64,000 bases of DNA from Ignavibacteriota bacterium. Lineage in GTDB: Bacteria; Bacteroidota; Ignavibacteria; UBA10030. The notes under the pieces were generated by a model. The model was not told the origin of the DNA and did not search any database. It saw only the letters and a list, made by a program, of their open reading frames with translations. The translations under genes and the position numbers were made by a program. This document shows, piece after piece, positions 1-64,000 of the stretch (position 1 is its first letter; each line of letters opens with the position of its first letter). The DNA is taken from NCBI GenBank assembly GCA_963701295.1, contig OY969585.1, positions 2,880,895-2,944,894 on the forward strand. Reading direction: 5' to 3'.

Positions 1-227
1 GCCAGCATTAACTCTAACGAAGTAGCTGTCAGGTTCGCAATGCGTTCCGCTTCGTCTTGTTGATACCACTGCTGTGTTTGAACAAAAACTTGTTGCAGAG
101 AGTTTTGGTTTAAATATAAAACGACAAATTGAAATGCAATGAGAACCAACGCCAGCACAATAAAATGTCGAATTTCAAATTGATACTTACGGTATCCTTC
201 GAGAATTTGGAACAGTCGTTTATTCAT
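1..227 (-). CDS. Hypothetical membrane protein, N-terminal part; gene continues past the window start. Possibly a sensor kinase
   Basis: A minus-strand ATG sits at 225-227, 8 bp downstream of the stop of the upstream gene. The translation begins MNKRLFQILEGYRKYQFEIRHFIVLALVLIAFQFVVLY, with a hydrophobic helix. The function is a guess. Confidence 0.35.
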   Translation of the reverse strand, partial: MNKRLFQILEGYRKYQFEIRHFIVLALVLIAFQFVVLYLNQNSLQQVFVQTQQWYQQDEAERIANLTATSLELML

Positions 228-235
228 TTGTAATT

Positions 236-1543
236 TCATTTGATCAGGATAGCATTCGATTGAATCATATCATTCGCCTGTTGAAGAGCATCTTTGACTG
301 TGAGGTCTTGCTTAATAGCTAAATGTATAAAGTGAGAAATAATGTTTGAGGTTTTAGTGTATTCAACAAGAGCCGGACGATGGAATCCATCCTGCATTAT
401 TATTTTATAGAAAGTAAGCTCAGGATGAAAACCTAGGAATATGGAATCTTGATACACCGAATTAACAACGGGCATATATCCAGCTCGTTCAAACAATAAG
501 CGTTGAATGTGATCGCTTTGCAGAAAACGGATGAACTCAACCGCTGCTTCCTTCTTTGTTGAGGACTTGGAAACCATAAGATTCCACCCTCCTAATACTG
601 ATGTAGGATTTTCTCCGTTGAAGTGCGGCAATGGTGCTCGCCCTATTTTGGAAAGTTTCACTGTATCTGGATAGAATTGTCTGAAATTTTCGATGAAATT
701 TGGCCAGCCCCTCACAAAGACACCGTCATGATCAAGCATATAGCGATAGCTAAGGTTTTCTTCAAAGTCTAGTACAGCTATTGGTGACACGTTTGTTTTG
801 ACAAATCCAACCATCATGGAGAGTGCTTCTTCAGCAGCTGAGGAAGTCAACGGAATCGAATTATTCTTGAAAAAATCTGGTCTACGACTTACGGCTACTT
901 CAAAATAATTACAGACTAAGCCCTCATAATCCTTCGCCTGGAAAATATAGAATGGTTTGTTTTCATATTTTAGTTGTTTTCGTAATTTTAACATTTCATC
1001 CCAGGTTATTGAGGACTGCAACCGTTGCTCGATCTCTTCAGCTTTGGGTAAACGACGTATGATATCTTTTCGATAATACATAAGTCCAACATCAATATAC
1101 ATTGGCATAGCCACAAGGATCTGATCATATGTACAGGACTCTATAGCATAGGAAAGCAGTCGTTCCCTTTCTGCTTGCGAAAAATATTTATCCAAAGGTT
1201 CACTCCAGCGTGTGAATCGTGGTACCCAGATTAAGTCCACAGCAAATAGATCGATATCACTTTTACTTCGTAGAGATCGTATGAGGAGTTCTTTACGTTC
1301 GTTCGTACTAAACTTCTCAAATGGTAGATTTACAGGAATAACTTCAATTCTTCCTCGATACAACCGATTGAATTCTTCGATCACTAACTTGTGACTATGG
1401 GAAATATTATCTGCAAAATATACTTGTACTGGTTCGAGGGATCCTGAGCGCCTGAACACACCAGTGAATAATGAAAGCCAGCCTACGAGGATCATTGACA
1501 AAGTGAGTGCTAAAATAACGATAAACAGTTGTTTTTTATTCAT
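236..1543 (-). CDS. Extracellular solute-binding protein (ABC-type, family 1-like) with an N-terminal signal anchor
   Basis: 435 aa with an N-terminal transmembrane/signal segment. Overall resemblance to sugar-binding periplasmic proteins. The assignment is from memory of the family only. Confidence 0.45.
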   Translation of the reverse strand: MNKKQLFIVILALTLSMILVGWLSLFTGVFRRSGSLEPVQVYFADNISHSHKLVIEEFNRLYRGRIEVIPVNLPFEKFSTNERKELLIRSLRSKSDIDLFAVDLIWVPRFTRWSEPLDKYFSQAERERLLSYAIESCTYDQILVAMPMYIDVGLMYYRKDIIRRLPKAEEIEQRLQSSITWDEMLKLRKQLKYENKPFYIFQAKDYEGLVCNYFEVAVSRRPDFFKNNSIPLTSSAAEEALSMMVGFVKTNVSPIAVLDFEENLSYRYMLDHDGVFVRGWPNFIENFRQFYPDTVKLSKIGRAPLPHFNGENPTSVLGGWNLMVSKSSTKKEAAVEFIRFLQSDHIQRLLFERAGYMPVVNSVYQDSIFLGFHPELTFYKIIMQDGFHRPALVEYTKTSNIISHFIHLAIKQDLTVKDALQQANDMIQSNAILIK

Positions 1544-2279
1544 ACTACATCAGATCAACTTTCCACAACAATCTATACCACATTTATTAGAGTTACAAGC
1601 GACTTGAGCAAAGAATATTTCAAAGACACGATAATTTAAGAACCAAAGACCTAAGTATGAATGTTTGACCTGTTTTCCATAGCAGAACTTATTTCACACC
1701 GCGAATGCCAAGAACCAGAATAGATATTGATCAGAATTTTTGAATCAAATAATTGACAGGATAGAAAGCATCATAATTCTTCGATATGAAATAGAATTCC
1801 TAACAAATATCTATGAATCTGCTTCAATCCGCGGTGTATTTCTTCAATGCCTGTATTTTCTTTACAGCCTTTCAGCCTGGACTGATAAAAGAGATAGCAT
1901 GTTTCGATCATGTCTTCCGATGTTTCGGTAAAAGACTGAACAATCGTATGATATTTACTTTCCTTAATGTGCGGGTTTGCAAACATTGGAGCTACCTTCA
2001 GAGGATTTCTTGATTTGCAGTCAAGTCTACGGCATTCAGTAACTAAACCGAAAAAGATGATAACAATGAGTGTAAAGAGTCAAGGATAGTCTTAAATTCA
2101 CCTCAAATCTTCTAATGAGGATATTCGAATGATTCTAGGAAGAATTTTATCATATTCATGTATTTTATCGGAGGATATGACTGTTTTCAATACTGACAAA
2201 TGGTTATACGTCCATACTTCCATCGAATAAGATCTTCTTTCTCTACCTTTATAAGCCGCCTAACGGACGGGCGCTAAAT

Positions 2280-2306
2280 CCCGATTCGACTAAGAGTCGA
2301 ATCGGG
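2280..2306. other. Perfect 10-bp-stem hairpin inside a ~960-bp stretch with no ORFs
   Basis: CCCGATTCGA-CTAAGAG-TCGAATCGGG. No adjacent T-run on either strand, so it is not a classical terminator. Confidence 0.3.
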
Positions 2307-2503
2307 ATCCTGTACAGCGGGGCTGCAACGCTGATAACTTTCAAATCGTTGATAACGGAACGAGTTCATGCACAAAACTAAATTAACAACCACTTAAGTT
2401 ATGATGTAAAATAAACAATATTAATTTACAAAAACCCATCACAAGCCATTCTTAATGTGCCACGCACATCTGGTCAGCTTGAGATCCTGGTTAGGGCGAA
2501 ATA

Positions 2504-3556
2504 TTATTTTAGCAAGACAAAATCCTTTGTCTCAATAAAAGATCCAGCCTGCAAACGATAAAAATAAATTCCACTCGACATCTTTATTGCATTCCATTGT
2601 CTTGTGTAGTTACCCGCCGATAATTCTTCCGAGACAATCGTTGTCACTTCTCTTCCTAACATATCAAATACTTTCAGTGAGACTGATGAACGTGATGGAA
2701 GATTAAAAGAGAATGTTGTCGTTGGATTAAAAGGATTAGGATAGTTTTGTAAGAGTTCGTAATGATCCGGAAGTTTATAATTAGTTTCTCCAACAGAATT
2801 ATTCCCTTGTTGATAGACTCTCACATAGTCAACAGACATCGTGTCCGGAAATTGTGTTGAACTGTTAGGATTTCCCGGCCAATTGCCGCCAACTGCTAAA
2901 TTGAGAGCAATAAAAAAAGGAAGATGAAATGCCTCTGTACTATTTATATTACTTGCGATATTTCCTGTCCAATATTGATTACCATCAAGAGACCAGTTGA
3001 TCGAATTAGAATTCCATTCAATAGAATACACATGGTATTGAGTGACATCGCAAGATATACTTCCTCCATACTGTGCATTACCGTTATTTTCCCAATGCAT
3101 TGTTCCATAGATTGTCGGTGTGCCATTTATATTTTCCATAATATCAATTTCGCCACATTCAGGCCAGCCAACCTGTGTGATATTACTTCCTAACATCCAA
3201 AATGCAGGCCACATTCCTTGTCCCACAGGAAGTTTGATTCTGGCCTCTATTTTTCCATAGGTAATACTTGTCAGTCCTTGAGTTTTAATGCGTGCTGAAG
3301 TGTAATTGGATCCGTTATAAGATTCCTGTTTCGCAATGATTAAAAGATTTCCATTGCTAACTTTTGCATTATCTTGGCGATTTGTATAACACTCAAGTTC
3401 GCTATTTCCCCAGCCACCTGTACCGATATCGTACGTCCAATTATTCGTGTTAATACTAGTGCTATCAAACTCATCTGACCAAATAAGGCCCCAAGTTTGT
3501 CCTTTGCATGGAAGAAGAATAAATAGAATTAGAAAGGAAAGACAAATTATTTTCAT
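2504..3556 (-). CDS. Glycoside hydrolase family 16 (beta-glucanase/laminarinase type) with a C-terminal type-IX-secretion sorting domain
   Basis: GH16 catalytic motif E-x-D-x-x-E in ECGEIDIMEN. Signal peptide present. The C-terminus reads LQNYPNPFNPTTTFSF...GIYFYRLQAG, which is the type-IX secretion (Por) sorting domain. Confidence 0.85.
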   Translation of the reverse strand: MKIICLSFLILFILLPCKGQTWGLIWSDEFDSTSINTNNWTYDIGTGGWGNSELECYTNRQDNAKVSNGNLLIIAKQESYNGSNYTSARIKTQGLTSITYGKIEARIKLPVGQGMWPAFWMLGSNITQVGWPECGEIDIMENINGTPTIYGTMHWENNGNAQYGGSISCDVTQYHVYSIEWNSNSINWSLDGNQYWTGNIASNINSTEAFHLPFFIALNLAVGGNWPGNPNSSTQFPDTMSVDYVRVYQQGNNSVGETNYKLPDHYELLQNYPNPFNPTTTFSFNLPSRSSVSLKVFDMLGREVTTIVSEELSAGNYTRQWNAIKMSSGIYFYRLQAGSFIETKDFVLLK

Positions 3557-4045
3557 TTTGATTTTCCATATTATTGAATGTGTGATTCTATCATTGTATC
3601 AAGCAATGATTGATTCCTATCTGTTATCTGGCTTAAGGATGATTCATAAAATATTCCTATTATATATATTAGTAATTTATGTATTAAGAACAGAACTATG
3701 AAGCGTACTATAGATGAGCTCAAGTAAATGACAATTGCACCTAATGACCTGCCCACGTATTGTGTGCCAATGATAAGTTAGTATTTTTTCATTATCAAGT
3801 ACTGGCTACCTGACAAGGGAAATAAGTTTCTGGTGCTGGAGGACGATATCCCAATGCACTGTGTGGCCTGATTCTGTAATATACTTTTTACTAAGTTTAA
3901 ATTAGTCCACTTTTTCGGAGGCAGGTCAGTCTTTAGAAGGAAGGACGGGTTTAGGACCGCTGCTTTATCCATCTGAGCTACGGGGGCATACTATATTCAC
4001 CTTAAATCAAATATACGACAACATCACAGTTATATCAACTCTGTG

Positions 4046-4834
4046 TTATAATGAGTATTGATCCGGTTTTCGCCCTTTAAGCATGTGATTGTATTCATTG
4101 ATCTGCTTTTTATCGGCAAGAGCTAAATCTATATCGGCAACAGAAATGCCAGGTTCTCTTTCCCCAAGCCTACAAAGAATTTCACCGTTTGGCGCCACGA
4201 TCTCGCTTGCCCCAATGAATTTCAAATCAACACCACCTCAATTTTCCTCTCCCACCCGATCAGCTGTGGCAGTAAATACTTTATTTTCCAAAGCACGTGT
4301 GACCATGCTATCTGGGCAGTTTGGAAGAACGAGATTTGAAGGGTGAGCAATGAGCTGCGCTCCCTTCAGTGCAAGTGATCTCGCACTTTCGGGATAGAGC
4401 CAATCGAAACAAATCATCATCCCAATTTTTCCAAATGGCAAATCGAAGACAGAGAAACCAAGATTCCCAGACGCAAATAAAATATTTTCTCGATAAAATA
4501 AATGCACTTTTCGGTACACACCGATGAAACCTTCAGGGCCAATAAGAGACGAGGAATTATATATCGCGTCAGCTTTCTCTGCAAATCCATATGCAATATA
4601 GCACATTTGTTTTTTTGTGAATTCGCAAAGCATTCTACAAGTCATTCCATCTGCTTCCTCCGCCAATGTAGCCGATTCTTTTTGGTCAATAAAATTATAT
4701 CCCGTATTAAAAAGTTCTGGAAGCACATAAAGATCAGCTTTAACTGTTTCCATCAAATCCAAAGCATCTTGAATATTCTTTTTGACTTCACCAAATATCG
4801 GATTTGTTTGAACAACCGCTACGTGCACCTTCAT
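4046..4834 (-). pseudogene. Carbon-nitrogen hydrolase (nitrilase superfamily) interrupted by an in-frame TGA
   Basis: Catalytic E/K/C motifs are present (VLPELF, YRKVHLF, GMMICFDWLYPE). The 198-aa ORF ends ...ADRVGEEN followed by TGA at 4238-4240. The same frame then continues for 63 more family-typical residues (GGVDLKFIGASEIVAPNGEILCRLGEREPGISVADID...KPDQYSL) to a TAA at 4046-4048. Confidence 0.7.
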
Positions 4835-4857
4835 CCTATTCTTCCTATTTATTTCTG

Positions 4858-5052
4858 TTACATTTCATCAACAATTTCCTGTGCTTGGTTACCGCGAATT
4901 TCTTCTGTGAGTCGAAGCTGCAAGATGGATTTTTGTAATTTTATTGTTTGATGGTTCGGCGTTAATAAAATCATAACAATTGAAACAGAAATGAGTACAC
5001 CAGTGAAAAGTACAATTATTTTTGTTATCAATATTGAGCTTAATTTATTCAA
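4858..5052 (-). CDS. Possible small membrane protein (64 aa, non-ATG start)
   Basis: A single hydrophobic helix, located in the 25-bp-flanked gap between the MFS transporter and the hydrolase. No homology recognised. Confidence 0.2.
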   Translation of the reverse strand: MNKLSSILITKIIVLFTGVLISVSIVMILLTPNHQTIKLQKSILQLRLTEEIRGNQAQEIVDEM

Positions 5053-5058
5053 TAATTT

Positions 5059-6690
5059 CTATCCCTCGTGTTTGATCTTAAAATCTTTCATCATCCATTT
5101 TCGTGCAAGCAACAATAAAATTGGACTCATGACTGCAATAAGCCCAAAGATGAGCCACATTTGTCCCGTATCTTTCGGGCCCTCTGCTGGACAGTAACGC
5201 TCCATTATTTGGCCCGAATAGAGTAGTGGAACGAGAAACTTTGTAAGAAACCATGGGAGTTGTGCCACTCCCTGGTATTGTCCTGCTCGATCTGCTGGCG
5301 CAATTTCAGTAGCGTATTGAAGAAAACGTGCCGACCACATAGCTTCACCAATTGTCATGAGAATGATGTATGCAATAAGGGTTAGAGGAGTCGGACCAAG
5401 TGCCAGAATAAATGCTGAGGAACCCATAACGAACGTTCCCCAGACCATCATATTATATACATTTCTTTTGTACGTGAGTGCCGTAATTACCGGTACAAGT
5501 ATGAAGATAAGAATAGGATTTGCGTTGGATGCAATCTCATAGTACTCGCCGATCCAACCGCCAGCGAAAGCCCGTGAAATATATTGAGGCAACACAAGCC
5601 AATTATATGTAAAGAGTGTCTGCACCGGCATAAGTGCGAAGATAAAGAAAAAAAACCTCGGGTCTGCTAAGGGATGTGCAGCAACCCAATGAATGACAGG
5701 GGCTTTGAAGCGATCCGGTAAAAGTGCGATGATAATAGGAACTGCAAGCACAATCGCTTCGAGGATATAACACCATGGATCAGGAACTCGAAAATAGATT
5801 GCAATCAGAATACCGGCAAGAACGATCCACGAAGTGATAGGCACTTTTAATGGGATGGACAGCTTTTCTTTGTCAGTTTTCTGTTGTTCTGTTTCAAGGA
5901 ATTTGCTGTCCGATTTCATCAAAGCATTTTCTGCATTTACACTTGCGATTGTTTTCTCAACTGTTTTTTTTGACAATACAAAGATGGTCACAAGCAGCGA
6001 AACAAGAGTGAGAACAGTGTAAACCCAAAAAGTCCCATTTATGCCGAGGCCTAGAAATTTGTCATCACGCAGCAGGAATGCCATCATTGCCAACGATGAA
6101 CCGGCGTTCATAAGCGCATAAAGCATTGCATATGCCATAGACGCTGTTTTAGGAGTAGTGAATTGTCGAACGGCAGCATAAGCGGCAGGTTGATAGACAC
6201 CATATCCTATAACAACAAAAATAATCCCTACCATTGTGAGAATGTGCAAGGATGACCAGACTCCGTTTGGCACCATCCCGAAGATCGTTGGAGCAGCCGA
6301 CATCACGATCCTTCCTATCAGGAGAAATACGAATGAAAATATTAGAGCGCGGCGGACACCCAACTTGTCCGGTACAAAGCCTAAGAGGACCATAGCGATT
6401 GCGATACCGGCAGTCAGAACCATGACCATTTCGTGAGACCATATATCTGCATGCTCGACACCTTGGAAGACGAAATCTGAAAAATGAATAGCTAAATATG
6501 TAAGAATCCCAAAGTAGGACAGTCCTTCAATCATATAAGCTAGATTCACTCCCCATAACGCACGCGGAGCATGCACCAGATCAATAAACGGTTGAGTGAT
6601 TTCATTCCAGGTCTTTCGCAATACACTTTCAGCCTGTTGGTCTTGTGTCGGATTTATTTTAGTCATACGATCCTTTGTTTTTTTATGCAC
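5059..6690 (-). CDS. MFS transporter, POT/PTR2 (proton-dependent oligopeptide transporter)-like
   Basis: 543 aa with about 14 hydrophobic helices. An N-terminal motif resembling the POT signature (APRALWGVNLAYMIEGLSYFGILTYLAIHF, compare ExxERFSYYG). Confidence 0.55.
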   Translation of the reverse strand: MHKKTKDRMTKINPTQDQQAESVLRKTWNEITQPFIDLVHAPRALWGVNLAYMIEGLSYFGILTYLAIHFSDFVFQGVEHADIWSHEMVMVLTAGIAIAMVLLGFVPDKLGVRRALIFSFVFLLIGRIVMSAAPTIFGMVPNGVWSSLHILTMVGIIFVVIGYGVYQPAAYAAVRQFTTPKTASMAYAMLYALMNAGSSLAMMAFLLRDDKFLGLGINGTFWVYTVLTLVSLLVTIFVLSKKTVEKTIASVNAENALMKSDSKFLETEQQKTDKEKLSIPLKVPITSWIVLAGILIAIYFRVPDPWCYILEAIVLAVPIIIALLPDRFKAPVIHWVAAHPLADPRFFFFIFALMPVQTLFTYNWLVLPQYISRAFAGGWIGEYYEIASNANPILIFILVPVITALTYKRNVYNMMVWGTFVMGSSAFILALGPTPLTLIAYIILMTIGEAMWSARFLQYATEIAPADRAGQYQGVAQLPWFLTKFLVPLLYSGQIMERYCPAEGPKDTGQMWLIFGLIAVMSPILLLLARKWMMKDFKIKHEG

Positions 6691-6712
6691 GATGCAAACA
6701 CCTAAGACATAT

Positions 6713-8923
6713 TTATGGGATACGCTTTAAGAAAACAGCAGCAAGCGGCGGCAGTGATAAATTTAAAGAGAACTGCCTGCCATGATGCGGTATGGATTCA
6801 GCTTTTATTTTTCCAATGTTGCCGACATTGCTCCCTTGATAGTAGGAAGAATCACTATTCAGAATCTCTCGATACTGCCCTTCGTCCGGAACACCGAGAC
6901 GATAATTTATTCGAGGCACCGGTGTAAAGTTGTAGACAACGATAACTTTTTCAAGTCCATCATTCGATTTCCGCATAAGCGCTATAATGCTGTTCGCCTT
7001 GTCCTGGAAATCAATCCATTCAAATCCGGAATAGTGAAAATCCACTTGATGCAGCGCACTTTCTTCACGATAGACATGATTCAAGTCCGTTATCCATTTT
7101 TGGATACCGGCATGCGGTAAGTATTGGGTAAGATGCCAGTCCAGTGATTTGTCGTGATTCCACTCGTCTCGTTGTCCGAATTCTCCACCCATAAAGATTA
7201 ATTTTTTTCCGGGAAATCCAAACATCAATCCAAACAGAAGTCGAAGGTTGGCAAACTTTTGCCAATCATCTCCCGGCATTTTGTGGAGTAAAGAAGATTT
7301 GCCGTGAACCACTTCGTCATGGGAAAGCGGCAATAAAAATCGTTCTGTAAATGCGTATAACAACGCAAATGTAAGATTGTTATGGTGATGAGTTCGATGA
7401 ATTGGGTCTTTAGAAAAGTATTGCAGCATATCGTGCATCCAGCCCATGTTCCACTTCAGACTGAAACCAAGTCCGCCATACGCTAGATCTGTCGTCACAC
7501 CGGGATAAGCAGTTGATTCTTCTGCAATTGTAAGAACACCCGGATAATATTGATGCATGAGCCGTGTCGTATCTTTCAGGAAAGCAATGGCTTCTAAATT
7601 CTCGCGTCCACCATATTCATTGGGAACCCACTGACCTTCTTTTCGTGAATAATCAAGATACAACATCGAAGCGACTGCATCAATCCTAAGACCATCAATG
7701 TGATATTTATCGAGCCAAAAGAGTGCATTGCTGATAAGAAAATTGCGAACTTCTTTCCGCCCGTAATTGAAAATAAACGTACCCCAATCTTGATGTTCGC
7801 CTTTTCGTGGATCCGCGTGTTCATACAAATGCGTTCCATCAAATTCGCCAAGTGCGTATTGATCCTTTGGAAAATGAGCTGGCACCCAATCGAGAATGAC
7901 ACCGATACCATTCTGGTGAAAAGTATCTACAAAGAACATAAAGTCTTGGGGAGCACCGAATCGGCTGGTGGGTGCAAAATAGCCGGTCACTTGATATCCC
8001 CATGATGCGTCGAATGGGTGTTCCATCACAGGCAGAAGTTCAATATGTGTAAAACCTCGCTCTTGCACATATGCCACTATTCTCTCTGCCAATTCTCGAT
8101 AGGTGAGCCAACGGCTGTTTTCTTCAGGAATGCGTGCCCAAGAACCAAGGTGTACTTCATAGATGGAAATCGGTTCACCAAGATGATCGGATTTCGCACG
8201 GCTTTTCATCCACTCTGCATCATTCCATATATATTGTTGAAGAAAGTTCACTTTCGAGGCAGTGCGAGGCCGCAGTTCCATTTCAGTTGAGTATGGATCT
8301 GCCTTATCCAGCACATATCCGGATTTTGTTTTCACCTGAAATTTATAAATTTCACCTTCCGGTAATTCCGGTACAAATATTTCCCATACACCGGAAGCTC
8401 CCAGCACACGCATTGCATGTCTTCGTCGGTCCCAATGGTTAAAGTTCCCGACAACGCTCACGCTTCGCGCATTGGGCGCCCATACTGCAAACTGAACTCC
8501 GCTTACTCCGTTGACTTCGATAGCATGTGCACCTAACTTATCATAGATACGATGATGGTCACCGGCATTAAATAAATACAAGTCAAGGTCGGTCAAAGTG
8601 GGAAGAAATGAATAAGAATCATGATGAATATTCATTGTACCATCATATTTTATTTTCTTGAACTTGTATGGAAATACATCTGAATGATTCTTCAGAACTA
8701 CTTCGAAAAATCCATCTTCCATAATCTTTTCCATCGGATAAGTATTTGCGGTCTTGTCATCTTCTACCACACACATTTCCCTTGCATCAGGTTGGAATGC
8801 CCGCACAACAACGACATGCTTCCCTTCCCTCTTGAGAATGTGTGCACCTAACACAGAAAATGGATCATGATGTTCCGTGTAGATAATGCGATAAATGTCG
8901 TCAATGTGTGCTGTTGATTTCAT
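6713..8923 (-). CDS. glgB: 1,4-alpha-glucan branching enzyme
   Basis: 736 aa with a GH13 catalytic core ([39 protein letters not shown]) and an N-terminal CBM48-like region. Confidence 0.95.
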
Positions 8924-9530
8924 CTAGATTTCTTTTCCGAACAATTGGATCTGAATGTAAATACAATGCATGTCGTTTGATATATCTCTCTATTGATTTT
9001 GATATGAGTTTCGAGACGGTCAATCCTTTCATGAGTCTATTTCTAATTTCCGTAGATGATACCTGAAGAAGCTGACCTTTTATTGGTTGAAATGCAATAT
9101 TTTGATTTTTCAATGATTGATTAAATCCCCTTCGCCTATAGACAGCGAGGGAAGCGAGCTGGAGGATCACTTTGGGTGATTTCCATGATTGAAATTGTTC
9201 AAGATTATCTGCACCAACGATCAGTATAAGAGCGGCATTCGGGAAACGATTCCTGAATGATTTGAGTGTGTCAACAGTGTAGGATATCCCACGGCGTCGT
9301 AATTCTATCGTGGAAACTTTGAAATCTTTCTTTCCATCAAGAGCCAACTTCACCATCGTAAGTCTATGTTTTGCTGTTATGGAATGGTGATGCAATTTGT
9401 GTGGTGGTACGTAAGCAGGTACAAAATAGATGATATCCAGAGAAAGCTGTTTCATCGCCTTTTCTGCAATAGCAATATGCCCCCTGTGAGGCGGGTCGAA
9501 TGTTCCGCCAAAGATACCGATGCGGCTCAT
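8901..9530 (-). CDS. nadD: Nicotinate-nucleotide adenylyltransferase
   Basis: [15 protein letters not shown]...PAYVPPHK hallmark motifs. Confidence 0.9.
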
Positions 9531-10612
9531 GCTACATCCATATATATTTGAAATGTTTTCTTAGCACATTTATCCCATGAAAAACGCTCAACGTTTTTAT
9601 ATCCCTTTTGAATGACAGTCGATCGGTACTCTGTGTCGTTCAGAACGTTCTCTATAGCGCTTGTGAGATCTTCATCAGAATGAGGGTCAAATAAGATGCC
9701 TCCATCGCCCATCATTTCTGGAATTGAACCAGCACGAGCCCCGATTGCAGGAATTCCGGAAGCCATAGCTTCCAACACTGAAAAACCAAAACCTTCGTAC
9801 AACGACGGCAGCACAACCACTGATGCGGCACGGTACGCGAGCGCAAGTTCTCTTTGAGATATCTGCCCGATCTCTACTACATCTTTCGTATTATTATTTT
9901 CTTTGATCAATTTCCAAAGGTTATTCGTTCTTGTAATCGACTCCCCTGAAAAAGCTAATTGGAGATCTGATCGTTGCTTCATATGTGCGAATGCACGAAT
10001 GAGAACTTCAACATTTTTATGAGGTTTGAGACTGCCCGTGTAGAGGATTGTCGGTTTGGTGAGATGATATTTATTCCGAAATTCTTGAATACTCTTTTCT
10101 GAATACTTCGCTGAATAGATGGAGGATACTCCAAGATGAATAACATGGACTTGAGTCTCATTCACATGGAACATATCCAACAATTCTCGTTTCGTAAATT
10201 CAGAATCGACAATAATTGCTGCTGAAGACCGGCACGCATGAGAAATAATTGTCCGAGCATATACTCTTTTAGAGAATGAAAAATATTCCTTACCTCTCAC
10301 GTGTACTATGTCGTGGATAGTTGTCACACAAGGCATCTTGAGGCCAAAGGGAGTCGTATAATGAGGAGCGTGGAATACATCTGCCTTCATTCTGTTTGCA
10401 TCTTTCGCGATTGACCGTAGCTCACTAAGTGAATATTTCCTAGAAGAGTTCATAACCTTCCGGATGGAAGACGGTAAAGCAATTCTGTCTGCATCGTTGG
10501 GTGCAAGAAGGAGCACTAACTCACTACGCGACCCAACATATGGGCTAAGATTTTGAATATACGTTCCAATACCAAAATCAAAATATTTTCGTGCGTCAAG
10601 AACGATACGCAT
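9527..10612 (-). CDS. Glycosyltransferase family 4 (GT-B, glycos_transf_1)
   Basis: C-terminal EGFGFSVLEAMASGIPAI motif. Confidence 0.8.
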   Translation of the reverse strand: MRIVLDARKYFDFGIGTYIQNLSPYVGSRSELVLLLAPNDADRIALPSSIRKVMNSSRKYSLSELRSIAKDANRMKADVFHAPHYTTPFGLKMPCVTTIHDIVHVRGKEYFSFSKRVYARTIISHACRSSAAIIVDSEFTKRELLDMFHVNETQVHVIHLGVSSIYSAKYSEKSIQEFRNKYHLTKPTILYTGSLKPHKNVEVLIRAFAHMKQRSDLQLAFSGESITRTNNLWKLIKENNNTKDVVEIGQISQRELALAYRAASVVVLPSLYEGFGFSVLEAMASGIPAIGARAGSIPEMMGDGGILFDPHSDEDLTSAIENVLNDTEYRSTVIQKGYKNVERFSWDKCAKKTFQIYMDVA

Positions 10613-11471
10613 AGGAAGAAAAGGCCATAATAATCACTGAACGAGCCCGGCGGTGTTCCTCACCCCGAGTACATAGAAATGGATATAAAAATCTTAAAAG
10701 AAGATAGAACCTCAAGGCTGACAATTCAAACCAAGACCTATGTGAGGCATAGAAGAGAAGCTGTGAATGACGATATTCGGTCTTGATCATATTGATGACT
10801 TCGTGAGATATACTCCCTCCACCTATGTGGATCAACGAATACTCTGCGCAATAAAATGACTGAAAACCGGCATTCTGCAAACGGAAACAAAGATCAGCAT
10901 CCTCAAAGTACATGAAGTAACGTTCATCAAATCCGTTTACTTTTTCGAAAGCTGATCGTCGAATCATAACAGCCGCAAATGAAACCCAATCAACTTGTCT
11001 CGGAGACCTGTTTTTCGGAATGTTCTTGAACAGTGCTGTATCTCTCTTTGTGCGAAGTTCATTCAGAAGAGATGGGAATTTTCCATAAGAATGCTGGTAG
11101 GTCCCATCTGAGTTCAGCAGCAATGGGCCAACCGCACCGCAGGAAGGATTCTCTTTCATGAATTGACTAAGAGGCGTGATAATATCTTCTTTGAATAATG
11201 TATCATTATTGATGAAAAACAAATATTCACCGGTTGACGCATTTGCACCAATATTATTTGCCTTGCCAAAACCAAGATTTTGCTGTTGAGCAATAACTTT
11301 AATCTTGGGATATTGCATCTTTATCGCTTCAACACTGCCATCTCTTGAATCATTATCAACAATAATAATTTCGAAAAAACCCTTTTCGTGCATCCTTTTT
11401 ATTGACTCAATACATCGTATGGTATGTTGGCAACCATTAAAGTTTACTATTATAATGGATACCTTAATCAT
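10596..11471 (-). CDS. Glycosyltransferase family 2
   Basis: N-terminal VSIIIVNFNG...IIVDNDSRDGS (GT-A, DxD region). Confidence 0.75.
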   Translation of the reverse strand: MIKVSIIIVNFNGCQHTIRCIESIKRMHEKGFFEIIIVDNDSRDGSVEAIKMQYPKIKVIAQQQNLGFGKANNIGANASTGEYLFFINNDTLFKEDIITPLSQFMKENPSCGAVGPLLLNSDGTYQHSYGKFPSLLNELRTKRDTALFKNIPKNRSPRQVDWVSFAAVMIRRSAFEKVNGFDERYFMYFEDADLCFRLQNAGFQSFYCAEYSLIHIGGGSISHEVINMIKTEYRHSQLLFYASHRSWFELSALRFYLLLRFLYPFLCTRGEEHRRARSVIIMAFSSYAYRS

Positions 11472-11538
11472 TTTGAATCCCTTTTATCAGTAATAGCGGA
11501 TGCATAGTTAAAATCGATATAAAATATGGACATGCACA

Positions 11539-12528
11539 CTATCTCTTCTTTTGCCTAAAATTGTAATCGAAAAAAATCTTTGATTCTGATCTCCTGCGGC
11601 TGTAGAAATAACGAAGACCTATCATGACAGGCACTGGGAAACAGGCAATCAACCATGCAAAGATTTTCCAGTGTAGACTTAGCCTCTTTTCTGAAAAGTA
11701 CTGATTGTAAGATTGAAGGTCATACACACCTTCACTTCGATAAGCAAGAAGGTATTTGAAATTTTTCCAGGGTTCCCTTTGAGTGATACTCTTTTTTGCA
11801 CCATCAGAAATATCCTTGAAAGACCAAACCAGTCCGGGCCACTTAAACATCCAAATGTCAATACTGCGTGTTGTCCACTGAGAATTGCCATAACGGATAC
11901 TAATATAAGGATGGGAAATAATTACAGCCGCTTCCTCCAGTGGTCGCTGAAAAAGAACACCAATATGTATAAATTCAGTGCCATAATAAAGCTTCCGCTC
12001 TCGGCTGAGCCATGTGCTTCGCCGTATCACCACCGCACCAATAAATGAAAGAAGCCACATCGCATCAATGAAAAGATTTTCCATTTCATTTGAGGCATAT
12101 ATCTTATTCTCTTTCATCCTGATTCGCTGACTTTGCAGGACGCCCGATAATTCGCGGTTCTGAACATCAGCGTTCACAATTACCAACCCATAGCCTGCAT
12201 TGATTGCTGATTTCACCGCGGCGACAGCTCCAGGTTTCAGCAGGTCATCATCCGTAAAAAGCCAACAGAAATCTCCACGGGCAAGTTCAACTGATTTATC
12301 GTAATCTTGGTCAACGCCGCCTTTTTGGGGAAAACGGATGTAACGAATTAGTTCGGATTTCTTGATGTAGTTACGCACGACATTCTCAGTATCATCTGTG
12401 GACGCTCCGTCAACCACCACCAATTCAACATCCTCTGTTAACTGAGGAATAATACTATCGAGTGTTTCACCAATGTAATCAGCGCGGTTGTAGGTTGCGA
12501 TGCATATTGAGAGAAGTGGAGCTTTCAT
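11539..12528 (-). CDS. Glycosyltransferase family 2
   Basis: LSICIATYNRADYIGETLDSI...VVDGASTDDT. Confidence 0.75.
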   Translation of the reverse strand: MKAPLLSICIATYNRADYIGETLDSIIPQLTEDVELVVVDGASTDDTENVVRNYIKKSELIRYIRFPQKGGVDQDYDKSVELARGDFCWLFTDDDLLKPGAVAAVKSAINAGYGLVIVNADVQNRELSGVLQSQRIRMKENKIYASNEMENLFIDAMWLLSFIGAVVIRRSTWLSRERKLYYGTEFIHIGVLFQRPLEEAAVIISHPYISIRYGNSQWTTRSIDIWMFKWPGLVWSFKDISDGAKKSITQREPWKNFKYLLAYRSEGVYDLQSYNQYFSEKRLSLHWKIFAWLIACFPVPVMIGLRYFYSRRRSESKIFFDYNFRQKKR

Positions 12529-13496
12529 TCACTTTCCTCAGCTTTAATGAATTCGAGCATGATGACACCTTCGCCCGGAAGATCGTCTGTAGAAGAAAAC
12601 GACTGATATTCTCTTGCAATCATGTAGGGCTCGCGCCAGAAGGGATAAAAAGCACCAAGAAGTCGCTTCATCGAAGTATTCCTGAAAAAAAGGCCACGGC
12701 TCTTTTCACCATAGACTGCGAAATAAACTGGCATACCCGTTACACTAAAAATGCACGACTCTAACCGTTTACGATCATAATAATGCTGCCAGAAGGTATA
12801 GCCATCGTCTCCCTGATTGAGCACACCGTACTGGTTATAGCTGATGTACTGTTCCGTCGATTGAGACAAACAGGGGAGCGTCAGGATGAGTTTTCCGCCA
12901 AGACGAAGTAGTGACCACATCGTTTTAAGGGCAGCTTTATCTTCAGGTATATGCTCCAGTACGGAGAGACAGGTTATGAGATCAAATGAAGCAGAAGGAA
13001 AACTGGTATTCTCAAGGATGTCATTGAAAAACTCGCAGCGAGATTTCAACCCAAGTGCATTTGCCAACTTCTCTGTCTCTCTCAGATCATTTGAATCTGG
13101 ATTAATTAGTTCAGCGGTTGCTCCTGGCGCCGCTTTCAAAAGAAGGAGCGGCATGAGCCGTGGGGAAGAGACATCAAGGTAGCGTCTGAAGGAAAAACCC
13201 TCCAACCTTTTCCAGACTTCGTGAAACTCAAAATAACGAGTTGAATCCATAGGTAAAAAAAGATAATTATAGCAGGTTTTCAGTGATATGCGTCTAGTAA
13301 TGAACAGAATCGCAGCGGTTGCTGCACAACGCAGATGAAAACCAATTCCTGGTGCTCCTGCAATTTGAGCCATTACAAGATAGAGGGGCGAGAAAAATAT
13401 TCCCTTCAGTCGTACCCACAGTTTGTACAAAAAGCTGTACGACATCGGAAGCGGGACTTCAATAAATTGTTTTCTAACATGAGGGTCGTTGTTCAT
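12525..13496 (-). CDS. Class I SAM-dependent methyltransferase with an N-terminal membrane segment
   Basis: DLITCLSVLEHIPEDKAALKTMWSLLRLGGKLILTLP (type-11-like methyltransferase fold). 4-bp overlap with the upstream GT2 gene. Confidence 0.55.
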   Translation of the reverse strand: MNNDPHVRKQFIEVPLPMSYSFLYKLWVRLKGIFFSPLYLVMAQIAGAPGIGFHLRCAATAAILFITRRISLKTCYNYLFLPMDSTRYFEFHEVWKRLEGFSFRRYLDVSSPRLMPLLLLKAAPGATAELINPDSNDLRETEKLANALGLKSRCEFFNDILENTSFPSASFDLITCLSVLEHIPEDKAALKTMWSLLRLGGKLILTLPCLSQSTEQYISYNQYGVLNQGDDGYTFWQHYYDRKRLESCIFSVTGMPVYFAVYGEKSRGLFFRNTSMKRLLGAFYPFWREPYMIAREYQSFSSTDDLPGEGVIMLEFIKAEESE

Positions 13497-13584
13497 TTTA
13501 TTTATGATGAACTAAATCTTTCTATTTAGAGATTATTAGGTTGCTTCGAAGCAATTCGCAATATAATTCCCGATAATTATTTTA

Positions 13585-14413
13585 GGTAATTAGGTAAGAA
13601 TGTAACCATAGAATAATTGTAAGTATATTATTTTATGGCAAGTTCCAGTAAAATCAGTTACCATGACAACTTTTTGAGTGGAAAGAAGTGTGTGTATTGT
13701 GGATCGTTCAACGTCTGTCGAACGAAACGCGGCTACGTAAAATGCAACAAGTGTCAAAGACAAAAAGGAAGTCATCTTCTTCGGCGAGAGTTGAAAATCA
13801 TTCTTGGTTTTTATCAACAGCAACCGGCGTATCGATTGGCAAATGATCTTGGAATAAATTATAAAACTGTTACCAGAGTCTATCAGCGCATTCGAGAAGC
13901 GATTTATCATGTGAGCGAACTTGAAGCTGGCAAGCTCAAAGGAGAAATAGAATTGGACGAAGCGTATTTTGGTGGTCGTCGCAAAGGCAAACGAGGACGC
14001 GGTGCAGGCGGAAAAAGTATCGTTTTTGGGCTTCTGGAGCGCAATGGACGGGTCTATACTAAGGTTGTTGATTCTGTCTCGGCCAATGAATTGATGGATC
14101 ATATTCGACAACATACCAAGAAAGGATCGGTCTACTTCACGGACACCTTTCGTAGTTATCGCTCCTTGAAACGCTTTGGAAAACATCATACCATTAGTCA
14201 TGGAAAGAAATTTCCGAAAACAAAGAATCATATTAATGGTATTGAAGGATTTTGGTCTTTTGCTAAACATGTCTTATATAATTATCGCGGTGTTTCAAAA
14301 TATCATTTTCCTATGTATCTTAAAGAAGTTGAATATCGTTTTAACCATCGCGATGACAATTTGTTGAAACTCTTTACTCTAATCTATTTCGGTTACGTTT
14401 CTACCTAATTACC
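13585..14413 (+). mobile_element. IS1595-family insertion sequence, copy 1
   Basis: 23-bp terminal inverted repeats GGTAATTAGGTAAGAATGTAACC (13585-13607) and the reverse complement of GGTAATTAGGTAGAAACGTAACC (14391-14413). A perfect 8-bp direct repeat TTATTTTA flanks the element at 13577-13584 and 14414-14421. Confidence 0.8.
13635..14408 (+). CDS. IS1595-family (ISXO2-like) DDE transposase
   Basis: 257 aa with an N-terminal Cys-rich zinc finger (CVYCGS...CNKCQ) and a DDE-type core. Near-identical to the CDS at 18264-19037. Confidence 0.85.
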   Translation: MASSSKISYHDNFLSGKKCVYCGSFNVCRTKRGYVKCNKCQRQKGSHLLRRELKIILGFYQQQPAYRLANDLGINYKTVTRVYQRIREAIYHVSELEAGKLKGEIELDEAYFGGRRKGKRGRGAGGKSIVFGLLERNGRVYTKVVDSVSANELMDHIRQHTKKGSVYFTDTFRSYRSLKRFGKHHTISHGKKFPKTKNHINGIEGFWSFAKHVLYNYRGVSKYHFPMYLKEVEYRFNHRDDNLLKLFTLIYFGYVST

Positions 14414-14436
14414 TTATTTTAATACCGGGTGCCACA

Positions 14437-15981
14437 TCAAATTGATTTTATTTTCAAAAAAAATAATGCATGCAACCATGTTCTCGTTACAGGAGTAATA
14501 ATTGCCGTTATTCCAAGTGTAAGAACTGAAATAATAATTAAATAGTGTACCATTATATATTGGGAAATAGGCTCTTTCACCAACATTCGACCAAAACCTG
14601 CTACCAATGTGGATGCCACAAGTGCTAGGCAGACATCTTGCCGATACCACCGCCACATTTCTTTTCGTAATATTTTTCGGTGCATTATGGGAATTTCAAA
14701 AAATACGTATCCGATATTCAAAAGCACCCATGCACTTGATGCACCTACAGCACCATATTGCATCGCTAAAAATATAATCAGTGGAACCATAATAATCACA
14801 GCAATAATATTTTTGATAAAAGATAATTTTGTCCACCCAAACGCCAGCTGTAATGCATACGGTGGATTCATAAGACCATTCAATGCAGTTCCACAAATCA
14901 TAATACTAACAATGAGATGAGTCTTTTCGGCTGTTATCGGATTCTGTGTCCACAGAAAAATAACTTCATAGGAAAACAAAGCAATAACAATTGCGATTGG
15001 CAAGGTCAATACTGCAATGAATTGGCAGCTTTTATGATAAAGACGTTTTAATTCATCCAAATCATTAATTGAAACCAGTTGAGTAAATCTTGGGTAAATA
15101 CTAAAAAAAACTGGAGAAAAAAGACGCCCAAGACTCATTGCTATCAAACTTGCAAGCGAATAATAACCAAACATTTCCAACGAGAGTAACTTGCTTAATA
15201 TAACCTTATCTATCTGCGTAAGAACAACTGCAAGAATGGAAATTCCACTCATTCCTGCTGTAAACTTCCAAATTCCTTGAAGAAGTATTTTTTGAAAAAC
15301 AGGTTTACTTTCAGTACGAGGAAGATTTTTCCACAAAGTAACTGTAAATATAAAAGAATTAACGATACTAATTCCCAATTGCCATAATAAAAATGCCTGT
15401 ATAGTCGGAGAAACCAACCATAAAACGAAGACAGCGCCAACACCGCGCAATGTGCCCATGCATATATTGATACCATTAAGAAGAACCTGTTTTTGCAATC
15501 CCATCAGTCCTCCAGAATAAAATCCGTTAGGCATCTGAAAAATCGCAATGAGACCCATAATCACAAATGCTTGTTCAATTATTTTGGGAGATAATGCTCC
15601 TGCTTTTACCCAATAATGCGCTAAGAATGGTGAAATTGATATAATCACAATTCCTACAAAAACAGCAATACCCCAATATATCGTTTCCAGAGTACGAACA
15701 AGGTTGCGTCTTTCTTGGTCCTTCCCCGGCAAAACGGATAGCCTCGCCATTTCCCTGGTTAGGGTACTTCCTAAACCTACGTCTAAAAGTCCAAAAATAG
15801 CTTGAAGTGTCGCAAATATACCAACTAAACCATACGACTCCATTCCTATGTACTTAATGTATAATGGAATAAAGAGCAAACCCATAAGAGCCTGCCAAAA
15901 GGTTCCGGCAAAATTGGCAGTAATATTTTTTTTTAAAGGATTTGAAGAAATTTGTGAAGATGTAGATTTTTCATTTATCAT
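14437..15981 (-). CDS. Wzx-type oligosaccharide flippase / polysaccharide biosynthesis protein (MOP superfamily)
   Basis: 514 aa with about 12-14 transmembrane helices. The N-terminus follows the family pattern N..W.......L.....YLG.E.YG... Confidence 0.6.
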   Translation of the reverse strand: MINEKSTSSQISSNPLKKNITANFAGTFWQALMGLLFIPLYIKYIGMESYGLVGIFATLQAIFGLLDVGLGSTLTREMARLSVLPGKDQERRNLVRTLETIYWGIAVFVGIVIISISPFLAHYWVKAGALSPKIIEQAFVIMGLIAIFQMPNGFYSGGLMGLQKQVLLNGINICMGTLRGVGAVFVLWLVSPTIQAFLLWQLGISIVNSFIFTVTLWKNLPRTESKPVFQKILLQGIWKFTAGMSGISILAVVLTQIDKVILSKLLSLEMFGYYSLASLIAMSLGRLFSPVFFSIYPRFTQLVSINDLDELKRLYHKSCQFIAVLTLPIAIVIALFSYEVIFLWTQNPITAEKTHLIVSIMICGTALNGLMNPPYALQLAFGWTKLSFIKNIIAVIIMVPLIIFLAMQYGAVGASSAWVLLNIGYVFFEIPIMHRKILRKEMWRWYRQDVCLALVASTLVAGFGRMLVKEPISQYIMVHYLIIISVLTLGITAIITPVTRTWLHALFFLKIKSI

Positions 15982-16082
15982 TCAAAACCCTGTACGAATA
16001 ATAATTTTTCCACATACTTATCGATCGCATATTTTTAAAATAATTCCTTTCCTGAATTGTTGAATACCAATACATATGGCCT

Positions 16083-16976
16083 CTAAAAGTTACTTTCACC
16101 CATCATGACATCTGCAAGCTGGTGAAAACTGACTTTTTGTTTCCATCCAAGGCTTTTAATCAAAGATGGATTACTAACTAATATGTTAAATTCAGGAACG
16201 TAATTATCTTTTAATTGGATATGCTCTTCCCATTTTTTGTTGATTTTACTGAAACAATATTCTATCCACTCCTTCATACTGTGCGCCTCTCCAGAACCAA
16301 TAACTGCCTCGTGAATATTATTTTGATTAATTAAAATCCAAATTGCTTCTATTACATCCAATGCATAATTAAATTCCTTTTGAACATTAATATTTCCCAA
16401 TTCTATTTTTTCGTTACTCCCCGACTTAATTCGCTTTATGGTTTGAACGATCTTCTGGTTAATATGTTTTTCTGATCTAATAGGACTATCATGATGAAAT
16501 AAATATCCGACATATGTTTGCAAACCAAACGTGTTCCGATAATATCGAGAAGAATAAACTGAGTGTATTCGTGATACAGAATATGGACTAGAACCTTCAA
16601 ATGAAGTTTGTTCATCGATTGGGTTTCCATCATTCTTAAATTGCAATGCACTTCCAGAAATAAATATTTTTGAGTCTGGACAGTGAAGTCTTGCAGATTC
16701 AAGAATATTTAGAGTACCGGTACAAATTGTTTGATGATTTTCAAATAATGCGGAGTGCTTTGTAGTAGAAATTGAGGCAAAATTGAAAATATATCTGGGC
16801 TGTTTTATTTTTATTTGTTCTTCAACAAAAGCATAATCACGGACATCGCCAATGATACTTCCTTCGGATCTCGATATGCAGTCTACCTTCTTTCCATTAT
16901 TTTCTAGTAAATACTTTAAATATCTGCCATCCTGACCATTTGAACCAAAGATAATTGCATCAATACGCTCCTTCAT
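16083..16976 (-). CDS. Short Gmd/Rmd-like extended SDR (GDP-4-keto-6-deoxy-D-mannose reductase-like)
   Basis: 297 aa. Aligns along its length with the Gmd at 51288-52328 (GSNGQDGRYL versus [10 protein letters not shown]; LFHHDSPIRSEKHINQKIV versus [18 protein letters not shown]) but is shorter. The catalytic Y-x-x-x-K reads YSVSR. Confidence 0.5.
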   Translation of the reverse strand: MKERIDAIIFGSNGQDGRYLKYLLENNGKKVDCISRSEGSIIGDVRDYAFVEEQIKIKQPRYIFNFASISTTKHSALFENHQTICTGTLNILESARLHCPDSKIFISGSALQFKNDGNPIDEQTSFEGSSPYSVSRIHSVYSSRYYRNTFGLQTYVGYLFHHDSPIRSEKHINQKIVQTIKRIKSGSNEKIELGNINVQKEFNYALDVIEAIWILINQNNIHEAVIGSGEAHSMKEWIEYCFSKINKKWEEHIQLKDNYVPEFNILVSNPSLIKSLGWKQKVSFHQLADVMMGESNF

Positions 16977-16988
16977 TGTAATTCCCTT

Positions 16989-18218
16989 TTATACAATTTC
17001 AATTTCCGGCAATGGGAAAATAAATTTTCCTCCTTGTGCGACATATTCTTTTTCGCGATGTAAAATACTATCCTTAAAATGCCAAGGTAAAACTAAAAAA
17101 TAATCTGGATTCATTGCTTTCGCTTCAACTTCAGATATGATCGGTATATTTGTGCCAGGAGTAAAAGAACCATATTTTTCCTTGTTTACTTCAGCAATAA
17201 ATGGAATGTGCTTACTCGTAAATCCACAAAATTGCAATAATACATTTCCCTTTGTACTAGCTCCATAACCAATAATTTTCCTTCCATCCGCAACTAATGC
17301 TTGAATTAAATTTATTAAGTTTTTCCGGTGTCGGAATACTCTTTCTTCAAAATCTCTATACGGTTTTGGATTATCAAGTCCCATATCATCTTCTTGTTTT
17401 AGCAACCAATCAATGATCGGTGTATTAGGCATATAAGACGCATTCTTTTTACAAGACGTAACCGCAAAACTTCCACCATTAATTGAGCTCATTTGAACAT
17501 CCATAACCTTCATTCCACAAATATCCAAAATACTTTTAACAACTTTTAAAGAGTAAAATTCTAAATGTTCATGACAAATTGTATCATAACTATTAGTTCG
17601 AAGCATACTTGGCATATAGCTTTGTTCAAAATGCCAAATACCATCATCTGTTAAACATTGTTCAATATCTCTTACAAAATCTATCGGTGATTCTAAATCA
17701 TAGAACATCGCAATGGATGTGATAATTTTAGCTTTGTCATTGGGGATATTGTCCTTAAATGTCTTTGCAGTAAAAAAATCAGGAATTAAAGTGATATCAT
17801 TTCCATAGTATTTTTTGAACTTCAATCCGGTAGGGTCTATTCCAACTTTTTTATGCTTTCCCGAATATGCCTTTAATGATGTTGCATCATTACTACCAAT
17901 ATCTATTACTAAGTCAGTATCGTTTAGTTTGACAAGACGTTCCAGGGTTTTAATTTTTTGTTCAAGATGTCTTACCATTGATGAATTTAATCCAGATCGG
18001 TATCCATAATTATCTCCGTACATCTCTTGAAGACTGTAAGATTGTTTCATTTGTAATAATCCACTGTCAGGACACCAAACTAGGTCCAAAGGACCTTTTG
18101 TGATCTTTTCATCAATCCTTTTTGGAAAAACGCCTGTTAGATATTGATTCCCAAGAGATAATACTGGTATAAGATTTGTACTCTGACTAATTCGACATTT
18201 GGTTATTTCTGAATACAT
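16989..18218 (-). CDS. NDP-hexose C-methyltransferase family (TylCIII-like; Methyltransf_13/14 domains)
   Basis: 409 aa. SAM motif DIGSNDATSL. C-terminal IIGYGASTKGNVLLQFCGF typical of the C-methyltransferase C-terminal domain. N-terminal degenerate zinc-ribbon region. Confidence 0.6.
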   Translation of the reverse strand: MYSEITKCRISQSTNLIPVLSLGNQYLTGVFPKRIDEKITKGPLDLVWCPDSGLLQMKQSYSLQEMYGDNYGYRSGLNSSMVRHLEQKIKTLERLVKLNDTDLVIDIGSNDATSLKAYSGKHKKVGIDPTGLKFKKYYGNDITLIPDFFTAKTFKDNIPNDKAKIITSIAMFYDLESPIDFVRDIEQCLTDDGIWHFEQSYMPSMLRTNSYDTICHEHLEFYSLKVVKSILDICGMKVMDVQMSSINGGSFAVTSCKKNASYMPNTPIIDWLLKQEDDMGLDNPKPYRDFEERVFRHRKNLINLIQALVADGRKIIGYGASTKGNVLLQFCGFTSKHIPFIAEVNKEKYGSFTPGTNIPIISEVEAKAMNPDYFLVLPWHFKDSILHREKEYVAQGGKFIFPLPEIEIV

Positions 18219-18258
18219 ACTTAATAGTCCTATATGATAGGTTCATATTATAGTTTTA

Positions 18259-19087
18259 GGTAATTAGGTAGAAACGTAACCGAAATAGATTAGAGTAAAG
18301 AGTTTCAACAAATTGTCATCGCGATGGTTAAAACGATATTCAACTTCTTTAAGATACATAGGAAAATGATATTTTGAAACACCGCGATAATTATATAAGA
18401 CATGTTTAGCAAAAGACCAAAATCCTTCAATACCATTAATATGATTCTTTGTTTTCGGAAATTTCTTTCCATGACTAATGGTATGATGTTTTCCAAAGCG
18501 TTTCAAGGAGCGATAACTACGAAAGGTGTCCGTGAAGTAGACCGATCCTTTCTTGGTATGTTGTCGAATATGATCCATCAATTCATTGGCCGAGACAGAA
18601 TCAACAATCTTAGTATAGACCCGTCCATTGCGCTCCAGAAGCCCAAAAACGATACTTTTTCCGCCTGCACCGCGTCCTCGTTTGCCTTTGCGACGACCAC
18701 CAAAATACGCTTCGTCCAATTCTATTTCTCCTTTGAGCTTGCCAGCTTCAAGTTCGCTCACATGATAAATCGCTTCTCGAATGCGCTGATAGACTCTGGT
18801 AACAGTTTTATAATTTATTCCAAGATCATTTGCCAATCGATACGCCGGTTGCTGTTGATAAAAACCAAGAATGATTTTCAACTCTCGCCGAAGAAGATGA
18901 CTTCCTTTTTGTCTTTGACACTTGTTGCATTTTACGTAGCCGCGTTTCGTTCGACAGACGTTGAACGATCCACAATACACACACTTCTTTCCACTCAAAA
19001 AGTTGTCATGGTAACTGATTTTACTGGAACTTGCCATAAAATAATATACTTACAATTATTCTATGGTTACATTCTTACCTAATTACC
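18259..19087 (-). mobile_element. IS1595-family insertion sequence, copy 2 (inverted relative to copy 1)
   Basis: Same terminal inverted repeats (18259-18281 and 19065-19087). The 8-bp flanks are TAGTTTTA and AAATTTTA, a 6/8 match, so the target-site duplication is imperfect. Confidence 0.8.
18264..19037 (-). CDS. IS1595-family DDE transposase
   Basis: 257 aa, identical to copy 1 except for one V/I substitution. Confidence 0.85.
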   Translation of the reverse strand: MASSSKISYHDNFLSGKKCVYCGSFNVCRTKRGYVKCNKCQRQKGSHLLRRELKIILGFYQQQPAYRLANDLGINYKTVTRVYQRIREAIYHVSELEAGKLKGEIELDEAYFGGRRKGKRGRGAGGKSIVFGLLERNGRVYTKIVDSVSANELMDHIRQHTKKGSVYFTDTFRSYRSLKRFGKHHTISHGKKFPKTKNHINGIEGFWSFAKHVLYNYRGVSKYHFPMYLKEVEYRFNHRDDNLLKLFTLIYFGYVST

Positions 19088-19245
19088 AAATTTTATTATA
19101 TTATTATTTTTAATAAATAGAAATCTATTATATACACTGATTGAAAAATAAATCCTATTCTGTTTAAGGTTATTAGATAGAGCGTAAATTTATCTTCTTG
19201 TTTAATAAAATAGACCACCGTAATTGTGAGGATGACCGCTGCAAT

Positions 19246-19556
19246 TCACGCCCACAATTTCATGTAAAATTTATTTCTTAAGAGTTCATAGCGATTTTCT
19301 GGATCCTTAACAAAATTGCGCCCAACAATGCTATCCAAACCCAATGTCGTAAGCACACCAAAAAGACCTGCAAATGCAATAACATGATTTCGAAGCCGTG
19401 TTGCTCCGGCCCAAGATAACTTGCAACCCATATTCCAACTACAAGTCCTACTCCCATTCTTAAGACTTTATCAAAAGACAACCAGCCAATATTATGGACA
19501 ATATTTTGCAACTTATCCGATTGCATGTATCTCTCTTCTGAGATCATCTTGCTCAA
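19246..19556 (-). pseudogene. Remnant of a Wzx-type flippase: N-terminal ~100 codons, frameshifted and truncated
   Basis: Two overlapping frames read ...NIGWLSFDKVLRMGVGLVVGIWVASYLGPEQHGF and ...VIAFAGLFGVLTTLGLDSIVGRNFVKDPEN. Joined, they match the conserved flippase N-terminus seen in the other two flippases. The remnant ends about 158 bp before IS copy 2. Confidence 0.5.
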
Positions 19557-20419
19557 TTGTCTTTCAATTCTTCCATACTTGAGGTACTCTTGAGGATTGG
19601 GGTTACTTTCACTTGCCGAATCCGACGTGCGCTCTTCGAGATTATTGCAAAGATGAAATTCTCTGCTCGGATCTCTTCATTGAATTCTGGCAGTCGTCCT
19701 GTGATTGTCTGTAAATATCCGGCTACTGTTTCATACTCCGGTGCCTCCGGCAGCTTCAAACGAAACTGCTGATTAAAGTCTGCAATGGATAACGCAGCAT
19801 CTACAATAACCGACCCATCTCCAGCTTGTTCTACTGATTTGCGCACTTCGTCATATTCATCAAAGATGTCTCCGACAATTTCTTCGATGATATCCTCCAT
19901 GGTAACGATGCCTTCTGTTCCGCCATACTCGTCTACTACAGTACCGATATGAACTTTGTATTGCTGGAATTCATGCAAGAGCTGGCTAATCTTTTTTGAT
20001 TCTGGAACGAAGTGCGCAGGCCGGATAATATCCTGGAGAATAATAAGCGAGCGATGCTCTAAAAGACTGAGCAAATCTTTGCTGTAAATAACACCAATGA
20101 TATGGTCAATAGTACCTTTGTAGACAGGTAATCGTGAGTACCCTTCTTCAATCACTTTTCGTACTAAAACATCCCGAGACATAGAAATGTCAAGAGCAAC
20201 AATATCAGGACGCGGCACCATGATTTCCTTTGCTGTTATATCGGAAAACTGTAAAATACTCTTTATGAGTTCAAGTTCCGTTTTATCAATTGCCCCGCTG
20301 AGAGAACCGGCATCAATAACCTGCTTGAGCTCGTCTTCCGATAGTTTCGCTCTCAGCAATCCTCCTTTGATCAGTGCATCTCTCAATATGGTTTTCATTG
20401 ATCTCATATCTTCATCCAC
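19553..20419 (-). CDS. corC: CBS-pair plus CorC/HlyC-domain protein (CorC/YbeX-like; no DUF21 membrane domain)
   Basis: 288 aa. A CBS pair (ITAKEIMVPRPDIV...) followed by the C-terminal transporter-associated CorC_HlyC domain. Confidence 0.75.
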   Translation of the reverse strand: MDEDMRSMKTILRDALIKGGLLRAKLSEDELKQVIDAGSLSGAIDKTELELIKSILQFSDITAKEIMVPRPDIVALDISMSRDVLVRKVIEEGYSRLPVYKGTIDHIIGVIYSKDLLSLLEHRSLIILQDIIRPAHFVPESKKISQLLHEFQQYKVHIGTVVDEYGGTEGIVTMEDIIEEIVGDIFDEYDEVRKSVEQAGDGSVIVDAALSIADFNQQFRLKLPEAPEYETVAGYLQTITGRLPEFNEEIRAENFIFAIISKSARRIRQVKVTPILKSTSSMEELKDN

Positions 20420-20473
20420 TGCAGCACGTACTTCATTGCTACATTTTTAATATGTATCGCTTTCATGATACTC

Positions 20474-21298
20474 TTAGTGCAATGGCCCTCTACATTGCTG
20501 TGACTGCTTCGCATAAACACCTTGATGAGCCAAGGTCTGAACATCTTCAATATATTCGAATCTTGATTTTAGTACCGATATTTCTTCTAAAAACAATCCT
20601 TTTGCAGGAGCAGACATTCCGGCAATAGACCTCTCATTTGATTCTAGTATTTTATAAAATTCTTCATATTTCATATGCCCTCTTCCTACATTTACCATCG
20701 TTCCAACTAATGTACGAACCATTCCATGCAAAAAGCGATTTGCAGAAATTTCATAGATCAATAATTTTTCTTTCTGAATCCATTGTGATGTCAATACACT
20801 GCATCGATGATTGTGAATATCAGTTTCCACTTTACAGAATGAACGAAAACTATGCGTGCCCATTACTTGTTGAGCACAGTTTTGCATCGACGAAAGATTT
20901 AACTTTTGGAACACCTGCCAGCAATAATTGCGTTGAATTGCCGTCGGTTCTTGACTAATCGAATATGTGTACCGTCTGCTTTTTGCGCCGTATTGAGCAT
21001 TGAAGTCTAATGGGGCATTCATCGCTTCGAGAACAATAATGCTATGGGGCATAACCGCATTCAGACTTTTTGCAAGTAGATTGATTTCAACATCTCGCTC
21101 CACAAAGAAGCTTGCCACCTGACCACGAGCATGTACCCCGGCATCTGTTCTCCCCCCGCCGGTAATTCGAATATCTAGCTGAAGTATTTGTTTGATTGCT
21201 TTTTCAACTTCTTCTTGAACAGAACGTCCATTGGTTTGAAATTGCCAGCCAACGAAGTCGGTACCATCATATTCAAGCGTAAGCCGGATGAGAGGCAT
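20474..21298 (-). CDS. truA: tRNA pseudouridine(38-40) synthase
   Basis: LTLEYDGTDFVGWQ...GGGRTDAGVHARGQV. Confidence 0.9.
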   Translation of the reverse strand: MPLIRLTLEYDGTDFVGWQFQTNGRSVQEEVEKAIKQILQLDIRITGGGRTDAGVHARGQVASFFVERDVEINLLAKSLNAVMPHSIIVLEAMNAPLDFNAQYGAKSRRYTYSISQEPTAIQRNYCWQVFQKLNLSSMQNCAQQVMGTHSFRSFCKVETDIHNHRCSVLTSQWIQKEKLLIYEISANRFLHGMVRTLVGTMVNVGRGHMKYEEFYKILESNERSIAGMSAPAKGLFLEEISVLKSRFEYIEDVQTLAHQGVYAKQSQQCRGPLH

Positions 21299-21307
21299 GA
21301 GGGTGTT

Positions 21308-22048
21308 TTAAAAATGTGCGGTGATACTTATTCCCCATCCATTAACTTGCAATCCATTGTTCAACGTGTACGTATGAATTTCTATATTGTCCATCGACGA
21401 AAGAGATTGATTATATGATGCTGTTTTCTTTCCAGCAGAAAAAGCAGAAAGAAGATGATTCACAACAATAGCTCCTATGACAAATTTCGCATTGTTTTTC
21501 ACCTCGCCGCTTTGAATACGCATATTTTTGAATTGAAGGCGATCTGCATCTGTATCCCAATTCCATTGATATTCAGGACGTGTAGGTTGGTACATCAGAT
21601 CATACTCACGGTTTCTGCTCTTTGTATCGTTGTATTCTGCAGTTGTATTGAAGTTGCCGATGTTTACCGAATACTGGTCGTCCTTGTTGCTAAAGTTTGC
21701 ACCTGCATGTTGGCTAGCAAACGTTTGTGCATCTTGCAGCAGCCAATTGGAATGCATACGAAATCCACCGTACGTAAGCCATAAGCCGCCTTCAGCGATC
21801 AAATAATACTTCCCTGTTTCAAATGAACCTGCATACAATTCTCCCATGCCCGGTACGAGAAGCGATGCAACAACTGCCAGCATAACTGACTTCTTGGATT
21901 CAGGCACAGGCGACACGTCTTGATCCGGAATGGACATTCCTCGGAGTTGAACTTCCTTTGTTACTAAAGCCGACATTGGTCTTTGTTGCGCAAACATCTG
22001 CTGTGTCAGAAAAAGGAGTAATGCTATCGAAATAATAGATCGTTTCAT
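21308..22048 (-). CDS. Hypothetical secreted protein
   Basis: Start moved to the internal ATG (MKRSIISIALLLFLTQQMFAQ, a signal peptide). This removes a 95-nt overlap with the upstream gene. No family recognised. Confidence 0.5.
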   Translation of the reverse strand: MKRSIISIALLLFLTQQMFAQQRPMSALVTKEVQLRGMSIPDQDVSPVPESKKSVMLAVVASLLVPGMGELYAGSFETGKYYLIAEGGLWLTYGGFRMHSNWLLQDAQTFASQHAGANFSNKDDQYSVNIGNFNTTAEYNDTKSRNREYDLMYQPTRPEYQWNWDTDADRLQFKNMRIQSGEVKNNAKFVIGAIVVNHLLSAFSAGKKTASYNQSLSSMDNIEIHTYTLNNGLQVNGWGISITAHF

Positions 22049-22061
22049 AGTGCAGCTCCAG

Positions 22062-23387
22062 TTAAATGGCAATGCGTATTGTTGGTATTCTCGTAGGTTC
22101 TGCGATCGTTCCAATACATTTTTCAGAAAATGCTTCTTTGATCGTAACGTTGGCAATAGTATTTGTTAAATCTGCATTCGCTTTCACATCGACACGAACA
22201 TATTCTTCCGTCAATCCAGATACCATACCATCAGGATGCGTTGATTCAAAAAGAACCGGTACAGTTCTACCAACAAACGTCTCATAGAACATGTATCGCT
22301 TTTGAATTCCCAACTGACGCAATTTCTTACTTCTCTTCGCTTTGATCTGAGAATCAACCTTATTATCAAATGCTGCCGACGGTGTATTTGGCCGTACAGA
22401 ATAACTAAATATATGAAAATATGAAATCGGAATGCTGTTCAGAAAATTGTAAGTTTCATTAAATAATACATCACTCTCACCAGGAAATCCGACTATCACA
22501 TCTGAGCCTATGCCTGCGGTCGGAATATTCGATTTAATTCTTTCTACACGCTCAGCATAGACTTCAGTGATATATCTTCTCTGCATTTTTCGAAGTACAC
22601 TATTAGATCCTGATTGAAGCGGTATATGCCAGTGGCGACAAAGAATATCATGGGCAAACCAAAAATCAAGCAGCTCGTCGGTAAGCAAATTGGGTTCAAC
22701 CGAACTAATTCGAATACGCATTAAGCCATCAACCGTGACGAGACGTTTGAGAAGAGCCAGAAGGTTCGTGCCATCATTTTTCCCATAGTCTCCTACATTC
22801 ACACCAGTCAACACTATTTCTTTATATCCTAATCCAACTGCTTCTCTTGCCTGTTGTACTATTTCGACAATAGTTGTACTTCGGCTTTTTCCTCGCGCCT
22901 GGGGAATAGTGCAATAGGAACAATGATAATCACAGCCGTCTTGCACTTTCAGAAAAGCACGCGTTCGATCCTCAAACCCTGCAGACGATGCCAGCCCGAA
23001 GTCGTTGTTATCTATACAAGAAACAACAACGTTTGCATGGTTCTTCTTTTTCTCGGTGTCGATAATATCAAGAAGAGAGAATTTATCCTGTGTTCCAAGT
23101 ACCAAATCAACGCCATTGATTCCGGCTATTTGCTCAGATTGAAGCTGTGCATAGCAGCCAACGACCGCCACAAATGCATCTGGGGAATGCCGAATAGCTC
23201 TTCGTACTAATTGCCGGCATTCGCGATCAGCATTCGAGGTGACAGTACATGAATTGATTACCACTACATCTGCCGGGTCGTCAATGCCAACCACAGTGTA
23301 GCCCTGAGCAGTGAATTTCTTTCCGATCGCTGCAGTTTCAGCGTAATTGAGTTTACAACCAAGAGTATGTATTGCAATACGCTTCAT
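22062..23387 (-). CDS. Radical-SAM methylthiotransferase of the MiaB/RimO/MtaB family (most MtaB-like)
   Basis: N-terminal MTTase domain HTLGCKLNYAETAAI. Radical-SAM motif CSYCTIPQARG. C-terminal TRAM-like region. Start set at the internal MKRIAIHTLGC. Confidence 0.7.
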   Translation of the reverse strand: MKRIAIHTLGCKLNYAETAAIGKKFTAQGYTVVGIDDPADVVVINSCTVTSNADRECRQLVRRAIRHSPDAFVAVVGCYAQLQSEQIAGINGVDLVLGTQDKFSLLDIIDTEKKKNHANVVVSCIDNNDFGLASSAGFEDRTRAFLKVQDGCDYHCSYCTIPQARGKSRSTTIVEIVQQAREAVGLGYKEIVLTGVNVGDYGKNDGTNLLALLKRLVTVDGLMRIRISSVEPNLLTDELLDFWFAHDILCRHWHIPLQSGSNSVLRKMQRRYITEVYAERVERIKSNIPTAGIGSDVIVGFPGESDVLFNETYNFLNSIPISYFHIFSYSVRPNTPSAAFDNKVDSQIKAKRSKKLRQLGIQKRYMFYETFVGRTVPVLFESTHPDGMVSGLTEEYVRVDVKANADLTNTIANVTIKEAFSEKCIGTIAEPTRIPTIRIAI

Positions 23388-23445
23388 AAAGAAAAAGAGC
23401 TGCCCGAGCAATGTCAGACAACTCTTTTCATGAATATTTCAGAAA

Positions 23446-25218
23446 TTAGTTTGAACTTTGTGTGCTCTGTTCATTTCCACCTTCTGCGGGTGATTCATTC
23501 TTTTTCTTCTCTTCATCAGAAGGAGCGGAGATGACATCCTTCATCGTCATTGGAGCAAGTTTATGACCAGCAACATAGTCATCTACAAGCTTTTGTTCTT
23601 TACCGCGAAGATATTCAAGAGCGGAGAGAACGATCTTCTTGCTTTCTTTATCAAACTCGATCACTTTTAATGGAAGTGTATCACCGACCTTGAAGGAGTC
23701 TGAAATATTCTTGACCGGAGTATGTGAAAGCTGAGAGAGCGGCACAAAGCCATCGACACCGAGAGGCATTTCAACGATGACACCCTTCTCGATGATGCGC
23801 ACGATGCTGCCTTCAACGTCAGTATCTACTTTGTATTTAGACTCGAACACTTCCCACGGATTTTCTTGTACTTGCTTATGCCCAAGAGAGATGCGTCGTT
23901 GACTAATATCAACCGAAAGCACAATGACATCAAGCTGGTCGCCTTTTTTTACAACTTCACCGGGGTGACGAATCTTCTTTGTCCATGATAAATCGGATAT
24001 GTGCACAAGACCATCGACACCTTCTTCAAGCTCAACGAAAACACCGAAATTCGTAAGGTTGCGTACCGTACCGACATGTTTTGAACCGATGGGATATTTC
24101 TGCATAAGTGTAGTCCAAGGATCCGGCTCAAGCTGTTTCATGCCAAGCGAAATCTTCTTGCCGTCTTTATCCAGAGAGAGAATAATTGCATCGGTCATCT
24201 GTCCCATGGAAACAACTTGTGAAGGGTGTTTGATGTGCTGTGTCCAACTCATTTCAGAAATGTGAATGAGACCTTCGATGCCTTTTTCAATTTCTACAAA
24301 TGCGCCATAATCTGTCAGCGAAACGATTTTCCCATTAATTTTCGTACCGATAGGATACCGCTGATCAATATTCTCCCATGGATGCGGTTGGAGTTGTTTC
24401 ATACCTAGCGAAATTCGTTTTTTCTCGGCGTCAAAATCGAGAACGACGATGTTGACCAATTGGTCGAGCTTTACAATCTCTGAAGGATGGTTTACACGCC
24501 CCCATGAAAGATCTGTAATATGCACAAGACCGTCTACACCGCCGAGATCGACGAACACGCCGAAATCCGTAATTGCCTTAACGTGGCCTTCAAGTATCTG
24601 ACCTTTTTCAAGACTATCAAGGATAGTTTTACGCTGGCTGGAAAGTTCTTCTTCTACTAACACCTTATGACTGACAACAACATTTTCTGAAGGATGATTA
24701 ACTTTCACAACGCGGAAATCCATCTCGCGTCCGATGAATACATCAAAATCACGAACAGGCCGAACATCGATTTGTGAACCCGGCAGGAATGCATCGAGTC
24801 CCATAAGATCGACAACAATACCGCCTTTCGTCCTGCGCACGCAGCGTCCTTTAAGAACTTCACCGGTATCGTGGGATTTAACGACGCGTTCCCAGACACG
24901 CATAAAGTCGGCACGTTTACGCGAGAGTACGAGTTGGCCATCTTTGTCTTCAATGCTTTCGAGGAAAACTTCGATTTCATCGCCAATTTTTAAGTCTTTA
25001 ATGTTCGGGAATTCGCTTTTCGCAACCGTGCCTTCTGACTTGAAACCGATATCAACGGCAACATTCGAATCGCCGATATGTACAATACGTCCTTTAACGA
25101 TTTCACCGGCATTGATTTTGCCCATCGTACCGGAATAAAGTTGTTCAAGTTGTTTGTACTCTTCTTCAGAATACCCGTGCTCCTCAAACTCCTGCACGGC
25201 ATCTTTTGTAACTGACAT
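23446..25218 (-). CDS. rpsA: 30S ribosomal protein S1
   Basis: 590 aa with six S1 repeats (recurring GxV.G.V..I.DFGAFV.L..GV.GLVHIS). Confidence 0.95.
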
Positions 25219-25320
25219 TCAACCTCCAAAACTGCTTCCCGTATTCACGGGGACGGCCCAATGAAATGTTCTCCGCTGCCAGCCAACGCACACCGGCGAA
25301 CAAAACACTTCGGCTATTGA

Positions 25321-26250
25321 TTAGTGGGTGATGAGTTCTTGAATTATTTTTGGCTGTGAAACACTTTGTTTGTCTTTTTTCATATCCTCAATTCTTGCTT
25401 TCACCTGCTCCATCAACCATTGCGGTGTCGATGTCGCTCCGGTGATTCCAACAGTTTCCATTCCCTCAAACCATTCTGTATGAAGTTCTTGCACATCTTC
25501 GATGAAACGAATATTCGGATTCACCGACTTCACGATGTCATACAATACTTTTCCATTTGAACTGTGCTTCCCGGCGACAAAGATAATGAGCTCATTCGCG
25601 GCAGCAAATTCGCGAATCTTCTTCTCGCGTCCGGATACCTGACCACAAATAGTATCTTTCGCATGAAACTCAATTGCTGTTTCTTCAATGGAACCAACAA
25701 CGAATTCTTTAATTCGTTTTGATAATTCATCCTTGAGCGCATGGAATGTCGCTTTGTCCATTGTCGTTTGTGAAAACAGAACCGTTTTCCGATCCAGTTT
25801 CACTTTCCCCACTTCATCTAACGACTTGATGACAAGCGCTTCACCGTTTGTTTGGCCTACAAGACCAATAATCTCGGCATGTTCCTTCTTGCCAAAAATC
25901 ACAATCTGATACCCTTCAACGTAAAATTTTCGGATACGTTCCTGCACTTTCGTGACGACAGGACACGTGGCATCGACAAGTGTGATTCCAAGTTCCTTTG
26001 CACGTTTATATGTATCAGGCGGTTCTCCGTGCGCGCGAATAAGGATTCTCGCACCTCGAAGTTTTTCCAAATCACTATGAGAGATCGTTTCAAGACCTTT
26101 CTTTCGGAGACGCTCGATCTCCACAGGATTATGAATGATGTCTCCCAGTGAATACAGCCTCTCACCCGCGGCAATTTCCTTTTCCGCAATATCTATTGTT
26201 CGAACAACTCCCCAACAGAATCCCGAGAAATTATCGATGGATACTTTCAT
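25321..26250 (-). CDS. ispH: 4-hydroxy-3-methylbut-2-enyl diphosphate reductase
   Basis: GFCWGV...ATCPVV...SSNG motifs. Adjacent to cmk and rpsA, a common arrangement. Confidence 0.9.
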   Translation of the reverse strand: MKVSIDNFSGFCWGVVRTIDIAEKEIAAGERLYSLGDIIHNPVEIERLRKKGLETISHSDLEKLRGARILIRAHGEPPDTYKRAKELGITLVDATCPVVTKVQERIRKFYVEGYQIVIFGKKEHAEIIGLVGQTNGEALVIKSLDEVGKVKLDRKTVLFSQTTMDKATFHALKDELSKRIKEFVVGSIEETAIEFHAKDTICGQVSGREKKIREFAAANELIIFVAGKHSSNGKVLYDIVKSVNPNIRFIEDVQELHTEWFEGMETVGITGATSTPQWLMEQVKARIEDMKKDKQSVSQPKIIQELITH

Positions 26251-26951
26251 ACGAGTGTTTCTTTTGCATGGATCATTTGCTCTGCCCGCGCTACTATGAA
26301 ATCGACTTGTTCCTCAATGGTCAAGTTGGAAGTATCGAGTTCAATTGCATCCGCTGCTTTCCGGAGTGGACTTATGTCACGTGTCGAATCTTTCCGATCA
26401 CGCGCTTCAATTTCTTTGATCAATTCTTTTTCTTCCGCTTCAATTCCACACAAGGTGAGATCTTTCTTTCTTCGCTTCACTCGCTCTTGAACACTGGCAA
26501 TCATGAAAATCTTTAACTCCGCTGATGGAAGAACAACCGTGCCTATATCCCGGCCTTCCAAGACTACGCCGCCCTGGACAGCGATCCTTTGCTGTTCCTG
26601 TACCATCACTTCGCGAACACCTTGATAACTGCTCACAGTACTAACGGATCGGTTCACCTGAGGCGTTCTAATTTTATCCGTAATATCGGTGCCATCCAAG
26701 AACACCTTCGTGGTTGGATTTCCTCCTTCCAATCGAATGGTGCTTGTTTGTGCCAGTGAAACAATTTTTTCATTGTCGCTCACATCGAGCTTTTTTTCAA
26801 GTGCTTTCAGCGTCAATGCGCGATACATTGCACCTGTATCAATATGAAGATACCCTAATTTTTGAGCCACCAATTTTGCTGTTGTACTCTTACCGGATGC
26901 TGCAGGTCCATCGATGGCAATGGTTATCTTCTTTTGCTCTTTTCTTTGCAT
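26247..26951 (-). CDS. cmk: Cytidylate kinase
   Basis: IAIDGPAASGKSTTAKLVA P-loop. Start set at the internal ATG. 4-bp overlap with ispH. Confidence 0.9.
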   Translation of the reverse strand: MQRKEQKKITIAIDGPAASGKSTTAKLVAQKLGYLHIDTGAMYRALTLKALEKKLDVSDNEKIVSLAQTSTIRLEGGNPTTKVFLDGTDITDKIRTPQVNRSVSTVSSYQGVREVMVQEQQRIAVQGGVVLEGRDIGTVVLPSAELKIFMIASVQERVKRRKKDLTLCGIEAEEKELIKEIEARDRKDSTRDISPLRKAADAIELDTSNLTIEEQVDFIVARAEQMIHAKETLV

Positions 26952-27074
26952 TATGAACTTATAATATAAGAAATTAAACACTTTGGAGCAATGAAGAATT
27001 CCCAGGTTCTTGCATTTTTAACCTTTTAAGAGGACATTCACACTGATCCTAATCTATAAAAAACAAATATATTT

Positions 27075-28526
27075 ATGAAACTGCATTATATCATCCTTTT
27101 CCTTTCATTAACGCTGTTAGGTTGCGGAGCGACACGCACTGTTATAGTGCCACGCGATCCGTTGGCACAATTAAGGAAAAACATTAATTCTATTCTCACA
27201 GACTCACTCTTCGTTCCTGCTCGTGCTAGCGTCAAAGTTGTATCGCTTGAAAATGGAAATGTTCTCTATGATCATGACAGCAAAGCGCTGATGAATCCTG
27301 GATCAAACATGAAGCTGCTCACTTCCGCCGCCGCTTTGTCGATATTAGATACGAATTATCAATTTAAGACGATAGTGTTCGTTGATGCTTCTCCACCTGT
27401 TGGTATTCTTACCGGCAACATCTATTTGAAAGGATATGGAGATCCGGATTTGAAGACGTCAGACTTAGACTCTCTGGCAAATGCAGTTCGGCAAATGGGA
27501 ATCACGAGTATCGAAGGTGATATCATTGTTGATGATTCATTTTTCGATGACAACTATTGGGGTGCCGGCTGGACTTGGGATGATGAATCTGATCCGGATG
27601 CGCCATACATCAATGCACTTTCTGTGAATAAGAACTGTATCAGCATCACATTGTTAACCGATTCAACCACAATGTATCCCTATCTTGAACCGATGACAGA
27701 TTTTGTCACAGTTATCAATAGAGCGAAATTAACAAATGACAGCATTCACACTCCTCTAAAAATCAAACGCCTTTATCTGAACAATCCTAATACCATTATC
27801 ATAGAAGGTGAACTTTCTTGCTTTAGTCAGTTTACTCAAAAGTTCTCTCTCCGCCGTCCTGAGTATTATACAGGAACACTTTTTAAAGAATCACTTCGGC
27901 ATGCAGGAATTCTTGTACATGGGAATGTTGTGAATGGTGTGACTCCGATCGGAGTCCGTGAAATTGCACAGCATGACCAACCAATAGAAAAAATGGTCAC
28001 AAATATGAATAAAGTGAGTGATAATCTATCGGCTGAAAATGTACTCAAGATATTAGGCGCTACCATAAACGGCATCCCGGGCTCTACGAAAAGTGGAATA
28101 TTCGCCGTAAAACACTTCCTTGCTAATATGGGAATTGACACATTGAAACTTTTTATTGCCGATGGATCGGGTGTGTCTCGGTATAATCTTCTATCTGCCG
28201 ATCAACTTGTACAATTTCTGACAGTGATGTACAAACAGCCGCGAATATTCCCGATCTTTTACAACTCTTTACCACTTGCCGGTGTTGACGGAACTCTCGC
28301 ACGAAGGATGACTCAGTATCCTGCCGCTTGTAATCTACGTGCGAAAACCGGGAATCTAAATGGTGTGAGCTGTTTATCTGGATATGTTCTAACACGCGAT
28401 GGCGAGATGCTGGTGTTTTCTATCATGATGCAGAATTTTATTACACCAGCTGCCAATTATCATCAAGTGCAGGATAGAATCGGCACTTTATTGGCCGGAT
28501 TTAGTCGAAGAAACACAATTCAATAA
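27075..28526 (+). CDS. D-alanyl-D-alanine carboxypeptidase/endopeptidase, PBP4 family (peptidase S13)
   Basis: Signal/lipoprotein-like N-terminus. SxxK active site in NPGSNMKLLTSAAAL. Length 483 aa. Confidence 0.75.
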   Translation: MKLHYIILFLSLTLLGCGATRTVIVPRDPLAQLRKNINSILTDSLFVPARASVKVVSLENGNVLYDHDSKALMNPGSNMKLLTSAAALSILDTNYQFKTIVFVDASPPVGILTGNIYLKGYGDPDLKTSDLDSLANAVRQMGITSIEGDIIVDDSFFDDNYWGAGWTWDDESDPDAPYINALSVNKNCISITLLTDSTTMYPYLEPMTDFVTVINRAKLTNDSIHTPLKIKRLYLNNPNTIIIEGELSCFSQFTQKFSLRRPEYYTGTLFKESLRHAGILVHGNVVNGVTPIGVREIAQHDQPIEKMVTNMNKVSDNLSAENVLKILGATINGIPGSTKSGIFAVKHFLANMGIDTLKLFIADGSGVSRYNLLSADQLVQFLTVMYKQPRIFPIFYNSLPLAGVDGTLARRMTQYPAACNLRAKTGNLNGVSCLSGYVLTRDGEMLVFSIMMQNFITPAANYHQVQDRIGTLLAGFSRRNTIQ

Positions 28527-28579
28527 CGTTCAGTAAAATAAGTACATTTTATTATCTTCACATTCTTCCACTTCTATGA

Positions 28580-29269
28580 GTGAGATACTTTATGAACAAT
28601 ACACAAACATCTTCCTTTGGGTTGTACGAAGCTACCCGTATTCTTGTACCCGGTTTTTACTTTGCATCTCTCTCTGCGATGTTTTTCTATTCTTTTCTGT
28701 CACGCTATATTTCGTTTCCTCTTGAGCACGGATATTGGACTATACTGTTTTTATTTCTTGTGCTTGTCTCCGGATTGACTATGTATGCAAAAGAAACAAC
28801 AAAGCGCAGGCGAGCATTTGCCGAGAACCAGCCAAGTGCATTCCTTCAAGATATCGTCCGTCGCCATCCTACTACGAATATCCTGAATGAAGCGGAAGCT
28901 CGACAGTTATACTTTTACATTCTCAATCATTTTATTCCATCTGCATTTCATGAAAAAGTGTTCTTCTTTGGCACAGTATATCATATTATGATTCAAATAC
29001 GCCGTACTTCTTTTTGGTTTGCCATCATGTCCATCGTATGTCTTGCTGTACAAATAGCCCTGGGCATAGCCCTTGTGGATCAGCAAGGATTGATCTTTTT
29101 TTGCCTTCTTGTTTGTTTGATTTATCTTTTGAATGTCAAATACAATAAAGCAGACAGGAAAATGCAGGAAAATTATCAAGATCAAATATTCTGGCTACAA
29201 ATGAATGGTGAAATCGTCGAGGATCTCATCCGGAAGTACGATCTTTCGAAAAAAGGTACACTCTCATGA
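28580..29269 (+). CDS. Hypothetical membrane protein (about 4 transmembrane helices)
   Basis: ORF of good length between dacB-like and prmA, with 4-bp coupling to prmA. No family recognised. Confidence 0.4.
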   Translation: MRYFMNNTQTSSFGLYEATRILVPGFYFASLSAMFFYSFLSRYISFPLEHGYWTILFLFLVLVSGLTMYAKETTKRRRAFAENQPSAFLQDIVRRHPTTNILNEAEARQLYFYILNHFIPSAFHEKVFFFGTVYHIMIQIRRTSFWFAIMSIVCLAVQIALGIALVDQQGLIFFCLLVCLIYLLNVKYNKADRKMQENYQDQIFWLQMNGEIVEDLIRKYDLSKKGTLS

Positions 29270-30132
29270 CATTACGCAAGTGGTGTCAGATATGCGTTCG
29301 AATAGATGAGCCCTATCAGGACTTACTTGTCGGCCAGTTGACATCAATTGGTTTTAACGGTTTCGTTCAAGAAGAGAAATCCCTCGGTTGTTTTATCTCA
29401 GCAAATAAATGGACTTCCACGAGACGTGCAAAATTTCAGACAATGCTGGAGCGGTTTAAGTTTGAGTTTCCCGTTGTTGATCTATCCTTTACAGTCAAAT
29501 CACTGCGCGAAAAGAATTGGAATAAAACATGGGAAAAACAGACCGGAATTGTTGAAGCAACACCGCAAATAATCATCAAACCATCTTGGAAGAAATTACC
29601 AAAACATCATCGCAACAAAATAGTTCTCCACGTCGATCCAAAGATGTCGTTTGGCACAGGGCATCATGAAACAACTCGGTTAAGCCTCAGCCTGCTTGAA
29701 CGGTTTTTACAACCGGATATGAAAGTTCTTGATTTCGGCTGTGGAACCGGTGTTCTCGGTATTGCTTGTGTAAAGTTAGGCGCAAAATCCGTCATGGCAG
29801 TTGATAACGATCCGTGGGCAATCGAAAACACGCGAGAGAATATCAAGAGAAACAACGTTCAGCGCCAAATGAAAGTCCGGTTGGGAAGCGTGAGCGTACT
29901 TCCACATTCAAAATATGATCTCATCGTAGCGAATATTGATTTTCGTACGATTTCTCGATTCATAAAATCGCTTGTTAACCGAACTCGTAAGGAAAGCACA
30001 ATCATTCTTTCGGGTATTCTCACAAGCGATATGCCTGCTTTACTTCCTTTGTTTGAAAAGAATCTGCTTGTCCCATTTAAACATGACAGTGAAAACGAAT
30101 GGGCAGCAGTTGCGCTTCGCAGAATCCTATGA
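29266..30132 (+). CDS. prmA: Ribosomal protein L11 methyltransferase
   Basis: VDPKMSFGTGHHETT...VLDFGCGTGVLGIA...DNDPWAI. Confidence 0.85.
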   Translation: MTLRKWCQICVRIDEPYQDLLVGQLTSIGFNGFVQEEKSLGCFISANKWTSTRRAKFQTMLERFKFEFPVVDLSFTVKSLREKNWNKTWEKQTGIVEATPQIIIKPSWKKLPKHHRNKIVLHVDPKMSFGTGHHETTRLSLSLLERFLQPDMKVLDFGCGTGVLGIACVKLGAKSVMAVDNDPWAIENTRENIKRNNVQRQMKVRLGSVSVLPHSKYDLIVANIDFRTISRFIKSLVNRTRKESTIILSGILTSDMPALLPLFEKNLLVPFKHDSENEWAAVALRRIL

Positions 30133-31061
30133 TACGTCTTGCTTCCATCGATATCGGAACAAATACCATCCTGATGCTTGTCGCGGATGTTGAAAGAAAC
30201 GGCGCTCTTTCTGTTGTGAGAGATGAACATTTTATTGCTCGGCTTGGCAAGGGTGTCGACGAACATGGTTTTATTCAAAAAGAAACTTTCCAACGTGTTC
30301 GAAGAATTCTATCGCAGCTCAAAAGCATTGCAGACTCGAATGGAGTTCAATATCTCGCGGCATGCGGTACCAGTGCACTTCGCGACGCAGCAAATCGGCA
30401 GGAGTTCATCGATTTCATAAGAGAGAATCTATCGATCGACATAAAGATATTTTCCGGGAAGGAAGAAGCGGAATCAACGTATCTTGGAGCTGTATCAGAA
30501 TATTTGGAGGACTCTCCTTCCAGAGAATTTGCCGTACTCGATATTGGAGGTGGAAGCACGGAGCTTGTTTCTGGAATCGGATCAAACGTCTCATCAGCTG
30601 TCAGCATAGATATTGGCAGTGTCCGGCTCACCGAGAGAATTCTAAAAAATAATCCTCCCGATAATGCTGCTCTTGAGAATGCTGTGAAACTCGTTCAAAG
30701 CCATCTTCATCATATTTCACCTCTTCCATCTGCAATAACGCTGATCGGAGTAGCGGGCACACTCACAACATTAGCTGCACTTGACCTTCATCTGAAAACA
30801 TTTGATAAAACTTTGATCAATCGCTATGTACTCACGAAGGAAGCCATTGACCGAATCTTCCAAGAACTCAGACATCTCACACTGGAGCAGATCAGAAGCT
30901 ATCCTCAGATTCACCCTTCCCGTGCCGATATTCTCCTTGCCGGAATTCTCATTTTGTCGGAGACCTTACAAAAAGTAAACCTATCTCAAATAACTGTGAG
31001 TGATCGCGGATTGCGCTATGGCATTGTGTTGCAAATGGCACACACGTTCATGAACGCTTGA
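30129..31061 (+). CDS. Ppx/GppA-family phosphatase (short exopolyphosphatase form)
   Basis: MIRLASIDIGTNTILMLVA...LDIGGGSTEL. The start ATG overlaps the prmA stop (ATGA). Confidence 0.8.
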   Translation: MIRLASIDIGTNTILMLVADVERNGALSVVRDEHFIARLGKGVDEHGFIQKETFQRVRRILSQLKSIADSNGVQYLAACGTSALRDAANRQEFIDFIRENLSIDIKIFSGKEEAESTYLGAVSEYLEDSPSREFAVLDIGGGSTELVSGIGSNVSSAVSIDIGSVRLTERILKNNPPDNAALENAVKLVQSHLHHISPLPSAITLIGVAGTLTTLAALDLHLKTFDKTLINRYVLTKEAIDRIFQELRHLTLEQIRSYPQIHPSRADILLAGILILSETLQKVNLSQITVSDRGLRYGIVLQMAHTFMNA

Positions 31062-31081
31062 CTCTCTTCCTTTCTGTACAT

Positions 31082-31113
31082 AAAAAAACCGGCACAGATC
31101 ATATACCGGTTTT
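31082..31113. terminator. Bidirectional intrinsic terminator between convergent genes
   Basis: A7-AACCGG-cacagatcatata-CCGGTT-T4. A-run on one side and T-run on the other. Confidence 0.55.
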
Positions 31114-31135
31114 CCATACCTTCATAAAAACAAAA

Positions 31136-31627
31136 TTAATTGTCTCTTCGCCTGTTCCAACGATCCTTTGCAACATCACGCATCAATTCTCTTAGATTTT
31201 TGTTGAAATTACGTTCAAAGACAATAAATTGAGATATCTGTTTTAACGATAGAATATCTCTTAGTTCTTTAATAAACTTTGTATGCTCTTCCAGCATTTT
31301 TTCCTCGCTCAGATCAATGTCTTTAATAACATTTTCCAGAGCCGCATCTTTTGAATTTGATTTGCTCAACTCCTGAAGCTGATCTATCAGCTCATTTCGT
31401 TCTCTTCCAATGGCGCGTATATTCTCCTCGTGTTTATTGTATCGTGCAAAAAAACGAACTGAGGTTTCTTCATTCATTTGAACGACTTCTATAAGACGCA
31501 GCTTTTTATACTGGGCAATACGCTCTGCAGCAGGCCCATGCATAGGAAGTTGATCTTGAGCGGCTACCTGTGATAGCATGAAGAATATTGAGATCAATAA
31601 TAGATTATGTGCTCGAATAATCCTCAT
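31136..31627 (-). CDS. Periplasmic protein co-transcribed with the ECF sigma/anti-sigma pair (possibly Spy/CpxP-like)
   Basis: Signal peptide. Charged helical repeats, with LxxxQ-type motifs such as LSLKQ. 4-bp overlap with the anti-sigma gene. Confidence 0.4.
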   Translation of the reverse strand: MRIIRAHNLLLISIFFMLSQVAAQDQLPMHGPAAERIAQYKKLRLIEVVQMNEETSVRFFARYNKHEENIRAIGRERNELIDQLQELSKSNSKDAALENVIKDIDLSEEKMLEEHTKFIKELRDILSLKQISQFIVFERNFNKNLRELMRDVAKDRWNRRRDN

Positions 31628-32259
31628 AGCATTTCCCTTTCTGAAAGTTCCGACAATAATTGCTCCGCCTGTTCTCTATTCAATCCTGAGAGAACTCCGT
31701 CAATATCCATGTCCACTATCTCACCACTCTCGATTTGCTTCAAGAGAGCCTCTCGAATAAAATGATCGCCTTTCAGGTGTTCGGCGATTCCTTCAGAGGC
31801 AATTTCTTGATTCAACAACACATTCGAGCCGGCATATTCATTTGAAACCGCCTGCACAACTTCATCTGGAGAATAATTTTTCAATACCTGAAAAAGAGCA
31901 TCTGTTTGTTCATGCACGGATGAAGAATCTGAAGGTATTCTGATCAAGAGAATCAAAAACAACGCAGAAACTGCGAGCGGCAGTAGAAGCTTCGATGTAA
32001 TCTTTCTATCACTCCAGAGAGAGTCGCGATGACCCATGAGGCGCTCCTGCACACGAGGAAGAATGGTAGAATAATATACTGAACTTGGAGATACATTCCG
32101 ACTATGCTGGAGTGCATCATACACAGCTTTCAACTCATTGTAATGATTTTGACATTCAGAACATTGCTGTAAATGCAAACGAACCTGATCGCAATCGTAT
32201 TCGCCCAAATGCTCCGTAATGTAATCCATCAAGGAATATTTAATGTGCCCTGTGTGCAC
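31624..32259 (-). CDS. Anti-sigma factor with a zinc-finger (zf-HC2) N-terminus and a single transmembrane helix
   Basis: HLQQCSECQNHY H-x3-C-x2-C motif. Central transmembrane helix. Lies immediately downstream of, and overlapping, the ECF sigma gene. Confidence 0.65.
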   Translation of the reverse strand: MHTGHIKYSLMDYITEHLGEYDCDQVRLHLQQCSECQNHYNELKAVYDALQHSRNVSPSSVYYSTILPRVQERLMGHRDSLWSDRKITSKLLLPLAVSALFLILLIRIPSDSSSVHEQTDALFQVLKNYSPDEVVQAVSNEYAGSNVLLNQEIASEGIAEHLKGDHFIREALLKQIESGEIVDMDIDGVLSGLNREQAEQLLSELSEREML

Positions 32260-32797
32260 GGTTCACAAATTCTCCAATATTCTTTACAGCATGAAAATAA
32301 TTTGCTTTCAGCCCGCCAACCGATGTCTTTAATATCTTTGAAATGTCTTCATACGGTAATTCTTCGTAATAGCGAAGAATAAAAACAGCCTTTTGTTTTT
32401 CAGGAAGCTGCTGTATAGCTTCTTCGATAAGTTGTTTTTGCTCACTCTGCTCATATTGCTTGTCCGGCTGGTCACTCTCTTCACTCGGATAATCAAAGAA
32501 TTCATCAATTCGTAAGAAATCTTTTATTCGTTGTCTACGAATTGTATTGAGTGAGACATTGACCGTTATCCGGTAGAGCCATGTATAAACACTCGACTTT
32601 CCTCGAAAATCACTGAGTGCTTTATATACCTTTAAAAATACTTCTTGAACAATATCATCAGCCTGATCATGATCGTTCACGAATCGGTGTGCGATCCAAT
32701 AGACCTTTTCCTGATATCGTCGTACCAACTCGTTAAATGAGGCCTCATTGCCCTTCTGGAATGATTCAACAAGTTCTAGGTCATTTGAGACGCTCAT
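32240..32797 (-). CDS. RNA polymerase ECF-type sigma factor (sigma-24 family)
   Basis: Region 2 (DDIVQEVFLKVYKAL) and region 4 present. 185 aa. Confidence 0.85.
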   Translation of the reverse strand: MSVSNDLELVESFQKGNEASFNELVRRYQEKVYWIAHRFVNDHDQADDIVQEVFLKVYKALSDFRGKSSVYTWLYRITVNVSLNTIRRQRIKDFLRIDEFFDYPSEESDQPDKQYEQSEQKQLIEEAIQQLPEKQKAVFILRYYEELPYEDISKILKTSVGGLKANYFHAVKNIGEFVNRAHRAH

Positions 32798-32809
32798 GAG
32801 TCATTCATA

Positions 32810-32825
32810 TGTCAATAATTTGACA
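32810..32825. promoter_or_regulatory. Palindrome TGTCAA-ATTA-TTGACA 13 bp upstream of the ECF sigma start codon
   Basis: Perfect 6-bp arms seen directly in the sequence. Could be an operator, or a -35 element for a divergent or leaderless transcript. Confidence 0.25.
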
Positions 32826-32868
32826 CTCAGGAATCTTGCAGGTTTAATTCTAGCATGAATACGAGGCA

Positions 32869-34560
32869 TCACCAAATCCCTAAACTTGCGCCTATGGCAC
32901 ATTCGACCTGATGCGCGCGATTTTGAGAAGGATCGGCTTCATCTGCAATCGAACGTACCCGGCCATTGAAATGAATGAAAATATCGCGAATGGGCTGATA
33001 GAGCAAAGTCAATCCGGTTGAACGCTCGACATGTAATGGCCCAAAAAGAAATGTCCAATAACCCTGATAGTCTGAATATTGGTCTGCCAAAGGCAGTGTT
33101 CCTCCTTTTCGATATACTTCGCTAAAGATGGTAAAACGAAGCGCATGAATAGGCGAGAGACCAACTTCTAAAAATAAATCGTCGGAATTTTGACCCATCC
33201 AACTTCCGAGGCAAAATCCATTGTTGGTAAATGTTGTAGAAGGGTATTGATGATTATATGTCGCCGGATTAACCCGAGAATATTCAATAGTCATATCGAT
33301 ATTGGTGCTGGGGAAGTCGAACACCCGAACACCGGTCGTGAAAGCAACTTGTCGATGAGATAGGTTGGGATCAAATAATTTGTCGGTATTCAATTCATCA
33401 ATGAATAACGAAAGATAGGCATTGACATTCCTTATGACATTTAAATCCAAGCTTCCAAAGATCTGGCAATTGTCTTTGTTATCGTTATAATGTTCACCCG
33501 CTTTGAAGAACATAATGGGAATTAAATACATCAACAATGGCCCCCTATCGCTATACACGATTGATTCGCCTATCGAAAAGTCTACCCCACGCCACAAAGA
33601 TATTTCTATTTGATGCGCAGCAATATATTTCACATGATCAACTTCGCGGAATGTGGAATATGCCGGGTTGAAATATGTGATGGTATAGGAATTCGTCGAA
33701 TCGATAACATTTGAGTTTAATTCACCATGGAAATAAATGAAATCGATATCTTTCGAAAAGGGAACACGCAATTTGATTTGAGGATAGGAAGGGGTATTGT
33801 CAGAAAATATGACATTATTCATTCTTCCATATCCCCAAACATTGTTCATTTTTTCCAGTGACAAAGTAAATGCTCCGATTTGCCAGCTGAATTGAGCGTT
33901 TACTTCATCATATTGAAAATTATCCGTGAGCACGCCTTCTGACGGGATAACACCACGGAGAGGAGTCTTTGCCCTCTTATAATAGTCTTTGTCAAGGCTG
34001 GAAAGAAATCCTACGTCATCAAGCTGTCTATCGTTCAATCGGCTAAAATTGAGATTGTCACCTTTCTCTAAATTGTCATCTATATTAAAATAGAATCCGA
34101 CATTGTTAAACGCATAGCCATATGTTTTAAATCCCTGCGCGCGATCCGACGTTGCCTGCTTTCCTGTGTAAGTGCGTGTCAGGCTGTAATCAATATCAAA
34201 ATTCAATATCCCTTGGTCTAGTTCATGCGAATAAATATGCCAACGTGTTTCACTTGGTTCTGCATCGCCGGAGATTTTCAGCATTTCATAATTGAATTCT
34301 GTTTTCAGGAATTCATAGGTTTCTCTTTCGACTTTGGTCATTTCATCGACGTGTTTTTCCAAAGTAAGGAGTGCAGAAGCAATTTGTATTCGCGACAGAG
34401 GTTTGGCAGCATCCTTGTAATCGACGAGAATCTCACGCGCTTCCATCCTCTTGAGAAAATCATATACTTCATGTTGTACCGGCACATACACAGACTGTGC
34501 GTGCACGAGAACTCCCATAACGGCGAATAATATGATACTCTTGAAAAGAATCCGATTCAT
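32869..34560 (-). CDS. Outer-membrane protein, possibly of the capsule-assembly Wzi family
   Basis: Signal peptide. An N-terminal helical segment VYDFLKRMEAREILVDYKDAAKPLSRIQIASALL that resembles the Wzi N-terminus, followed by a long aromatic-rich beta region. The assignment is from memory only. Confidence 0.4.
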   Translation of the reverse strand: MNRILFKSIILFAVMGVLVHAQSVYVPVQHEVYDFLKRMEAREILVDYKDAAKPLSRIQIASALLTLEKHVDEMTKVERETYEFLKTEFNYEMLKISGDAEPSETRWHIYSHELDQGILNFDIDYSLTRTYTGKQATSDRAQGFKTYGYAFNNVGFYFNIDDNLEKGDNLNFSRLNDRQLDDVGFLSSLDKDYYKRAKTPLRGVIPSEGVLTDNFQYDEVNAQFSWQIGAFTLSLEKMNNVWGYGRMNNVIFSDNTPSYPQIKLRVPFSKDIDFIYFHGELNSNVIDSTNSYTITYFNPAYSTFREVDHVKYIAAHQIEISLWRGVDFSIGESIVYSDRGPLLMYLIPIMFFKAGEHYNDNKDNCQIFGSLDLNVIRNVNAYLSLFIDELNTDKLFDPNLSHRQVAFTTGVRVFDFPSTNIDMTIEYSRVNPATYNHQYPSTTFTNNGFCLGSWMGQNSDDLFLEVGLSPIHALRFTIFSEVYRKGGTLPLADQYSDYQGYWTFLFGPLHVERSTGLTLLYQPIRDIFIHFNGRVRSIADEADPSQNRAHQVECAIGASLGIW

Positions 34561-34584
34561 TCAATTTCCTTTTTGTTTTGTGAT

Positions 34585-35322
34585 CTAATGTTCATGCCGC
34601 CACAACTCGCGCCATGAATGTATTTCTTCCACTTTTGGATAGCGTGCCGGTGCTTTTCCCGTTATGAGGTATCGTACATCGCAATACGCATGAAAAAGAA
34701 CTGTCGGAAGTAAATTCTTTTTCAATCTCCGTGTTGAAACCAACGCACGTGCTTTTCTATTAACGGTACAGAATCCTAAATGCGACATTCTTCTGCTCAA
34801 GTCAAGATCTTCGACGATACCAAAATCTTCCCGAAACCCGCCGGCTGCTTCAAATCCTGCACGCCTATACGCTACGCAAATTCCTGGAAAGAGTGGCAGT
34901 CCGAAGAAATCGAATAATCGAACCATACCGTATGTGCTTCGATACACACAGCGCCGCAAAATACCGCCGTCACATGGTTGTGCCATGCCAGTCATGCCGA
35001 TAATCGCCGGATTTGAAAATTCCTGATGACAATAGCTAAGAAAATCTTGATCCAAAGTTGCATCTGCATCGACAAAAATGAGAATATCTCCGCGTGCTTT
35101 TTTCGCGCCGATATTACGGCCGTAGGCAATTCCTTTCCGATCTTCCACAAGAACGCTATCTGCATATGGACGTGCAATGTCTGCAGTGTGATCCGTTGAA
35201 CGCGCATCGGAAACAATAATTTCAAATTCTGTTCGTTGATATCGCTGCTCACCTAGTGATCGAAGGCATCTTTCGATACATCCTTCTTCCATATAGGTGG
35301 GAACAATAATTGAGAATTCCAT
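34585..35322 (-). CDS. Glycosyltransferase family 2
   Basis: FSIIVPTYMEEGCIERCL...VSDARSTDHT...FVDADATL. Confidence 0.7.
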   Translation of the reverse strand: MEFSIIVPTYMEEGCIERCLRSLGEQRYQRTEFEIIVSDARSTDHTADIARPYADSVLVEDRKGIAYGRNIGAKKARGDILIFVDADATLDQDFLSYCHQEFSNPAIIGMTGMAQPCDGGILRRCVYRSTYGMVRLFDFFGLPLFPGICVAYRRAGFEAAGGFREDFGIVEDLDLSRRMSHLGFCTVNRKARALVSTRRLKKNLLPTVLFHAYCDVRYLITGKAPARYPKVEEIHSWRELWRHEH

Positions 35323-35331
35323 CGAATCTCC

Positions 35332-38300
35332 CTACCGAACCTTTGCAAGTTTCTGGATGACTTCTGTGCCCGATTTATTGCTCTTAGCAATAACTTTATA
35401 GAAATATATTCCATTGGCTATATTATCTCCGTCATGATCCCTGCCATTCCAGTACACTCGATAATATGCATTAGCCTGAGGAGGCACCTGGATATCCTGG
35501 ATAAGGCGTCCAGCGATCGTATAGATCTTTATCTTTATTTCATCGGCATAGTCCGTGAGGATGAATGTAAAATATGTTTCCGACGCAAAGGGATTGGGAT
35601 AATTAAATACATCGAGCAACTTGAGGTTTGTCTCGACTCGAAACTGGATTTGCGTAGCTACCGAATCGGAATAATTTCCAGAAGCATCCATCACTCGTAC
35701 CGACAACGTGTGGTCCCCAGTTGCAAGAGTTGGATGGTACGTAACAGAGGCTTTTGCATTTCCGCTTTGCCCGCTTTGCGATATGAAGAGACTGTCCGGC
35801 ATAGGGCCAAGAGCTACCCTCCGTCCATCCAAGGCGAGATACACCGAAGAAGGATCAGAAATTGGCAATGGGCTGTTATCATAAATTGCTATTTTAATAG
35901 TTGGGCTGGGCAAAACATAATCGCCATTGTAAATGCGCTGTCCGTCGAATGTGATAGCAAATGTGGGACGCGTTGTATCGGTTTGAACATAAAACGAAAC
36001 AGAATAATAATTATTGATAGTATATATTTCTGGAATTGATTGTTGGGGGTCGATCGACAGTATTTCTGTGTTGCTGCCGGCGCGTCCGGTCGTTGCAAGA
36101 GAATACGTTACCGTAGTAAATGAATCAGCAGGGACAACAGGAATGATAACCGTATCCTTTTGACGGATACCGTTATTCATCAATGTAAAGACCACTTTCA
36201 CGCTGTCGGCAGGTTGCTCGCCTGCATTGTAAATTTTTGCTGTTATCCCTAAGGATTTCCCTTCCATCAATGTATCGGAAGTTATCGAAACACATTGATA
36301 ATTGATGGCAAGTTCCGGAGGAGGTTTCAGTAAAACATTCCAATTTTTTAAGAGAGGCGTTTCACCCGAAGCATTCGCAGTAAATTTTCCTAAAAGTTGT
36401 AATGTCCGATATTTCTTTGCACTAAAAGATGCAAGAGTTAACGTACTGCTCGTATCGTTTGTCACAAGCGTATCCACTGAACCTGTAAGCGTTGTCCCAA
36501 GAACATACATACCAAGATTACTTCCTGCGGGTGTTGTCTTGGTAATTGCAGCTTGTTTCCATTGAGAAGAAGGGCCAAAAGATGGGCTGAGCACATAACC
36601 AGATAGAGCTGGGCGAATGAAAGTTGTATCAAGCTGAACTCGCAATGAATCGGATCCTATATACCATCCTTCCAATGCCGTACCTACTGGATCGCCTTTT
36701 CTGCCAAGTAACGCCCATGATGCGCGCCAGCCGGTAGTGTAATCCGTTAATTTATCGATATAAGCGCTTCCAAATTCTTTGATAGCATTTGCTGCAGCAG
36801 GTGTCGGTGAGCTTGATCCTGGAATAAGAACGCCATTAAAGGCATCGTCAATCACAACCATTGCCACTAAACTTCCATTAGGCATTGCTTCAAGAAATTT
36901 TATCAATTTTGTCGAACTTGTTGAATCTCCGTAAGTATCAAAGGACTGTTGTTGAATAGCATGATAATCCATCGTATCTAATTGGACAATTGTAATGCCA
37001 CGATTGAAAGTGCTGCCAAGTAAGTTTATTCCATTTACTTTCACCGCTCCATAATCTATGGTATTTCGTCCAGATGAAACAATTTCAATCGAATACGTTG
37101 AAACTAACAGATGCACACCTGTTGAATCATGAAAACAATGAGAATAAGAATTCGTTGTCCATTCTGATGGTACGGTCTGCGTCCACCGAGTCAAAGAATC
37201 TGATGACGGAACAAATGAGCCGGATGTAGGCGAAAGAGAACCGGAAGTCTTCCAGTAATATCGTTTTACTGCTATATCGGCAGGAGTAAAGGATGTTACC
37301 ACCTGTCCTATCGGAGCTGTATAGGAAGATGCTGTCGAGAACGAATCGCTGGTATCGATCATAATTGTTACTGCATTCGTATCGCTCGGTTTTTTTACCG
37401 GATTGAGAAGAATGAACTTTTTCGGCGGACAATTCAATCCGGGAACAGGATATGCAATTCTATATACCGCCGTTTGTACTACGACAGAATATTCGCAGGA
37501 ATTGTCGGAATAATTCGACTCCGAAACCGTACGAGCCGGGTTCAATTGTATGACAAAGGTATGTTCTCCCGGCAAGTTCTTCACGACGTATGAAAGATGA
37601 ATTGTGTCGGCATACAACGGAACCGGCAAGGCAAATATCGTATCGGAACTCGTCGTGAGATATGTATGTGTGACTTTTACTTTGAAGGTATCGGTTGGCA
37701 CAGCCCCCAAATTGTGATATGGAATCGTCAGAGAAATCACATCATTATCGTCCGACGGAAAGCTGGGTGAAGAAGTTATTAGACTGCTGGAAATAACCAG
37801 ATTTGGCAATGACGGAATAGCCAACCGAACAGCAGGATCGCCGATCAATGTATTGGTCAGCATCAACTGTCTTCCCATCGCAGAGTTATTCCATCCATTT
37901 TGATTCAAGGTAAGAATTTTCCCTAAAAGATGATCTTTTCCAATGGTATGCGTGGAATCTGCCATGACTTCTTCAAAGAAGTATTCCGGCAGAGTGGTAG
38001 CGATGGATTCAAATCCCAAGGAAGAATTCCCGATATATCCAATCGCCGAGCTATTACTGCCGACAACAAACTGTTCGCTAAATGAACTGATATTCGGCTC
38101 CGCAAACTTCCCCGTCGAACATCCGAAATCGGAAATGAACGGGAAACGTCCGACTGTATTTGCTAAATCCGTTACCTTATTGATATCATTGTCCCAAGTT
38201 TCAGTCCCGCTATGTCCAATATAAGTAATCATCAACGCACTGCTGTCAATAGCATTTGCAATTTGTGTCGTTGTGTATGGGCCAAAGCTGGAAACCGGAT

Positions 38301-40605
38301 TTGATGTTTTATAAAAATCGATGGCAATGCCGCCGATCGGCCGCGGTTGAATGATCTCGTTTATAACTTGTTGATTCACAGAATGAAATGTTGAATACTC
38401 ACTGCTAGTGGAACCGCCGGCAAAGAACATATATCGTTTATTCCAGACATCGGATGTCTGTGTTACGTATGTTTGCAGCCTTGTAAAATAGCGTTGAAAT
38501 TCATCCGTTGACGCTACAGGCAATCGCCCCAAATACATTTGAGGAATATCAAGTGAATCATACAGTTTGGCTATCCATTGATCACTTACAGGCATACCAA
38601 ATACCGGAACAACGTTCCGGACATAACTGCCCTCTGCAATGCCGAGATAATTCTTAAAATCGTAATTGGCTTCGCCCACCAATAACACGTACAAAGGCAT
38701 GGGCGACGTCCAATTCGTGGTTGCTTTCAAAAATTCCCGTTCCGCTTCAGGAACAGGATAACCATAACCGAATTCATCAAATATATCTTTTATATTGATA
38801 ATGGCAGTCATCAAGCCGTATGTTGATTGGATAAAGGCAGTGTACTGTTCTGCAAGAGAAAGAAATGAGGAATCAGTGATCAAGAGATAATCGGCGTGAC
38901 GAGAAGAATTTCGTAAATCGACAAAGGCACTTTTATATGCAATCAGCGGTGTTGCAATTTTTGCCGATGAGACAATAACGTAGCGGTCTCCATTGCGAAC
39001 AGTATCTACGAAAGAGACAGTATACGTCCCTGAACCATCAACTGTTCCTAAAATACGTTTTGGATATTTTCCTGATTTATAAATTACCGCGCTGTTTGAT
39101 GCAAGTCCATGAAGAACCACTCTCCGTACGGCAGTACCGCTGAGATCATGAAATCCAAACCAGAGACTGTCATCTGTTGCTGTCAGCGAACGAGGGTATT
39201 CAACATCTGCCCAATCAAATACAATTGAATTGGTTGACGATGCCGAAGCATAGGAATACAGATGCAAGGTATTTGTTCCCTCGGTTAGGATCGAAGTACT
39301 GATCGCCCGCCGTAGGATCGATTGTTCAAAAGGACCAAGAATCGACGTATCAGGAAGCAATGTAGAATTGATACCGATTTGCACCATATGAGCATTTGCG
39401 ATGGAGCTGATAGCTGCCGATCCCGCCACCTTCATCAAAATTCGAGGAGAAAATGCTCCGGATTGTATCTGCGTCGCAGAAAAAGTCGGATCACAACTTC
39501 CTCCCGCATAGATATATGTCCAGACCCACATATCACCGGATGTCCAGTATGGATTCTGCTGTTCTACCGCATCATCGCCGCAATACGCATAGACTGTATT
39601 TTGTTCGATGTGAACGTTTTCCGTGTACCAGAAAAGCGAATCATTGGGTGTTACTGTTGTATCGTTCGTTGTATATCGCGCACCAGACGCACTTCCCCAT
39701 TCTAACCAGTAATAGGAAGTGTCGGTGTATCGGTTGAGATATTCGGAATATTCTTCCTCGCCAGTCGGAATGATCCGATACAGTGTATCAGGGTTATAAT
39801 TTTTTGTACCAACAAACTCAAGATAATCTCCTGCAGAAAAAGTATGAGCGGATACAGTGTTCACCGTCATCGGCAATTCATGTCCTTTGTTGAATAATTG
39901 AAACGTCGTCGGATCTGCTTGTGCCAACTCCGATGCAATGCTCGTTAATTGCACATAGGAAAGACGGTACACACCATCGCCGGGAATGGTAATTTTGATC
40001 GCTTTGCCGTTGATTGGAATCCATGCTTTCGTCGAATCACTCCACGTAAGTGCTTCCGTAGAAACAAATGAGGAAGCGCTATTCACTTCCAATGCATTCA
40101 AAACGGATTGAAATTGTTTATCATTGGCGGATGTCGCTGAAACCGGAAGTAGCGAGCCGCTTAGAGTCACATCAATCGTATCAACAGATTGAACAGTTTG
40201 ACCGTATCGTACAAGAGGCGCCACCGATAATTCCGCTAAACGTTGTCCCCGGAACCAGCGATATCCTTTCAATGTAACAAGAGAACTTCCCGAACTCGGT
40301 ACTTGCTGCCGCACTTGCTCTAGAGACGATGAAAATTTAGATATTTTTCCCGAAAGCGTATGTGCAGAATGATGGCGCACTTGTAGTTGAATCTTCGCCT
40401 TTGGCGCTATCGCATAATAACATGTGTATGATGTCTTCGCAGCTGTATCGGTTTCTGCATGATGCAAAACAAATTGAATATTCATTCCGCTTTGTGAAGA
40501 ATGCAGGTTCGCTCTTCCCCATGGAAAATATTTTTGTTGTGCAACAGCAGTGGAATCAAACAACAGCGATATCAGCAAAATCACGCCGACAATAAATCTG
40601 CTCAT
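35332..40605 (-). CDS. Very large type-IX-secretion cargo protein with a peptidase C25 (gingipain)-like domain
   Basis: About 1757 aa from the internal start MSRFIVGVILLISLL (signal peptide). Candidate catalytic His (ITYIGHSGTETW) and Cys (FISDFGCSTGKF). The C-terminus reads FNYPNPFASETYF...GIYFYKVIA, a type-IX sorting domain. Confidence 0.7.
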   Translation of the reverse strand: MSRFIVGVILLISLLFDSTAVAQQKYFPWGRANLHSSQSGMNIQFVLHHAETDTAAKTSYTCYYAIAPKAKIQLQVRHHSAHTLSGKISKFSSSLEQVRQQVPSSGSSLVTLKGYRWFRGQRLAELSVAPLVRYGQTVQSVDTIDVTLSGSLLPVSATSANDKQFQSVLNALEVNSASSFVSTEALTWSDSTKAWIPINGKAIKITIPGDGVYRLSYVQLTSIASELAQADPTTFQLFNKGHELPMTVNTVSAHTFSAGDYLEFVGTKNYNPDTLYRIIPTGEEEYSEYLNRYTDTSYYWLEWGSASGARYTTNDTTVTPNDSLFWYTENVHIEQNTVYAYCGDDAVEQQNPYWTSGDMWVWTYIYAGGSCDPTFSATQIQSGAFSPRILMKVAGSAAISSIANAHMVQIGINSTLLPDTSILGPFEQSILRRAISTSILTEGTNTLHLYSYASASSTNSIVFDWADVEYPRSLTATDDSLWFGFHDLSGTAVRRVVLHGLASNSAVIYKSGKYPKRILGTVDGSGTYTVSFVDTVRNGDRYVIVSSAKIATPLIAYKSAFVDLRNSSRHADYLLITDSSFLSLAEQYTAFIQSTYGLMTAIINIKDIFDEFGYGYPVPEAEREFLKATTNWTSPMPLYVLLVGEANYDFKNYLGIAEGSYVRNVVPVFGMPVSDQWIAKLYDSLDIPQMYLGRLPVASTDEFQRYFTRLQTYVTQTSDVWNKRYMFFAGGSTSSEYSTFHSVNQQVINEIIQPRPIGGIAIDFYKTSNPVSSFGPYTTTQIANAIDSSALMITYIGHSGTETWDNDINKVTDLANTVGRFPFISDFGCSTGKFAEPNISSFSEQFVVGSNSSAIGYIGNSSLGFESIATTLPEYFFEEVMADSTHTIGKDHLLGKILTLNQNGWNNSAMGRQLMLTNTLIGDPAVRLAIPSLPNLVISSSLITSSPSFPSDDNDVISLTIPYHNLGAVPTDTFKVKVTHTYLTTSSDTIFALPVPLYADTIHLSYVVKNLPGEHTFVIQLNPARTVSESNYSDNSCEYSVVVQTAVYRIAYPVPGLNCPPKKFILLNPVKKPSDTNAVTIMIDTSDSFSTASSYTAPIGQVVTSFTPADIAVKRYYWKTSGSLSPTSGSFVPSSDSLTRWTQTVPSEWTTNSYSHCFHDSTGVHLLVSTYSIEIVSSGRNTIDYGAVKVNGINLLGSTFNRGITIVQLDTMDYHAIQQQSFDTYGDSTSSTKLIKFLEAMPNGSLVAMVVIDDAFNGVLIPGSSSPTPAAANAIKEFGSAYIDKLTDYTTGWRASWALLGRKGDPVGTALEGWYIGSDSLRVQLDTTFIRPALSGYVLSPSFGPSSQWKQAAITKTTPAGSNLGMYVLGTTLTGSVDTLVTNDTSSTLTLASFSAKKYRTLQLLGKFTANASGETPLLKNWNVLLKPPPELAINYQCVSITSDTLMEGKSLGITAKIYNAGEQPADSVKVVFTLMNNGIRQKDTVIIPVVPADSFTTVTYSLATTGRAGSNTEILSIDPQQSIPEIYTINNYYSVSFYVQTDTTRPTFAITFDGQRIYNGDYVLPSPTIKIAIYDNSPLPISDPSSVYLALDGRRVALGPMPDSLFISQSGQSGNAKASVTYHPTLATGDHTLSVRVMDASGNYSDSVATQIQFRVETNLKLLDVFNYPNPFASETYFTFILTDYADEIKIKIYTIAGRLIQDIQVPPQANAYYRVYWNGRDHDGDNIANGIYFYKVIAKSNKSGTEVIQKLAKVR

Positions 40606-40640
40606 AACTGTACAACTAAAATTTGCTATCATCTCTGAAT

Positions 40641-42440
40641 TCAGCATTTCAGAGACCAATAATATCGTTTGATACCTTGCCCAATACCTGATAATATACA
40701 ATAACTTTCTGAAAGAGATAATCTAAACTGCAGCGTCTTTTTAATTGTTCGTAACACACAAAACGGAATAACGAACATCATGCATAAATGATTTCGATTT
40801 TTTAGGAAATAAATAATTTCGTTGTGGTGAAAATCCCTGTAATATTGCGCCGTTGCATTTATCTGTAAAAGAACATTTCCTGTCTTTTGAGGGATATGCT
40901 GGATAGTTGTCTCGTTCGTAAAACGAATACGGTAGCCCAAGCTTTTCAAACGCTCAGAAACATCTTGCTCTTCAAATATTGATGTCCCTCGAAATATTGC
41001 ATCAAAATAACCGGCTTCCTGCAACACAGTTTGTTTTATGGACATATTTCCCCCTACCAAAGTTTCGACATCACAACAAACATCGGAATGAAATCCATCT
41101 TTCATACGTCCGTACCATAATACACGACAAATATCTGTAGACATCAACGGCGGTAAATCGTTTTCAATAATTCTGCATGAAACACCCCCTATCGTAGTAT
41201 CTCTGTGATTCTTCACATGAACTTCCATCATCTTAGGAGAAGGAACAATATCATCATCACAGAATAAAAGAATATCTCCTGTTGCGTTACGAATTCCGAT
41301 ATTCTTAGCATTAGAGCGGTTGGGATAGGCAGAATACAGTAACTTCAATGGATAAGGAACAGATATACCTTGTCGTGATACTTGCTGTGTTGCACTACTT
41401 TGATCTACCACAATCACTTCAAACGATGTATAGGTTTGTTCTTTCAATGCTGTAAGTAAGTGGAGAACACATTCCGGACGATTACAGGTCGGAATAATAA
41501 TAGAAACAAATGGTTGAAGACGTTGTTCTTCACTTTGGATAACAGTAAGAGCATTCGCTATTTGTTGAAAGTAATTATTGGAAAATCGATGTACGGATAG
41601 GATATGATTACGTGATTCAATCCATTTGGCAAGAAGTCGAAACCAGAGACTATATATTCGCTTCATCCATATCGCACGTCGTAAGGCATGACGACGATGG
41701 AAGCGAAGAAAATTACGATAAAATTCTATTTTGTGCCGTTCCTGTACTTGCGTAAAACTTGCGCCTCCGTAGTGAATAATTGACACGGATGGAACATGCA
41801 TCACTTTAAATCCCGATGTTCGCAATCGGAACGGTAAATCAGCATCTTCAAAGAAAAAGGAAAAACCTTCATCAAATCCACCAACAGCATTAAAGTGCGA
41901 ACGGCGCAAGAATAGAAACGCCCCCTCAACATAATTTACATTTTGCCGCAGGGAGATGTTTTTGCGTCGCTCTTCAAATTCACGCCATATACCACGAAAA
42001 TTGTTCGGCACAATTTCTAATAACAACCCGCGTAACACTGTCGTTCGGGAAAACCTTGTCCTGCTATTGTCGTTTCCATCTTTATGTTGACATCCTAGCA
42101 AAGCAATCAGAGCATCTTGTTCCATAAAAGAACACAGCGTTTCTATAGCTCCGGGTTCGACAATAACATCGGCATTGGAAATAACTACATATCGTGTCGT
42201 AAGCAGTGTAGAACCAGTGTTAGCGGCATGCCCATAACCGAGATTCTCGTTCAACACACAAAATCGAATTTGTGGATACTGCACCCGAAGCTGCTCTACG
42301 CTACCATCAGTTGAACCTTGATCGAGAACAATAAGATTCTTTAACAACACACCATCCGATAAAAAAGAAGCAACACAATTCAACAAATGTTGACACGTAT
42401 TCCAACTGATAATAACTACTCCAATATCAGGTAAAATCAC
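40641..42440 (-). CDS. Glycosyltransferase with two tandem GT2 domains
   Basis: N-terminal domain (VVIISWNTCQHL...DQGSTDGS) plus a second GT-A domain (VSIIIPTCNRPECV...VVDQSS). Confidence 0.7.
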   Translation of the reverse strand: MILPDIGVVIISWNTCQHLLNCVASFLSDGVLLKNLIVLDQGSTDGSVEQLRVQYPQIRFCVLNENLGYGHAANTGSTLLTTRYVVISNADVIVEPGAIETLCSFMEQDALIALLGCQHKDGNDNSRTRFSRTTVLRGLLLEIVPNNFRGIWREFEERRKNISLRQNVNYVEGAFLFLRRSHFNAVGGFDEGFSFFFEDADLPFRLRTSGFKVMHVPSVSIIHYGGASFTQVQERHKIEFYRNFLRFHRRHALRRAIWMKRIYSLWFRLLAKWIESRNHILSVHRFSNNYFQQIANALTVIQSEEQRLQPFVSIIIPTCNRPECVLHLLTALKEQTYTSFEVIVVDQSSATQQVSRQGISVPYPLKLLYSAYPNRSNAKNIGIRNATGDILLFCDDDIVPSPKMMEVHVKNHRDTTIGGVSCRIIENDLPPLMSTDICRVLWYGRMKDGFHSDVCCDVETLVGGNMSIKQTVLQEAGYFDAIFRGTSIFEEQDVSERLKSLGYRIRFTNETTIQHIPQKTGNVLLQINATAQYYRDFHHNEIIYFLKNRNHLCMMFVIPFCVLRTIKKTLQFRLSLSESYCILSGIGQGIKRYYWSLKC

Positions 42441-43348
42441 AATCGACTCCGAAAAAGCAAAAATAATTTATCGCCTAAATAGGTTGCAAACCAATAGCGC
42501 CATAGAATCCAATTTTTCCACATTGTGGGAAATGCCTGCACAAACCATTGGCGCGCTATTCGCATGTGACCATGATAGTATTCATTTAAGCCGAGGCGAA
42601 ACTTTATAGCATATTGGTCGTTCACCGTCAGGTTGTTGTGAAGTTTATGTAATAAATAATCATTAGCAAAATTCAAGGTATAAATTCGTTGTTCGTTTTT
42701 TCGTTCGACAGAAATAGCATGTGCATGGAGGCGATACCGAAGAAGGACTTTTTGAAGATTATAAAAGTTCGTAACCGGCAATAGGCGAAGAAAGAATTCA
42801 TAATCAATTGCGCTTTGACACATTTCATTGAAACCTCCAACAACATCAAATAACTCTCTGCGCATCATGGTCGCAGGAAAGCACATAGAAGAATGCTTTG
42901 TTATTTCATATTCAATATCAGTATGTTGTTCTGGTAATCTGCGAATGGTGTGCATCACGTTGTTGCGTGCATCCATAAGCTGGTACCAGCAGGATACCAC
43001 GCCAATTTCAGGATGTTCCTGCAAAATATGATATTGTTCCTTTAATCGATCAGGTAGCGCAACATCATCTGCATCCATAAAAGCAATAATCGGAGCTTTG
43101 GTATGTTTAATTCCTTCATTTAAGGCATGCGCACGACCGGAATGATTAATAAAAATAGCTTTTCTCCTATCATCATGAAGCGACTCGATAAGAGTCCTCG
43201 TTCTGTCGGTAGAACCATCATCCACGATAAGCAATTCATAGTCGGTCATCGTCTGAGCAAGAATACTACGAATCGCTGCTTCAAGATACCGTTCTCCATT
43301 GTACACTGACATAACAATGGACACTTTACTCAATAGATCTTTACTCAT
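42437..43348 (-). CDS. Glycosyltransferase family 2
   Basis: VSIVMSVYNGERYLEAAIRSI...IVDDGSTDRT...DADD. Confidence 0.75.
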   Translation of the reverse strand: MSKDLLSKVSIVMSVYNGERYLEAAIRSILAQTMTDYELLIVDDGSTDRTRTLIESLHDDRRKAIFINHSGRAHALNEGIKHTKAPIIAFMDADDVALPDRLKEQYHILQEHPEIGVVSCWYQLMDARNNVMHTIRRLPEQHTDIEYEITKHSSMCFPATMMRRELFDVVGGFNEMCQSAIDYEFFLRLLPVTNFYNLQKVLLRYRLHAHAISVERKNEQRIYTLNFANDYLLHKLHNNLTVNDQYAIKFRLGLNEYYHGHMRIARQWFVQAFPTMWKNWILWRYWFATYLGDKLFLLFRSRL

Positions 43349-43360
43349 ACCATTCTCTTA

Positions 43361-44281
43361 TCACAACCAATGAGGTCTGCGGAAAGAATACTCCCCATCT
43401 CGAAAAAATCCACCGGCATGGTTTCCGTAACCATATCTCTTTTGAATATTACGAGACATAACTTTTCGTAGCTTCCAATTTCTTATCACTATCCATAAAC
43501 CTGCAATAAATCCTCTTGAAATGGTTAAAGCACATCCCTTGCAAATCCCAAAAATAATTCTTCCCATGATAATCCTAGTTATTCTTCCTATAACCCTATG
43601 TAATGAATAATGTGAGACTAAAATAATAATGATATTGCGATTACAATAGTATTGTTTTCTTAAATCGATTGAATTATTCGTTTTATACAAACGATGTGAG
43701 GATGAATAGGTATGATGCACGATTGCATTGGACTCATATTCAATATCATAACCTTTGTGTAATACGCGGAGGGAGAAATCTATTTCATGCGAATAAAGAA
43801 ACAAGTCTTCGTTAAACATCCCGGCAGATAAAAACATCGCATGTCGAAACAGCACTCCACAACCAATAAAGTTTGGATAAATAGAAAAACTTTTTTGAGT
43901 AGTCTCATGTTTGTTCAATGTATCATTATATATATTCAATGCTAATATTGCACAGTTAGGTAAACGATTCATCGTTTGTACACTTATTCCAAGCGCATCT
44001 TTTTCCGGATAACTATCATCATCCAAAAATAACAGATACTCCCCTTTCGCTATCTTTGCTCCCTCATTCCAGCCTGCTATGCCAATATTTTTCTGTAACT
44101 CAAGCAAACGGACGGTAGGATATTCTGATTTCACCATTTCAACAGAGCCGTCGTGAGAATTGTTATCAACAACAACCACTTCTATGTTTTTGTAGTCCTG
44201 CTCAAATACTTTTTGGAGAGTATTCCGTAAGTAGTCTTTTCTGTTGTACGAAAGAATATTTACTGTAACAAGAGGCTGCAT
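43361..44281 (-). CDS. Glycosyltransferase family 2
   Basis: VTVNILSYNRKDYL...VVVDNNSHDGS. Confidence 0.7.
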   Translation of the reverse strand: MQPLVTVNILSYNRKDYLRNTLQKVFEQDYKNIEVVVVDNNSHDGSVEMVKSEYPTVRLLELQKNIGIAGWNEGAKIAKGEYLLFLDDDSYPEKDALGISVQTMNRLPNCAILALNIYNDTLNKHETTQKSFSIYPNFIGCGVLFRHAMFLSAGMFNEDLFLYSHEIDFSLRVLHKGYDIEYESNAIVHHTYSSSHRLYKTNNSIDLRKQYYCNRNIIIILVSHYSLHRVIGRITRIIMGRIIFGICKGCALTISRGFIAGLWIVIRNWKLRKVMSRNIQKRYGYGNHAGGFFRDGEYSFRRPHWL

Positions 44282-44282
44282 G

Positions 44283-45377
44283 TTAAGAATGGGTGATGTT
44301 CTTAAAAGCTGTTAATGACTGCGCAATAACCTGATCCATATTGTAATAGCGATAAGTCGCAAGCCGGCCGACAAAATGCACAGTTTTCAATTTTTCCGCT
44401 TCGGCAGCATATAATTTATATAACGCTGTATTTTCGTCATTCGGTATAGGGTAATATGGCTCGCCTGTCTCGTGTGAATATTCTTTTGCTATAGTTGTCT
44501 TGCTCTGGTGTTGTCCGGTAATATGTTTGAATTCGATACTCCGTGTATAGGTAAAATCGTTCGGGTAGTTCACCTGCGCAACCGGTTGAACAAATTCCTT
44601 CTCGTGAGTCTCAAATTCAAAACTGAGCGAACGATACGGTAATGCACCAAATGTTTGATGAAAATACTCGTCAATCGGACCGGTGAAAATCAACCGGTTA
44701 AAAGTCCCGGACGGTATATTTTTAAAATCAGTATTGAGCTCAACCGAAATCAACGGATGAGCGATCATTTTGTTAAACATCTCGGTGTATCCATTAGCGG
44801 GCATCATTTGAAAGCGGTCATCAAAATATCGATCATCTGTATTCGTTCGGATCGGTAACCGGCCACAAACAGATGGTGCTAAATGTGATGGTTCGACACC
44901 CCAATGTTTTGTCGTATATCCTTTATACAACAAATCATACAATCGCCTGCCGATCTTTGAAACAACAACATCTTCAGAGTTTCGAATAAATGAGATCGAT
45001 TCTTTCTCCCGCTCATAAAAGGCTCTTACTTCTTCGTCGGTTGTATAATGAAACCCAAAAAGAGTGTTGACAGTTGTTCTATTGACCGGCATCGGAACAA
45101 GTGAACCGTTCACCGACGCCAAGACCCGATGTTCGTACGGATGCCATGAAGTAAATTGCGATAAGTACTTGATGATGCTTTCATCATTTGTATGGAACAA
45201 ATGAGGACCATAATGGTGTATACGAATACCGTGTTCATCGATGGAATCATATGCATTTCCACCGATGTGAGAACGACGATCAATCACTAGAACCTTCTTT
45301 CTTAATTGCGACGCCAATCGCTCCGCAAGCACACAACCAGCAAAACCGGCACCAACTATGAGATATTCGTATTTCAT
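44283..45377 (-). CDS. glf: UDP-galactopyranose mutase
   Basis: YEYLIVGAGFAGCVLAERLA FAD-binding fold and a length of 364 aa, typical of Glf. Confidence 0.9.
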   Translation of the reverse strand: MKYEYLIVGAGFAGCVLAERLASQLRKKVLVIDRRSHIGGNAYDSIDEHGIRIHHYGPHLFHTNDESIIKYLSQFTSWHPYEHRVLASVNGSLVPMPVNRTTVNTLFGFHYTTDEEVRAFYEREKESISFIRNSEDVVVSKIGRRLYDLLYKGYTTKHWGVEPSHLAPSVCGRLPIRTNTDDRYFDDRFQMMPANGYTEMFNKMIAHPLISVELNTDFKNIPSGTFNRLIFTGPIDEYFHQTFGALPYRSLSFEFETHEKEFVQPVAQVNYPNDFTYTRSIEFKHITGQHQSKTTIAKEYSHETGEPYYPIPNDENTALYKLYAAEAEKLKTVHFVGRLATYRYYNMDQVIAQSLTAFKNITHS

Positions 45378-46459
45378 TGTACATCCAATTTAATGGAATC
45401 CATCCTTAATACAATGGACGATATTTTTTCGGCCACATACTCAGAACCTTCGGGAGACAGATGCCCATCGTCTTTGATATAATAATTTCCAATATCAGTC
45501 GGTGACATTTTTTTTATATCATCATATAACTCATAATAGAAGACCTGCGTATCTTTAAGTGATTGTATAAAGTCATGGTCTTCTAAATTTTCTATTTGCA
45601 GTAAATTATCTACCCTGGGACAACGTATAACAATAAGACGTTGGTTATTGAGTTTTACACAAGTGATTAAATCTGCAAATATCTTTTTAACGATACCGTC
45701 GCTTTTGAACTTTAAATATCGTTTGTAAAAAGGGTTTAATAATTTACTATACTCTAACACTTTAATAATAACTTCGGGTGAATTATTTCTTGATGATCTT
45801 AACATCAGTTCACCATTTTCTAAATCATAACTTGGTTTATTCATTCCTTCAACTTTGCGATAGGCTTCTAATACGCGCGGAATGTCATCCTCGATAAACA
45901 TGAGAACGATGATTTGAGGCTTTATAATTGGTTCGTATTTTTTGTATGCTAGATACATTTGATCAATACCCCACCCAGGCATCCCCATATTATAAACGTT
46001 ATACTGTGACCCCAGTTTTTCTTGAAGCTTCGACGAAATAGTTGATTTTTCATCAAGAAAAACTCCAAATATAAATGAATCACCCAATAACATCACTCTT
46101 GTGTTGTTGTTTTGAGCACAAGCTGTATCATAATCGTTAGTATTTCTAAACCCTTGATTATTTATTACATACTCCACTTTTAGATCTTTGTACTTTTTAT
46201 TTGAAAATGGAATGTACTTATTCTTTTTGCATACCCATCCCAAGTCCTTTTCAGTTAACGGCCACGTGACATCGACAAGATTTGTATCAACATGGATCTC
46301 CTTATTTTTATATTGCCCGGGATATGTTCGTGAATAATTTGTTTTATCCGACCAGAATATTCTCAGCCCAATCTCAAGTAAAATCATTAACATAAGCGTT
46401 AATAGCACATTCCATAAAATTAGCCTTACAATTCTTAGATATTTTTTCCGCTTGGTCAT
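45374..46459 (-). CDS. Membrane-anchored SGNH/GDSL-family hydrolase (possible polysaccharide O-acyl esterase or transferase partner)
   Basis: Block I LLGDSFIFG, block II GMPGWG and block V DDGHLS motifs. N-terminal transmembrane helix. 4-bp overlap with glf. Confidence 0.55.
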   Translation of the reverse strand: MTKRKKYLRIVRLILWNVLLTLMLMILLEIGLRIFWSDKTNYSRTYPGQYKNKEIHVDTNLVDVTWPLTEKDLGWVCKKNKYIPFSNKKYKDLKVEYVINNQGFRNTNDYDTACAQNNNTRVMLLGDSFIFGVFLDEKSTISSKLQEKLGSQYNVYNMGMPGWGIDQMYLAYKKYEPIIKPQIIVLMFIEDDIPRVLEAYRKVEGMNKPSYDLENGELMLRSSRNNSPEVIIKVLEYSKLLNPFYKRYLKFKSDGIVKKIFADLITCVKLNNQRLIVIRCPRVDNLLQIENLEDHDFIQSLKDTQVFYYELYDDIKKMSPTDIGNYYIKDDGHLSPEGSEYVAEKISSIVLRMDSIKLDVQ

Positions 46460-46713
46460 TATTACGCTATTCAGTTCGTTATTCTTGTGTAATTCTTCAG
46501 AAGATTTAATCTGTTAAGTAATTTCTGATAAAGCGTTGAGAATAATCGTTGTCACTGATGCACAAATTGAAATTTTTGAAAAAGGTAGATGATCGGCTGG
46601 AATAATATTCATGTTGTCAGTTTTAGTTTAAATTCAGACTTCCTAAAAGATAAGAATGCCCGCCCTTCCAATTATTCTGACGTATTAAACTAGATTATTC
46701 TATAATCAAATAG

Positions 46714-48078
46714 TTACGTTTGTTTCCGATACCATCTCGTCATCAAAATGCCATACACAGCGATAAATGCTGCGCCTGAGGTTCTAAGGCTGAAAGAAAA
46801 AAGTAATACACAGAGCCCCATAGCCATAAGAGCGATAACCGCTATCTTTATAATGCTAAGGACTTCTTTCGTGAAGGTCAATGGAACTTCATGGTTAAGC
46901 GCCTTCCATGAACGCACTGCAACAAGAGTCTCGGCAAAGATTGTTGTCAGAGCGGCTCCAGTCATTCCATACATCGGAATAAGGAACACATTGAGAAGAA
47001 GATTCAATCCTGCACTCCAAGCGACAATCGATAAGTATTTCTTTTCCTTCCCGAGCAAAAGAAGCGGCTGAGCAAATGTGATACTGATGAAAACAGCTAT
47101 TATATCCAACGAGAGAAGACGGAGCGGAAGCACTGCACCGTCGTACGCCGAACCATAGAGCATTGTAATGAATTCCGGCGCATAGATGCCTATGAGGATT
47201 CCGGTCGGCAATCCAATCATACACATCGTCAAGACAAACGCTTTCCATTCTTTCACTGCTGCGGTTTTAAGTGAAACGAGATACGGCAAATAAGAAGCGA
47301 AAAGAAGATTAGGAATTGCCGAAGCGAGCGTGACAATTTTGTAAGCACTTGTGTACAGTCCGACTTCACGGCTTGTTTTGAACACCCCCAGAAGCACCGT
47401 ATCTATATTCAAATAAACCTGGACACACATGGAAGCCGCACCTACTGTAATCGCCGAAATGCAATATGCGCGAAGTTGCTCCCACCGTACGCTATGCATC
47501 CATACAAAGTTTTTTCTGAGTATTCCTGACATTGGAATGAGCGCGAGGGCGGAAGAAACTGCAAAAAAGACCGGCACACGGGGAAGATCTCCAGCACTTT
47601 GGACGCCGCCAATAACAAAAAGAAGATACAGCAAGCTCTGCGCAAAACGGCTGACCGCCACAATATGCATTTGATTATGAGCGCGGAAAAAGAATTGAAA
47701 CGTAAAGGGAATGGTAAACAGTGCCAAACCTTGCAGAATCAATAATTGTTTTACAGCTAAAGAAAACGGAACAAACAAGCAGACCAGCAGCAAGAGAGCA
47801 AAAGAGGCGATCGCAGAACCTGATTTTAAAAGAAAGAGAGAAGTGAGAATGCCGGAAGGTTCTTTTTCAGAACGCGCAGTCTCACGCGCGCCGACGATAT
47901 CATACCCTGGATTAGCAATAAGAGCAAAATATGTATACACCGCAACGACAAATCCATAGTCGCCAAACCCATTCACTCCAATTCTTCTCGCAAGATATGC
48001 AGTAGTGAGGAACCCTAAGACTTTGGAAACAATTTCTGCCGACGATAAGAAAAAGAAATTTTTTTCAGCACTTCTCAT
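46714..48078 (-). CDS. Wzx-type flippase / polysaccharide biosynthesis protein (MOP superfamily)
   Basis: Start set at the internal ATG (MRSAEKNFFF...) to avoid a 140-nt overlap. Multi-transmembrane. N-terminal pattern ...LARRIGVNGFGDYG... typical of the family. Confidence 0.55.
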   Translation of the reverse strand: MRSAEKNFFFLSSAEIVSKVLGFLTTAYLARRIGVNGFGDYGFVVAVYTYFALIANPGYDIVGARETARSEKEPSGILTSLFLLKSGSAIASFALLLLVCLFVPFSLAVKQLLILQGLALFTIPFTFQFFFRAHNQMHIVAVSRFAQSLLYLLFVIGGVQSAGDLPRVPVFFAVSSALALIPMSGILRKNFVWMHSVRWEQLRAYCISAITVGAASMCVQVYLNIDTVLLGVFKTSREVGLYTSAYKIVTLASAIPNLLFASYLPYLVSLKTAAVKEWKAFVLTMCMIGLPTGILIGIYAPEFITMLYGSAYDGAVLPLRLLSLDIIAVFISITFAQPLLLLGKEKKYLSIVAWSAGLNLLLNVFLIPMYGMTGAALTTIFAETLVAVRSWKALNHEVPLTFTKEVLSIIKIAVIALMAMGLCVLLFSFSLRTSGAAFIAVYGILMTRWYRKQT

Positions 48079-48101
48079 GCGAATGGCGGCAATTTCACGC
48101 G

Positions 48102-48896
48102 TTATCGTTTCAAGAACCGTGCGTGGAGAATACGGAGAAGAAACAACGGATTTCCGATCAAATATCGTTTCCACAATCTTCGCGGTTCTTGGATGAGGCG
48201 GAACGCCCACTCGAATCCAAGAGCTCCGAGCCACCGCGGGCAATTTATTTTATCGCCTGAGACGGTATCAAGAAAACCTCCGCCCATCCAGATTAAATTC
48301 ACATTCAGCTTTGAAAAGTTTTCCTTCGTCCAGGCTTCCTGCAGGGGAACTCCCATTCCTAAAAGAAGAATATCCGGCTGGCAAGCATTAATAGCACGAA
48401 CGACAGAATTGTTTTCCTCTTCCGAAATAAAGCCATGATGATATCCCGAAATCTGCAAGCCGGGATATAATTCCTTCAGCCTCGTTGCGGCACGCTCTGC
48501 AACAGACGATGCACCGCCAAGGAAGAACAACTTCAAGTCGTTTTCAACAGCACTCTCGGCTATGTCGTAAATATAATCCGAGAGCGTAATACGCTCGGGA
48601 ATATTTTCGCCTAAGAGCCGTGCTCCTAAGCGAACTCCCTCGCCATCGCAATAACTCACGAGCGATTGATCAAGGAATTCCTTGAACCATGGTATCTCCA
48701 GCGCGACATCAATCGTGTGAATATTGATATAGGAAAACCAGCCTCGCCGTTTGGTTTTTATAGAGTAGAGAATGAGCGACTTGAATTGCGAACGTGTGAG
48801 AATATCAACACGGATATCGAGAATACTCGTTGATCGAATCAATGGTTTTTCTTGTTCACTATGATGGCTCGGATGTGCGGACGCTGAATTGGACAT
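48102..48896 (-). CDS. WecB/TagA/CpsF-family glycosyltransferase (GT26)
   Basis: ILDIRVD...SYINIHTIDVA...LFFLGGASSVAERAATRLKELYPGLQISGYHHGF...GMGVPLQE. Confidence 0.7.
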   Translation of the reverse strand: MSNSASAHPSHHSEQEKPLIRSTSILDIRVDILTRSQFKSLILYSIKTKRRGWFSYINIHTIDVALEIPWFKEFLDQSLVSYCDGEGVRLGARLLGENIPERITLSDYIYDIAESAVENDLKLFFLGGASSVAERAATRLKELYPGLQISGYHHGFISEEENNSVVRAINACQPDILLLGMGVPLQEAWTKENFSKLNVNLIWMGGGFLDTVSGDKINCPRWLGALGFEWAFRLIQEPRRLWKRYLIGNPLFLLRILHARFLKR

Positions 48897-48912
48897 AATC
48901 ACCAACCGCTCA

Positions 48913-49860
48913 TTATTCCTGCCGAACAAGGCCGAGTTTTTCTCTGAAATACCTCATCGTTTTCAACAATCCCTCTTGCCTGCGTACCCTCGGCTCCCAC
49001 CCCAGCAACTCTTTCGCTTTAGTAATATCCGGCTGGCGTACTTTGGGATCGTCTTCAGGAAGGTCTTGGAAGATTATTTTACTACGGCTTCCGGTCAGTT
49101 GGATTATTTCTTTTGCAAGTTCCAGCATGGTTACTTCTTCCGGATTCCCAATATTCATCGGCATATCATAATCGGACATCATCAGGCTGTAAATGCCATC
49201 GATGAGATCCGAAACATAACAGACGCTTCTTGTCTGGCTGCCGTCTCCAAAGACCGTCACATTTTCATTCTTCATTGCTTGCGACATAAAGGTGGGAATT
49301 GCACGCCCATCGTTCATACGCATGCGCTCGCCGTAGGTATTGAAGATACGAATGATCCGAGTTTCCACACCATGGTATCTATGATACGCCATCGTCATGG
49401 CTTCTGCAAACCGTTTCGCTTCATCATACACACCGCGCGGACCAACGGGATTCACATTTCCCCAGTAATCTTCCTTCTGTGGATGAATCAATGGGTCACC
49501 ATACACCTCGGAGGTGGATGCGATGAAGAAGCGCGCACCTTTTGCTTTTGCAAGACCAAGCGCCTTGTGCGTTCCCAAGGAACCGACCTTGAGAGTTTGA
49601 ATAGGCAGCTTCAGATAATCAATCGGGCTTGCAGGGGAAGCGAAATGAAAAATGAAATCCACCGCCCCATCTACAAAAATATAATTCGTTACATCATGCT
49701 GGACGAAGGAAAAATGAGGATTGCCCAAGAGATGTGCTATGTTGGCGGTATCCCCCGTGATCAGGTTGTCAATGCAGATGACTTCATGATTTTCCGCAAG
49801 AAGCCGATCGCATAAATGCGAACCAAGAAATCCGGCGCCGCCGGTAACGAGCGACCGCAT
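48913..49860 (-). CDS. UDP-glucuronate decarboxylase (UDP-xylose synthase) family SDR
   Basis: [16 protein letters not shown]...IDNLITGD...FHFASPASP...STSEVYGDP. The start overlaps the fcl stop (TAATG). Confidence 0.75.
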
Positions 49861-50786
49861 TATTTGTTCTCCAGATACCATTGGATGGTTTTTCGTATCC
49901 CCTCGCGCAAGGGGGTTTTAGCTTTCCAGCCAAGCTGATGAATTTTTGAAACATCCAGTAATTTTTGCGGTGCACCATCGGGTTTCGTTGTGTCGAATAC
50001 GATGGCGCCGTTATATTCCACTTCTTGTTTGACGATGGTTGCGAGTTCGAGAATCGTCACGTCTTCCCCAACGCCGACGTTGATTATTTCTCCGTCATCG
50101 TAGTGATTCATCAAGAAGACACATGCATCTGCAAGATCATCGACAAAAAGAAACTCGCGTTTTGGCGCGCCAGTTCCCCACACAGTAACCGAAGGCGCAC
50201 CTTCTTTCCTTGCTTCGATAAATTTCCTTATCAGCGCGGGCAGCACATGAGAACTTTTCAAATCGAAGTTATCGTGCAGCCCGTACAAATTTGTCGGCAT
50301 TACGGAAATATAGTTCGTCCCGTACTGCCGGTTATACGCCTGGCACATTTCGATCCCGGCAATCTTCGCTATCGCATACGGCTCGTTGGTAGGCTCCAAC
50401 TTTCCATCCAGAAACGAATCTTCCTTGATCGGCTGAGGAGCGAACTTCGGATAGATGCATGAACTGCCTAAAAAACAGAGTTTCTTTACACCGGTTTGGT
50501 ATGCGGCGTGAATAATATTAGTTTGAATCTGAAGATTGATATAAATAAAATCAGCAGGATATGTATTATTCGCATGAATCCCGCCTACTTTAGCGGCTGC
50601 AAGAAAAACATAATCCGGTTTCTCTTGCTGAAGAAATGATTCCACAAGAGATTGTTTTGTTAAATCAAGCTCATCGATCGTGCGCAAAAGAAACCTTGCA
50701 TATCCTTGTGCCTGCAGAGACCGCAAAATCGCCGATCCCACTAATCCGGTATGACCTGCGATATATATTTTATCAGAATGATTCAT
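49860..50786 (-). CDS. fcl: GDP-L-fucose synthase
   Basis: [15 protein letters not shown]...PTNLYG...[12 protein letters not shown]. Confidence 0.9.
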
Positions 50787-50810
50787 GAATGTATAGTTCT
50801 TTGTGCGTAG

Positions 50811-51243
50811 TTAATTAGTACTTCGTTCTTTGTGCCTCGGTCTTTGTGCTTCGTTCTTTGTGCTTAGTTTTTTGTACTTAGTTCTTTTTAATAAGTATTG
50901 GATAAATCCACCAATAAGATTTTTAATATCTTTTGCTTCTGTGAATAATTCATCAAATTCATTTTGAGTAATATATCGGCAATCAACGACAACGTATAAG
51001 AGCGTTTGGACTTCGGAAGTTGATCTGTAAGCATAATTTACAGAAAAGGATAAAACTTTTCCTCGATCCCGAATCAAATCCCTCTGCAATATTTGCCATA
51101 ATAGAAACTGTTGCACGTTGAATCTGTTCTCTTAGTCCAAAATCTTTTGCGAAATCTCCTTTGGCTGTCAAGCCATATATTCGCGATGTCAGCTCACGAG
51201 CCTTTTTCCACGATTCAATATCTTCAAATCGTTCAATCTTCAA
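50811..51243 (-). pseudogene. Four-helix-bundle protein (TIGR02436-like), frameshifted; the 3' end runs into a tandem repeat
   Basis: Frame A gives MKIERFEDIESWKKARELTSRIYGLTAKGDFAKDFGLREQIQRATVSIMANIAEGFD. Frame B gives ...SEVQTLLYVVVDCRYITQNEFDELFTEAKDIKNLIGGFIQYL. Joined, they match the full family. The extended tail ...KERSTN is a translation of the 14-bp repeat. Confidence 0.55.
50832..50900. repeat. Tandem 14-bp repeat, 5 copies (TTCGTTCTTTGTGC and variants)
   Basis: Read directly: ttcgttctttgtgc / ctcggtctttgtgc / ttcgttctttgtgc / ttagttttttgtac / ttagttcttttt. Confidence 0.7.
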
Positions 51244-51287
51244 TTTCTATCATTCTCTTATTTCCAACAGAACTAACCAACTCTGAA

Positions 51288-52328
51288 CTAGTATCCACGT
51301 TTCTTCACTTTTTCAAAATCTGCATGTGCCATCATTTTCGCTAAGTCGCGAAATGTTGTCTTCGGCACCCACCCCAATTTATTTTTGGCTTTTGTTGCAT
51401 CTCCCATAAGCAATTCAACCTCTGTTGGACGATAATATCGAGGATCGACTTCTACGAATGTCTTGCCGTCTTTTTTCGATATTCCTATTTCCTGTTCCTT
51501 CTCGCCTTTCCACACCAAATCCATCTCTAATTCAGTAAACACTGTTTCGATAAATTCTTTCACAGAATGCGCCTCGCCGGTGGCAAGCACAAAATCCTCC
51601 GGTACATTCTGCTGCAGCATACGCCACATCCCTTCACAATATTCCGGCGCATATCCCCAATCGCGTTTTGCGTGAAGATTTCCTATTGTAAGTTTTTCTT
51701 GCAAACCAAGCTTGATTCTTGCAGCCGCAAGCGTAATCTTTCTCGTTACAAAGGTTTCACCGCGGCGGGGAGATTCATGATTAAAGAGGATACCATTACA
51801 GGCATACAGCCCGTATGCTTCACGATAATTGATGATGATCCAGTACCCGTACAGCTTCGCTACACCATACGGACTGCGGGGATAAAATGGCGTTCGCTCT
51901 GTTTGCGGCACTTCCTGCGCTTTGCCGAACAATTCGCTTGTCGAAGCCTGATAAAACCGCGTGCGAACTCCCGTCTCCCGAATCGCATCCAAGAACCGCA
52001 GTGTCCCTACAGCATCCACCTCAGCCGTGTACTCAGGAACCTCAAATGAGACTTTCACATGGCTTTGCGCGGCAAGATTATAGATTTCCTCGGGTTCAAC
52101 TTTTTCGAGGAGACGGTTGAGGTTGCTCGTATCCGTCACATCGCCATAATGCAGGAACATACGATCGCCGTATATTTTTGGATTATTGTAAAGATGATCG
52201 ATACGGCCTGTGTTGAATGAACTGCTGCGTCGAATGATTCCGTGTACTTCATACCCTTTTTCAAGCAAGAGTTCCAAAAGATAGGAACCATCCTGGCCGG
52301 TGATACCGGTAATGAGCGCTTTTTTCAT
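51288..52328 (-). CDS. gmd: GDP-mannose 4,6-dehydratase
   Basis: [35 protein letters not shown]...[10 protein letters not shown]...NHESPRRG. Confidence 0.95.
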
Positions 52329-52335
52329 AAAAATT

Positions 52336-52419
52336 AGTAAAGAGTGAATGGTGAATAGTAAATGGTGAATAGTAAATAGTAAATGGTAAATAGTAAATAG
52401 TGAATAGTAAATAGTGAAT
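52336..52419. repeat. Tandem heptamer array, 12 copies of RGTRAAT
   Basis: agtaaag agtgaat ggtgaat agtaaat ggtgaat agtaaat agtaaat ggtaaat agtaaat agtgaat agtaaat agtgaat. Confidence 0.8.
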
Positions 52420-52450
52420 TGTTCATGATATCTGATTAAAAGTAAAAAAA

Positions 52451-52759
52451 TCAGTCTCGAATAGATTTACTCAAACCGCTGAGTAGTTTCTGAATCTCTA
52501 TCAGATGAACTTCAATCCTTTCGTACTGTGCTTTATCAAAATAATTCATATTCAGGCATATCTCTACCTGCGTATCAATCTCACTAAGAGAACCTTGTGC
52601 AACATTAAGGAAATACAATTTCTCTTTTTTCGATTTTCGTGTAAGTCCTTCTGCTATATTTGAAGGAACTGATACGGCAGCTCGCTTCAACTGCGACTTT
52701 AAACCAAACTCTTCATCCCGTGGAAATGTCTTTGTTTCTTCATAAATCAATGTGACCAA
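52451..52759 (-). CDS. Four-helix-bundle protein (TIGR02436-like); no ATG start, N-terminus uncertain
   Basis: ...[28 protein letters not shown]...[12 protein letters not shown] matches the family. The in-frame upstream sequence codes ...[18 protein letters not shown] (helix 1) but has no ATG/GTG/TTG start there. The ORF track begins at a TTG. Confidence 0.6.
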
Positions 52760-52839
52760 TGCAATACTTTTCTTCCATGCTTCCAGCTTTTTGTGCGCCT
52801 TTCGTTGATCACAATTACTTTCTTTTCTCTGTTCCCTGT

Positions 52840-52874
52840 TTCCTCATTACTCTTCACCGTTTACTCTTTATCGG
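52840..52874. repeat. Short heptamer-periodic repeat (CATTACT CTTCACC GTTTACT CTTTATC GGTTACT) abutting the stop of the epimerase gene
   Basis: Read directly. Pyrimidine-rich on the plus strand. Confidence 0.5.
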
Positions 52875-53840
52875 TTACTTATTTTTCTTCTTTAATTTTA
52901 CTTGCGCTTCCACCCATGGATAGGTCAGTTTAATCCCATCTTCAAGATATACCTTCGCTTTCCAGCCAAGTGAGAATATCCGGTCATTTGAGAAATTACG
53001 CGATTGAACTCCGACCGGGCCCTTGACATGCTTGATAATGATTTTCTTTTCTGCGACCTTCGCGACTGTATTGGCGAGCTCATCAACCGTTACATACTGC
53101 GGGCATCCGATATTCACAGCTCCCCTCAAATCCGAATGCATCAAGAGATAAATACCATCCACCATATCGCTTACGTAGGTATAAGAACGAACTGCTGTGC
53201 CATCTCCCCAGACTTCAATTGTGCCGCCATTTTCGGCTTCCGCCACTTTGCGAGACATTGCAGCGGGAGCTTTTTCCCGTCCGCCCGTCCAGGTGCCTTC
53301 CGGGCCGTAGCAATTTTGAAACCTCGCAATCCTTACTTGCATTCCATACCGGCGCTCATACGCCATGGCAATACGCTCAGAATAAAGTTTCTCCCACCCG
53401 TATTCGTTATCGGGATGCGCAGGAATTGCCTGATCTTCCGACATCTCAGGCTCGCCCGGTTTCATATCGCGATAGACACAGACAGACGAGGAAAAGAAAT
53501 AGCGAGGTACGCCCATTCTTGCCGCGAGATCCGTCATATAAATATTCACAAGCGCGCTATTGTGCATGATCTCGGTTTCAGCGGAATGAATAAAGCCCAT
53601 TCCACCCATATCTGCAGCAAGTTGATATACTTCATCGAATGTACCGCCATCGACCGTAAGCGCTGTACGACAATTGTCTTCAATCCTTAGATCCAGCAAG
53701 AGAAATTCATCCGCCGCCTTCGGCGACCATTCGTGCGGCTTGATATCGACGCTGCGAACCCAGTAGCCTTCTTTTTTGAGTTTCTTTACAAGATGACAGC
53801 CAATAAAACCTCCTGCACCGCATACTAAAGCTTTTTTCAT
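52875..53840 (-). CDS. GDP-mannose 3,5-epimerase-like NAD-dependent epimerase
   Basis: ALVCGAGGFIGCHL plus LAADMGGMGFIHS...FFSSSVCVYRD, which matches the GDP-mannose-3,5-epimerase hallmark (AADMGGMGFIQS...YASSACIYPE) as I remember it. Confidence 0.65.
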   Translation of the reverse strand: MKKALVCGAGGFIGCHLVKKLKKEGYWVRSVDIKPHEWSPKAADEFLLLDLRIEDNCRTALTVDGGTFDEVYQLAADMGGMGFIHSAETEIMHNSALVNIYMTDLAARMGVPRYFFSSSVCVYRDMKPGEPEMSEDQAIPAHPDNEYGWEKLYSERIAMAYERRYGMQVRIARFQNCYGPEGTWTGGREKAPAAMSRKVAEAENGGTIEVWGDGTAVRSYTYVSDMVDGIYLLMHSDLRGAVNIGCPQYVTVDELANTVAKVAEKKIIIKHVKGPVGVQSRNFSNDRIFSLGWKAKVYLEDGIKLTYPWVEAQVKLKKKNK

Positions 53841-53850
53841 GATGTTATCA

Positions 53851-53878
53851 GTTAAGAGTTATGAGTGAATAGTAAATT
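53851..53878. repeat. Short heptamer repeat (AGTTAAG AGTTATG AGTGAAT AGTAAAT)
   Basis: Read directly, upstream of the epimerase-like gene. Confidence 0.4.
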
Positions 53879-54099
53879 TGTTAGATAGTTATTTTGTTCT
53901 TAGTTGTTAGTTAAAGACATATTTTATTAACCGATGGTATGAAGAAAACCCGAATTTTTATATCAGAGTAAGAAATCATTCAATGCACTTCCCCTTTTTC
54001 CCCTTCTTAACTAAGGAGGGGATATGGAGTAGTTGAAATTTTTGATTGGTGCATTTTCTATTGTAACTTCTTGTGCGGTTTTTACCTTTCTACTTGCTA

Positions 54100-54176
54100 A
54101 ATCTTCTTACTTATCACGTATTACCTATCACTCTTCACCGTTCACTCTTCATCGTTTACTCTTCACTCTTTACTGC
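54100..54176. repeat. Heptamer-periodic array of about 11 units; starts within the last codons and stop of ugd
   Basis: The minus strand reads AGTAAAG AGTGAAG AGTAAAC GATGAAG AGTGAAC GGTGAAG AGTGATA GGTAATA CGTGATA AGTAAGA. Confidence 0.7.
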
Positions 54177-55476
54177 TCTTTCTTCCAATTCCATAATAGG
54201 TAAACCCGGCATCCTGTACTTCCTTGGGATCGTAAATATTTCTTCCGTCAAACATAACCGGCGTCTTCATAATGGACTTCATGTAAAGCATATCCGGTTT
54301 ACGGAATTCATTCCATTCCGTCACGACAATCAGTGCGTCTGCATTGTTCAGTGCGGCGTATGCCGTCTTACAAAACTGCACACGAGCACCAAACACTTTC
54401 TTTGCATGAGGCATCGCAACCGGGTCATGGGCTTTTATGGTCACCCCCTCTTTCAATAAGCTTGATATGATCACCATGGAAGGAGCTTCACGAATATCGT
54501 CCGTCTGAGGCTTGAATGCAATTCCCCAAATCGCAACAGTTTTTCCTTTGAGTTTCCCTGCGAAATGTCTTTTAAGCTTTGCGATCAGCATTTTCTTCTG
54601 GTCTTCATTGATACGGTCTACCGCATCGAGAATGCGCAATGGATGCGCATTGTTCGCCGATGTTTTGATCAACGCCTTAACATCTTTTGGGAAACATGAA
54701 CCGCCGTAGCCGATACCTGCAAATAAAAAATTCTTGCCGATGCGCGGGTCGCTGCCAATTCCTTTTCGTATCCATTCGATGTCTGCGCCGACTTTCTCGC
54801 AGAGGTTTGCAAGATCGTTCATAAATGTGATCTTCGTCGCCAGAAATGAATTTGCTGCATACTTTGTCAGCTCTGCGCTTTTTTCATCCATGACGATGAT
54901 GGGATTGCCGGTACGGACAAAAGGTTCGTACAGTTCTCTCATGACTTGTGCGGTTTTCTTATCGCTAGTCCCGATAATGATGCGATCCGGTCTCAAGGAG
55001 TCTTGAAGCGCCGACCCCTCTTTGAAGAATTCCGGATTGGACACGACTTGTACGTCGTATTTCCCGCGGTTCTCAAATATTTGCCTCATTTTTTCTACTG
55101 TGCCGACCGGAACTGTACTTTTGCTGACAACGATTTTTGCTTCATTCAAATAACCTGCTATCCCCTTTGCTACTTCCATCACATGTGTAAGGTCAGCAGA
55201 ACCGTTTTCCGATTGCGGTGTTGGAAGACAGAGAAAAATAACTTGAGACTTTTCGACTGCAAATTTTAAATTCGTCGAAAATACCAAGCGCCCGTCTTTT
55301 ACGTTTCGCTTTACGACCTCATCCAGGCCCGGTTCATAGATCGGAATAATTCCTTTTTTAAGGTTGTCGATCTTTTTTTTGTCGATATCCATGCAAATGA
55401 CGTTGTTGCCTGTGTCTGCAAAACAAGCGCCTTGCACAATGCCTACATAACCGGTTCCAATAATAGATATCTTCAT
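54163..55476 (-). CDS. ugd: UDP-glucose 6-dehydrogenase
   Basis: MKISIIGTGYVGIVQGACFA...GGSCFPKD. Confidence 0.9.
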   Translation of the reverse strand: MKISIIGTGYVGIVQGACFADTGNNVICMDIDKKKIDNLKKGIIPIYEPGLDEVVKRNVKDGRLVFSTNLKFAVEKSQVIFLCLPTPQSENGSADLTHVMEVAKGIAGYLNEAKIVVSKSTVPVGTVEKMRQIFENRGKYDVQVVSNPEFFKEGSALQDSLRPDRIIIGTSDKKTAQVMRELYEPFVRTGNPIIVMDEKSAELTKYAANSFLATKITFMNDLANLCEKVGADIEWIRKGIGSDPRIGKNFLFAGIGYGGSCFPKDVKALIKTSANNAHPLRILDAVDRINEDQKKMLIAKLKRHFAGKLKGKTVAIWGIAFKPQTDDIREAPSMVIISSLLKEGVTIKAHDPVAMPHAKKVFGARVQFCKTAYAALNNADALIVVTEWNEFRKPDMLYMKSIMKTPVMFDGRNIYDPKEVQDAGFTYYGIGRKSSKE

Positions 55477-55484
55477 AATGACTT

Positions 55485-55547
55485 GTAAATAGTTAAGAGT
55501 TTATGTTGAATGGTTAATAGTAAACAGCAAACAGTGAATAGCAATCA
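55485..55547. repeat. Heptamer-periodic array of about 9 units immediately upstream of ugd
   Basis: tgtaaat agttaag agtttat gttgaat ggttaat agtaaac agcaaac agtgaat agcaatc. Confidence 0.6.
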
Positions 55548-55620
55548 TTAAAAAGTGGTCATCAAGGCATACGTTAACACTCCAAAAAAACCATAAGATT
55601 AATAATTTTACGGATTAATT

Positions 55621-55830
55621 GACAGAAAGTAAAGGATGAGAAGACGATAAACAGTGAATAGTGAAAGGTAAAGAGTTAAAATTGAATAGTGAATAGTAAA
55701 GAGTGAAGGGTTAAGAGGAAAGAGTGATGAGAGTTCGTAGTGCGTAGTTAACAGAGTAAAACAACGAAGAGTAAACAGTAAATGGTGATAAGTGATAGGT
55801 GAGATGTGAATTGTGAAGAGATACTCAACA
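55621..55830. repeat. Long purine-rich 7-bp-periodic array (~30 units) immediately downstream of the wbaP-like gene
   Basis: ...agtgaat agtgaaa ggtaaag agttaaa attgaat agtgaat agtaaag agtgaag ggttaag... The 99-aa minus-strand ORF at 55608-55907 is its low-complexity translation. Confidence 0.7.
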
Positions 55831-57270
55831 CGCACCTTTCCCGAAGAGAACAACGGGGATGGTTGCAAAGATAATCTCCAGATCGAAAATGAGGGATTGA
55901 TTCTCAATGTAATAGAGATCGAGCCAGATCATGTCATGAAATCCGAGAGCGCTTCTTCCTGATATCTGCCACAATCCGGTAATTCCCGGTTTTACTTTTT
56001 CACGAACCTTAATGGTGTTCCAATAATCTTTCGACTCTTTGAGTTTTTCTAAATCGAAAACAGGCAAGGGTCTCGGACCGACAATACTCATTTCTCCTCT
56101 GATGACATTGATCAGCTGCGGTAGTTCGTCAATACTGAGTTTTCGGATAATCTTGCCGACCTTTGTCATGCGCGGGTCATTCTTAATTTTAAAAAGCGCT
56201 CCGTTCGATTCATTTTTTTCAAACAAGGATTCTTTGAGCGCATCCGCGTCTTTCACCATACTGCGAAATTTATAAAAGTAAAACATTTCACCGCCGCGAA
56301 TTGCCGCACGATGCTGCTTAAAAAATATCGGCATCCCTGACTCTATCAATATTGCCGCTGCCGTAACAAGAAGTATCGGACTGAGAAGAATCAATGCAGT
56401 GACAGCAAAGACAATATCAAACAACCGCTTGAGCACATATTTAGCGGTGTCAATGCGTTTTCGTTCCTGGGAGTAGATAGTAATCCCTGCCATATCGTAC
56501 ACACGTGACAACGACATGAGAGAACCGGAATTCTCCGACAGTACTTTAAGTTTTATCTGTTTCTTTTGGCATATTTTCAGAATACCAGCATACCCGTTTG
56601 TCATTGTCTCAATGGAAGGAACAAAGACCCTGTCAATTTCAAATTTCTCAACGAGATGTTGAAATTCGGATAATGGATACGTTGGGATAAGAGATCCGTT
56701 TATTCTTATATGCCGGGGAGTTCTCTGAGGTTGTTGATGAACAACCATGCCTTGAATGACATATCCCAGCTCGGGGAATTTCTTAAACCGCCGTACAACA
56801 TTCATACCTTCCTGATCGTATCCTGCAAGGAGAACATGATGATTTCCATACCCCCGCTGCTGCATAGAACGAACAAAGATATTTAAAAGCACTCTGCCAA
56901 GAACGAAGAGTACGGGCAGGAGAAGAAAAAAAATAATTGTGAACCTTCTTGGAAAATCGCTGTATTGAAAGAGAAAAAGAACCGAAAAAAGAATGAGCAC
57001 AGAATAGAGATATGCCTTACTCGCTAAAAAATAGAGACGCTTGGTATTGCTGTGCAATGTAACCCGATACACTCCGATGATCAGCGCTGAAAAGATCATC
57101 GACAATCCAAGAAATGCGCTGAATTGAAGAAACACGGTTGTGGAATAATAGGATAGATTGGGAAAAAATCCCCGTACGATATAAGCAAGAATCGCGCTTG
57201 TTACAAGAGCGAGAGTATCCGTAAGAAGAGCAATGAAAATTACTATGGTTCGCCAGTTGCGTTTCAGCAT
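55825..57270 (-). CDS. Polyprenyl-phosphate hexose-1-phosphate transferase (WbaP/WcaJ-type priming sugar transferase)
   Basis: N-terminal transmembrane block. The C-terminus reads LKRLFDIVFA...PIFFKQHR...DELPQLINVIRGEMSIVGPRP. Confidence 0.85.
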   Translation of the reverse strand: MLKRNWRTIVIFIALLTDTLALVTSAILAYIVRGFFPNLSYYSTTVFLQFSAFLGLSMIFSALIIGVYRVTLHSNTKRLYFLASKAYLYSVLILFSVLFLFQYSDFPRRFTIIFFLLLPVLFVLGRVLLNIFVRSMQQRGYGNHHVLLAGYDQEGMNVVRRFKKFPELGYVIQGMVVHQQPQRTPRHIRINGSLIPTYPLSEFQHLVEKFEIDRVFVPSIETMTNGYAGILKICQKKQIKLKVLSENSGSLMSLSRVYDMAGITIYSQERKRIDTAKYVLKRLFDIVFAVTALILLSPILLVTAAAILIESGMPIFFKQHRAAIRGGEMFYFYKFRSMVKDADALKESLFEKNESNGALFKIKNDPRMTKVGKIIRKLSIDELPQLINVIRGEMSIVGPRPLPVFDLEKLKESKDYWNTIKVREKVKPGITGLWQISGRSALGFHDMIWLDLYYIENQSLIFDLEIIFATIPVVLFGKGAC

Positions 57271-57532
57271 GTATAATTGGTTTTTCTATTCAATGATCCC
57301 CTTGCCTCCGAGGAAATATGCACTATTCCTTATATAAATTTGGAATAATTATACCAGAGATGCAAGAGAGAACTGTTCTCCCAGACCAGAATGTGCGCTG
57401 AATCAACTTAAAACTAAGCAGAAGCCATACTGGGTGCTGTCGGGACTTATTTGCCCGCTTGACGAGCCCTTCGCAGTCTGATAACCAGCCTTATCGCGGG
57501 GGGGCGCTGTATTTTTTGTCATCAGATTATGC

Positions 57533-57972
57533 CGACATTGCGAATGACTGCAAGGAGCGCGACAGTCTTACACCCGTCATTGCGAATGTTTTCCAATGAA
57601 GCAATCTCTCTTTTCCCTATGGTATCAGATTGCTTCACCGCTTTCAGCGGTTCGCAATGACAATATGAAAGTCATTGCAAACGACTTCTAGGAGCACGGC
57701 AATCCCTCTTTTCCTCTTTCTCCGTCATTGCGAACAGTTTCATCGTGAAGCAATCTCTCCTTTTCTCAACGTTATCAGATTGCCTCAGTCGTTTCACTCC
57801 TTCGCAATGACATAATAGGACGGTCAGTAGACTACGTGTCATTGTGAGCGACCGTAAAGAGTGCGGCAGTCTCTCTCATTCAGTCATTGCGATCCCGACT
57901 TGTCGGGAGAAGCAATCTCGTTTTTTCCCTTAGTAAGTAGGTTTCTTCGTCTTTCGGGATCTTCGCAATGAC
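57533..57972. repeat. Array A of structured palindromic repeat modules (GTCATTGCGA / TCGCAATGAC half-sites with nested hairpins)
   Basis: Modules at 57577-57660 and 57724-57811, plus partial units. Details are in the findings. Confidence 0.75.
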
Positions 57973-57980
57973 TTGGCTCT

Positions 57981-58298
57981 TTATTCTAATTCAAGAGGAA
58001 GTATTTCTCCATCTTGATACAAATCTTTCCATTCGGGATTCACATTATCAATAAGATCAAGTTTCTTCTGTCTTGAACCTGCTTTGATTTGTTTCTCGCG
58101 TGAAATGGCATCATAAGCAGTTTCAAATATTTCATAATACACGAGTTTGGTAATATTGTACCGACTTGTAAATCCTTTTATCTGTTTCTCTTTGTGTTTC
58201 CATACTCTTCGTGCAAGATCATTTGTCATGCCGGTATACAGTACAGTATTGTTCTTATTGGTCATTATGTATGCAAAGTATTGTCGTTCTTCGTACAT
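57981..58298 (-). CDS. Small GIY-YIG nuclease-family protein
   Basis: 105 aa. FAYIMTNKNNTVLYTGMTNDLARRVWKHK is a GIY-YIG motif variant (YIM...LYTG). Typical small stand-alone form. Confidence 0.8.
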   Translation of the reverse strand: MYEERQYFAYIMTNKNNTVLYTGMTNDLARRVWKHKEKQIKGFTSRYNITKLVYYEIFETAYDAISREKQIKAGSRQKKLDLIDNVNPEWKDLYQDGEILPLELE

Positions 58299-58304
58299 AA
58301 GTTA

Positions 58305-58745
58305 TGTCGTCATTGCACTCTCACACGTCATTGCGAACGTAGTGAAGCAATCCTTCTTCTATTCAGTCACTGCGAACATTTTCATCGTGAAGCAATCTCT
58401 CCTTTTCTCGACGTTATCAGATTGCTTCGTCACCTGCCCCTTCGGGGCTTCGTTCCTCGCAATGACAATATGAAAGTCATTGCGAGTGACTGCAAGAAGC
58501 GCGACAGTCTTACACCCGTCATTGCGAACGCAGTGAAGCAATCCTTCTTCTATTCAGTCATTGCGAACAGTTTCCTCGTGAAGCAATCTCTCCTTTTCTC
58601 AACGTTATCAGATTGCTTCACCGCTTTCAGCGGTTCGCAATGACATAATAGGATGGTCAGCAGACTACGTGTCATTGCGAGTCCCAACTAAGCGGGACGA
58701 AGCAATCCCGTTTTTTCTTTCTTAAGAGAATAGCGTCGCTGTTTC
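58305..58745. repeat. Array B of the same structured palindromic repeat modules
   Basis: Modules at 58366-58466 and 58557-58642, plus partial units. A 40-bp sub-module (GTCATTGCGAACGYAGTGAAGCAATCCTTCTTCTATTCA) occurs twice. Confidence 0.75.
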
Positions 58746-58807
58746 ACTCATCGCGTTGATTTGGCGCTTTATTTGAACGGATACACACTGGACAATTACA
58801 ACAAACA

Positions 58808-59944
58808 TCAGGAGGCAACTCCAGATGCCATCTTTTCTTTTTCCCCTGAAACCATTTTACAAAATAACTTTTCGTACTGATTAGTGATCTTTTCCCAAGT
58901 ATATTTTTCTTCAATTCTTTTTTTTGCTTTTGCACGGAAAGCCTTCACAAGGGATTCATCAGAATCCATGTGATGGATAAGCCGAGTTAATTCGTTTGGT
59001 TCCTTTTTAAAATATACGCCATGCTCTTCTCCATCGAGCACTTCCCGGCTAAAGACAGTATCCAACGCAAGCACACAACAGCCGCTCGCAAGTGCCATTA
59101 GAAGAGTCGGATTAGTTCCGCCAAATTCATGTCCATGGATATATACATAAGAATTGCAATACAATTCACGCAGAACCTCCGCATCCCGTACATATCCGGT
59201 AAATATTATTCTTAGATCCTTTGTCTGCCTAATAGATTCTGCGTAAGCATCTTTATAGGGAACATCCCCTACAATAACAAGTTTCCGCTTTGTCTTAGTT
59301 TGTTCAAAACCTCTGACAATATCGGCAGCGTTATTGTCCGGTATTAATCTGCCTACAACAAGATAATATTCATCGGGAGATAAATTATATTTCTGAAGCA
59401 GTTCAGGTTTTTGGCTTGTTGAAATATGTGCGCCGTATGCAATAACCACGCTCTCTGCACTAAATTCCCTCCTATAGATCTCAGCCATGCTCTCTGAATC
59501 TGAAACAACAACATTAAATAACTTTGTAGCAAGTTTGGATGCTGTGTAGAAGTACTTAGCGCCCAATCCTTTCCATTTAGGACGCAGCCATTCTAAGCCA
59601 TCGACATTAATAGCGGTTTTCTGTCTAAAGAGTTTTGTCAGTAAACCAAACGGTCCATTGGCAGAGTTTACATAGAATACAACATCATTCCCTCTGCAAC
59701 AGACATCAAGTGTGGAAAGGAGTGAATTAGTAAATTGGCTGAGGGTTTTTGATTTAATTGAAGGAATATATCGCAATTGCACACCATCGACAATTTTTGG
59801 ATAACTCCCAAATAGCCCACGATGACAATAAACTGTTACAATATGCCCTCGTGCTGTAAGTCTCGGAGCTAACTCAGCTACAAATGTCTCATAACCGCTA
59901 TAAACATAAGGATAACCACGTGTACCTATGATTGAGATGTTCAT
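58808..59944 (-). CDS. Glycosyltransferase family 4 (DUF1972-type N-terminus plus glycos_transf_1)
   Basis: MNISIIGTRGYPYVYSGYETF... N-terminus. C-terminal GT-B fold EFGGTNPTLLMALASGCCVLALD. Confidence 0.75.
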   Translation of the reverse strand: MNISIIGTRGYPYVYSGYETFVAELAPRLTARGHIVTVYCHRGLFGSYPKIVDGVQLRYIPSIKSKTLSQFTNSLLSTLDVCCRGNDVVFYVNSANGPFGLLTKLFRQKTAINVDGLEWLRPKWKGLGAKYFYTASKLATKLFNVVVSDSESMAEIYRREFSAESVVIAYGAHISTSQKPELLQKYNLSPDEYYLVVGRLIPDNNAADIVRGFEQTKTKRKLVIVGDVPYKDAYAESIRQTKDLRIIFTGYVRDAEVLRELYCNSYVYIHGHEFGGTNPTLLMALASGCCVLALDTVFSREVLDGEEHGVYFKKEPNELTRLIHHMDSDESLVKAFRAKAKKRIEEKYTWEKITNQYEKLFCKMVSGEKEKMASGVAS

Positions 59945-59954
59945 AATTACATTG

Positions 59955-61091
59955 TCACACTGCGTTAATACAATCTATTAATTTGTTTTGATAGGAACTA
60001 CTTGAAAATAATTTTTGTGCCCTCTCCCTTGCTTTTGCACCTATTCGTTGTCTCAACATTTTATTTTCGATAAGATTTCCAATTATTTTTGCAGCTGTGG
60101 CTTCATCATCAAACGGAATTAAAAAACCTGAATCTCCATCTATCATCATCTCGGTGGCACCACCATGATTTGTAGCCACGACGGCTCTACCTGATGCCAT
60201 GGCTTCGAGAATAACCGTTGGAAAAGGATCCGGCTGAGTTGAGGGTAATACAAATATATCAAACGATCGCAAAATATTTGCTATATCTTTTCGGTATCGC
60301 AAATCGATAACAACTTTTTCAAGGCGCAATGTCCTTTTCAAATCATCTAGTTTTTCATATAAATACTCATAACCTTGAAAAGCATCACCAACCATGACAA
60401 ATATAATATTTTTGTGTTCACGATATATTCTGTCAGCAATTTTGAGAAAATAGTCTTGGCCTTTCCAGTAATGCACCCGACCAATCATCCCGATAACTAT
60501 GGTATTCTCTGTTCGTTTTAGTTCCTTGTCTATGGTCGGACCATCTAACAAATAATTAGCGTATTCAATACCGTTATAAATTACCTCAATCGGTACTTTC
60601 TTGACATATCTTTGCCAATGGCTTTTTACTGCTTCCGATACAACAATGATTTTACTTGAGCAGGAATTGAGTAGCTTTCCAGTAAACCACGAAAATAGTA
60701 AAGGTCTATCAATGATTTCATGTATGTGCCAGATATGCTTTATATGCATTCTTCTCGTGACAAAAGCACCCACTATAACAGCCGTCGTATTTGAGTATAC
60801 TAATGTGATATTATTATCTATTATAATCTTTTTTATCTTGCTATAACTCTTTGTGATTGCTTGAATTCTGTTTAAGGTACCACTGATGCTAAAATATTTT
60901 CTACGCAAGATTCCCAAATCATATATTTTTACAAAAGCGCCTTTTTTTTGCAATTCGGGGACTAAGTCACCTTCCTCTGACAATACTACGGTCACACTGT
61001 TATTTTTTGATAGCAAACTCTCAACTGTATATAAAAGTATTTTACTTGCCCCATAAAGATCAGACGAACTATGCAACATGAGTATATTCAT
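59955..61091 (-). CDS. Glycosyltransferase family 4
   Basis: FPTVILEAMASGRAVVATNHGG near the C-terminus. Confidence 0.75.
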   Translation of the reverse strand: MNILMLHSSSDLYGASKILLYTVESLLSKNNSVTVVLSEEGDLVPELQKKGAFVKIYDLGILRRKYFSISGTLNRIQAITKSYSKIKKIIIDNNITLVYSNTTAVIVGAFVTRRMHIKHIWHIHEIIDRPLLFSWFTGKLLNSCSSKIIVVSEAVKSHWQRYVKKVPIEVIYNGIEYANYLLDGPTIDKELKRTENTIVIGMIGRVHYWKGQDYFLKIADRIYREHKNIIFVMVGDAFQGYEYLYEKLDDLKRTLRLEKVVIDLRYRKDIANILRSFDIFVLPSTQPDPFPTVILEAMASGRAVVATNHGGATEMMIDGDSGFLIPFDDEATAAKIIGNLIENKMLRQRIGAKARERAQKLFSSSSYQNKLIDCINAV

Positions 61092-61189
61092 TATTATACT
61101 TAACTCTTATAAAGATTTACATTTATATTCTTGAATATTTTAGCCTAAACCTAAGATATTATGATGTTTAAAATGCAAACTTATGCTGT

Positions 61190-61909
61190 TTATTCAATTT
61201 TCACTTTTATTTCAGTAGAGAACTTTTTTTGTCTTTTCATAATAATTTTTGCTGGCACACCTGCAACTATTGAATATGGAGGAACATCCTTGGTTACCAC
61301 ACTTCCGGCCGCTACGACAGAACCATGTCCTATTGTTACGCCAGATAGGATAACACTGTTCGCTGCTATCCAGCAATCGTCTTCAATTTTTACAAAGCTT
61401 CGCGTTACCCCCTGTTCTTTCATCGGAATAGTAACGTTATCGGTGTTATGATTCTCAGCATATATGCTGACCCGCGGTGAGATCATGACATTGCTTCCGA
61501 TCTCAATATAACCTGAACAACCAATATACGAATATGCACCTATATTTGAATTATTTCCTATGTGCAAACCCTCACCAATGGGACCTCCATAAATATTTGC
61601 CGGTCGTATAATCACAAATTTACCAATAGTCACCCGATTACCAATATGTATTTTTTTTTCTGCAAGACAATTAATTTCACAATTGTCTTCTGCAATGAAG
61701 TTTTTACCAACAAAAAGATTATGTGCGTATGGTATTTTTACATCTTTACCAATGAGTACGATCCCGGCGGATTTGCCGAAGAATATTCTTTTTGCTGTTC
61801 CTCGGATAAAAAACATTGATAGTCTCGCGAAAGTCAGTACTACATCATATCCATTCCATTGGCCTCTGAAACGGTCTAAACCTAACAATATTTTTAAATC
61901 TATAGTCAT
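61190..61909 (-). CDS. Hexapeptide-repeat (left-handed beta-helix) acetyltransferase
   Basis: Repeated [LIV]G.....I. hexads: [13 protein letters not shown]...[14 protein letters not shown]...[13 protein letters not shown]...[20 protein letters not shown]. Confidence 0.75.
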
Positions 61910-61970
61910 ATCCGTTCTCTTAATATGTAGTGAAGTGAAAACAAAAATAGAAGTGAGTTAGTCCAAAGTG

Positions 61971-62795
61971 TTACGCGTTATACTTCGAGCGAAATGTGAA
62001 TCTCCTAGCTATTTGCAAAGGAAAGTAAGCACCCAATAGCGCCTTTTTGATAATTCTAAAAAACTTAAATAGATATTTTAATGGTGTATAAAATTCAGGA
62101 TTTATCCCATATTTTCCCCTGTATGCATCCGCTGTTACCTTGCACTCGTTAGCCATCTTATTCACGCTCAAATATGTTTTGCTTTGAGAATGCAGTCTGT
62201 ATGAACCGATAATGTCGTTTAATTGAAAAAATTTACATCGATTGAACGCGAATCTAAGGTAAAGCTCATAATCCATTGCATAAGTCAAATCTTCATTGAG
62301 CAGACCATACTTATCAAAACAATGCCTTCTAAAAAATCCGGCCGCATTTGCATGATAACATCTTTCTGTAAATAAATATATGTATAAATCTAATTTTAAT
62401 TCATTTGTAGCATGAAGGATTTTCCCATTTTCATCGATAAAATCTACATTCCCAAAAACAGCATCTACTTCAGGATGCTCCACAAATACTTTTGTCGCTT
62501 TTTGAATTGCATCTTCATAATATCTATCATCAGAGTTGATCCATCCAATAATTTCACCGGTTGCTATTTGCAATCCTTTATTTATAGCATGGCTTTGTCC
62601 CTTATCAGGCTCGCTTACCCAATACGCAATTTCTTTTTCATATTTATGAATAATTTCTCTAGAATTATCCGTTGACCCGCCATCTATGATAATATATTCC
62701 AGATTTAAATAATGTTGCTCGACAACACTGCCGATAGTCTCCTCAATGTATTTTCCCTGATTATACGATGGCGTTATGATTGATACTTTCAACAT
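61971..62795 (-). CDS. Glycosyltransferase family 2
   Basis: VSIITPSYNQGKYIEETI...IIIDGGSTDNS...NSDDRY. Confidence 0.75.
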   Translation of the reverse strand: MLKVSIITPSYNQGKYIEETIGSVVEQHYLNLEYIIIDGGSTDNSREIIHKYEKEIAYWVSEPDKGQSHAINKGLQIATGEIIGWINSDDRYYEDAIQKATKVFVEHPEVDAVFGNVDFIDENGKILHATNELKLDLYIYLFTERCYHANAAGFFRRHCFDKYGLLNEDLTYAMDYELYLRFAFNRCKFFQLNDIIGSYRLHSQSKTYLSVNKMANECKVTADAYRGKYGINPEFYTPLKYLFKFFRIIKKALLGAYFPLQIARRFTFRSKYNA

Positions 62796-62818
62796 TATTG
62801 ATTATGACTTAGCCAATA

Positions 62819-63661
62819 TCATTTTCCAAGAACATAGAAAACGTAGCACGGACCAATTTTTTCAAACAGATTTGTTCTATGATACTTTGTGTTAAAAGAA
62901 AATATTTTTGATAGTATTCTATCGATAATCATGAATAAACTATTATTAAATACCTGGATATTAAAAATTGTCCAGAGCTTGCCTATAAGGGGAAATTCAT
63001 GGTAATTTTTCTTAATGACTTTAAATCCAGAATCCACAATAATTTTGTCAAATATTTTGATTGGAATGCCTCTTTCATTTTTCGTACACCCATTGCGTGG
63101 AAATCGCCAATCACCCATTGATACGATAGGTTCTTTAATTAAGCAAAATCCACCAGGTTTAAGGCAGCGATACAATTCAAAAATTACTTTTGAGACATTG
63201 GCAACATGATGAAGAGTTGCAAATGAAACTATTAAATCAAATTTATCAGAGTCAAAAGGTAATTCTCCATTTATTGATGCCTTTATATACTTATAACCCT
63301 TTTTATTTTCAAAATATTTTTCAGATGATTCTATTATTGTCAAATTATTTATTTGATTGAGGATAGGCGTTAATTCCCTTCCATCTGCGCTTCCAAACCC
63401 TAATACCTCCTTAAATATATTTGACTTCTTTCTGATATAATTGAATCCATACATATTATGCAAAACATCATTATTCCTAAAGGGTTTGTATTTACCCTCA
63501 ATAAACAAGTTGAAATAAGCATCCTGTTCTTCTTTATAGAACAACTCCAATTGTTCTATATTAAAATCATCCCCATACAGTTTTATGCCTGCCAAGTATT
63601 CATTCATGATCATATTCTTTACTACATTAATTTTTTTTATATAAGCGATGCAACCATTCAA
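62819..63661 (-). CDS. Class I SAM-dependent methyltransferase
   Basis: VLGFGSADGREL (motif I)...FDLIVSFATLHHV...LKPGGFCLIKEP. Confidence 0.6.
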   Translation of the reverse strand: MNGCIAYIKKINVVKNMIMNEYLAGIKLYGDDFNIEQLELFYKEEQDAYFNLFIEGKYKPFRNNDVLHNMYGFNYIRKKSNIFKEVLGFGSADGRELTPILNQINNLTIIESSEKYFENKKGYKYIKASINGELPFDSDKFDLIVSFATLHHVANVSKVIFELYRCLKPGGFCLIKEPIVSMGDWRFPRNGCTKNERGIPIKIFDKIIVDSGFKVIKKNYHEFPLIGKLWTIFNIQVFNNSLFMIIDRILSKIFSFNTKYHRTNLFEKIGPCYVFYVLGK

Positions 63662-63758
63662 TCATCTTATTCTTGAATTAATATCAAATTATTTATTTAA
63701 CCAGATTATAAATGCGTTCTAATTATTTGACTGCGCAAAGACTAAGATATTTAAGCAA

Positions 63759-64000
63759 CTAAATAAATACAATTTTGTCTAATTCAATTTTAATTTTCTT
63801 ATACACATCATCAATTGTTATATTAGCAATACACGGAAAAGGATTTTCACGTTGCACTTGATAAATGCAATTCCATCCACACATAAAGCAATCCATTTTA
63901 TGAAACACTGGAATAATATTAGCCTTTTCCATTAATTTTTGAGGATATGGTATAAATTTGCCAAATTGCCCCCCACCGATAATACATAGCGAAGGTATTC
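63759..64000 (-). CDS. Hypothetical protein, C-terminal fragment; gene starts beyond the window end
   Basis: The open frame ...IPSLCIIGGGQFGKFIPYPQKLMEKANIIPVFHKMDCFMCGWNCIYQVQRENPFPC...ELDKIVFI ends at a TAG at 63759-63761. Function unknown. Confidence 0.3.
   Translation of the reverse strand, partial: IPSLCIIGGGQFGKFIPYPQKLMEKANIIPVFHKMDCFMCGWNCIYQVQRENPFPCIANITIDDVYKKIKIELDKIVFI

Follow-up and report, generated by a model that had tools for sequence, protein, structure and literature searches.

The 64-kb stretch of DNA analysed here, which we call the window, contains within a polysaccharide locus a conspicuous, unannotated 1.2-kb repeat block that encloses a small gene for a GIY-YIG nuclease. 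As a preliminary description of this DNA had stated, the block lies between glycan genes. Its downstream neighbour on the minus strand is a Bac_transf/WbaP-like gene (55825-57270), its other neighbour is a GT4 glycosyltransferase gene (58808-59944), and the block is contained in a co-directional minus-strand gene string with the order GT, ssn, wbaP and ugd, in which ssn denotes the nuclease gene. Thirteen full and four variant hairpin units of the form GTCATTGCGA-x-GAAGCAATC have been located in positions 57534-58707 on either side of the gene (Table 1), and exact copies of the unit were found nowhere else in the window. The plus strand carries about 12 of the units and the minus strand 5; nine stand before position 57973 and nine from 58309 on, one of the latter being a partial box A. 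The 105-aa reading frame occupies the gap between the repeat arrays, as had also been described. It stands between complete doublets, and the flanking arrays show segmental homology in direct orientation. A CRISPR-like array was considered and rejected because of the irregular spacing, the inverted units and the lack of a visible cas gene beside the block. Scanning of the block gave promoter-like sites at chance level only, and four terminator-like sites, some of them inside units, against 1.5 expected. The nearest named relatives are metagenome-assembled genomes of Bacteroidota, Ignavibacteriales and Melioribacteraceae.

Table 1. Repeat units and nuclease gene in the block, with positions in the window; A and B, boxes A and B; x, segment between the boxes; D7 and D8, families of longer repeated segments.
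Feature	Position	Strand	Remarks
Variant unit GACATTGCGA ... GACAGTCTT, degenerate box B	57534..57569	+	96% copy of 58478-58528 (D7); box A 1 mismatch
Unit A-x-B, x = ATGTTTTCCAAT; left arm of doublet 57576-57661	57576..57606	+	doublet fold -23.7 kcal/mol, z -7.8
Unit with apical hairpin ACCGCT-GAA-AGCGGT; right arm of doublet 57576-57661	57628..57661	-	near-identical to 58611-58644
Variant unit GTCATTGCAA ... GGCAATCC	57671..57705	+	D8, 83% identity to 58457-58509
Unit; left arm of doublet 57724-57811	57724..57755	+	doublet fold -15.7 kcal/mol, z -4.6
Unit, box B GAGGCAATC (1 mismatch); right arm of doublet 57724-57811	57778..57811	-	
Variant unit GTCATTGTGA ... GGCAGTCTC	57838..57873	+	box A 1 mismatch
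Unit, side hairpin TCCCGAC-TT-GTCGGGA; left arm of degenerate doublet abutting gene 3' end	57883..57917	+	doublet fold -16.2 kcal/mol, z -3.8
Degenerate unit, box B GAAGAAACC (2 mismatches); 8 nt from gene stop codon	57940..57972	-	
ssn homologue, single-domain GIY-YIG nuclease gene, 105 aa	57981..58298	-	PF01541 match and SsnA homology
Partial box A GTCATTGCAC, remnant beside start codon	58309..58318	+	
Minimal unit CGTCATTGCGA-ACGTAGT-GAAGCAATCC; x = mini-hairpin, GTA loop	58327..58352	+	aligns with NTS consensus CGTCATT...AATC
Unit, box A GTCACTGCGA (1 mismatch); left arm of doublet 58366-58466	58366..58397	+	doublet fold -15.6 kcal/mol, z -3.1
Unit, long x with GCCCC-GAA-GGGGC; right arm of doublet 58366-58466	58420..58466	-	
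Variant unit GTCATTGCGAGTGAC ... GACAGTCTT, copy of 57534-57569	58476..58511	+	D7, 96%
Minimal unit, x = ACGCAGT, GCA loop	58518..58543	+	
Unit; left arm of doublet 58557-58644	58557..58588	+	doublet fold -24.5 (plus) and -25.4 kcal/mol (minus); z -9.5 and -8.8
Unit with apical hairpin ACCGCT-GAA-AGCGGT; right arm of doublet 58557-58644	58611..58644	-	single-unit fold -9.0 kcal/mol, z -3.7
Unit with apical stem GTCCC...GGGAC; last recognisable, right array	58671..58707	+	fold -6.8 kcal/mol, z -1.8

When one mismatch was allowed, box A (GTCATTGCGA) was found at 17 sites in 57534-58680, including all 12 exact copies. The same search of the whole window gives 25 sites against 5.4 expected, a number reached by none of 100 shuffles. 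Exact copies of box B (GAAGCAATC) number 11, against 0.8 expected, and lie without exception in 57598-58707. The four modules of about 90 bp reported earlier are real and are listed as doublets in Table 1, and a fifth, degenerate module is present at 57883-57972. Further details of that report were recovered by the same analysis: the alternating joint TCGCAATGAC-AATATGAAA-GTCATTGC between neighbouring modules (family D8) is found at 57652-57678 and 58457-58483, and an extra sub-module of 51 nt at 57536-57586 comes again at 58478-58528 with 96% identity (family D7). The basic repeated unit is the half-module A-x-B of about 26-47 nt, rather than the 90-bp module.

The product of the gene matches Pfam PF01541 (GIY-YIG) with an E-value of 6e-16 over residues 7-79 and has no second domain. 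It has 105 aa, or 94 aa if M12 is the start, and its relatives have 92-108 aa. Over 91 aa without gaps it is 47% identical to the 94-aa SsnA ortholog of N. gonorrhoeae (L458:1498-1779; BLASTP E 1e-30), and the match on the N. gonorrhoeae chromosome by tblastn has an E-value of 2e-20; the protein falls within the published limit for Ssn homology, which is E < 1e-10 to SsnA (PMC11893778). The catalytic residues that were mutated in Nm SsnA, Y6, Y17 and E64 (PMC11893778), have as their counterparts in the alignment Y10, Y21 and E68 of the window protein, and Y10, Y21, R31, H35 and E68 are invariant among all aligned relatives. The N. gonorrhoeae ortholog has Y6, Y17 and E64 and carries the NTS repeat directly after its stop codon. 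Identity is 38-49% to eight proteins from loci with an exact NTS match, and 39% to a protein with the canonical NTS repeat on both flanks. The closest solved structure by sequence is PDB 1ZG2 (BH0048; E 5e-6). A homing endonuclease of the I-TevI or Seg type was not indicated, since the protein has no extra domain and scores 17 bits with TIGR01453 against the NCBIfam cut-off of 56 bits, and a search of phage records gave no homologue.

The preliminary description knew of no system like this one, but such a system had already been described by Chenal et al. (2025; Nat Commun 16:2388; PMC11893778): Ssn, a tiny enzyme that cuts single-stranded DNA (ssDNA) beside its own hairpin repeat, the Ssn-related motif (SRM). 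According to these authors, four homologues from Neisseria and Wolbachia cleave ssDNA alone and site-specifically, on just one strand of the motif and a few nucleotides upstream of it; the GTC and the C that flank the stem are critical for cutting and binding; and an SRM is found near 71% of homologues and on both sides of 42% (PMC11893778). We consider it very probable that the present locus is an Ssn nuclease gene amid arrays of its cognate hairpin repeat. The unit has CGTCATT...AATC(YRG) in common with the NTS consensus CGTCATTCCCGCGMAVGCGGGAATCYRG and forms an oriented hairpin in the range of 20-50 nt, with GTC 5' and C 3' of the stem. The published SRM pattern, HGTCWYN(0-2)YYVSBRHN(0-5)WNVSBRGN(0-2)RNCYNB (PMC11893778), gives no match in the window and matches none of 372 ATTGC-type units, because TTGCGA stands where two pyrimidines are required, while the repeats of two other loci (L215 and L216) are caught by it. 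Membership of the repeat is therefore given by the NTS alignment and the gene homology, not by the operational definition of the authors. The main text of Chenal et al. makes no mention of an ATTGC-type variant, of cyanobacteria or of Bacteroidota (PMC11893778). Our literature searches found nothing else relevant on GIY-YIG proteins with repeat elements, the motif string in primers only, and no later papers on Ssn. What appears to be new is a repeat class that lies outside the published pattern and is near-identical over many phyla, together with a repeat-gene-repeat unit of about 370 bp that acts as a discrete module in unrelated surroundings.

Folding of the doublets as ssDNA gave three stems, an outer A:A', an inner B:B' and a side hairpin, with energies of -15.6 to -25.4 kcal/mol and z of -3.1 to -9.5. 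In this respect the three-stem module of the preliminary description stands. Its choice of structural unit does not, since this is the half-module, in which ATTGC of box A pairs with GCAAT of box B, as the homologue of the published hairpin, and not A:A' with B:B'. Such a stem, with an apical stem above it, is seen in the fold of unit 58611-58644. Minimal single units are weakly stable by nearest-neighbour DNA folding (z about -0.6 to -0.7), which favours the long doublet hairpin, and the DNA energy model has no term for the special stability of GNA mini-hairpins. Both side hairpins noticed before, ACCGCT-TTC-AGCGGT in two modules and GCCCC-TTC-GGGGC, are present. The compensatory change that had been suspected in this variable third hairpin is borne out on a larger scale: the apical stem is retained over 338 distinct x, with a mean of 3.15 bp against 1.72 bp in shuffled sequences, and is built from 92 different stem sequences. 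The apical loops are GNA, solely on the GTCATT strand. The basal stem covaries by clade, being ATTGC/GCAAT here, ATTCT/AGAAT in Planktothrix, ATTCCCGC/GCGGGAAT in NTS and ATGCC/GGCAT at another locus (L214). Several plus-strand units (x = ACAGTTTCMTCGT) lack the apical hairpin and might serve poorly as substrates.

Among 59 metagenomic relatives of the gene, boxes are present on at least one side in all and on both sides in 56, so that the co-localisation of repeats and GIY-YIG paralogs, which had been proposed as a check, is observed. Near the gene there are 4.4 boxes per kb, farther off 0.33 per kb. In the commonest architecture (24 of 83 loci), A-x-B is followed by 5-25 nt, the gene from ATG to stop, and B'-x'-A'; the ORF takes up precisely the space between two inverted units, and its stop codon often abuts B'. 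This is the same arrangement as NTS-ssnA-NTS at L371, where the gene has NTS on both flanks. Repeat type tracks the clade of the GIY-YIG protein. The earlier comparison with a REP/RAYT-like layout, having a GIY-YIG nuclease in place of the HUH transposase, was essentially right, and repeats and gene are a functional pair. Since the gene is nearby in only 3 of the 120 repeat loci listed, which come from diverse phyla, and is absent within 8 kb in the other 117, most repeat copies are dispersed solo elements. Solo copies are dispersed over genome contigs and IMG/VR contigs, at least 120 of each, the former including complete chromosomes such as that of Bradyrhizobium ganzhouense (NZ_CP181318.1), and copies are also present on plasmids; the solo doublets have a median length of 88 bp and are scattered over many phyla, at sites that are poor in long ORFs. 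Every arrangement of unit orientation is seen across the loci. Relatives of the window gene are found at differing junctions of polysaccharide loci and inside restriction-modification (R-M) loci. The protein is 58-75% identical among Cyanobacteria, Ignavibacteriota, Bacteroidota, KSB1 and Campylobacterota, with near-identical boxes, which suggests horizontal spread.

In the mechanism that we propose, CGTCATTGCGA-x-GAAGCAATC(YRG) would be the functional repeat unit. In the single-stranded state ATTGC would pair with GCAAT; this stem would be topped by a small internal loop rich in purines and then by a GNA-looped mini-hairpin formed by x. As a homologue of the enzymes of Neisseria and Wolbachia, the window protein is expected to be a cleaving enzyme; it would bind the hairpin on one strand only, reading the stem sequence together with the GTC on its 5' side and the C on its 3' side, and would cut the single strand a few nucleotides upstream of the hairpin. 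Duplex DNA and RNA would not be acted upon, again by analogy. The doublet of about 90 bp is made up of two inverted units, and an inverted pair with the ORF between its members is the basic gene-bearing module. Two roles, which are mutually compatible, are most likely: selfish maintenance and spread, in the manner of an IS, of the repeat-gene-repeat module together with its solo derivatives, and cleavage of incoming or exposed ssDNA that bears the motif, by which recombination at the variable polysaccharide locus would be modulated.

It is possible, though we regard it as doubtful, that the repeat-gene-repeat unit of about 370-400 bp is an active autonomous mini-transposon and the solo doublets of about 90 bp are its non-autonomous, MITE-like companions. 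That a nuclease of about 95 aa makes the mobilising strand breaks via a single-stranded intermediate, and that the element spreads horizontally across phyla, is a similarly tentative suggestion. This reading builds on the Ssn/SRM explanation and is a rival to the view that the role is purely a domesticated one or one in restriction. The exact placement of the ORF in the 24 loci speaks for it, as do three loci (L153, L165 and L186) that share 77-85% nucleotide identity over 366-379 nt with unrelated flanks. In L153/L165 and L165/L186 the homology stops no more than 1 nt from the unit ends; overall the distance is 1-2 nt at most, with the exception of L153/L186, where the homology runs 11 nt past the unit on one side. 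As in insertion sequences, inverted units bound a discrete module in unrelated contexts. The scattering of solo doublets over phyla, the depletion of long ORFs at the sites of the doublets, the copies on plasmids and IMG/VR contigs, the varied polysaccharide and R-M sites of the gene and the cross-phylum identity of protein and boxes are in the same direction, but the last could also be explained by strong constraint. Against mobility, target-site duplications of 2-8 nt are not above chance in 52 doublets, and an all-against-all megablast of the collected loci gave no clean pair of filled and empty sites. The sole copy-number polymorphism observed consists of indels of 91 and 93 nt in otherwise identical Tolypothrix contigs; each is exactly one doublet plus spacer and could have come about when adjacent repeats recombined or were collapsed by short-read assembly. 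GIY-YIG enzymes, moreover, are hydrolytic nucleases for which we know of no strand-transfer activity. If the reading is true, this would be the smallest known autonomous mobile element of prokaryotes and their first transposon-like element based on a GIY-YIG enzyme.

The preliminary description offered as an alternative that the modules are structured small RNAs. In a wider form, they would be RNA regulatory elements (terminators, stabilisers or leaders) of the glycan operon, with the nuclease gene incidental. The position of the block in the co-directional string, the excess of terminator-like sites, some of them inside units, and the strong folding expected of the doublets as RNA too would suit this idea, which is nevertheless highly improbable. 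No Rfam family was matched at E up to 1, and the sole match in 57000-59200 is a spurious lncRNA, which at 14 bits falls below the gathering score of 55. Units stand on both strands relative to the gene and in every orientation across loci, and the same kind of boxes surrounds the gene in unrelated genomic contexts. GNA loops are seen on the GTCATT strand and not on the other, a feature shared with the hairpin in DNA that SsnA recognises, and Neisseria SsnA neither binds nor cuts RNA (PMC11893778). Slimmer still is the chance that the repeats are classical REP/REPIN elements of a HUH (RAYT) transposase encoded elsewhere, beside which the GIY-YIG gene arrived by chance: unit, inverted doublet and flanked gene do mirror REP, REPIN and RAYT, and the majority of copies have no GIY-YIG gene nearby, but the association of gene and repeat is near-universal in the GIY-YIG clade, repeat type co-varies with that clade, and the repeat is homologous to NTS, which is directly bound and cut by the GIY-YIG enzyme (PMC11893778). 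A REP/RAYT system proper was rejected because the flanked gene is a GIY-YIG nuclease and not a HUH Y1 transposase, and the repeats are associated specifically with the clade of this nuclease.

With SsnA/NTS, the present system shares a single-domain GIY-YIG protein of about 94 aa whose catalytic Tyr, Tyr and Glu can be aligned, a gene that has on its flanks an oriented hairpin in inverted copies, starting with CGTCATT and ending with AATC(YRG), scattered and mostly intergenic solo copies, and a repeat sequence that co-varies with the enzyme clade. The difference is in the hairpin: here an internal loop comes after ATTGC/GCAAT, and then an apical GNA mini-hairpin that varies greatly, whereas the NTS stem ATTCCCGC/GCGGGAAT is continuous. 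Stand-alone GIY-YIG folds of about 100 aa are also found in UPF0213/YhbQ (1ZG2, BH0048) and SLX1, but the relationship is distant. SLX1 is structure-specific and requires a partner protein, and we know of no cognate repeat for UPF0213/YhbQ-type or SLX1 proteins. REP/REPIN/BIME elements with RAYT likewise have a short imperfect palindrome as unit, inverted doublets that form a larger hairpin, inverted units that bracket the enzyme gene, and mostly solo, intergenic copies; RAYT, however, is a HUH tyrosine transposase in place of the GIY-YIG hydrolase, and REPs are lineage-specific, whereas the ATTGC-type repeat is near-identical over many phyla. The IS200/IS605 family resembles the present module in its subterminal hairpins, its strand-specific recognition of ssDNA (expected here by analogy), its lack of target-site duplication and its very small size, but it works through a HUH covalent intermediate, and the GIY-YIG nuclease module is at most a candidate for mobility. 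Chenal et al. themselves pointed out the likeness of their system to IS200/IS605 and REP/BIME (PMC11893778).

Recognition of the block as an Ssn/SRM module makes it possible to name the same intergenic repeat in many phyla. Because the published SRM pattern misses a large and highly conserved class, with its ATTGC stem, internal loop and variable GNA mini-hairpin, the association figures of 71% and 42% are probably underestimates. The window protein and its repeat provide a new candidate enzyme/site pair for the ssDNA-cutting toolbox proposed by Chenal et al., and the discrete module of about 370 bp, its solo derivatives and its cross-phylum conservation make the “IS-like” hypothesis of these authors directly testable in the ATTGC clade (PMC11893778). 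As a minor observation, the repeat gives rise to spurious ORFs in the intergenic DNA of many phyla.

Positions 57534-58707 of the window contain a dense cluster of a single repeat family surrounding a small gene (see table). Seventeen sites of box A, GTCATTGCGA, were found in the block with at most one mismatch, and all its exact copies in the window are confined there; in the whole 64-kb window the count was 25 (5.4 expected), and no shuffle came up to 25. Exact sites of box B, GAAGCAATC, number 11 (0.8 expected), and none lies outside the block. The two arrays have homologous segments in direct orientation (57721-57848 and 58554-58681 with 89% identity, 57536-57586 and 58478-58528 with 96%). 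Folded as single-stranded DNA, modules formed three stems, with energies of -15.6 to -25.4 kcal/mol and z of -3.1 to -9.5. The four three-stemmed modules of about 90 bp in the preliminary description were borne out by coordinates and folding, and its observation as a whole has been confirmed. The sole unit-like match outside the block (35356-35394, minus strand, two mismatches per box) is consistent with chance, since shuffles gave 1.6 such matches on average. The arrays also give several spurious ORFs of 43-149 aa (58147-58643 on the plus strand, 57459-57842 and 58359-58687 on both strands), whose peptides, e.g., ...VIANAVKQS... and ...HCERSEAI..., could be miscalled as genes.

Repeat modules and the nuclease gene in the block
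Feature	Position	Strand	Remark
Module	57576-57661		about 90 bp
Module	57724-57811		about 90 bp
Module	57883-57972		fifth, degenerate
GIY-YIG ORF (ssn)	57981-58298	minus	105 aa; Pfam PF01541, E 6e-16
Module	58366-58466		about 90 bp
Module	58557-58644		about 90 bp

The basic repeated unit is the half-module A-x-B. A relaxed scan detected 13 such units in the window, with x of 7-28 nt, plus four variants with a degenerate box B; the plus strand carries about 12 of them, the minus strand 5. Because ATTGC of box A is complementary to GCAAT of box B within each unit, and x usually makes its own mini-hairpin, the module is two inverted units (a doublet) around a short spacer. Among 597 units, 338 distinct x sequences were present, whose terminal stems averaged 3.15 bp (in shuffles 1.72, sd 0.045); stem arms of 3 bp or more came in 92 versions. 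The predominant loops of x on the strand reading GTCATT are GAA, GTA, GCA, and GGA, and the most frequent x is GCGAAGC, a well-known and very stable DNA mini-hairpin. In many of the modules that contain the gene (e.g., the comparison loci L200, L202, and L178), x and its counterpart x' in the inverted unit are each self-complementary but not mutually complementary, which speaks for a separate hairpin in each unit rather than one long hairpin. As a caveat, a nearest-neighbour DNA model gave minimal units little stability and preferred the doublet hairpin. Solo doublets have a median of 88 bp, and their palindrome is one base longer, C|GTCATT...AATGAC|G.

The neighbours of ssn, all on the minus strand like it, are genes for a GT4 glycosyltransferase on one side and, on the other, for a WbaP-like priming transferase followed by UDP-glucose dehydrogenase. 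The window protein has 4276 relatives at E < 1e-5, many of them 70-75% identical and derived from Nostoc/Tolypothrix, Melioribacteraceae, KSB1, Poribacteria, and Campylobacterota. A tblastn search of PLSDB matched a chromosome of N. gonorrhoeae (E 2e-20), in which a 94-aa ORF (L458:1498-1779) is directly followed by the NTS repeat; its product is 47% identical to the window protein in an ungapped 91-aa alignment (E 1e-30), and its Y6, Y17, and E64 are aligned with Y10, Y21, and E68. The PLSDB entries NZ_CP119140.1 and NZ_CP119142.1 (N. gonorrhoeae, about 2.17 Mb) are labelled plasmids, are evidently chromosomes, and are nearly devoid of annotation (12 features in the former). Eight IMG/VR loci with an exact NTS match encode relatives of the window protein with 38-49% identity.

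The N. meningitidis protein SsnA (94 aa, CDD cd10448) consists of a single GIY-YIG domain; its target is the hairpin repeat NTS, CGTCATTCCCGCGMAVGCGGGAATCYRG, which it binds exclusively as ssDNA and on one strand only, cutting a few nucleotides upstream. It is inactive on duplex DNA and RNA (Chenal et al. 2025, PMC11893778). Binding is retained and cutting lost in Y6A, Y17A, and E64A; binding depends most on the C just 3' of the palindrome and cutting on the three nucleotides 5' of it (PMC11893778). Ssn-related motifs (SRM) flank Ssn homologues across phyla, and the authors regard the role beyond Neisseria as unknown (PMC11893778). The window unit aligns with NTS at CGTCATT and AATC(YRG), and precisely the motif positions on which the Neisseria enzyme depends are conserved here. 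The published degenerate SRM pattern, however, has no match in the window and none in 372 units of the window type, and the ATTGC-type variant is not mentioned in the main text of PMC11893778. On protein homology and the NTS alignment, the locus is classed with the Ssn/SRM systems; its repeat class lies beyond the operational definition that was published. The preliminary description, which likened the arrangement to REP/RAYT and knew of no described system, was right in spirit, but the system had been published in 2025 (PMC11893778). Apparently new are the repeat class missed by the pattern of that paper and the conservation of this class across many phyla, as well as sharper evidence for repeat-gene-repeat as a discrete module.

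Gene and repeat travel together. The boxes of the window occur on both sides of the gene in Tolypothrix (L001) and a Melioribacteraceae genome (L009). In a metagenomic sample of 80 loci encoding 58-72%-identical relatives, 59 had 200 nt or more of sequence to either side; boxes were present within 600 nt on both sides in 56 of these and on at least one side in all 59, with a density of 4.4 per kb close to the gene versus 0.33 farther off. The most frequent layout (24 of 83 loci) is A-x-B, 5-25 nt, ATG...stop, B'-x'-A'; the stop codon often adjoins B', e.g., TGA|GATTGCTTC, so the ORF fills exactly the gap between two inverted units. In a second layout (the window, L185, L191, L193, and L205), the gene lies between complete doublets. 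The NTS-type locus L371 (NTS, 13 nt, ATG...TGA, CTGGATT...inverted NTS) has the architecture of the window's clade.

From the repeat side, an A-N3-30-B scan of one genome per species gave at least 120 loci, and the matches listed include Bradyrhizobium, Sphingomonas, Pedobacter, Flavobacterium, Nostoc, Microcoleus, Chloroflexi, Patescibacteria, Zixibacteria, Planctomycetota, and Helicobacter rodentium. Since a gene relative was within about 8 kb at only 3 of 120 loci among the matches listed, most copies are solo. Long open frames are under-represented at repeat sites (50% vs 86% background), no target-site duplication was found at solo doublets, and the motif occurs in at least 120 IMG/VR contigs. 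L210, the locus most closely related to that of the window, has a solo doublet (4424-4511) apart from ssn, between two GT4 glycosyltransferase genes, and repeats are thus scattered within that polysaccharide cluster.

The basal stem, ATTGC/GCAAT in the window type, changes compensatorily between clades: ATTCT/AGAAT next to a 61%-identical plasmid gene of Planktothrix, ATGCC/GGCAT in L214, ATCCCAGC/GCTGGGA in L215 and L216, and ATTCCCGC/GCGGGAA in L217. Protein clade and repeat type go together. In our protein alignment (A3), the segment at window residues 73-79 reads IKAGSRQKK in relatives with ATTGC-type flanking units and IKKW(N/R)RAWK in those with NTS-type units, and this segment, which differs by clade, may govern which repeat is recognised. 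The flanks of the Planktothrix relative (L459:1190-1460 and 1830-2050; 61% identity) carry a different unit, GTCATTCTGAG-TGAAAC-GAAGAATC, along with truncated copies arrayed in tandem, TGTCATTCTGAGT... and ...CATTCAGGATGACAAT. In some units from Alphaproteobacteria (x' of L038, L046, and L054), the variable arm harbours a further small palindromic element, ...GCCCGTCGAAGACGGGCGTGAACGCCC..., which is also found alone (L283:2320-2370).

In the window, ssn is intact and retains the catalytic residues, and seventeen oriented hairpin units surround it. By homology, each unit would fold when the DNA is single-stranded, and the nuclease would bind the folded unit strand-specifically and nick just 5' of CGTCATT. 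One possible role is restriction of incoming single strands as in Neisseria, where the SsnA/NTS pair restrains transformation by NTS-bearing DNA (PMC11893778); recombination at a variable surface-polysaccharide locus would then be affected. In the relatives L210 and L211, the gene is at different junctions of surface-polysaccharide loci, and nucleotide identity between the window and L210 is 87% for ssn, 84% for ugd, and 68% for wbaP, other neighbours being unalignable. The other possibility is selfish persistence like that of an insertion sequence, to which the authors liken NTS-ssnA-NTS, comparing IS200/IS605 and REP/BIME (PMC11893778). In its favour, L153, L165, and L186 share a module of about 366-379 nt, 77-85% identical, whose homology stops at the outer unit ends within unrelated flanks. 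Against it, the solo doublets gave no target-site duplication, no clean empty site was found, and indels in Tolypothrix are ambiguous.

These indels, of 91 and 93 nt, distinguish Tolypothrix L001:2600-3560 (GCA_000300115.1) from the otherwise identical contigs L002 and L003. Each is exactly one doublet plus spacer, with loops containing GCGATCGC, the cyanobacterial HIP1 palindrome; repeat collapse is a possible cause, L002 and L003 being short-read assemblies. Modules with ssn also occur inside defence loci: in L212:6001-7066 (ENA contig_44924, 1.26 Mb), two paralogues with repeats separate hsdS from hsdM of a type I R-M system, and on the Planktothrix agardhii plasmid NZ_LR882964.1 (L459:1498-1782) ssn has an MmeI-type R-M enzyme on one side and DISARM drmA on the other.
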